From the human T2T-CHM13v2.0 reference genome, Homo sapiens, in the NCBI RefSeq assembly GCF_009914755.1, contig NC_060941.1: a DNA stretch of 64,000 nucleotides; one strand, given 5' to 3'. Made by a program: the position numbers and the translations under genes. Shown here in pieces: positions 1 through 64,000 of the stretch (positions within the stretch are counted from its first letter, which is position 1; the number at the start of each line of letters is the position of its first letter). The notes beneath the pieces were generated by a model that saw nothing but the letters and a program-made list of their open reading frames with translations, was not told where the DNA came from and made no database searches.

Positions 1-65
1 GTCAATGGGTGAGTCCATGCAGATCTTACACAGGTTCTCCTCCAAGCCTGATGGTACTGCTCCCC
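1..65 (-). CDS. RFFL: RFFL last coding exon, start of RING domain, aa 304-325 (truncated by the window edge)
   Basis: Acceptor tgtgtttgtacag|GG. Reads [22 protein letters not shown], with the first RING CxxC at C316/C319. Confidence 0.95.
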
Positions 66-924
66 CTGTACAAACACACAGGGCAGAAAAAAAGGGGCAG
101 AGGAGTGAGGAGAATGTCTTAAGTGTATAGGGGTGACTGGGGGAGGGAGGTGGGAGATAACAGGTACATTGTAAACAAAGTCTCAGTGCACATGCTTCCC
201 TCAAATAGAGCTCCTCCGAGGAAACATTTCCTCAATAACCAACTCTGGTTACTTGTTTAATCCACACTTCATCCCCTCCAACAGGTAAAGATTTGAAAAG
301 TACACAGCACTTGTGGATCAGACACATCCCAGAACATGAGAACTAAGGCAAAGTTCTCAAAGCTTAAAAGAAATAATTTTCAGACTGTTGGGGCTGTAAT
401 ATAGTGAGTGTGTGAGTGGCACGTAGGGACTCATTATCCCCTGAGGCAGAACAGGCTAAAAAGATAAAACTGGTTCAGAAAAGTTTAGATAGAAATGGAA
501 CTGTGATGAATGGTTCATTAAGGATCACAAGGCTTTATCTATAAACATATCCTCCATTTAATAAAGTCAGGGATCATGGGGGACCCCTCTGCTATCTCAC
601 AAACTACTCCCAGGTTTCCTGAGGAAACTTCCTGGTGGAGAAACTTGGCAGAGATTACTGCTCCCTCTTTCTACCCCCACAAAACTTTTTTATACCCCCA
701 TGACTGCTTATCACATTGGATTAAAATTTTGAGTTTGCCTACTTACTCCCAGAGTAGACTATGAGCTCTTTAATTCAACATATTCAATCAATTTTTACAA
801 TTATATGCTTAGCATTTATTCCATGCTCCAAGGTTAGATATTCATCTTTGAAGCCCCCAATGCCAGTTATATGGTAGGTACTCTAAATGTCTGATGAATG
901 AACATCTTCCCAAGGGAATGACAA

Positions 925-1150
925 CATCCCACATTTACTGAATGCTTACCGTGTGCCAGGCAGGGTCCTGAAAGCTTTGCATGTGTTAACTCACTGAAGC
1001 CTCACAAAAACTATAAAGTAGGACCTCTTGTTATTTTCATTTTATAGATGAGGCCAACTGGGGCAAAAAAGTTAAGTGGCTTGCCCAAGGGCACAAAGCT
1101 GCTAAGTCGAGGAGCCAGGATTCAAACCCAGGCAGGCTGGCCCCACAGCT
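925..1150 (-). mobile_element. MIR
   Basis: Antisense MIR core (CATTTTATAGATGAGG...GTTAAGTGGCTTGCCCAAGG...GGATTCAAACCCAGG). Confidence 0.75.
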
Positions 1151-2655
1151 CCTGCTCTAGAATGGCCTTCTGCCTAACTGCCCTAAGAGTAGAAACTATC
1201 CAGACAGTATCAACTGCTGAGTGCACAGGGTTCTCAATAAATGCTAACTGGCTTGTGTCACTAGCAGAATATAGTGGGCATGACCAGTATCCTAGTAGAG
1301 CTGACCCAAACAGAAAAAATAATGTTCAAAAGCCCAGCCATCTCCAATATGTCTTAAATTGTAGCCTGAAGTAGGTACCCATAAAAAGGAACTGATCTCA
1401 CAGAAGTCACCTCTACCATCTGGGGGTTGGCCAACCCATAGAGGAATTCTCCCTTATTGCATCTATACTTTCTCTTTTCTGGACTATTAAAAAGTCAAGA
1501 AATACTTCCCCCTAGGAGGTAGGCTGGGTGTGAAAGGGAGTGAAACCCATTTGCCTCTTTTGAGGTGCTGTTGGTCCTAACAGAGGTTTGGAGACTATAC
1601 AAATACCTAAGATGAATGGGAATAATTTATAATTTTCAGTTACTCATTCTCTCAGAAGTAACAACAAACACATTAACTCAGTTGTCAGCATTCTCCCAGG
1701 GAATCAGAAAAAGAAAGGAAGCACCAAGTAGATCAGCCTGATCTTGGTACCGGTGATGCTGGGGGGTTGGAGGGTGGAGGTGGGTCTAGAACTCCAAATG
1801 GTTTTGGGGAATTGAGAAAAGCTCAACTGTTTTTTATGTCTGATTAGAAGTAATCAGACATAAAATTGCCCATTCTGAGCAAAAGGCCATTTTACTAAAT
1901 AAATTTGGGAAATCTTCTGAAATAAGTTTTAAAATGCTGCAGGCTAGTCCAACACTACTCTTAGAACGTTCTCTCTTGGAAGGGAGTTCACAACCATATA
2001 CCCTTGAGGCTTTTGAAAACACATAGCATATTTTAGAATGTCCCCACAGATGGTCAGGAGTTCTGCAGTGTGTTCTGGGAGTACCTGAGGGCCCAGTGGT
2101 GGTCTTTAAGTGAGTGGCAGCTGAGCTGAGATATATAGCTTGTGCCCAGAGAGTAGCACATGTGTTAGCTCCAGAGTAGCTCTAACCATTACCAGCCCTG
2201 TACAAACAGGGCTGTCTCAGGTCACCACCCTTTCTTTTTGGTTAGTACCAGAAGCTGCTAAACACCCTGATTCCCCAGAAGGTGTACACAGAGACCCTCC
2301 CTACCCAGACCAGAACTGAAAACACCAAGATTTTAAAAAATGAGCTGAGTGTGATACATGCCACCCCTCCTCTGTTTCAGTGTTTTACAAATGTTGGCTT
2401 ATGAGCTCAGGTAGCCCAGGGACATGCACATCAGTCAGTCCGCCCCTACGTATGCTCCACTCTGCTTCCTGCACAGCGAGCAGAGAGAATTTCTAAAGAT
2501 GGTGAGAGGCCCCCTGGGTCTCAGTGAGTTTCCCACACACCCTCTCTCTGGGGGCTCAAATGCTCAGAATTCTTAGATTACTAAAGGGATTGGGGTTGAA
2601 GGAGGGGAAGGACAAAAGGGCCTAAGCCCATTCCCAAACAGAAACAACTACATAC

Positions 2656-2679
2656 CGTTTTGGTCTTCGGCACCACTGA
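2656..2679 (-). CDS. RFFL: RFFL 24-nt micro-exon (exon 6), encoding (V)SGAEDQN(G)
   Basis: Long polypyrimidine tract and acceptor tccttctctttccttttcag|TCAGTGGTGCCGAAGACCAAAACG|gtatgt. Phase 1/1. It joins exon 5 to the RING exon as HLVSGAEDQNGGAVP. Confidence 0.92.
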
Positions 2680-2881
2680 CTGAAAAGGAAAGAGAAGGAT
2701 GTCTGAATAGGTAAGGCATGATGGTACAAATACAGTCTCTTACTGCCCTGACATCATTTCTGAACTCTTACCACTCCCTGCTGGGAACCAGGCTTGCCAA
2801 GAGCCTAGATGGACATCTGCCCTCTACTCGCTCTACATGCTCAGAACTCACACAAAGCTCCTACTCGTGCATCTGGTCTAC

Positions 2882-3402
<521 letters not shown>

Positions 3403-4285
3403 TGAAACAATCCCAAAGGGAAAACAGACTCCATGTCAGTAGGCCTCAGTCTGTAATCGGGTGAAGAGTCAGTCAGATGACCCCTAACACTGATGAATTT
3501 GAGCTACTGGTAGAAGAGAGCCTGAAACCTGACTTCAACCACTCTTACCAAGCAAGGAATCAGTATGTTGCTCTGTAGGAACCAAATCAACTGGGGATGG
3601 GAGGAAAGGAGAAGATTCTGTGGTGAAATAATTTCAGGAAATGCTAAGTTCAAAACAGCCAAAACACATTTCTCTTCTGCAGGACTTCTCTGCCTTTAAT
3701 ATAAAAATCTACCATAAATCAGTAATGAAGATATGAGGTATTTTTCCCTAAACTCATTTAACCACAGACCCAGATATTTTCCTGGGCATCTCCTGAATGA
3801 TACAGTGTAAAATGCTCTGGGAAATGAACAAAAGGAAGAGCCCAAGTGCAGATGGAACAGCTATCTTCTCCTGCCATGTATGTAGATTCACTTTCTACCT
3901 CCCAAATCTTCAGAACAAGCATTCTTATTCTAAGGTAAGAAAACTTACAAGGTGGTGGTGAGTAGGGAGGGGATAGCATATGGTGAGAAAGGCTATGGAC
4001 TTAGACCATAAAATTTTCAGTTAAATTTTACCTTTCAGATAAAGGGGTGATGCTAATAATGTCTATTTCATAGGTTGCTCTAAGGAATAAATACATACAT
4101 GCAATGCCTAATCTAGTTTTGACACTCAACCACAAATGACAGCTATTATTAGACGGTGCAAATATGTAAGGTGTCTCCTTCCATGGCTTAAGTGTGGAAA
4201 TTGAGTCAGGTCAATACCATCATGCTTTGGAGTGACAGCAAACACTCCTGAGCTCTGTAAAGCTACCATGCAGATAGCCCCTCAC

Positions 4286-4496
4286 CCAGGTGCTGGAGTC
4301 CTTTCTGATCCTTGTATAGCCGGGTCACTCTCTCCATCAGCTCCCACTTCTCACAGCAGCCCTTGTAGTTGACAAAGTTGCGAGCCAAGATCTCTTTCAG
4401 CTGCCGCACTGTCAGGCCTTCAATGTCCTCCAGGTCAGTCAGGTCAGACAGAGAGGCCCTTCGGCCTGGGACAAAGCTGTCCTCTGAGTCAATAGA
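4286..4496 (-). CDS. RFFL: RFFL exon 5, aa 226-295 (second SAP-like motif)
   Basis: [70 protein letters not shown]; 211 nt, phase 0/1. Acceptor cattgcag|TCT. Donor CTGG|GTGAGG. Confidence 0.96.
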
Positions 4497-5438
4497 CTGC
4501 AATGACAAAGATGAGATCAGTGTGCTCAGCTCTTACCTCCCCAAGCTCTTTCTCCAAGGACCCCAAAGCAGTCACCACATCATAATTTTGGTGACTGACC
4601 TCATGAAGGGTAGGAACAGAGACAGGATGAGTACCTGGCATGGTGCTCTGCATTGCAAAATATACTAGAATCTCTTCCTGACCCACGATTCTGTGCTCAG
4701 GAGCAAACAGACACAGACCAACCAATCAGTGTGATATAGTACTAGATAGAAGTATAGTAGAAGGAGTGCTGGTTTGAGTCATATGACCCTAATTTTGAAT
4801 CTTGACTCCTCTGCTGTTAATGCTAAATAATATCCAGCAAGTTGCTTACCACTCTGAGCCCGTTTGCCCCTCCATTAAGGGGAGAGAGCAGTCCTACCCC
4901 ACAGGGGTCCTGTAGAGGTTAAATATGGCCGCACATGAAACCCAGCATGGTGCTGGCCCTTCTCCCCTGGAGACTTCTGCTTGCCCACAAGAGGCACATT
5001 TCCCTGGCAAGTACTCCTCTATACACAACCTTGGCCACAGCTCCCTGGTCTGTGCTCTGGACTGGCCCTGCCTGGCTAATTGTCTGACCTCCTTCCCTTG
5101 ACAATGGCTACAGTGTGCTAGAAGCAAGGAAAGAACAAGACTTTAACAGCAGGACCACAAGCCTGCCCTCCGGCAGCTCTTAGAAAGTCAAGAGACTGGA
5201 AATACAATGGGCCATGAGGCTTCTCCGTCTCCACTGTGACCTCACAACTCCTTATAAATACACTGACCGCTTCACTAGTTAACCTGGAACACTAACACTA
5301 AACCCTACCCCAAAAATATAATTTCGGAAGCACTATCATCACACATTTATTCTCTCTCCACTCGACTCTGCTAAGAGGTTCCGAAGAACACCAGTGAAAG
5401 AGGAAAGGTGAAGACACAGACCCAAGCAGAGGCCCCAC

Positions 5439-5522
5439 CTGGGTCTCATCCTCAGCAGGTACTCTGGCCACGCTCTCCAGGTAGACGGGTTCCTCTTGAT
5501 CCTGAGACACATGGCCATTGGC
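5439..5522 (-). CDS. RFFL: RFFL exon 4, aa 198-225 (acidic linker)
   Basis: [28 protein letters not shown]; 84 nt, phase 0/0. Acceptor ttctcttcccacag|GCC. Donor CAG|GTGGGG. Confidence 0.95.
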
Positions 5523-7294
5523 CTGTGGGAAGAGAAAAGTAACATCACATCTAGAGATGTCCCAGAGATCTGCATAGCATGGGCCTCTTTTCAACTCACA
5601 CAATGTCCAGAATGTACTCCCATCATGCCCAGAAATCCGGAGCCTCTTACAGCATCATTACAAAAGCCTGCTCTCTCATACCAACTTTGTCAAGCAGAGA
5701 AACAACAAAAATACATTTCAATAGACAAAGCTGCCCTCTAGAACAAAACTGCATTAATTCTGCACACACCAGGATGGCAGTAGCCACAACTCATCATCAA
5801 TTTAATCTCAGCTTGAGCACCACAGGTGAAGGGAAGGTCATTGTGTCCATTCCACTGCTGGACTGCTCTCTATCTGGCATCAAGGTTTTTCTTGACACTG
5901 ATCCAAAATTGCCATCCCTATCCCTGGTTCTGCTCCTCAGACCATAGTCTCCTGGGGTTTTTGTTTGTTTGTTTTTTGTTTTTCCCAAACTGTTTATACC
6001 ATGTTTTCCCCTCCTTCACACTAAATCTCCCTGGCTTCCTTATCTGACACTGATGGGACAAAGTTTCCAGATCATCACCACCCTAGTCTCTTTCTTTTCT
6101 GCCTAGTAACTACTCTCACATTCTGGAAATGTGCTCCCCATGTTGAGCACACTATTATTAAGTGCTATGTCCAGACCTAGTCAAAGAGTATTTTAATGTA
6201 TCTAAGAATCTATTAGCCTAACACTATATAAAACACTGCCTATGCTTACGGAATTTCATTATGCTTAGAATTCTCACTTCTCAAAAGGTTCCTCCTGAGT
6301 ACTCTTTTAGGAGGTTTGGCCAAAGAGTAGGCAGAACTGTTAGCCTCCTAATTCCATCACCATTTAAGCCACAAACCCCTTAAGTAGATCCTCTTCGCCC
6401 ACTGCTCCCTGCAGGCAAAGGGCCTGCTGTGAGCTCAGAGCAAAGAGGTGTCTGAGCTCACAGGCCTTTTCCACCAGATTCTGGGGATGCCAGTGAAGGG
6501 ACAATCTGGGAAACCAAAGACACCCACCGACCCCAGCCACTCACCCCACATTAGGATTCATAATATGGAGCTAATCAAGAAGAGGCAACCAACTGCAATG
6601 GAAATGAAAAGCAGAAGTAACAAAATGCCAAATCAAGGCAAGATCAAATGCATAGTACACATGTATGGGGATGGATCCAAATCAATGTCTTCATCAACAA
6701 CGTTTTCTCTTAGCTTACTGTAGATCCTCACTGGTCTCTCAGGTAGTGTTACCTTGGAATTACCCTGGAATCCTTCAGAGCCTAACCTGTTCCTAAGTAG
6801 CTATCTTTCAGATGTCCTGTTTCCTAGAAAGAGAAACGACCTCATGCTGCAAAGCATGCTCTTGTCTTTCCAGTTTGCCCACTGGCTAAATAAAAATCCA
6901 AAACTAGTACCTGTCCACAGTTGTGCTTATTGTATATACTTCCTTGCCTAGCAACTATTGATTGCTAGGGCACTAAAGGTGAAAGAGAGAACTCTGGTTG
7001 AGCAAGTATTATAAGGAAATTTACATTCTAGGTGCAGCTCACTTATGAACTTGTCAGACAGTACTGCGTAAGTTACTTAATTCTTCCATGCCTGTTTTTC
7101 CTGCTTGCAAAGTGCAGCTCTCACCAGAACAGGGGATGTAAGCAGACACTAAGGTCTCTTGAAAATCTCAGAGGAAAAGTACCCACTTAGATCTTGTATG
7201 TAGGGTGACCTTTAGGTGCAATCTGGAAATTTCTGGTTAATGACAGGAAGCTTATCATCTTTCATTGAAAAATCTACCTGAAAAGTTTGCTTGG

Positions 7295-7590
7295 TTTTTT
7301 GTTTTTGTTTTCTGAGACAGGATCTCACTCTGTTGCCCAGGCTGGAGTGTGGTGGCATGATCATGGTTCACTGCAGCCTCGACCTCCCAGGCTTAAATGA
7401 TCCTCCCACCTCAGCCTCTTGAGTAGCTACAGGCACCCACCACCACGCCCAGCTAATTTTTGTATTTTTTGTAGAGACAGGTTTTTGCCATGTTGCCAGG
7501 CTAGTCTCAAATGCCTGGGCTCAAATGATCCGCCTGCCTCAGCCTCCCAAAGTGCTGGGATTACCAGGCATGAACCACCACGCCCAGCCA
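7295..7590 (-). mobile_element. Alu (AluJ-like)
   Basis: Full dimer, antisense on +. Confidence 0.9.
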
Positions 7591-8169
7591 AGGTTCTTTA
7601 CAGAAAAAGAATTCCTCAAGTTCTTCTCCTGGCTCCTTATACATAGAGTGGAAAAAAAAAAAACACAAGCAAAGGGAAGAATATATAGCAGGAGTTTAAA
7701 TCTGTCTAGCAGACCAAGAGTCAGAGCTTAGGAAAGAATTAAAGTCCAGCTGCGGAGAAAAACATGTTCAGGCCAAAAAGGGAGTTAAATGATTTTACTG
7801 CAGTTAAATTATGCTATCACATTGGCCTTTATGCCTCAGTGGTTGTCAAGAGCTGAATCAGGGGGCCCAGTCCTGGCAAAGGAGGTGATCATAAACAAGT
7901 GGCAGCAGCCATCCACATCATGTGTGGGAACCAACAGCACTAGCACTATACCAGCTCTAAGTAACTCAGAGCTCTTTTAGACATGGTATCACGCATTCAG
8001 GTCTCTCAACATCCTGGCAAGATCAAAAGTGGTCTGTGATTACTAACCTCATTTCATTGTTGTAGGCTCAACATTTGCCCAAGGGGATCAAGAAGTCAGT
8101 GACAAAAGTGGATGTGGAAATTGGATCTTGTAGTTCCTAATTCCCCCATATTGCCCAAGCCCTATAGAT

Positions 8170-8506
8170 CAAGGGTCCCCAACCCCTGGGCCACAGACTG
8201 GTACTGGTCCATGGCTTGTTGGGAACCCGGATGCACAGCAGGAGGTGAGTGGCTGGCAAGTAAGCATTACTGCCTGAGCTTTGCCTCCTGTCAGATCAGC
8301 GGTGGCATTAGATTCTCATAGGAATGTGAACTCTGTTGTGAACTGCGCATGCGAGGGATCTAGGATGCATGCTCCTTATGAAAATCTAACTAATGCCTGA
8401 TGATCTGGGTAGAATAGTTTCATCCCAAAACCAACGCACCCCAGTCTGTGGAAAAATTGTCTTCCACAAAACGAGTCCTTGGTGCCAAAAAGGTTAGGGG
8501 CCGCTG
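8170..8506 (+). mobile_element. MER1B-like hAT-Charlie non-autonomous DNA transposon
   Basis: Termini CAAGGGTCCCCAACC...GGTTAGGGGCCGCTG and internal GTCAGATCAGCGGTGGCATTAGATTCTCATAGG. 8-bp TSD CTATAGAT (8162-8169) / CTATAAAT (8507-8514). Confidence 0.9.
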
Positions 8507-9286
8507 CTATAAATAACAGAGTCACTTAAGGCACTTATGCAACATCATCACTTCTTATACAACAATTATGTCCACTGGCCTCACTCTAATCCAGTAGTTA
8601 GTTGGTCTACCTGTCTACCTTCCCTCTTCTGGGGGCTTTTTGAGGACAGAGACAGTTTATTACTCATTTCTATACTCCCCAGACCTGGGTCATGATTCAG
8701 TTGATGTGCTGCTCTTAGCTTACCACTTCCAAGCCCCCCAGGATAATGAAGAAGCAGCATGCAAGTACAGCGTGCCAACTACTCCTGCTTCCAGCCAGTG
8801 ACTGGTAAGAGAAGCAGTGTCTTTGTCTGTTTCCCCACCCTCCCTTGCCTCCATATAGCCCTTTGCTTTCCTATATTCCTTGTGATGGTTACTAAGGAAC
8901 TAAGTTTCCAATCCAGCCAATGAAGACTGCAACAAAGGAGTTAAGTTGAAAGACAAATTGGAACAGAACTAAATTTGATGGCTTAATGGTTACTTTTCTC
9001 AAAATATTTCTGGAATGATGAACTTTAAAAAATGTCTAACTAGGATATGTGTGTATTAAAAACAAAAAACAAACAAAAAAATTGGTACTGTGCATATCAC
9101 CTCTGAAGAAAGCCAAAACATGAGTCTGATACCCAGAAAACACTTGGTGCACCAGTAGTCAGAAAGGCTTCACATAATCAAGACACTTAGCCTTATACCC
9201 CATTCTCACAACAAAGGCAGGAGAGGAAAATGAAAATGAGCCCTCAAACTGGCACAGACTGGCAGAGACTACAAATGGGCCCTTAC

Positions 9287-9697
9287 CTGCTGATTCTCCT
9301 GAACCTGGGCTGGGGGAACAGAGGTGGCTTGTGCAGATGAAGAGGGGAGGTTGGGTGAGGTAGGTGGAACCATGCTGGAGTGAGGCTGGGTCAGGAAGGC
9401 CTGCTGCTCAGGAAAGTCTGGGGACAAGGTGGAGGCACGAGTCCTGTCCTCCTGGGAGATTACAGGCTGCTGGCCAAGGACCAAGAGCACCAGCTCTTCT
9501 TTCTCCCGGCACATTTCGGTAGAGATGTCATGGAGGCTGAGATAGTCCCTCAAGTCCTTCACCTTCATCTTCATGAGCTCCTCTCGCTGAAAGGCTGTAG
9601 CTCGAAACCGTTGGCAGAGAAGGCAGAGGCGGGGCCCATTCCCTACTTGGCTCGAACAGGTCATGCAAAAATTTTTCTTACAGTCCAAGCAGGTCTG
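9287..9697 (-). CDS. RFFL: RFFL exon 3, aa 61-197 (rest of FYVE-like zinc finger, first SAP-like motif, P/S-rich linker)
   Basis: [32 protein letters not shown]...QVQENQQ; 411 nt, phase 0/0. Acceptor aagcag|CAG. Donor CAG|GTAAGG. Confidence 0.96.
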
Positions 9698-10059
9698 CTG
9701 CTTAGAGCAAAAGACACAGGAAACCATGTCAGATTGAGAGAACAAGACAGAGAGTGCGATGGGAGCTTCAGAGCTGCCAAGCCCAGCAGGATCTCCTCCA
9801 GTCACTCTTACTTTTACTAAGCTCTCTCATATATCTAAGGGTGCAAGCCACTTTCAGATTTTAGATTAAAAGCCACTCGGGTGGAAGACCTCCACTATGT
9901 ATTGTGTATATCCATGTACAGGACACTTCACATTTATTATTTAATTTGAGGCTTACTTTATTTACTCCTGAAGCACCTGAGGTATTAATTAAGACTACCA
10001 GCATAAGAATCAAAAAGCTCTGCATTTTTATTAAGCCTCCCTCCCTTATTTCTTGCAGT

Positions 10060-10560
10060 ATCACCTTGGGTGTGTAATTTAGCCTCTCTGGTGCTCAGTT
10101 TCCACATCTGTAAAATGGGGGTGATAACAGTATCTACCTCATGGGGTTGTTGTGAAGATTAAGAGAGAACCCATTTAGCATATCTAACACAAAATGAGTC
10201 CTCAACAAGTGTAAGCTGTTTTATTATAGCTAGGAAATATTACCTAACGGTGACAGCCAGGATTCAAATCCTAAACTGTAATTATTTCTGCATGAAGGTT
10301 ATGGTGGTGGTGGTTGTTACAATTAATATTAATTTATTGAGGTGCTTCTATATGCTAGCTTGTCATTTAATTCTCAAAGCGACATTGCAAAGTAGGTATT
10401 AGTGTTCTTCCCTGATTCACAGACAAAGCAACCGAGGCTTAGGGAGATCAACTGTTGTATTCAAGGTCAGGCAATAAACAGGAGAGCGGGTATTCACACT
10501 CAAGGTCTGTTGGAGGCTAATGCCCATGATCACATTCTTTCCACCAGGCCATACTGCATA
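10060..10560. mobile_element. Two MIRs in opposite orientation (~10060-10225 +, ~10320-10560 -)
   Basis: CTCAGTTTCCACATCTGTAAAATGGGG core on the plus strand, with an antisense MIR just downstream. Confidence 0.65.
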
Positions 10561-13184
10561 GCTCAGTTCCATTCAAGTACAGAGCAGTTCTGAGTCAAGG
10601 GCCTGGCTTCCATCTCCAAATTCCCCACCCACTGCTCCATCGACACAGGCTCCCCACTCCAGGAAGGCCCACTCAGAGTGCTGGGAACCCAGTGGTGCTT
10701 ACAAGCATATCCAAGACAAATATTTAGACAGCAACGGGAGGCTGTCTGGACATCAGGGTACTCTCGTTCCTGAAAGCACAGAGTGTCTCAGTTAGGCAAC
10801 AAGAGCGCCTGATGGGCAAGCTGGTACTGCCTGGCAGCAGCTAGTCTGGCAGTCGCTGACAACACAGGAAGGCTTACTCAGCCCACAGGAAGCAATCCTC
10901 GGCCTCTCACCCCACAGGCTGAGTGAGCACAGTGACATCCGGCTGAGCTCTGTTCTGGCCAAGAGCATGTCACATCCCCAACAAGAGAGGTAATTCCTGA
11001 GCACACTGGGATTGGCCTGGAGGGCACCCTCATTAATCCTTTAAAGAAGTTAAAAACTTTTCATCCTGTGTTGACTTAAGTAGTAACTTAAATATTTCTG
11101 GTCCATCTTTTCGAAATATAGAAAGATATTCAAGCTAAAAAAGAAAGCTCAAGAGACAAGATTCTCATAGTCAAGATCACAGACACTCTGGGCTGAAGTA
11201 AATGTCTGCATAGTTAAGATAGTTATATAAGTTTTGTCTAAGTATCATTCACATAGTAAAGGGAAAAGGAAATAATATTTACCACCCAGTTTTGGCTATT
11301 AAGACTTAGAAGGCATTGCAAAGGGACATATATCAAGCTCCCTAATTCTCCATACAGTTATAACCAAACAATACTGTTCAGAGATGGACTTAAAAGGATG
11401 CATGGCTGCACTAGCATTGTAACGGTTCTGGGACCAGTAGCCATGCAGGCAGAAAATGGATGTTTTCAGGTATTTGGGGTTCATTCACATCTAAAGCTTT
11501 TCTATTGGGAAATGAAGTCTGTTTAGGATGACTGAGACTGAAACAAAGAGGCTTCAATGCCATAAACCTGTGGGCCTGACATGGAATATTACTTAAGTCG
11601 ATGCAGTCTGACAAGACCTAGCTTGACACAATTATAAAGCCTGCGTTGCTCAATCAGCCAGATCCAAACAACTCTCTATTCTTTCTTCAAATGTGTGTGG
11701 CTTGCTGGATGCAAGATCAGAATGCAGACAACAACCTAGCTTCTATGCACCCGCTGGCTCACAGGGAACTCTGAAATAAGCTGGCATCTGAAACACACCC
11801 TACAGGAACAGGATAGGGCTTGAGGCTAAAACCCCAGTTTGCAGTGGCAGAAGAAAACAAGAAGAAAGGAAAAAAGGGCTGTCAACAAATGCAGGCAGAA
11901 TGAGCAAAGGACACACTTATGTATAAATTCTGCCGAATGGTTCAAAACAACTCAGTAACCAGGTAGCATGAAAGATGAATTAGTGGAGGCAACCAACATG
12001 CCTGCAGAAATGCCCAGGGTGTACTGAGATATCCAGCATCACAGAACTGGCCGTGGCGCCTCAGGCCGACACCACCCTTCAAGGATGCCGTGTGCAGGGT
12101 TCTGCTGGCTCCCGTTTGCCAACTGCCCTTCCCTTGCTCCTACTCCCTCCCACCCTATTCCCTGGAATATGGGAAGTATTACATGAGAGAATGTATATAA
12201 AACCTTAGCACAAAGTGGATGCTCCAGAAAAGGTAACACGGTTACCTTTTTCTTTCCCCTTACCAGCACCTAAGACCCAGTCCTCTCTTAACACTCTGAG
12301 ATCTGAATATCACTTCCATGGCTCCAAGCATAACCTCATCCTCCAACTGGTCCAACTAAAGAGGCTGGGTGCCAGACTCCCTCCAAAACCGTCAGGGTCG
12401 CTGCTAAACCACAGGGAGGTATTACCAATAGAGATGGGGTATTTGGCTTGTGGCAAAAGTACAGCCTGCCATTTCTCTTTAGGACTGAAAACTCAGGGAA
12501 TGCAAGGGCCACATCTTACTTATATTCTGTCTATAAAGTCCTGAATGTTATCTGTGCTTTGCACCCAATAAGCATTCAGAAAGTACTGACCATAATGAAG
12601 AATAAGGAAAAGAAAAAGATAGTAGGATCCATGGAATCATTTCAATTCAAGCACTTCTAGAAAAAGACATTTTGAAAGCCCCTGGGTGTTAAATGCCAAA
12701 CCCTTAAGATAAGAATGCTGATCCACTTAAGCATGAAATTACAAATGAAAAATTCTCATAGATGAAAACACCCTTAATATTCACAAAATTCACTGTAAAT
12801 TGCACAAAATTAACTCATACTTTTGTAGCAAGAAAATATTGTAGCAAGAAAATATTGTACCAATAACCATCTTTTACCATCCAAACTGGAATTTTTCTTC
12901 CCCTCCAGAAGCTCTTGTTACACACACTTTTCTTTTGTCACATCGTATGGTGTGCACTGTCCTCACCTCCCTGTCCAACTGCAAGCTCCCCGTTAAGCAG
13001 CAATGGCCTTCTTCATCTCTGCCTCCCTAGCCCAGGCAATTCCTGATACACAGTAGATATTCAGTAATTCATTTTCCAATAAGTAAGAAAAAAAGCACCT
13101 TATTTTAATCATTGCCATGCTTTTCTAGGCACCCAGGCCTGTAACTGTCATCTTCTACTCGACATGCTGAATGTCTTCTGGGAG

Positions 13185-14110
13185 GGGCTTTGGAATCAAG
13201 GACCTGGGTTTGAATCCCGGCTCTGTCATTTAATAACTATGTGATCTTGAGCACTACTGAAGTCAAGGGAAAAGAATGAGTATTTTAATATCTCTCATGC
13301 TATTTGTCAGGAATTTAACACATTCAATGTTCTTCTTAAATTTTAAACCCTAAGCCCTAGTTTCTCATATGTAAAATGGGATTTGGGAGATTCTAAAACC
13401 TATATCATAGCTATTGTGAGGATTAAATGAAATAAAAAAATTTAAATTCCTTAAACAGTCCTTTGCACATAGCAGATGGTTTAAAAGTATGATTTCCTCT
13501 CAAATTTCCCATGATCACCATTTTAACATCATATCCTATCACTTATTCTGAGCTGCAAACCTCTCATTCTGCAGAAAAATGCAGAATGCAGGAGTTCTTT
13601 ATCCAGGTGAGGGTTTACCTTCTGCCTAGTCATGCTTGATCACAGATAACTCACTGCCTCTGGAAGAGGGAGGGTGCACACCTAGACACCATTATCTAGC
13701 CAGTAATTTTTTTTCCAGCTCATTCATTTGGGAAGCATGGCTCCCAAGCATTTCAAATGAAATCTGCTACAGTAAATAAGCTCCAGTCTTTGTTATGGTC
13801 TTCATGTACCTGAGGCATCCTTAACGTTGCTTTTGATAAAAAGAACAAGTTAATCTGCAATCAGGCCTTTGTGATGGTGGCTAATGATGGAAATAACATC
13901 AAGTGCCTACGACATTCTAAGCATTGTGCTAGGCACCTTTCATGGCTTTCTTGTCTCACTTTATTCCCACAACCCTGAAAGATGAGGACTACAATCATCC
14001 CCATTTTATAACAGGGAAACTGAATCTCAAGAGAGGTTAGATCATATAGCTAGTAGGTAGCAACGCTGATAACTGAATTTAGGTCTACTGACTCCAAATC
14101 TATGCTGACA
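13185..14110. mobile_element. MIR fragments (~13185-13480 +, ~13880-14110 -)
   Basis: GACCTGGGTTTGAATCCCGGCTCTG, TTTCTCATATGTAAAATGGG; antisense CCCCATTTTATAACAGGGAAACTGA. Confidence 0.65.
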
Positions 14111-14289
14111 TGCTTTGCTTTTGCTTTTACTCAGTTAGTTCTTCTTGAACATTTTTGTGAAAGGGACAGCTCTGGGTCACCAGCATCACACAGGGAAAGG
14201 AAAGGTTGCAGGCATTCAGAGGGGTCAGTGGCGCTTGCCCATGGTCCATAGGCTGCAGTGGCAGAGCAGGCCAAGAAGTCAGCACTCAC

Positions 14290-14469
14290 CTTCCTGGCCG
14301 TGTTTGCAAAGTGAGCCCCACAGGACTTGCAGCTTGGTTCCAAGCCTGTTGGGGAAGGGAAGGAGCTGTACCCAGGGTTGGAATAGGCCTGCATCCTGGC
14401 TCCCTGGGGTGGTGGGACCTCCTCAGGCTGTCCATCCAGGCAGAACCAGTTGCAGCAGGTTGCCCACAT
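14290..14469 (-). CDS. RFFL: RFFL first coding exon (called exon 2 here), aa 1-60; the exon extends to 14477 with 8 nt of 5'UTR
   Basis: Translates as [60 protein letters not shown], the recognisable RFFL N-terminus with the CC motif and first CxxC of the FYVE-like domain. Acceptor cag|ATTTTATCATG (AG at 14479-14478). Donor AAG|GTGAGT at 14289. Confidence 0.97.
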
Positions 14470-14558
14470 GATAAAATCTGGTGCAAGGGAGGAAAGGGGA
14501 AAAGGTCAGAGTTAAGACACACCTCTACTGTCCTTTTGATGTCCGAGAGCACAGGTGA

Positions 14559-14917
<359 letters not shown>

Positions 14918-15318
14918 GGGAAGACTATTGTTCATTGCTTTATATAAATGATGCAACCCAGACTCAAAGAAATCAAATATATAGCCAATATATAGAGAGC
15001 TAATATACAGAGTTGAGATTCTACAAACCCAGGTCTTCTGACTCCAAACCTAACATCCTTTTCCCTATACTATGTTGTCCATTCATTGATTTCCCCTCCT
15101 GCCAGCCAGTAAAACTACTCTTACATTTGTACCCCCAATCCTAGATAAACTTCTATCACAGCACCTATTATACTTTCTTGCACAGTTATATCTTGCTCTT
15201 TATTTTCTACTACTAAGCCATAAATTCCTCCAGGGCAGGGGATATTTATTCATTATGTACAGTACTGTTCCCTAGCACTGTTGTCCATGTAGAAGCTCAA
15301 CAAATATTTGCTTCCTTA

Positions 15319-16271
<953 letters not shown>

Positions 16272-17256
16272 GTGTTGGTTTATTACTCCCATAGTACATA
16301 TCAAATGCAGGTACTGGGGACAAAGGGCTGATGATTTTTACGATCACAAAACAAAGAGGATCTGGATCCAATCCCTCAAATGTCAGAATAACCTAACAAT
16401 TGTAAGAGGGCCCACTCAAATGCCAAGCATTGATGTGAGATATGAGTATGTTTTTCTCAGTAGACTAAAGCAGCCCATGTAGATACTTTGAGCCTGAACT
16501 CTTTGCTTACAGAGACAATAAATGAAACATTTAGTGTTATTATTTGATAATCAGTTCACACAATAGAATGCTCTGCTGTCTCCTGACTCATTGTTTTAAC
16601 AAGGGCACTTTCATAAGCTAGAAGGAACTAAGAAGCCAACTGATTCAACCTGGGTTATTTCATCGAGGAAAAAAGAATGAGAACCAGCAAGGGGAAGTAA
16701 CTTCCTAGGTCAAATAGCTCATAACCTCAGGCCTCTTCACTTCTCTAGGTCCTTTTTAGCTTTCCAACACTGCCTCCACTGCACCTGTGATATAATTCGC
16801 TCCCTTGCAGGGGTCTCTGATTAACACCTGTCTCCCCAACTGGCCTGTAACTTGCCTGTAACCCCCACGACAACAGGGATTGTGATAGTCTAACAGTGCC
16901 CAATTAGACAGGTAGCTCAACAAGAACTAGCAAATGAATTAATCATATACAATATCTAAGTCTTAACTAATCACACATTTGTTCAATCTTCAGCACATCA
17001 GAAACATTTCTCTCTGACTCAATATAACCTGTCTGAGGGTTCTAAGTTCCCAGGAGAGGAACTTAGTTCCCAGGAACTTAAGTTCCTAGAATAAGAATTG
17101 CAAGTAATCTGCCTTTACTTGCAATTAACAGTTCACATGGAATAATGAAGTAAAGAGTTCTTCACAGAGTGTGTGTATGATAAAGTAAATGAGTTCTTTG
17201 CTGCCAAGAGAAATGGGGACAACAGAGGAGGAATAGCCCTCTGAAATATTTTGTAG

Positions 17257-18650
<1,394 letters not shown>

Positions 18651-18948
18651 AAATTTTGTAATTCTTTAAATCACACGTTGACAGACAAATCTGAGACAGT
18701 ATGTAATAATAAAAAGAATATAGAATCTGGAATAAGAAGGCCTCAGTCCTAAGTCCTGCTCTACTTACTTAAGGGCTGTGTTACCTCCCTCTAACAAGTA
18801 ATAGACTTTCTGTACTTCATTTTTCTCCTCTGGACAGTCTGTATGCTATAAAGCACTATATAAACATTAGTTGTTGTTATCCACATTATAACAATGCTTT
18901 TAACTACAATTTTTCTGGGAAGGCAAAGGTACAAAATAAACCTAATAA

Positions 18949-19329
<381 letters not shown>

Positions 19330-19349
19330 TAACTTCTGTTAAACTCTCT

Positions 19350-20960
19350 ACTCATTCATGATGCATGCAACTTTTACTGAAACCAGTGCCTTGCTGTTTC
19401 CAGTGCTAGGTAAGGAAGGTTAAGTACCTACCCTCAAGGAGCTCATGGTCTAGTCAGGGTACTAGAAATGTAAACCAAATATTGAAATTTCAGGGTGATC
19501 AGTGCTTTAACGGAGGTTTGCACCATGTATTATTGGGAGGCTACACAGAGGGAAATGATCAGCTCTACAGGGGAAGAGGGGTGACCAGAGAAGACTTTTC
19601 AAATGAGGTGCCGCACATCCTATCATGATGTGGGAGTAACTGGGACTTTACCAGAAAGTCAAGAAGAGAAGGAATTTTCAACAGAAAACAAGTAATATGC
19701 ACCATGGCATTAAAGAAACTACAAAATGCAGCTGGGCGCGGTGGCTCACGCCTGTAATCCCAGCACTTTGGCAGGCCGAGGCAGGAGGATCACGAGGTCA
19801 GGAGACCAAGACCATCCTGGCTAACAGGGTGAAACCCCGTCTCTACTAAAAATACAAAAAATTAGCCAGGCGTGATGGTGGACGCCTGTAGTCCCAGCTG
19901 ATCGGGAGGCTGAGGAAGGAGAATGGCGTGAACCCAGGAGGCGGAGCTTGCAGAGAGCCGAGATCGCGCCACTGCACTCCAGCCTGGGCGACAGAGCGAG
20001 ACTCCGTCTCAAAAAAAAAAAAAAAAAGAAAAAGAAACTACAAAATGCTTGGTTGGGTCAGGGAGCAAGGCAGGGAGTAGATGAGGGTACAAGTAGTAAA
20101 CAAAGAGCCAAGAAAAACCTTTTATTCCCTGGTAAGGAACCTGGACTGGATCCTATACGTAATGGGACACGATTAGGGCATTTTGTTGTCTCATTTGCAT
20201 ATTAGAGTGCACACTTATAAGCAGTGTGTGGGACAGATCAGCAAGGGGCCAGCTGGAAGCAGGAAGTTGCTGCAGTAGAGAGGCAAGATGGGTAAATATG
20301 GAAATTTTAAAAAGGTGCAGATCTGATAGAATGAGCAGAATGAACTAGCAGACGAGAGAAGGGGGAGAGAAAAGAGAGTCTAGGACAAAGTCTAGGGTCT
20401 CTGAATTACACAACAGAATAGATGGTGGAATTACTTACTGAAATGAAGCCCTCAGGAGGAGGCATGTATCTGTGTGTGGAGAATAGGGACGGGTTAAGAT
20501 GATGAGTTGAGTTTTGTACTCATGGGACATGCTGATGTATACACAGGTACATGTTTGGGCTGAAGATAAAGGTTTGGGAACACATGGCCCACTGGAAGTA
20601 CGTAAAGCCAGAGTGGGGCCGGAGGCTGATTAGATGGTCTGGGTCAGAAGAGAAGAAGGCATGGGAAAACCACATCTATAGGGCAAGCAGGGGAAAGCCC
20701 ACAGCAGAAAAGAGGAAAAAAGAATGCTCAGAGCAGGGGGAACTGGAAGAGTGTTTTTAGTTTCAAGAAGAAATTATCAACGCTGTCAAATGTCTCAGAG
20801 AACACAATACAATGAAGAATGCAAAATGCCCAATGGACTAAGGTTTAGGAAAGTGTCCATGTGTGCTCTTTGCCTAAGCAGTTTAGGAAGAAAGAAGCTG
20901 ATAATCATAGCTTGGAAAGTGAATGAGAAGTATGAATTCACACAATTCCAAGGATAAATT
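19350..20960 (-). mobile_element. L2 fragments interrupted by an AluY
   Basis: Antisense L2 motifs (CCCTCAAGGAGCTCATGGTCTAGT, GATGATGAGTTGAGTTTTG, GTTTCAAGAAGAAATTATCAACGCTGTCAAATGT). Confidence 0.55.
19730..20030 (+). mobile_element. AluY
   Basis: GAATGGCGTGAACCC diagnostic; 18-bp TSD aaagaaactacaaaatgc (19712-19729 / 20031-20048). Confidence 0.92.
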
Positions 20961-21014
20961 ATTATTTCAAGAAACTTGACTGTAAAATGAAAGGAAGAGA
21001 GGAGGCAGTTGCTA

Positions 21015-23970
<2,956 letters not shown>

Positions 23971-25454
23971 TAGAAGTACTCTCCTGCCAAACTGGAAAGC
24001 CCTAACCCTAAATAACAACTACGTTCAGGGTTATTTCAGAGGGCGGAAGGAAAGAGTTTGTAACTAACAACGCTATATAAGCTAAAATACTTTTCTCTTG
24101 GGAATATTTTTTTCATTCCTCATCCCTAAATAGATATACATACATGGCATTTGATAATGCTATTAAAGGACTGAAAGTGGAACTAATTGTGAGGTGTAGA
24201 AAGAATTCTCCCTAAGGTGATAAATGAAAAACTTTTCTCTCTTATCTACAAACCTCCTTCTGATCTTGAAAGAAAATTATTGGATCTTCACTCAGGGCTT
24301 GAACATTCCTTCCCAAACTCCCCTCACCCTCTTCTTAAAAGACAGACTTGGCAATTTAGTCCTCAAAAACAGTGTCTAACTGCTGTCCTACAGAGCTTGC
24401 TTGAAGCCTGCTAGGGTCTCCTCTTCCACTTTCCCTAAAAGGGAGAAAAATGGGAGATGTAGGGCCAGTAGTGAATAAAAACATTTACTATTCCCTGTGG
24501 AAGAACCTTGTGATATGAGGCAAGAATGGCTAGCTAGCATGTAGGATTTTGTCAGCTTGATAAGTATGCTAGTATTTCTTGGGAGAGTTAGCCCTGCTGA
24601 ACAGGAAAATAACAGTGTTAATAACAGAATAAGATAAATTACCTATTCCAGGTGGGCTTGGTACAGTCATAGTTAGAGGCAAGAGGGTAGATAATGTGAT
24701 TTCTACCTATTAAGTCCTAGATTCCTAAGTAGTTTCAAAACACTTCTCCGCTTGTTCACCTGCCCAAGGCAAATGATTTAAAGCAGATCAGTGGTTGTCA
24801 TGGGTCTTCCCATGAAGGGGAGAGAGGAGTAGAAGGGCCATGCTGGTTTGCAATGTAACTCCAAAGACACCAAAAAACTAAGGCAGTAAAAAAATTCCCA
24901 AGGTTCTCATCCAATCTATTCTGATTTTAATTAACTGCTCTGTGCACCAAGGTAGTTCTGCAACAACAGGCTTTACACAAAAGCATAGACAGCTACATCT
25001 TGGAATTAACACACTTATGGTGCACCATTGTATAAAAGTTTACAAAAATCCTTTTAAAATACCTAAATAAAATGCCCCCAAACCTTAAAGAAATGCCTTT
25101 CTGACATGACAAATCAGAAAAGGGCTGGAAAGCAAGCCTTACAGAATCATGTCCAGTTTATTGAGGGTGGTACGCCTACTGTCACTAACGTATTTCTGGA
25201 ATGGTTAAAAGCATCTATGTTGTTAGTGCATAAAGAAAAGTATCCCACATTATGAATCATTAGTACAGAATGGGCTTAGCTTCATCTTGTGTATTATCAT
25301 TAAAAAGCAATTAAAGACAATTGCAATGGTTTTGAAAGGAAATTCTGTGAAAAGTCTATCAACAGGGCTTAGGCTAAGCCTCTCTAAAATAATTCATAAG
25401 TAATTACATATTTTGAGAAGTAAAGAAGAAAGTAGCCACTCTCTGCTGGAAGAA

Positions 25455-25655
25455 TGCTTATTTGCCAGGCACTGAGATAGGTACTTTTACCTAGTGTTAT
25501 CTCATGTGATCCTCACAATTCTGGCAAGGTAGATTAGTTCTTCCCATTTTCAGGTGAGAAAAAAAGGTTCAGAGAAGTTAAGTAACTTGTTAAAGGTCAC
25601 AGCTAGAGGATAGCAAAGCCAAGCTTTGAACCTTGGTCACTTAGACCCTGAAGCG
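25455..25655 (-). mobile_element. MIR
   Basis: CCCATTTTCAGGTGAGAAAAAAAGGTTCAGAGAAGTTAAGTAACTTG. Confidence 0.65.
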
Positions 25656-25819
25656 TACCCTCTTGAGATGTAGTCCTGATTTAATTTAAAAAATCAATCT
25701 GTCTACCCTGTGGCCCATCCCCTCTGAGCTTTTGCTTTCCATCTCTACAGGAACTTTCCTATCATCATACAGGTATGCTCCAGAATCTCCCAGGTGTTAA
25801 AAACTCTTCTTTGTCATAA

Positions 25820-30788
<4,969 letters not shown>

Positions 30789-32017
30789 TCATAGAGAAGA
30801 CATGTATATGGTAGAACTTTAGAATCCAAGGCCTGAATTAGGATAAAGAGCCCTGCTGAAGTGGTGCATGGGCTGGACATAAACAAGGAATATTTCACAG
30901 GCCAGAACTCAGGGGAGGAAAACATTTCCAAAGCTTTTAATACTAATAGACATTTTCTATCCTCCAAGGCAGTCCTTTGGATATGGGTAACAGATAAATG
31001 CATATTTCCTAGGTAAGAATTTTATTTTAGGTCTAAAGTTTAAGAAGACAGAACAGTTGGAGAGAAAGGTGGGGGGAAAAAAAGCTGTTCCCAAGTATGT
31101 TTTACTTTGGCTTTAAAATCAGTCAGACCTGACCTTAAATCCTGGCTCTAACACTGAATAAATGAATGAGCTTGAGTAAGCTGCCACTAGGAGCTTCAGA
31201 GTAACAGGAATACATTCCCTACACCTCACAGGCTGGACATAGAGGTGGTGCTCAGTATAAAGGGGGATCATAACTTCACTGGACTTTTCAATCTTACATC
31301 AAGAGCAGAGGGCAGTGTTAGACATTCAGTAAATAGCCGTCATTATAATAAGGCATGGGCTCATGAGGATTAAATGTTTGCCTCTCTCCAAACCAGCTTC
31401 CAGAGCCTCCTTTCACACAGAGATGTCAGTAACATCAAAGACACAAGGACTAGAGCCTCTTCTCTCCTCCAGTCCCCAAGTTATACTTTAATGTAAAGGA
31501 TCAAAACTTTAGACATGACATAATCTTCTGTGCTATTATTTCAGATGGCAGACACGGGGAAAATTGGGGGAGTTATTCAGAACTTGGGGTTCCTGAAGTC
31601 CTTTCTCAGAAGATTACAAAGTAAAAACATTACAAAACACCTAAAATGTGCCAAGTTAGTTGTTATGTTTGCATCTGTTGTCTTATTTAACACAATAATC
31701 CTACAAAAATCAGAATTAAAATGGTCTGATTTTTGTAGGATTCAATAAAAAGTACCTTAAGCACCTTGTAAAAAGTATAATACATAGAAAAACCATTCCT
31801 GGGACTACAGAACTTTAATTTATACATCCCATAAGTCATCTGCATTTCTAGTTTCTACAAGTTCAGGGTACCAGTGATACAGACCCCCAACCTTCTAAAG
31901 ATAAAGCCTTTAACTGATATTTAAGGTGTATTTCAGTTTCTCTTCTTACTTTTGCTCCAGTTGAGATTTTTCTGACTTAATTGTCTCAACTGCAACTAAT
32001 GCTCTATTTCATTGATT

Positions 32018-38947
<6,930 letters not shown>

Positions 38948-40579
38948 TTATTTAAAAAAATAGCCAAACACAGACTGAATCCCATATCTACCAAAAGTAA
39001 CATCAACAGTCAATTCAGTGGCTTCATTTTATAAACCATATGGATGCAGTACAGTATAAACTAGGATAAACAACCATGCCCAGGAAGAAAGAATGGTCCC
39101 TACAAGAAAGACATGCATATGGGTAAAGGCAAGGGCTGTAAAGGACTAGTTATGTTAGCTTCTTTTCAAACCCAAAATGGAGACTTCTTCAGCCAAGCTC
39201 AAATACTAGAAGTCTTGACTTTTTAACAGCACCAAGTTTCAAAACACAGGCACACGAGTTACAGCAGACAAACACATCCTGTTTGCACTTGACTTCCTGT
39301 TTTGGGCTATCTGATCTCTTTCCACCGCTGTACCCTAGACCTTCAACAAGTAGGTAACCTTTCATATCTGCTGCCAACTGGTTCACTAGACAGTATTTCA
39401 GTGACAATAAAGTACATTATTATATGAGTCAGGTAAAAGATTCACCTAACAAGCACCAAAAACCAATCATGAGTGTCTAAGACACTTTCTGGATTTCCCA
39501 TGCTTCGTACTGACATCTGACTTAAGCAATAAAAACTTAACACAAATAGTGCTGAGATAAGGAAATAAAGCCTGAAACAAAACTTCGAATATGAGGGCTG
39601 GGAAAAAGAGCAAGAAAAATTGAAAATGTTTTAATAATTAAACGCTGGCCCCTTTTCAAATGCAGAAGGAACAGATTCCCAGAAGGGAGTGACTGAGACA
39701 GTTAAACAGCCCTTTCGTGAACACTGCCTCAAATCCAACCTGCTACCAACTGGACAAAGTCTACTTTTCAGCATTGCAAAAGCCTTCAATTTTAGACACC
39801 TAAAGCCTCCACTTCAAGTGTAACTTTCCACTACTTTCAAAGATTTGGTGGTTTCCCAGGCCACATTCAGTTCTAGAAGTAAACACTGGGCAACAAATAC
39901 CCCAGCTTAATGGACAAGTCATTTAGCCTCTTTGGGTCTGTTTTCTCATCTGGAAAACAGGAAGGTTGAACTACATTCATCTCTAATGTTTTCTCCAGCT
40001 GTAGAAAAATTTGAGGATTCAATATTAACGGTTAGCAGAAGTTTCTGTGGTTTCCTGCATTATTTCTTTGGTCAAATAAGATGCCTTTGACATCCCACAT
40101 CCCACACTGTGAATAAAATGCCCTGATCTACCTCCCCAGTACCGGAAGATTTTTTTTCCCTTTCCCTTTCACTTGAAACATGCATTGGAAAATTTCCCTC
40201 TTGAAAGCAATATACTGACAAATTTTAAGTACTGTTCTTTATACATGGTCTTTTATTAAGATGTTAATGTAATCACCAGTCAATTCCTATGCTGCTCATC
40301 TGATTCATGGGGGAACTCAAGCCACAAAAGGATGGAGAAAATCTGACCAGCAGCATGTGGCACACCCACATAGTGACTGCTAATGAGGAGAGAATGAGGC
40401 AAAATCTGGGTAAAAAAAAGGGGGTGGTAAAGAGAAGTTCAGTGAGTCAGTGCAAGGGAAAACACAGGTTAATAGAAAAGAAAGAAAAGGAAATGTGAAA
40501 GGAAGAAGAAAAGCAAAAAAGGGAGGGAATCTATAATAAACAATGAGTAGAAACTTAAAAACCTGAAATTCTGTTCAGT

Positions 40580-41000
40580 TATTCATTCATTCATCCAATA
40601 GATATTGAATGCCCACTATGTGCAGGGAACTGAACTAGATACTAGGAGAAAGACAAAGGTCAACCAGACAGATCTGCTCAGTGAGGCCATGGTCTAGTAG
40701 GAGATAGGTAGGTACACAAACAACTATAATAGATGGCAGAAAGTGTAATGTGCCACAAAGGAGACATAAAAGAGAATTCTCTGCTATGAGACTCAGGAAG
40801 AAGTGATTACTCCCAGTGAGGGATCAGACTAGGGAGCCTTCATGGGAAGAATGACATTCCAAGCCAAAAGCACAACAGAAACAAGGGTACTCAAGTAGGA
40901 AATCAAGATCATACAGGAGCAGTGAGTAACTGGCAATAGCTAGTGATCCAGAGAGCCATGTCTAAATTGGATAGGTGGACTGGAGCCAGACTGAGTATTC
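40580..41000 (-). mobile_element. L2 3' end
   Basis: ATTCATTCATTCATCCAATAGATATTGAATGCCCACTATGTGCAGG, the typical antisense L2 tail. Confidence 0.65.
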
Positions 41001-42292
41001 AGAAATTGGCATTAGTATCTGAATTTAAGTCTAGTGGAAGAGGAAGGGGACAGGAAGGAGTTGATGGACTAGGAGCTGGAAGAAACTCAAAAACTTAACC
41101 CATAAAATTAAGATAATAAAATCAACACAAAATCAATGTGCACAGATATGTAAAGTTCCTCCAAAGAGACAGAGTATCTTCCAAACCAAAAGCAAGAAGA
41201 GGACAAAAAGGCTTGGATGACTATATTAATACACGGGTATTTAAACAAAGAATGTGACCACATCTAAGACTGGTTAACAAAGAAATCTGGAAAAATCTAG
41301 AAAAAACAGGGAGGGGCATTTTGACTCCAGAACTGCCCAAAGCCAAGAAATACTAGAGATAGGTGACACAACATCTTCTCTGCAGTGGAACAAGGTTATT
41401 TCACAAAGCTTAGATGGGTACAGCATATAGTAGCAGCTAGGGGTAGGGGCTCTTAGGGGCAGAGGGACTTGGTTCAAATCTCAGTTCAGCATCTTATCAG
41501 CTTGAAGAGAGCTTGGTTTCCTCATTTGTAAATTGAAGATAATTGTACCTACTTTGCAGGAGGATCACTGGGACAATGAAATGCCCTACTGTATGCAAAG
41601 TACTTAATACAATACCAGGCATTATGGGAAACAATAATCTTTTTTGTAACTATATTCTCCCCCACAAACCATTCTATCTTATAAATCCATGCTCACCAAG
41701 CAAGCTTGATATTATTAAATTTGATTGCCAGATCTCTTGATATTGAAAAGCAATTATCCTAACAAATTCCAGAATCCCGTTAACGGAAAAGGAATCCTTC
41801 ATTCTAAAATAATAAATTGGCATTCCATTCTGAGCTCAATCACTCAAGTCTGAATACAATCCTGTCTTCAAGACTAATTATTTCCAGGTTCTCCACAAAA
41901 TACATTTTGTGACCCAAGACTAGACTGACGACACAGTGACCAAAATCCTGAGGGGTCATCCTGAGAAGCTAGATTGGCACCACCCTGGCCAGCCCTACCT
42001 AATGCCACCCTCGCTCTACAAGCTAACTTGTATAATACTTTCCCATACTTCTCCACCTTCCACCCCTGTCATACCCTTCAATCAAGCACTATAGTGAAGC
42101 ACTTTACCTTCCTCTCTAACCGTGTAGAGGTCAAATACACCATCTTATCCATTTTTGCATTTTCCTCCATATCCCAATATAACTTGCATCAAAAGAACCA
42201 CAATAAATATTTACTGTAAAACACAATTTTGCTTAACAACACAAGCCATTGCATTCCACCATTCCCACAAGCTGAGGCCTCTTTCTGATTTA

Positions 42293-42408
42293 TTTTTCCC
42301 ACATCAGATGGGTAATGCACTGACTTTGTAGTAACAAGGCTTGATGGAGGCACATCTCATACATGTGCATGAAAATCCAATCATTACACTTATGAACAAC
42401 AAAATAAT
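42293..42408 (-). pseudogene. U13 (SNORD13-like) box C/D snoRNA retropseudogene
   Basis: Minus strand reads ATTATTTTGTTGTTCATAAGTGTAATGATTGGATTTTCATGCACATGTATGAGATGTGCC...CATTACCCATCTGA, colinear with U13 snoRNA. Short A-rich tail. 15-bp target-site duplication (TSD) cctctttctgattta (42278-42292) / cccctttctaattta (42409-42423). Confidence 0.85.
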
Positions 42409-42802
42409 CCCCTTTCTAATTTACTGAACTCTTACTCTATCTTTTATCTTCCCCTCCCTCCCCCACCTCTCCATTCCTAAACTGCCAGATTACTATAGAA
42501 AAATCAGAAGACTTTATTTAACTGGGTTGCTAACAAATTCATACAGCTGGGGTAAGCCATCACTGGGCTCTAAAAACCTTTCATTCCTCTCTAGCTGATG
42601 TCCTGATAGGGCTTTCCAAAGAGCAGTGTCATGCAAGGTTTAGGAGCATGGGGCCTGGGTCAGACAGAACTCATAGTCTTCTTTCTGTGTGACCTGTTAA
42701 GGTGATTAATTCCCTAAGCGTCATTTTTCTCATCTGTAAAATGAAGTACCTAAAAGAGGTCATTCACACAAATCCTTAACACTAACACAGTGACAGGCTT
42801 AG

Positions 42803-45148
<2,346 letters not shown>

Positions 45149-46374
45149 TGAAGGCTAGACTCACTATCTAGCCCACAAAGTCCCCATGTGATGTGGGCTC
45201 TGCTTGCCTTTTCCACTTTACCTCATGCAGCTCTCCCACTTCACTCACCTTGCTCTGTCCTTCGGTCACCTTCCTTCAATTCCTCAAAAATTATAAATTA
45301 TTTATTGCCCCAGGGCCTACAAACTTGGGTTCCTTTTCTGGCTGAAACATTCTCCCTAGCTCTTTTCACAAGACTGGCTCCTTCTCAGACTGCAGTTCAC
45401 CTTCCCTATAACATAGCTGTCTGGCACACAGTAGGAGCTTACCAGGTATTTGTGAAAGGAACAGATTTCACATTCTCCAGTCAGGTAACTCCCAAAAGTG
45501 AATATCTGGAATCAATCTCACCCTTCAGATCAGTGCTTCATTTCTAAATGCCTGCTAAATTTCCATACCTCAAACTTAGCATACTAGATATAAAACCAAC
45601 TCTTCCATTTTCCCAAACCAGTTTCTCCAGTTTTCTGAAATTACATGAGCAATATGATCCAGTTTCCACTTCAGAACAATAAATTTCCCATTCATTTGCT
45701 CTACCTGTCCAAAATTCCAATCACCTTTAAAGCTAAATTCAAATATCACTTCATTCAATCATGCATTCAATCAACCACTTATTCATTCAACAAGTACTTA
45801 CTGAGTGCCTTTTATGAGGCAGACACTATGTTAGATACTCGAAAGCAAAGCAGATGTATTTTTGTCTATTATACATCAAACAATCATATAAATATTGAAT
45901 TATGAACTAAAAAAAAAGTAATGAAGGAAAAATGCCAGAAAACATGAGAAAAAAATGAGAGGCATCAAGAAACACTGTTCTGATGATGGGCTGATTTAAT
46001 GAAATATAATTTACACTAGGCAGACTGGAAAGAAGAGCATGCTAGATAGGATTCAATCAAGTCCTAGAAGCAGGAGAGATGAGATCTATCTCAATGTACA
46101 TATCATCTTGCCTTACATATTATATCTATCTATCCCCCCCCACCATACTCATTTTACTGATAGTTACCTGAAAGAAAGGACATAGAGTGTCTCTTATGTG
46201 CCAACACAACACCCCCAGGAGACACTGAGTCACTGGTCTGGTACCTAGGAGCTTATGCTTGTAAAAAGCTCCCAGATGACTCTATATGCAGCCAAATTTG
46301 TAAATCATATGCCCAAACTACCCATTTAATAAACATATATTGATTATTCTTTCATGAAAAATCTCTAAGGTCAG

Positions 46375-47498
<1,124 letters not shown>

Positions 47499-47504
47499 GT
47501 CAGA

Positions 47505-47850
47505 AATTCAACACTCTCTTGGGCAGTCATTCAAACATTTCCCCACTTTGATGATCAAAAAATTCTTTCTCGTATTCATCAAAATTGCTCCTCCTTCAAT
47601 TTAAGACCATTTCCTCTTAAATCTTTGAAGTTCATGAAGAATAATTAATAAAAATCCCCCTGGCAAAACTATTCTTGTATTTGAAGATGATAATGAAGTT
47701 ATCTCTTAGCTTTTCTTTCTCTAGGCTAAAATCTTTCCCCCCTTTTTAAAACTTATAATGATAAGACCTGTTTTTCAACCTTTTAATCATTTTAATTATC
47801 CTCTCAAGTATGAGAGACCCAAAATTGAACACCATATGCCAATATCTAAC
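47505..47850 (-). mobile_element. CR1/L3 LINE fragment
   Basis: Degenerate antisense CR1 ORF2 motifs (GTATTTGAAGATGATAATGAAGTTATCTCTTAGCTTTTCTTTCTCTAGGCTAAA, GACCCAAAATTGAACACCATA). Confidence 0.55.
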
Positions 47851-49382
47851 AGAGATTATTTCCTAGCTCTAATGGTTCAGCTTTTTATAATGGAATTTCT
47901 CATAGTCCCAAATATGGCATTTTAGCACTCCAAAAGTTGTGAAGTGATCTAAAAAGTTAATTACTTACTATAACTGTAAAAGGTTTTCTGCCCTTAACAC
48001 TCAGCTTACTCCATTTTGGGATGACCGCTTTCACTCACCAGCCTGGTTTGATACTCCACCAGGGCAGCAGGTTTTCACAACTTCCAGATATTTGAAGTAT
48101 AAAAGAAAAACCTGAGAGGTTGGAGTACGCACACCATTAATTTCAATCAAGGTCTCTAACCACAACCAGGGCCTTCCCATAGGTCAGGCAGGTTCAGAGT
48201 ACCTCCTCCTCCTACCTTGATGATAAAGTGGCCTTGTAAAAGGCAAGACCGTTAGCACTTGCCTATCGAGCAAAGGCACCATTTCTGTGGAACCTGATAG
48301 AGTATATTTAACTACTATATTAAGAGACAAACCAGCTGCTTAATGCAGTGTAAGAACCATGTTTTCTCTCTGAGTCTTACCTAAATGTATATATGCTTTG
48401 GTATCAGACTAGCTTTATAATCACTGGTAAAATAGGGATAATAAATAAAGCCTACCCAACGCAAATAAAACCATATGAGGGAAATAATTTTGTAAAACAC
48501 CATAAAAATGTCGTGATATTGCGGGACTAGATCTCAGCAAACCCTTTAAATCTTCAAATTAACTTTGAATGATTACTTGATGGTGGCAGGTAACACATAC
48601 AAAATAAGCAGCCATGGGCTCATGTTCATCAAATAGGAATGAAAAACCATGCCATCTAACAAAAAAGCTTCTAATATTGCAAAGAATAACGGTTTGAGCC
48701 CGGAGATCCACGTCAGCCACTCTCTCTGATGGTGCCAAGCTCTAGTCCAGGGACACCAAGTTCAGTCAAAGAACTCAACAGTCTAGTGGAAGAGACAGAC
48801 AGTGCTGTCTGTCAGAAAAGACAGAGAAGTCAGAGAAGATGCATATATGAACTAAGTGTCCTGAGGGATGAGTATCTTGCCAGTTAGAGAAGGGAGAGTC
48901 CATTGGGAAAAGGCAGAGTCCTAAAAGACATGGTATATCCATGGAATGTTAACATGAGAAGTTCAGTGAAGCTGGAGAGGAGAGAAATGGCCAGGGGAGA
49001 GGGAGATGAGATGGTTAACAGCAACATGTAGGAAAGAATCCAACTGTGAAAGCTTTTAGAAGTCAAGCTAAGTGGAAAACAGGGAACAAATGGCACCTTA
49101 AATGAAAAGATTAGATGTGGACTTTAAAAAGATAACTTGGGCAACAATATGGAGAAGATAGGAGCAAGGAAAGACTTATGGAGGAGTGGCCATTTGATAA
49201 GGGTCTGAACTAGGAGTTACAAACTCAAATTCCTAGAGGCAATGCAGGTAAAATGCTAAGTCTTCAGTGTGTAAGATGTCAGAAAATGGTGGTATCCGTA
49301 ATCTTTGAAGAGTACAGGCCTTCTCTCTGATGGTGCCTAAAAGTATTCACACACAAAATTTTAAGCCCTTAGGCTGACTGAT

Positions 49383-54060
<4,678 letters not shown>

Positions 54061-54914
54061 ATACGTTATTTTAAAACTCAAGTAACTTAACACCCAAAAC
54101 TATTTATGCTTTTTTTAATAGGGTGGTCTCAACAGATATTTAATGAGTGTGCATATGTGTATGTGCCCATTGTTTCATTTGAACAGACATATGTGATGTC
54201 ATTGACATCCCAGATTTACTTTCTTTTCTGCAATAGATCTTGACATTATAAACAATAAGCAGGTTTCAAAAGAGAAATTAAAATATCCATTTCTCAGGAT
54301 TCTGTAGTCTTCCAAATCCACAGAAAATTACCAAATACATACAGAAGATCTGGGAGGATGCACACAGCAGGGAGAGCACTGTAATGGGAATAAAGATCAA
54401 ATAGCTATGTTTAGCTTTATCCAAATTACCCCCCAAAAATCATGAATTTTTTTACAACAAGCATATATTCAAATATGACTTGGTAGTTTAAAATTCAGTT
54501 AAAATTTTAAAGTTTGTATCACTTACAAACTGCTTTACTCTCTCTTCACACTCTTTCCTCTCAACATCTCCCTTTTATCTACTTCCCTACCCCCAGCATC
54601 CTAAATGATACTGCACATTTCTTGTTTTTAACAAAATTAATCTTACTTGTGTCCACATCCTTTTTCTAACTGAGAAGTCGGTGAATGGATAAATGCACAT
54701 TTCCAGGAATCAGTGCCTGTCTCACCTTGTTGATAATTAATGATTGCCAAATTCTAATCTTGGTGTTCAGTGACCTCACAGCCTTTTTTTTTTTTTAACT
54801 ATAGAACATAGTATTTAAGAAAAACAATATGATGGCAACCAAATATTTATCATCTAATAAATCACAGAAATTAAACATGAAAAATGAAGTAAACTTTATG
54901 ATACTCAACAATTA

Positions 54915-55712
<798 letters not shown>

Positions 55713-57205
55713 AAAAGGACACAGCTATGTTCCCTAAGCACTGTTTAGAGTAAAATGAAAAAAAGTTTTTTCAAAGACCTCCAAGCTGAACAGTAGTCAC
55801 ACTGAGCAGGTCCTAAACATAAGTCCGCTCACCCACAAGAACCACAAAAAATACAAACTGTATTCACTTTGTTGGTTGGACCATTATTTTCTTCAAGCCT
55901 TCAGAGACAATTATCCTAACTACCATTAAGGATTTCACCTGTCACCCACAGTCTTGTTATACTGAGACATTTTCACACCTGGATATGATACAAGGGGCTT
56001 AATGGAATTTTTATGGCTAAAAATTAAAGTTCATTTGACTCAACAGAATAGTCAAATAAAACAAAGGAGAAAACCCAAAGGAACAGGTTGAAAGTAGAGG
56101 CTTTTGACTTCCTGATGAGCCAATTTTGCCCAGAAATTCAAACCATGGGATGCTATATAGCTCATATGTCTTGAGAGTGCCCAAATGTCAACTTATCGCC
56201 AGAGTATCAGCCAGTGCAGGCTTACAGTAACATTTGGAAGCACAAATGTGCTGTATAAAATGGCCTCTCCTGGGAGATAGAGGCTGTCGCCATGGCAGAG
56301 ATCATTCCATCTTGGGGCCAGAAGGACCAGGCAGTCCCTTTAATCTTTAACAAGCCACTTTCACATTTAGATACAGGAACTGGCACTGCATGAGGCTCAA
56401 CCTGCTTCACAGCACTTTGCTGCAAAACAACCCCCCAGTTGTGTGAGGGCATGCTAACCCAGTCTGTCCCCACTGGTGCAGTTACCAGAATCTATTCTAT
56501 AATGCAATTGTGAGTACTTTATTATCCACTATGGTGTAATACTTCATAGCTCAGAAAAGGTATCCAATATCAAGAGGCTAGCAACTGCCTACCTCAGGCA
56601 CAATGAAATACTAGGTTCCTGTATGTCAGTAATTGAAAAAGTAGCAAGCATGCAGGAAAAGAAAGAATCCAGAGGGGTCAGGACCCAGCCTGAGGACCCG
56701 ATGGAGGAGGAGGAGGAGAAAGGAAGTCAGCAAGAAGTCAGCAACATGACCAAACTGCTATCTTGGGCAGCTCATTTCAGAAACCCAGCAACAGAAACCT
56801 TGGAACCATTTGATGGGTATAATTTTCTATATAAGGCTATTTCTTAGTTTTCTGTTTTTTTTCCCTGAGCAGCTAATACAGTAGAAGGGCAGGGAAAAGA
56901 CCCCTGTCATCAAACTCCATCACCTAAATTCTAATAGCTTCATAATGAAGTGACTTAGCAGGCTCATGTCCTATTACTACCTTGCCGCAGTAACCATACT
57001 CTCAGAAAAAAGATTCTGTAATTCAACTCTGAAGATTGCCTGAATTCATCATTCTTCTTTTCTGTATACCTCTGAATTCGTCTCTTCTCCTAATACACAC
57101 ACTCACATGCTCTGTCTCCCTGACACACATGCCCTGCCTCCAATAAGTCAAACTTCCTAAACGTCTACCCTGGTTTCCACTAATAATGCCCCAAGATTAA
57201 CTTAC

Positions 57206-57332
57206 CTTTGTTCATGTCCCCAAGTCTAGGGGGCCTTTGTCAACACGTGTTTCATCTTGAAGGGTGATTTCTAGCCAAGTAGATAAGATTACCTGTTCAC
57301 CTACAGTTAATCTTCAACCTGGTTTCTGCAGG
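57206..57332 (-). other. Candidate alternative upstream RFFL exon (127 nt)
   Basis: Acceptor ccttttatttctatag| (AG at 57334-57333). Consensus donor AAG|GTAAGT at 57205-57200. A second internal donor CAG|GTAATC lies at 57292. Confidence 0.35.
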
Positions 57333-58084
57333 CTATAGAAATAAAAGGATACGACTGCACAGCTTGAATGTCCCATCAAGGTAATCAAAGTAATGGAAGA
57401 GGGAGAGAAGGCAGAAGGAGAGATTTCAAAATAAAGACTGAACTGTGTACTTCAGTAGTACTTAGGAAAACACTCCATCTGACTAAGCAGCTGATGAGTA
57501 GACAAATACCCAAAGGACTGTGCATTCTCTGAAGATTATTGTGCTCACAGTTCTCACTTCCCCCAAAGTTCTGCAAGAGATCACATCATAAAATCAGCCT
57601 TGCATTATTTATAATAAAGTGGAGAGATGCATCCTAACATCCAGTATTCTACTGATTTACTCACAAATAAAGCTAAAACCTTATTTCAACTGAAACCCAT
57701 GTAACAAGGAAGAAAACGTATTTTCTTTAGGTCTTTCAAAGGTACCTCTCTCATCCCTTTTATAACAGAACAGACAAGGGTTGGAGAAAGGAACCCAAAG
57801 CTCCATCCCAGGTCCTAAATGCTTTAAAAAATTCACATTAAAAAATGCTCCATAATACATTACCCATTTGAAAAAAAGCACTGTGAACAGCAGGGGGGAA
57901 TATATATTTAATTATATATGATAGATACACACATACATATATATACATACACACCGAGAGAGGGAGAGCACGCGCACGTGCAAAAGAGCGAGCGAGCACG
58001 CACACATATACTAAAACCATTTAATAGCAGTTATTCCTAGTAGGGATGGGGGTCTAACTTCTACTTTATGCTATTTTAGCTGGG

Positions 58085-58368
58085 TTTTGTTTTGTTTTTC
58101 TGAGACAGTTCTCACTCTGTCACCGAGGCTGGAGTGCGGTGGTGTGATCACAGCTCACTGCAGCCTTGACCACCCTGGCTCAAGCAATCTCCCACCTCAG
58201 CCTCACGAGTAGCTGAGATCACTGGTGCATGCCACCATGCCTGGCTAATTCTTTTATTATTTGTAGAGATGGGGTCTCAATATGGTTCCCAGACTGATCT
58301 CAAACACCTAGGCTCAAGCAATCCGCCTGCCTCAACCTCCCAAAGTGCTGAGATTATAGGTGTGAGCA
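58085..58368 (-). mobile_element. Alu (AluJ-like)
   Basis: Antisense dimer. Confidence 0.88.
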
Positions 58369-58724
58369 GTTTAAGTTAATCGTATTAGAAATAAAGTACC
58401 TAAGACCATTTGATAACATAAACCAAAACAATTTGAAAAAGTTTTTAGGGCCTTTGGAAGCCAAATTTTGAGTACATTTAAAGCTACAGTCATGGAGGCA
58501 AAAGTATAAAAAATTAACAAGAAATTCACAGTTTTGAAATTGTATTATTTGTCTATGGGCAGTACTGTACTGGGAGTGCTGTGCTATCTATTGCTGGGTA
58601 AAAAGAGTTTGTCTAGGGTCTTGCTGTCAAGGAAACCATGGCAGGGGTGCTAAAAAGCCAGTCAGCAGACCACTGTGACACTGTATGGAGGCAGATTCAT
58701 TCAGAGAGCTAAAAATACAACTCA

Positions 58725-60968
<2,244 letters not shown>

Positions 60969-61204
60969 ATGAAATTATTCAGTCAACTGTCCAGCCACTA
61001 CGGGGAGCTAAAAAAGGCAAAATGTTTATAAAGTATAGCATGTTTCATACTATTTTGCAGTCTCTACTATGCAGGAGAGATGATTATTTAAGCATAGATT
61101 GGTTGTTGGCCCAACTATCTGAAATACATTCAGGCACTACCTGTGCCCTATCCATCACAATATTTTTATCGAGCCTCACCAAAGCCATGAGTAATGGGCC
61201 AGAA

Positions 61205-62364
61205 GGCTGCAGAAGTAACTAGTCCAGAATGAATGAACTCTCACTGCAATTTTAGCTCAGCAGACAGTGCCTGCTATCAGAAACATCCAAAAACCACAGC
61301 AATTAGACAAATAAGTTGTGAAAGATGTGGTTTCCAGGTAAGATGTGACAGGCTTCTTACCGCAAATAGTTTTTCTTATAAAAGAAGAAAGACTGGTGGG
61401 AGAGATGGTGGAAAAAATGAAAACAATGTTTCTTCTATGATTCTCTGGCCCATCCTCACAGGACTTCATATGTAGTGAAGGCAGAATATTTGCCTCAAGC
61501 CCAGATGACCAACTTTTACTTTCTACACTGACTCAGGCTTCTTACTGAAAATGGTATATCACCATTTACTCCACTAACATCACTTACAAGATGAGGCCCT
61601 ATGGGGCACTAACATCTATGTATCTTATGTAGAATTCAATTAATTGGGAAGGCCTATTGACAAACAGGAAGACCCCACACACAGACACACACGCACACAC
61701 ACACACACACACACAAAACAAAAAATAACCACCAGTGAACTCTTCTCTAACCTAATGCTTTATTTATTTAGCCAAATGTGCTTTTAAGGGTGACTGGCTT
61801 ACACATCAAAAACGTTTACAATTTTAGAATAAACTATAAAACATCCTTCAGCACTAACAAAGCTAAAACTAGTAAAATAAGTAACAAGTATTGCTAACAT
61901 CATTTTTAAATCACATTCCACACAAGTAGGCCCATGTAGTTTTATGAATAAAACTATTCTTTTTTATTTTAAGAATTAAAAAGTGATGTTAGTGGAATAA
62001 ATGGTGAAACACCATTTTTAGGAAGAAGCCTGAGTCAGTGTAGAAAGTAAAAGTTGGTCATCTGGGCTTGAGGTAAATATTCTGCCTTCACTACATATGA
62101 AGTCCTGTGAGGATGGGCCCAGACAATCATAAAAGACACATTGTTTTCATTTTTTCCACCATCTCTCCCACCAGTCTTTCTCCTTTTGTAAGAAAAACTA
62201 TTTGCGGTAAGAAGCCTGTCACATATCTTACCTGGAAACCACATCTTTCACAATTTATTTGTCTAATTGCTGTGGTTTTTGGATGTTTCTGATAGCAGGC
62301 ACTGCTTGCTGAGCTAAAACTGCGGTGAGAGTTCATTCATTCTGGACTGGTTACTTCTGCAGCC
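61205..62364. repeat. Long inverted repeat: arms 61205-61585 and 61981-62364, 395-bp spacer
   Basis: By manual alignment the left arm equals the reverse complement of the right arm, with 17 substitutions and 2 small indels over ~381 bp. Confidence 0.97.
61676..61715. repeat. Interrupted (CA)n microsatellite in the inverted-repeat spacer
   Basis: Directly visible. Confidence 0.85.
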
Positions 62365-62439
62365 GACATATTTGTAAAGACTTATTCAAAAGGTAATCAT
62401 CCTGACGGAGTGTGAGGCAGCTGTCACCCAGTAGTTGAC

Positions 62440-62640
62440 AGCTCAACCTTGACAGCTGGAATACTTGGGTTCCAACACTGTGAGGCTTTGGGCCCCCTCT
62501 TTAATTTCTCTGTGCGGCATTTTCACATTTGTGGAACACAGATAACACCTACACACCTCATAGGATTGTTAGGAGGATTAAACTTGTTAATACAGCAAAG
62601 TCCCTGGCACCTGGAGAGCACATAATAACTGTTGGTAATT
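62440..62640 (+). mobile_element. MIR
   Basis: ACCTCATAGGATTGTTAGGAGGATTAAA core. Confidence 0.6.
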
Positions 62641-63894
62641 TTCCTACAGGTAAAATATGGCACAAAGAGAAGTATCACATAGCAAAAGAAGTGCTAGTCT
62701 TTTGATCAGTCTTACACAAATTCTCCCATACTTTTAGACAAGAATAAGCCTTCCCCTAACTCCCACTGAAGAATGCATACAATTTCATTCAGAAAAAGTA
62801 TCATCTGACACAGTGGAATGAGTGAAATAAATCCTGCTGAACATGCCCAATGCTTCCCTAGCTCCTGTGGCCAACATACAATTTCAATAGGAAAGGGGAT
62901 TGTTTGTAAAGACAGTTTTATAACATCTGTCACCAAACAACAGTGAAGTTCAAAGTGAAAATTCAAGATTTCACATAGCAGGCAGAGGGACTTTCAAAAA
63001 CATCTGTCCTCTCACTCCTGTTCCCCATCCCTCTTTCCTAATCAAGGTTATAATAACGCAAGCCCTCTGTAAGCTGGCACACAAGCTGACAACATGCTAC
63101 CCTGCTGAACAGTCATCAAGGAGGAAAGAAAGGCCCAGGGGGCTGCTACAACATTTCCATAAACCTCTTATCCTTAGCTAAAAAGGTAAATTTGTTCTAG
63201 AGATGCTTAAAGAAAAAACACTTGACTGGCATAACCTAGACACATGCAATACCTTTTTCCCATTTCTAGTTTTCTCAAGTATTCAGGGAATGACCATCGA
63301 CATTTTTGGAATCAGAAACAAATTGTTTCCAAAAGTGTTAAGCAGTGCTTGTCCAAAGGCCCCCATATAGCTAGTAATTTAGACAGCTGTGTTAGGAGCC
63401 ACAGAAGCTGCATTTTCTAACCAGTATTGCTTGTGAACAATTGAAACTTTCTCCAGTGCAAAGTCCAGACACAGGAAGCAGTGTTCTCCAAAAACATTCA
63501 AACAGTTTCATTATTGTTTAACTACCAAAATAACAGCTCCAATAATCTATCAAGTTTGACATTTCATCCAACTAAGCAATTAAACCAGGATGAAAAGCAT
63601 GCATGGAGAGATTTCCCTGCCTGCTCCAAATCAACACTAATTTTGACATTATAACCACAAAAACTAATAATGCATCCTCGTAGACTATTCACAAAAGGCT
63701 TCTAAAAAGCAAACACAAAAGCGTCTCGAAGAAATTGCACACCCCTAAATTTTATTTTCTGTCTCCCATCTTTAAGCATCTTAACTGTGAGTTAAGTTAC
63801 AGGCCAAGAAGTTAGAAACTCCTTTCCAGTATTTAGTCAAAAAGAGGGGAATATGCCTCCCAATACAAGCACCCAATGCAAATTCTATCAATTT

Positions 63895-64000
63895 ATTCTT
63901 TTTTTTTTTTTTTTTTTTTTTTTGAGACGGAGTCTTGCTCTGTCTCCCAGGCTGGAGGGCAGTGGCATGATCTTGGCTCACTGCAATCTCCACCTCCCAT
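63895..64000 (-). mobile_element. Alu, truncated by the window end
   Basis: Poly(T) followed by GAGACGGAGTCTTGCTCTG. Confidence 0.9.

What the first reader, a model, noticed from the sequence alone, without database searches (positions are those of the whole stretch)
61205..62364. ~380-bp, ~95%-identical inverted duplication of non-Alu sequence: a potential long dsRNA hairpin or flippable segment upstream of the RFFL coding exons
Seen: 61205-61585 is the reverse complement of 61981-62364, with 17 substitutions (13 transitions, 4 transversions) and 2 indels, around a 395-bp spacer. I do not recognise the arms as any common repeat, and I see no transposon-like TSD. Established: such arms are far more complementary than typical inverted Alu pairs; long intramolecular duplexes are substrates for ADAR, Dicer and MDA5/PKR; near-identical inverted repeats mediate recurrent inversions and arm-to-arm gene conversion. 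Inference: if RFFL transcription starting beyond the window passes through, the minus-strand RNA forms a ~380-bp stem with 6 G-U pairs and 7 A-C mismatches (preferred editing sites). The 7:6 split of wobble pairs between strands gives no evidence of strand-specific selection on RNA structure.
Basis: partly seen in the sequence, partly recalled or inferred. Interest (0 to 1): 0.8.

Follow-up and report, generated by a model that had tools for sequence, protein, structure and literature searches.

The report
Single-locus inverted duplication upstream of RFFL
A 381-base stretch of unique human DNA was copied once, in reverse, about 400 bases from its source; it could fold into a long RNA hairpin, but it looks like a neutral scar of a copying error.

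Summary
Arms 61205-61585 and 61981-62364 are reverse complements: 364 matches, 17 substitutions (13 transitions, 4 transversions), 2 indels, 94.8% identity, around a 395-nt asymmetric spacer holding a (CA)20 microsatellite. The edges are sharp and there is no target-site duplication.

In the whole T2T genome each arm, and each arm end searched alone, matches only the two arms. An old L1-like control piece gave 344 candidates. So this is not an interspersed repeat or a multi-copy transposon. It is a one-off local inverted duplication.

Arm divergence (K2P 0.046 ± 0.011) puts the event at roughly 10-35 million years ago under recalled primate rates. Differences are evenly spread, with no conversion tract. 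G-U versus A-C mismatches are symmetric between strands (6:7 and 7:6), and nothing coding or Rfam-like lies in the arms.

Either strand folds into a ~380-bp stem that is about 96% paired. That is at the edge of a published class of 2,018 long, highly paired human dsRNAs (PMC11838218).

Transcription, editing and inversion could not be tested. Inversion looks unlikely, because the longest identical run is 51 nt. Most likely reading: a neutral duplication scar with by-product dsRNA potential.

The parts
61205..61585 (.). Left arm of the inverted duplication (381 nt)
   Evidence: 94.8% identical to the reverse complement of 61981-62364; its only other genomic match is the right arm.
61586..61980 (.). 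Spacer (395 nt): asymmetric, A+T-rich (33% G+C), unique in the genome apart from its microsatellite
   Evidence: no inverted symmetry within the spacer. In one search, all 91 non-self matches fall at query positions 68-150, the CA run; the CA-free part 61722-61980 matches only itself; base composition.
61676..61715 (.). (CA)20 microsatellite inside the spacer
   Evidence: period 2, 20 copies, 89% matches.
61981..62364 (.). Right arm of the inverted duplication (384 nt). It comes first in an RFFL-sense (minus-strand) transcript.
   Evidence: at E<=10 it matches only itself and the left arm.
61205..62364 (-). Predicted long hairpin RNA if transcribed in the RFFL sense: ~380-bp stem, 395-nt loop
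   Evidence: MFE -752.6 kcal/mol for 61195-62374 on the minus strand, with the two arms paired end to end; 370 of 384 stem columns paired (364 Watson-Crick plus 6 G-U), 96.4%; the plus strand folds the same way, -726.0 kcal/mol.

Best explanation
This is a one-off, locus-specific inverted duplication. A 381-bp piece of unique, non-coding sequence in the RFFL upstream/intronic region was copied once in reverse-complement orientation and placed 395 bp from its source. The likely cause is a single replication or repair error: a template switch to the complementary strand and back, or fold-back priming after a break. That step is inferred. The copy was perfect when made and has since decayed neutrally to 94.8% identity. 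With recalled primate substitution rates, this dates the event to roughly 10-35 million years ago, in ape or catarrhine ancestors. It has no function of its own. When the longer RFFL isoform or the RAD51L3-RFFL readthrough is transcribed through it, the intron should fold into a ~380-bp, ~96%-paired dsRNA. That stem would be an expected nuclear ADAR substrate and would be discarded with the intron. This last part is inferred and was not tested.
For: Shown here:
- The structure and all counts hold.
- Each arm has exactly 2 genomic matches, itself and its partner, even at E<=10. This is true for the full arms and for the outer 120 nt and inner 146 nt searched alone.
- The same search on a 226-nt old L1-like piece from the window gave 344 first-look candidates. 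Of the 40 scored, the 39 non-self matches were at 72-85% identity. A family as young as the 5% arm divergence implies would therefore have been seen.
- The spacer and the left flank are unique.
- There is no TSD, and the repeat does not extend into the flanks or the spacer.
- The differences look neutral: 13 transitions to 4 transversions, and 19 events spread evenly. The longest identical run is 51 nt against a simulated mean of 67, with P(sim<=obs)=0.19. G-U to A-C is 6:7 on the minus strand and 7:6 on the plus strand.
- There is no Rfam hit in the arms: 8 matches at E<=1 in 60000-64000, all at 60045-60957 in Alu sequence.
- There is no coding signal. The longest stop-to-stop frames in the arms are 80 and 91 aa, and a 2-nt indel breaks the frame between copies. 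Of the 4 frames scanned against Pfam, 0 reach a cutoff.

From papers, read as passages:
- The architecture (source, spacer, inverted copy) is the '3-2-1-4' outcome of the four-point template-switch model. That type creates an inverted repeat and made up 31% of high-confidence human-chimp events (PMC5453318).
- Template switches make perfect hairpin-forming repeats in a single event (PMC10710096).
- Human fold-back inverted duplications always carry a non-duplicated spacer (PMC3907307).
Against: - No outgroup genome was available. The ancestral state, which arm is the parent, the junction microhomology and the date are therefore all unverified.
- Junctions as read today show no microhomology (and my reading). 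That neither fits nor refutes a template switch after about 5% decay.
- Published short template switches are tens of bases long (the detection threshold was 14 bp in PMC5453318). This event is 381 bp with a 395-bp jump, so it is a much larger instance.
- The genome search is word-based and weak on very old repeats. The MIR-like right flank gave only 4 weak hits. An ancient low-copy family as the ultimate source of the arm sequence is not excluded.
- Neutrality is inferred from only 19 differences, so the test has little power.
- No Dfam or RepeatMasker run was possible.
Confidence: 0.65

Rival explanations
1. The 1.16-kb unit is a single surviving copy of a non-autonomous DNA transposon or foldback-type element with ~380-bp terminal inverted repeats, with the arms kept alike by gene conversion.
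For: The shape fits: long terminal inverted repeats around a short non-coding core, with sharp outer ends. A 27-nt sub-repeat occurs twice in each arm, scoring 17 against shuffles at 9.1 ± 1.4 with a maximum of 14. Sub-terminal repeats occur in some transposon families; that point is recalled. The genome search has low power for very old families.
Against: No other copy of either arm, or of either arm end, exists anywhere in the 3.1-Gb genome at E<=10. There is no target-site duplication. There is no sign of conversion tracts. No transposase-like frame is present. Arms only 5% apart would imply a young family whose other members the search would detect, as the control shows.
Confidence: 0.1
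2. The hairpin is a functional RNA element. It would be a long nuclear dsRNA that recruits ADAR, yields small RNAs, or shapes promoter or splice choice of RFFL, and selection would keep it paired.
For: The stem is exceptionally long and well paired. It sits at the edge of the >300 bp, >96% paired class, which holds 2,018 of 5,134,754 predicted human dsRNAs (PMC11838218). It lies inside the span of the longer RFFL isoform and of the readthrough gene (hub annotation).
Against: G-U and A-C mismatches are symmetric between strands, and 4 transversions and 2 indels also break pairing. That matches plain decay of a once-perfect copy. There is no Rfam family, microRNA families included, in the arms. 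The repeat is not in any exon listed for the window. No paper in the searched library links RFFL with inverted repeats (1 hit, unrelated) or with A-to-I editing (1 hit, unrelated). RFFL is not named in the main text of PMC11838218 or PMC7006430, and their supplements could not be opened.
Confidence: 0.1
3. The arms act as recombination substrates, so that the 395-bp spacer flips between two orientations in the population (a recurrent micro-inversion) and the arms exchange sequence.
For: Inverted repeats of high identity do mediate recurrent human inversions, with breakpoints in stretches of high identity (PMC3961182, passages).
Against: The longest uninterrupted identity between the arms is 51 nt. 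Efficient mammalian homologous recombination is recalled to need roughly 130-230 nt or more; that figure comes from memory, not from a call. One inversion example read places the likely breakpoint in a 782-bp region of 99.9% identity inside 7-kb repeats. The 19 evenly spread differences show no recent conversion. Only one haplotype was available.
Confidence: 0.05
4. The repeat is an assembly or sequencing artefact, such as a palindromic chimeric read.
For: None found.
Against: The arms differ at 19 events and are separated by a 395-nt unique asymmetric spacer. Chimeric-read palindromes are expected to be identical and spacerless; that point is recalled.
Confidence: 0.01

Closest known systems
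Template-switch mutations, four-point model type 3-2-1-4 / 1-4-3-2 (Löytynoja & Goldman 2017, PMC5453318; Mönttinen et al. 2023, PMC10710096)
   Same: A nearby stretch is copied in reverse complement in one event. This creates a perfect inverted repeat with hairpin potential, often in introns, and point mutations follow.
   Different: Published events are tens of bases long: stems of 30-55 nt for the microRNA class, and a 14-bp detection threshold. Here the copied piece is 381 bp and lies 395 bp away. The ancestral state was not seen, so membership is inferred from architecture alone.
Fold-back inverted duplications with a non-duplicated spacer (Hermetz et al. 2014, PMC3907307)
   Same: Source, single-copy spacer and inverted copy in that order. 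The spacer corresponds to a fold-back loop.
   Different: Those events are megabase-scale and terminal, with spacers of 766-70,466 bp, and they pass through dicentric chromosomes. This one is interstitial and 381 bp long. The inverted microhomology at the spacer edge cannot be scored without the ancestral sequence.
Long, highly paired predicted human dsRNAs (dsRNAscan, PMC11838218) and inverted Alu pairs
   Same: An intramolecular stem over 300 bp in a non-exonic part of a gene. By my count it is 96.4-96.6% paired, against the class limit of >96%.
   Different: The arms are unique sequence, whereas over 90% of predicted dsRNAs and over 99% of edited ones are repetitive. Other inverted pairs in this window, which I take to be Alu pairs, are 72-88% complementary.
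MITE-type hairpins such as MADE1 / mir-548 (PMC1784062, search listing only)
   Same: A palindromic unit in non-coding DNA that can fold into a hairpin RNA.
   Different: MITEs are multi-copy and have TSDs. This unit is single-copy and has none.

Membership tests
DNA transposon with terminal inverted repeats (MITE / foldback type) | Terminal inverted repeats bounding the unit | tested here: met
   381/384-nt arms at the two ends of a 1,160-bp unit.
DNA transposon with terminal inverted repeats (MITE / foldback type) | Target-site duplication directly flanking the ends | tested here: not met
   The bases either side of the unit share no direct repeat.
DNA transposon with terminal inverted repeats (MITE / foldback type) | Several dispersed copies in the genome | tested here: not met
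   2 of 2 matches are the arms themselves, for the full arms and for both arm ends at E<=10. The control repeat gave 344 candidates.
DNA transposon with terminal inverted repeats (MITE / foldback type) | Match of the ends to a curated consensus (Dfam / Repbase) | not testable with these tools
   No repeat library was on hand.
Template-switch mutation (four-point model) | A fragment copied in reverse complement from nearby sequence, giving source, spacer and inverted copy | tested here: met
   model as described in PMC5453318.
Template-switch mutation (four-point model) | An ancestral sequence without the copy, seen in an outgroup | not testable with these tools
   No primate genomes were held.
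Template-switch mutation (four-point model) | Short range and short length, tens of bases as in the published sets | tested here: not met
   381-bp copy and 395-bp distance.
Long, highly paired dsRNA class of dsRNAscan (>300 bp, >96% paired) | Stem longer than 300 bp | tested here: met
   381-384 nt arms pair end to end in the MFE fold.
Long, highly paired dsRNA class of dsRNAscan (>300 bp, >96% paired) | More than 96% of nucleotides paired | tested here: inconclusive
   96.4% on the minus strand and 96.6% on the plus strand when G-U pairs are counted, 94.8% with Watson-Crick pairs only. The preprint's own counting rule was not applied.
Long, highly paired dsRNA class of dsRNAscan (>300 bp, >96% paired) | Transcribed, and edited on both arms | not testable with these tools
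   No RNA data were available.
Segmental duplication (recalled definition: at least 1 kb, at least 90% identity) | Length of at least 1 kb | tested here: not met
   The arms are 381/384 nt. Identity of 94.8% would pass.
Inverted repeats that drive recurrent inversions by homologous recombination | A long stretch of uninterrupted identity between arms | tested here: not met
   The longest identical run is 51 nt. The threshold of about 130-230 nt is recalled, not taken from a call.

The most novel reading that the evidence does not exclude
This is an ape-lineage, non-transposon long hairpin born in one template-switch event about 380 bp long, far larger than the published tens-of-bases events. 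It is transcribed within the long RFFL and RAD51L3-RFFL pre-mRNAs and acts there as a heavily edited dsRNA that influences isoform choice or yields small RNAs. It would be a caught-in-the-act example of a large de novo structured-RNA locus.
Probability: 0.06. Interest if true: 0.6.

Novelty: new member of a known kind. Interest (0 to 1): 0.28.

Why it matters
If the reading is right, the locus is an ordinary but clean example of how a single replication or repair error makes a long, near-perfect inverted repeat from unique sequence. Its size lies between the tens-of-bases template switches catalogued in primates and the megabase fold-back duplications seen in patients. It is also one of the relatively few non-repetitive stretches of the human genome able to form a stem over 300 bp at about 96% pairing. 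That makes it a convenient natural test substrate for nuclear ADAR editing of intronic dsRNA. Nothing here suggests it affects RFFL or innate immune sensing.

Tried and rejected
- **Known RNA family:** the Rfam scan of 60000-64000 at E<=1 gave 8 matches, all in Alu sequence at 60045-60957 and none in 61205-62364.
- **Interspersed repeat or transposon:** rejected on copy number (with control 12) and on the absence of a TSD.
- **A larger, decayed palindrome:** rejected. The flanks at 100, 300 and 600 nt and the spacer halves score no better than shuffles.
- **Coding fragment:** 15 stop-to-stop frames of at least 40 aa overlap 61100-62470, and the longest within the arms are 80 and 91 aa. Four were scanned against Pfam. 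The only match is a weak zinc-ribbon hit at E 0.18 and 12.3 bits, against a cutoff of 29.8.
- **Whole unit as an insertion into an older repeat:** searching the flanks was uninformative. The left flank is unique, and the right flank holds a near-full-length MIR-like element that begins about 40 nt beyond the arm (identification by eye).
- **Gene conversion between arms:** the run-length simulation shows no excess of long identical tracts.
- **Junction microhomology:** none is visible today. I judged this uninformative after about 5% decay.
- **Literature:** 'RFFL' with 'inverted repeat' gave 1 unrelated paper, and 'RFFL' with 'A-to-I' gave 1 unrelated paper.

Full report
**1. Observation**

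The gapless repeat finder reports three abutting inverted pieces in 60500-63500:
- 61205-61347 with 62222-62364, 143 nt at 95%
- 61343-61451 with 62116-62224, 109 nt at 94%
- 61447-61585 with 61981-62119, 139 nt at 96%

A gapped local alignment with 50-nt margins joins them into one pair, 61205-61585 against the reverse complement of 61981-62364. It has 364 matches, 17 mismatches (13 transitions, 4 transversions) and 3 gap columns in 2 indels, which is 94.8% identity. The arms are 395 nt apart. That includes the count for the minus-strand RNA: 6 G-U pairs, 7 A-C mismatches, 4 other mismatches and 3 bulged bases.

The ends are sharp. Outer flanks of 100, 300 and 600 nt, and the two halves of the spacer, align to each other's reverse complement no better than shuffled sequence. 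As a local baseline, the window holds 237 other inverted pairs of at least 100 nt within 10 kb. The 25 longest shown are 72-88% complementary, and by their sequence I take them to be Alu pairs. The focal pair is clearly different.

**2. What the pieces are**

I searched each part against the window's own 3.1-Gb assembly.

| Query | Result |
|---|---|
| Left arm | 2 first-look candidates, 2 matches: itself and the right arm |
| Right arm, E<=10 | 2 matches: itself and the left arm |
| Outer 120 nt of the arm | 2 matches, the two arms |
| Inner 146 nt of the arm | 2 matches, the two arms |
| Whole spacer | 92 matches; the 91 non-self ones all at query 68-150, the (CA)n run |
| CA-free spacer part 61722-61980 | itself only |
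| Left flank 60975-61204 | itself only |
| Control: 226-nt piece of the neighbouring old L1-like 3' end, 60215-60440 (identified by eye) | 344 candidates; of the 40 scored, 39 non-self matches at 72-85% identity |
| Right flank | self plus 4 weak short hits at window 62501-62601, a MIR-like element by eye |

The control shows the search does find diverged family members. The MIR result shows it is weak for very old repeats.

The search is therefore strong enough to exclude a family as young as the 5% arm divergence would imply. It is not strong enough to exclude an ancient low-copy source for the sequence that was duplicated.

Other checks on the arms were negative:
- There is no target-site duplication at the ends.
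- No Rfam family matches inside 61205-62364. The 8 matches at E<=1 in 60000-64000 all lie in Alu sequence at 60045-60957.
- The only tandem repeat is (CA)20 at 61676-61715.
- Stop-to-stop frames in the arms reach 80 and 91 aa, and the 2-nt indel breaks the frame between the copies. Of the 4 frames scanned against Pfam, none reaches a family cutoff.

**3. History read from the differences**

The Kimura two-parameter distance between the arms is 0.0463 ± 0.0114. The substitution rates below are recalled, not taken from any call.

| Rate per site per year | Estimated age (95% range) |
|---|---|
| 1.0 × 10^-9 | about 23 My (12-34) |
| 1.2 × 10^-9 | about 19 My (10-29) |
| 0.5 × 10^-9 (slow, pedigree-type) | about 46 My |

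The 19 events (17 substitutions, 2 indels) are spread evenly. The longest identical runs are 51, 50, 45 and 44 nt. In 20,000 random placements the longest run averages 67 nt, and P(sim<=obs) is 0.19. So there is no long identical tract of the kind a recent gene conversion would leave.

The G-U to A-C split is 6:7 on the minus strand and 7:6 on the plus strand. The two strands fold about equally well, at -752.6 and -726.0 kcal/mol. Nothing points to selection on an RNA of either strand. With only 19 differences, though, the power of these tests is low.

**4. Mechanism**

The layout is a source, a single-copy asymmetric spacer and an inverted copy. The four-point template-switch model calls this outcome type 3-2-1-4 (mirror 1-4-3-2). 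It 'creates an inverted repeat' and made up 31% of high-confidence human-chimp events (PMC5453318, passages). Such switches make perfect hairpin-forming repeats in a single step, often in introns (PMC10710096, passages). Patient-scale fold-back inverted duplications likewise always carry a non-duplicated spacer, 766-70,466 bp in 21 sequenced junctions (PMC3907307, passages).

My committed reading is a single switch-and-return or fold-back priming event that copied 381 bp. That is much larger than the catalogued short switches and far smaller than the clinical ones. The step itself is inferred. I saw no ancestral sequence, I cannot say which arm is the parent, and today's junctions show no microhomology. 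After about 5% decay, that absence is uninformative.

**5. What it does**

According to the hub's annotation, the selected RFFL transcript has all 7 exons at or below 51619. The repeat therefore lies about 9.6 kb upstream of that start. It is still inside the gene span (to 77140) used by the other RefSeq transcript, and inside the RAD51L3-RFFL readthrough. If those are transcribed, the minus-strand RNA would form a ~380-bp stem with 96.4% of columns paired when G-U is counted.

The dsRNAscan preprint defines long, highly paired dsRNAs as >300 bp and >96% paired. It finds 2,018 of them among 5,134,754 predictions, with only one in a 3'UTR. It also reports that over 90% of predicted and over 99% of edited dsRNAs are repetitive (PMC11838218, passages). 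Barak et al. report that long near-perfect duplexes are almost absent from mature RNA and are depleted even in pre-mRNA (PMC7006430, passages).

This locus is therefore a borderline, non-repetitive member of a known, rare class. Its location outside annotated exons argues for nuclear ADAR editing and removal with the intron, not cytoplasmic MDA5 or PKR sensing. That is inference. No expression, editing or small-RNA data could be consulted.

**6. Flipping**

Human inversions mediated by inverted repeats have breakpoints in stretches of high identity. One example places the likely breakpoint in a 782-bp region of 99.9% identity inside 7-kb repeats (PMC3961182, passages). Here the longest uninterrupted identity is 51 nt. 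That is well under the roughly 130-230 nt I recall as needed for efficient mammalian homologous recombination. Flipping is possible but unlikely, and one haplotype cannot test it.

**7. Verdict**

The non-transposon call is supported by copy number and by the missing TSD. The dsRNA potential is real but untested, and functional claims are unsupported. The most likely reading is a neutral, ape- or catarrhine-age inverted duplication scar (confidence 0.65).

Rival readings:
- Orphan long-TIR transposon: 0.10
- Selected RNA element: 0.10
- Recombination-active flipping segment: 0.05
- Assembly artefact: 0.01

Novelty: a new member of a known kind. Interest is low to moderate.

Noticed in passing
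window 61349-61375 and 61534-61560 (mirrored at 62192-62218 and 62006-62032): Each arm holds two copies of a 27-nt motif, 81% alike and 185 nt apart. The alignment scores 17 against shuffles at 9.1 ± 1.4 with a maximum of 14. The rest of the two arm halves is not alike, so this is not a decayed tandem duplication. Its origin is unexplained.
   Followed up: partly
window 61336-61344 and about 61448-61462 on the + strand (same signals on the - strand of the right arm, about 62232 and about 62107): The arm carries a consensus-like 5' splice site (CAG|GTAAGA). About 125 nt downstream there is a pyrimidine-rich stretch ending in CACAG|G, which looks like a small intron. In the RFFL sense these signals sit in the right arm. 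They were read by eye and were not scored, and no exon is annotated here.
   Followed up: no
window about 62400-62655: A MIR-like element, identified by eye, begins about 40 nt beyond the right arm and looks nearly full length. It gave only 4 weak genome hits, which shows the own-genome search is insensitive to very old repeats.
   Followed up: partly
window about 59120-60660: An old L1-like 3' end on the + strand, identified by eye, is interrupted by Alu insertions and is followed by a further Alu at about 60670-60970. A piece of it served as the positive control. The Alus give sub-threshold Rfam hits to SRP RNA, mir-1268 and mir-3135.
   Followed up: partly
window 61676-61715: A (CA)20 microsatellite sits in the spacer. 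It is likely polymorphic in length and could serve as a marker for spacer orientation in population data.
   Followed up: no
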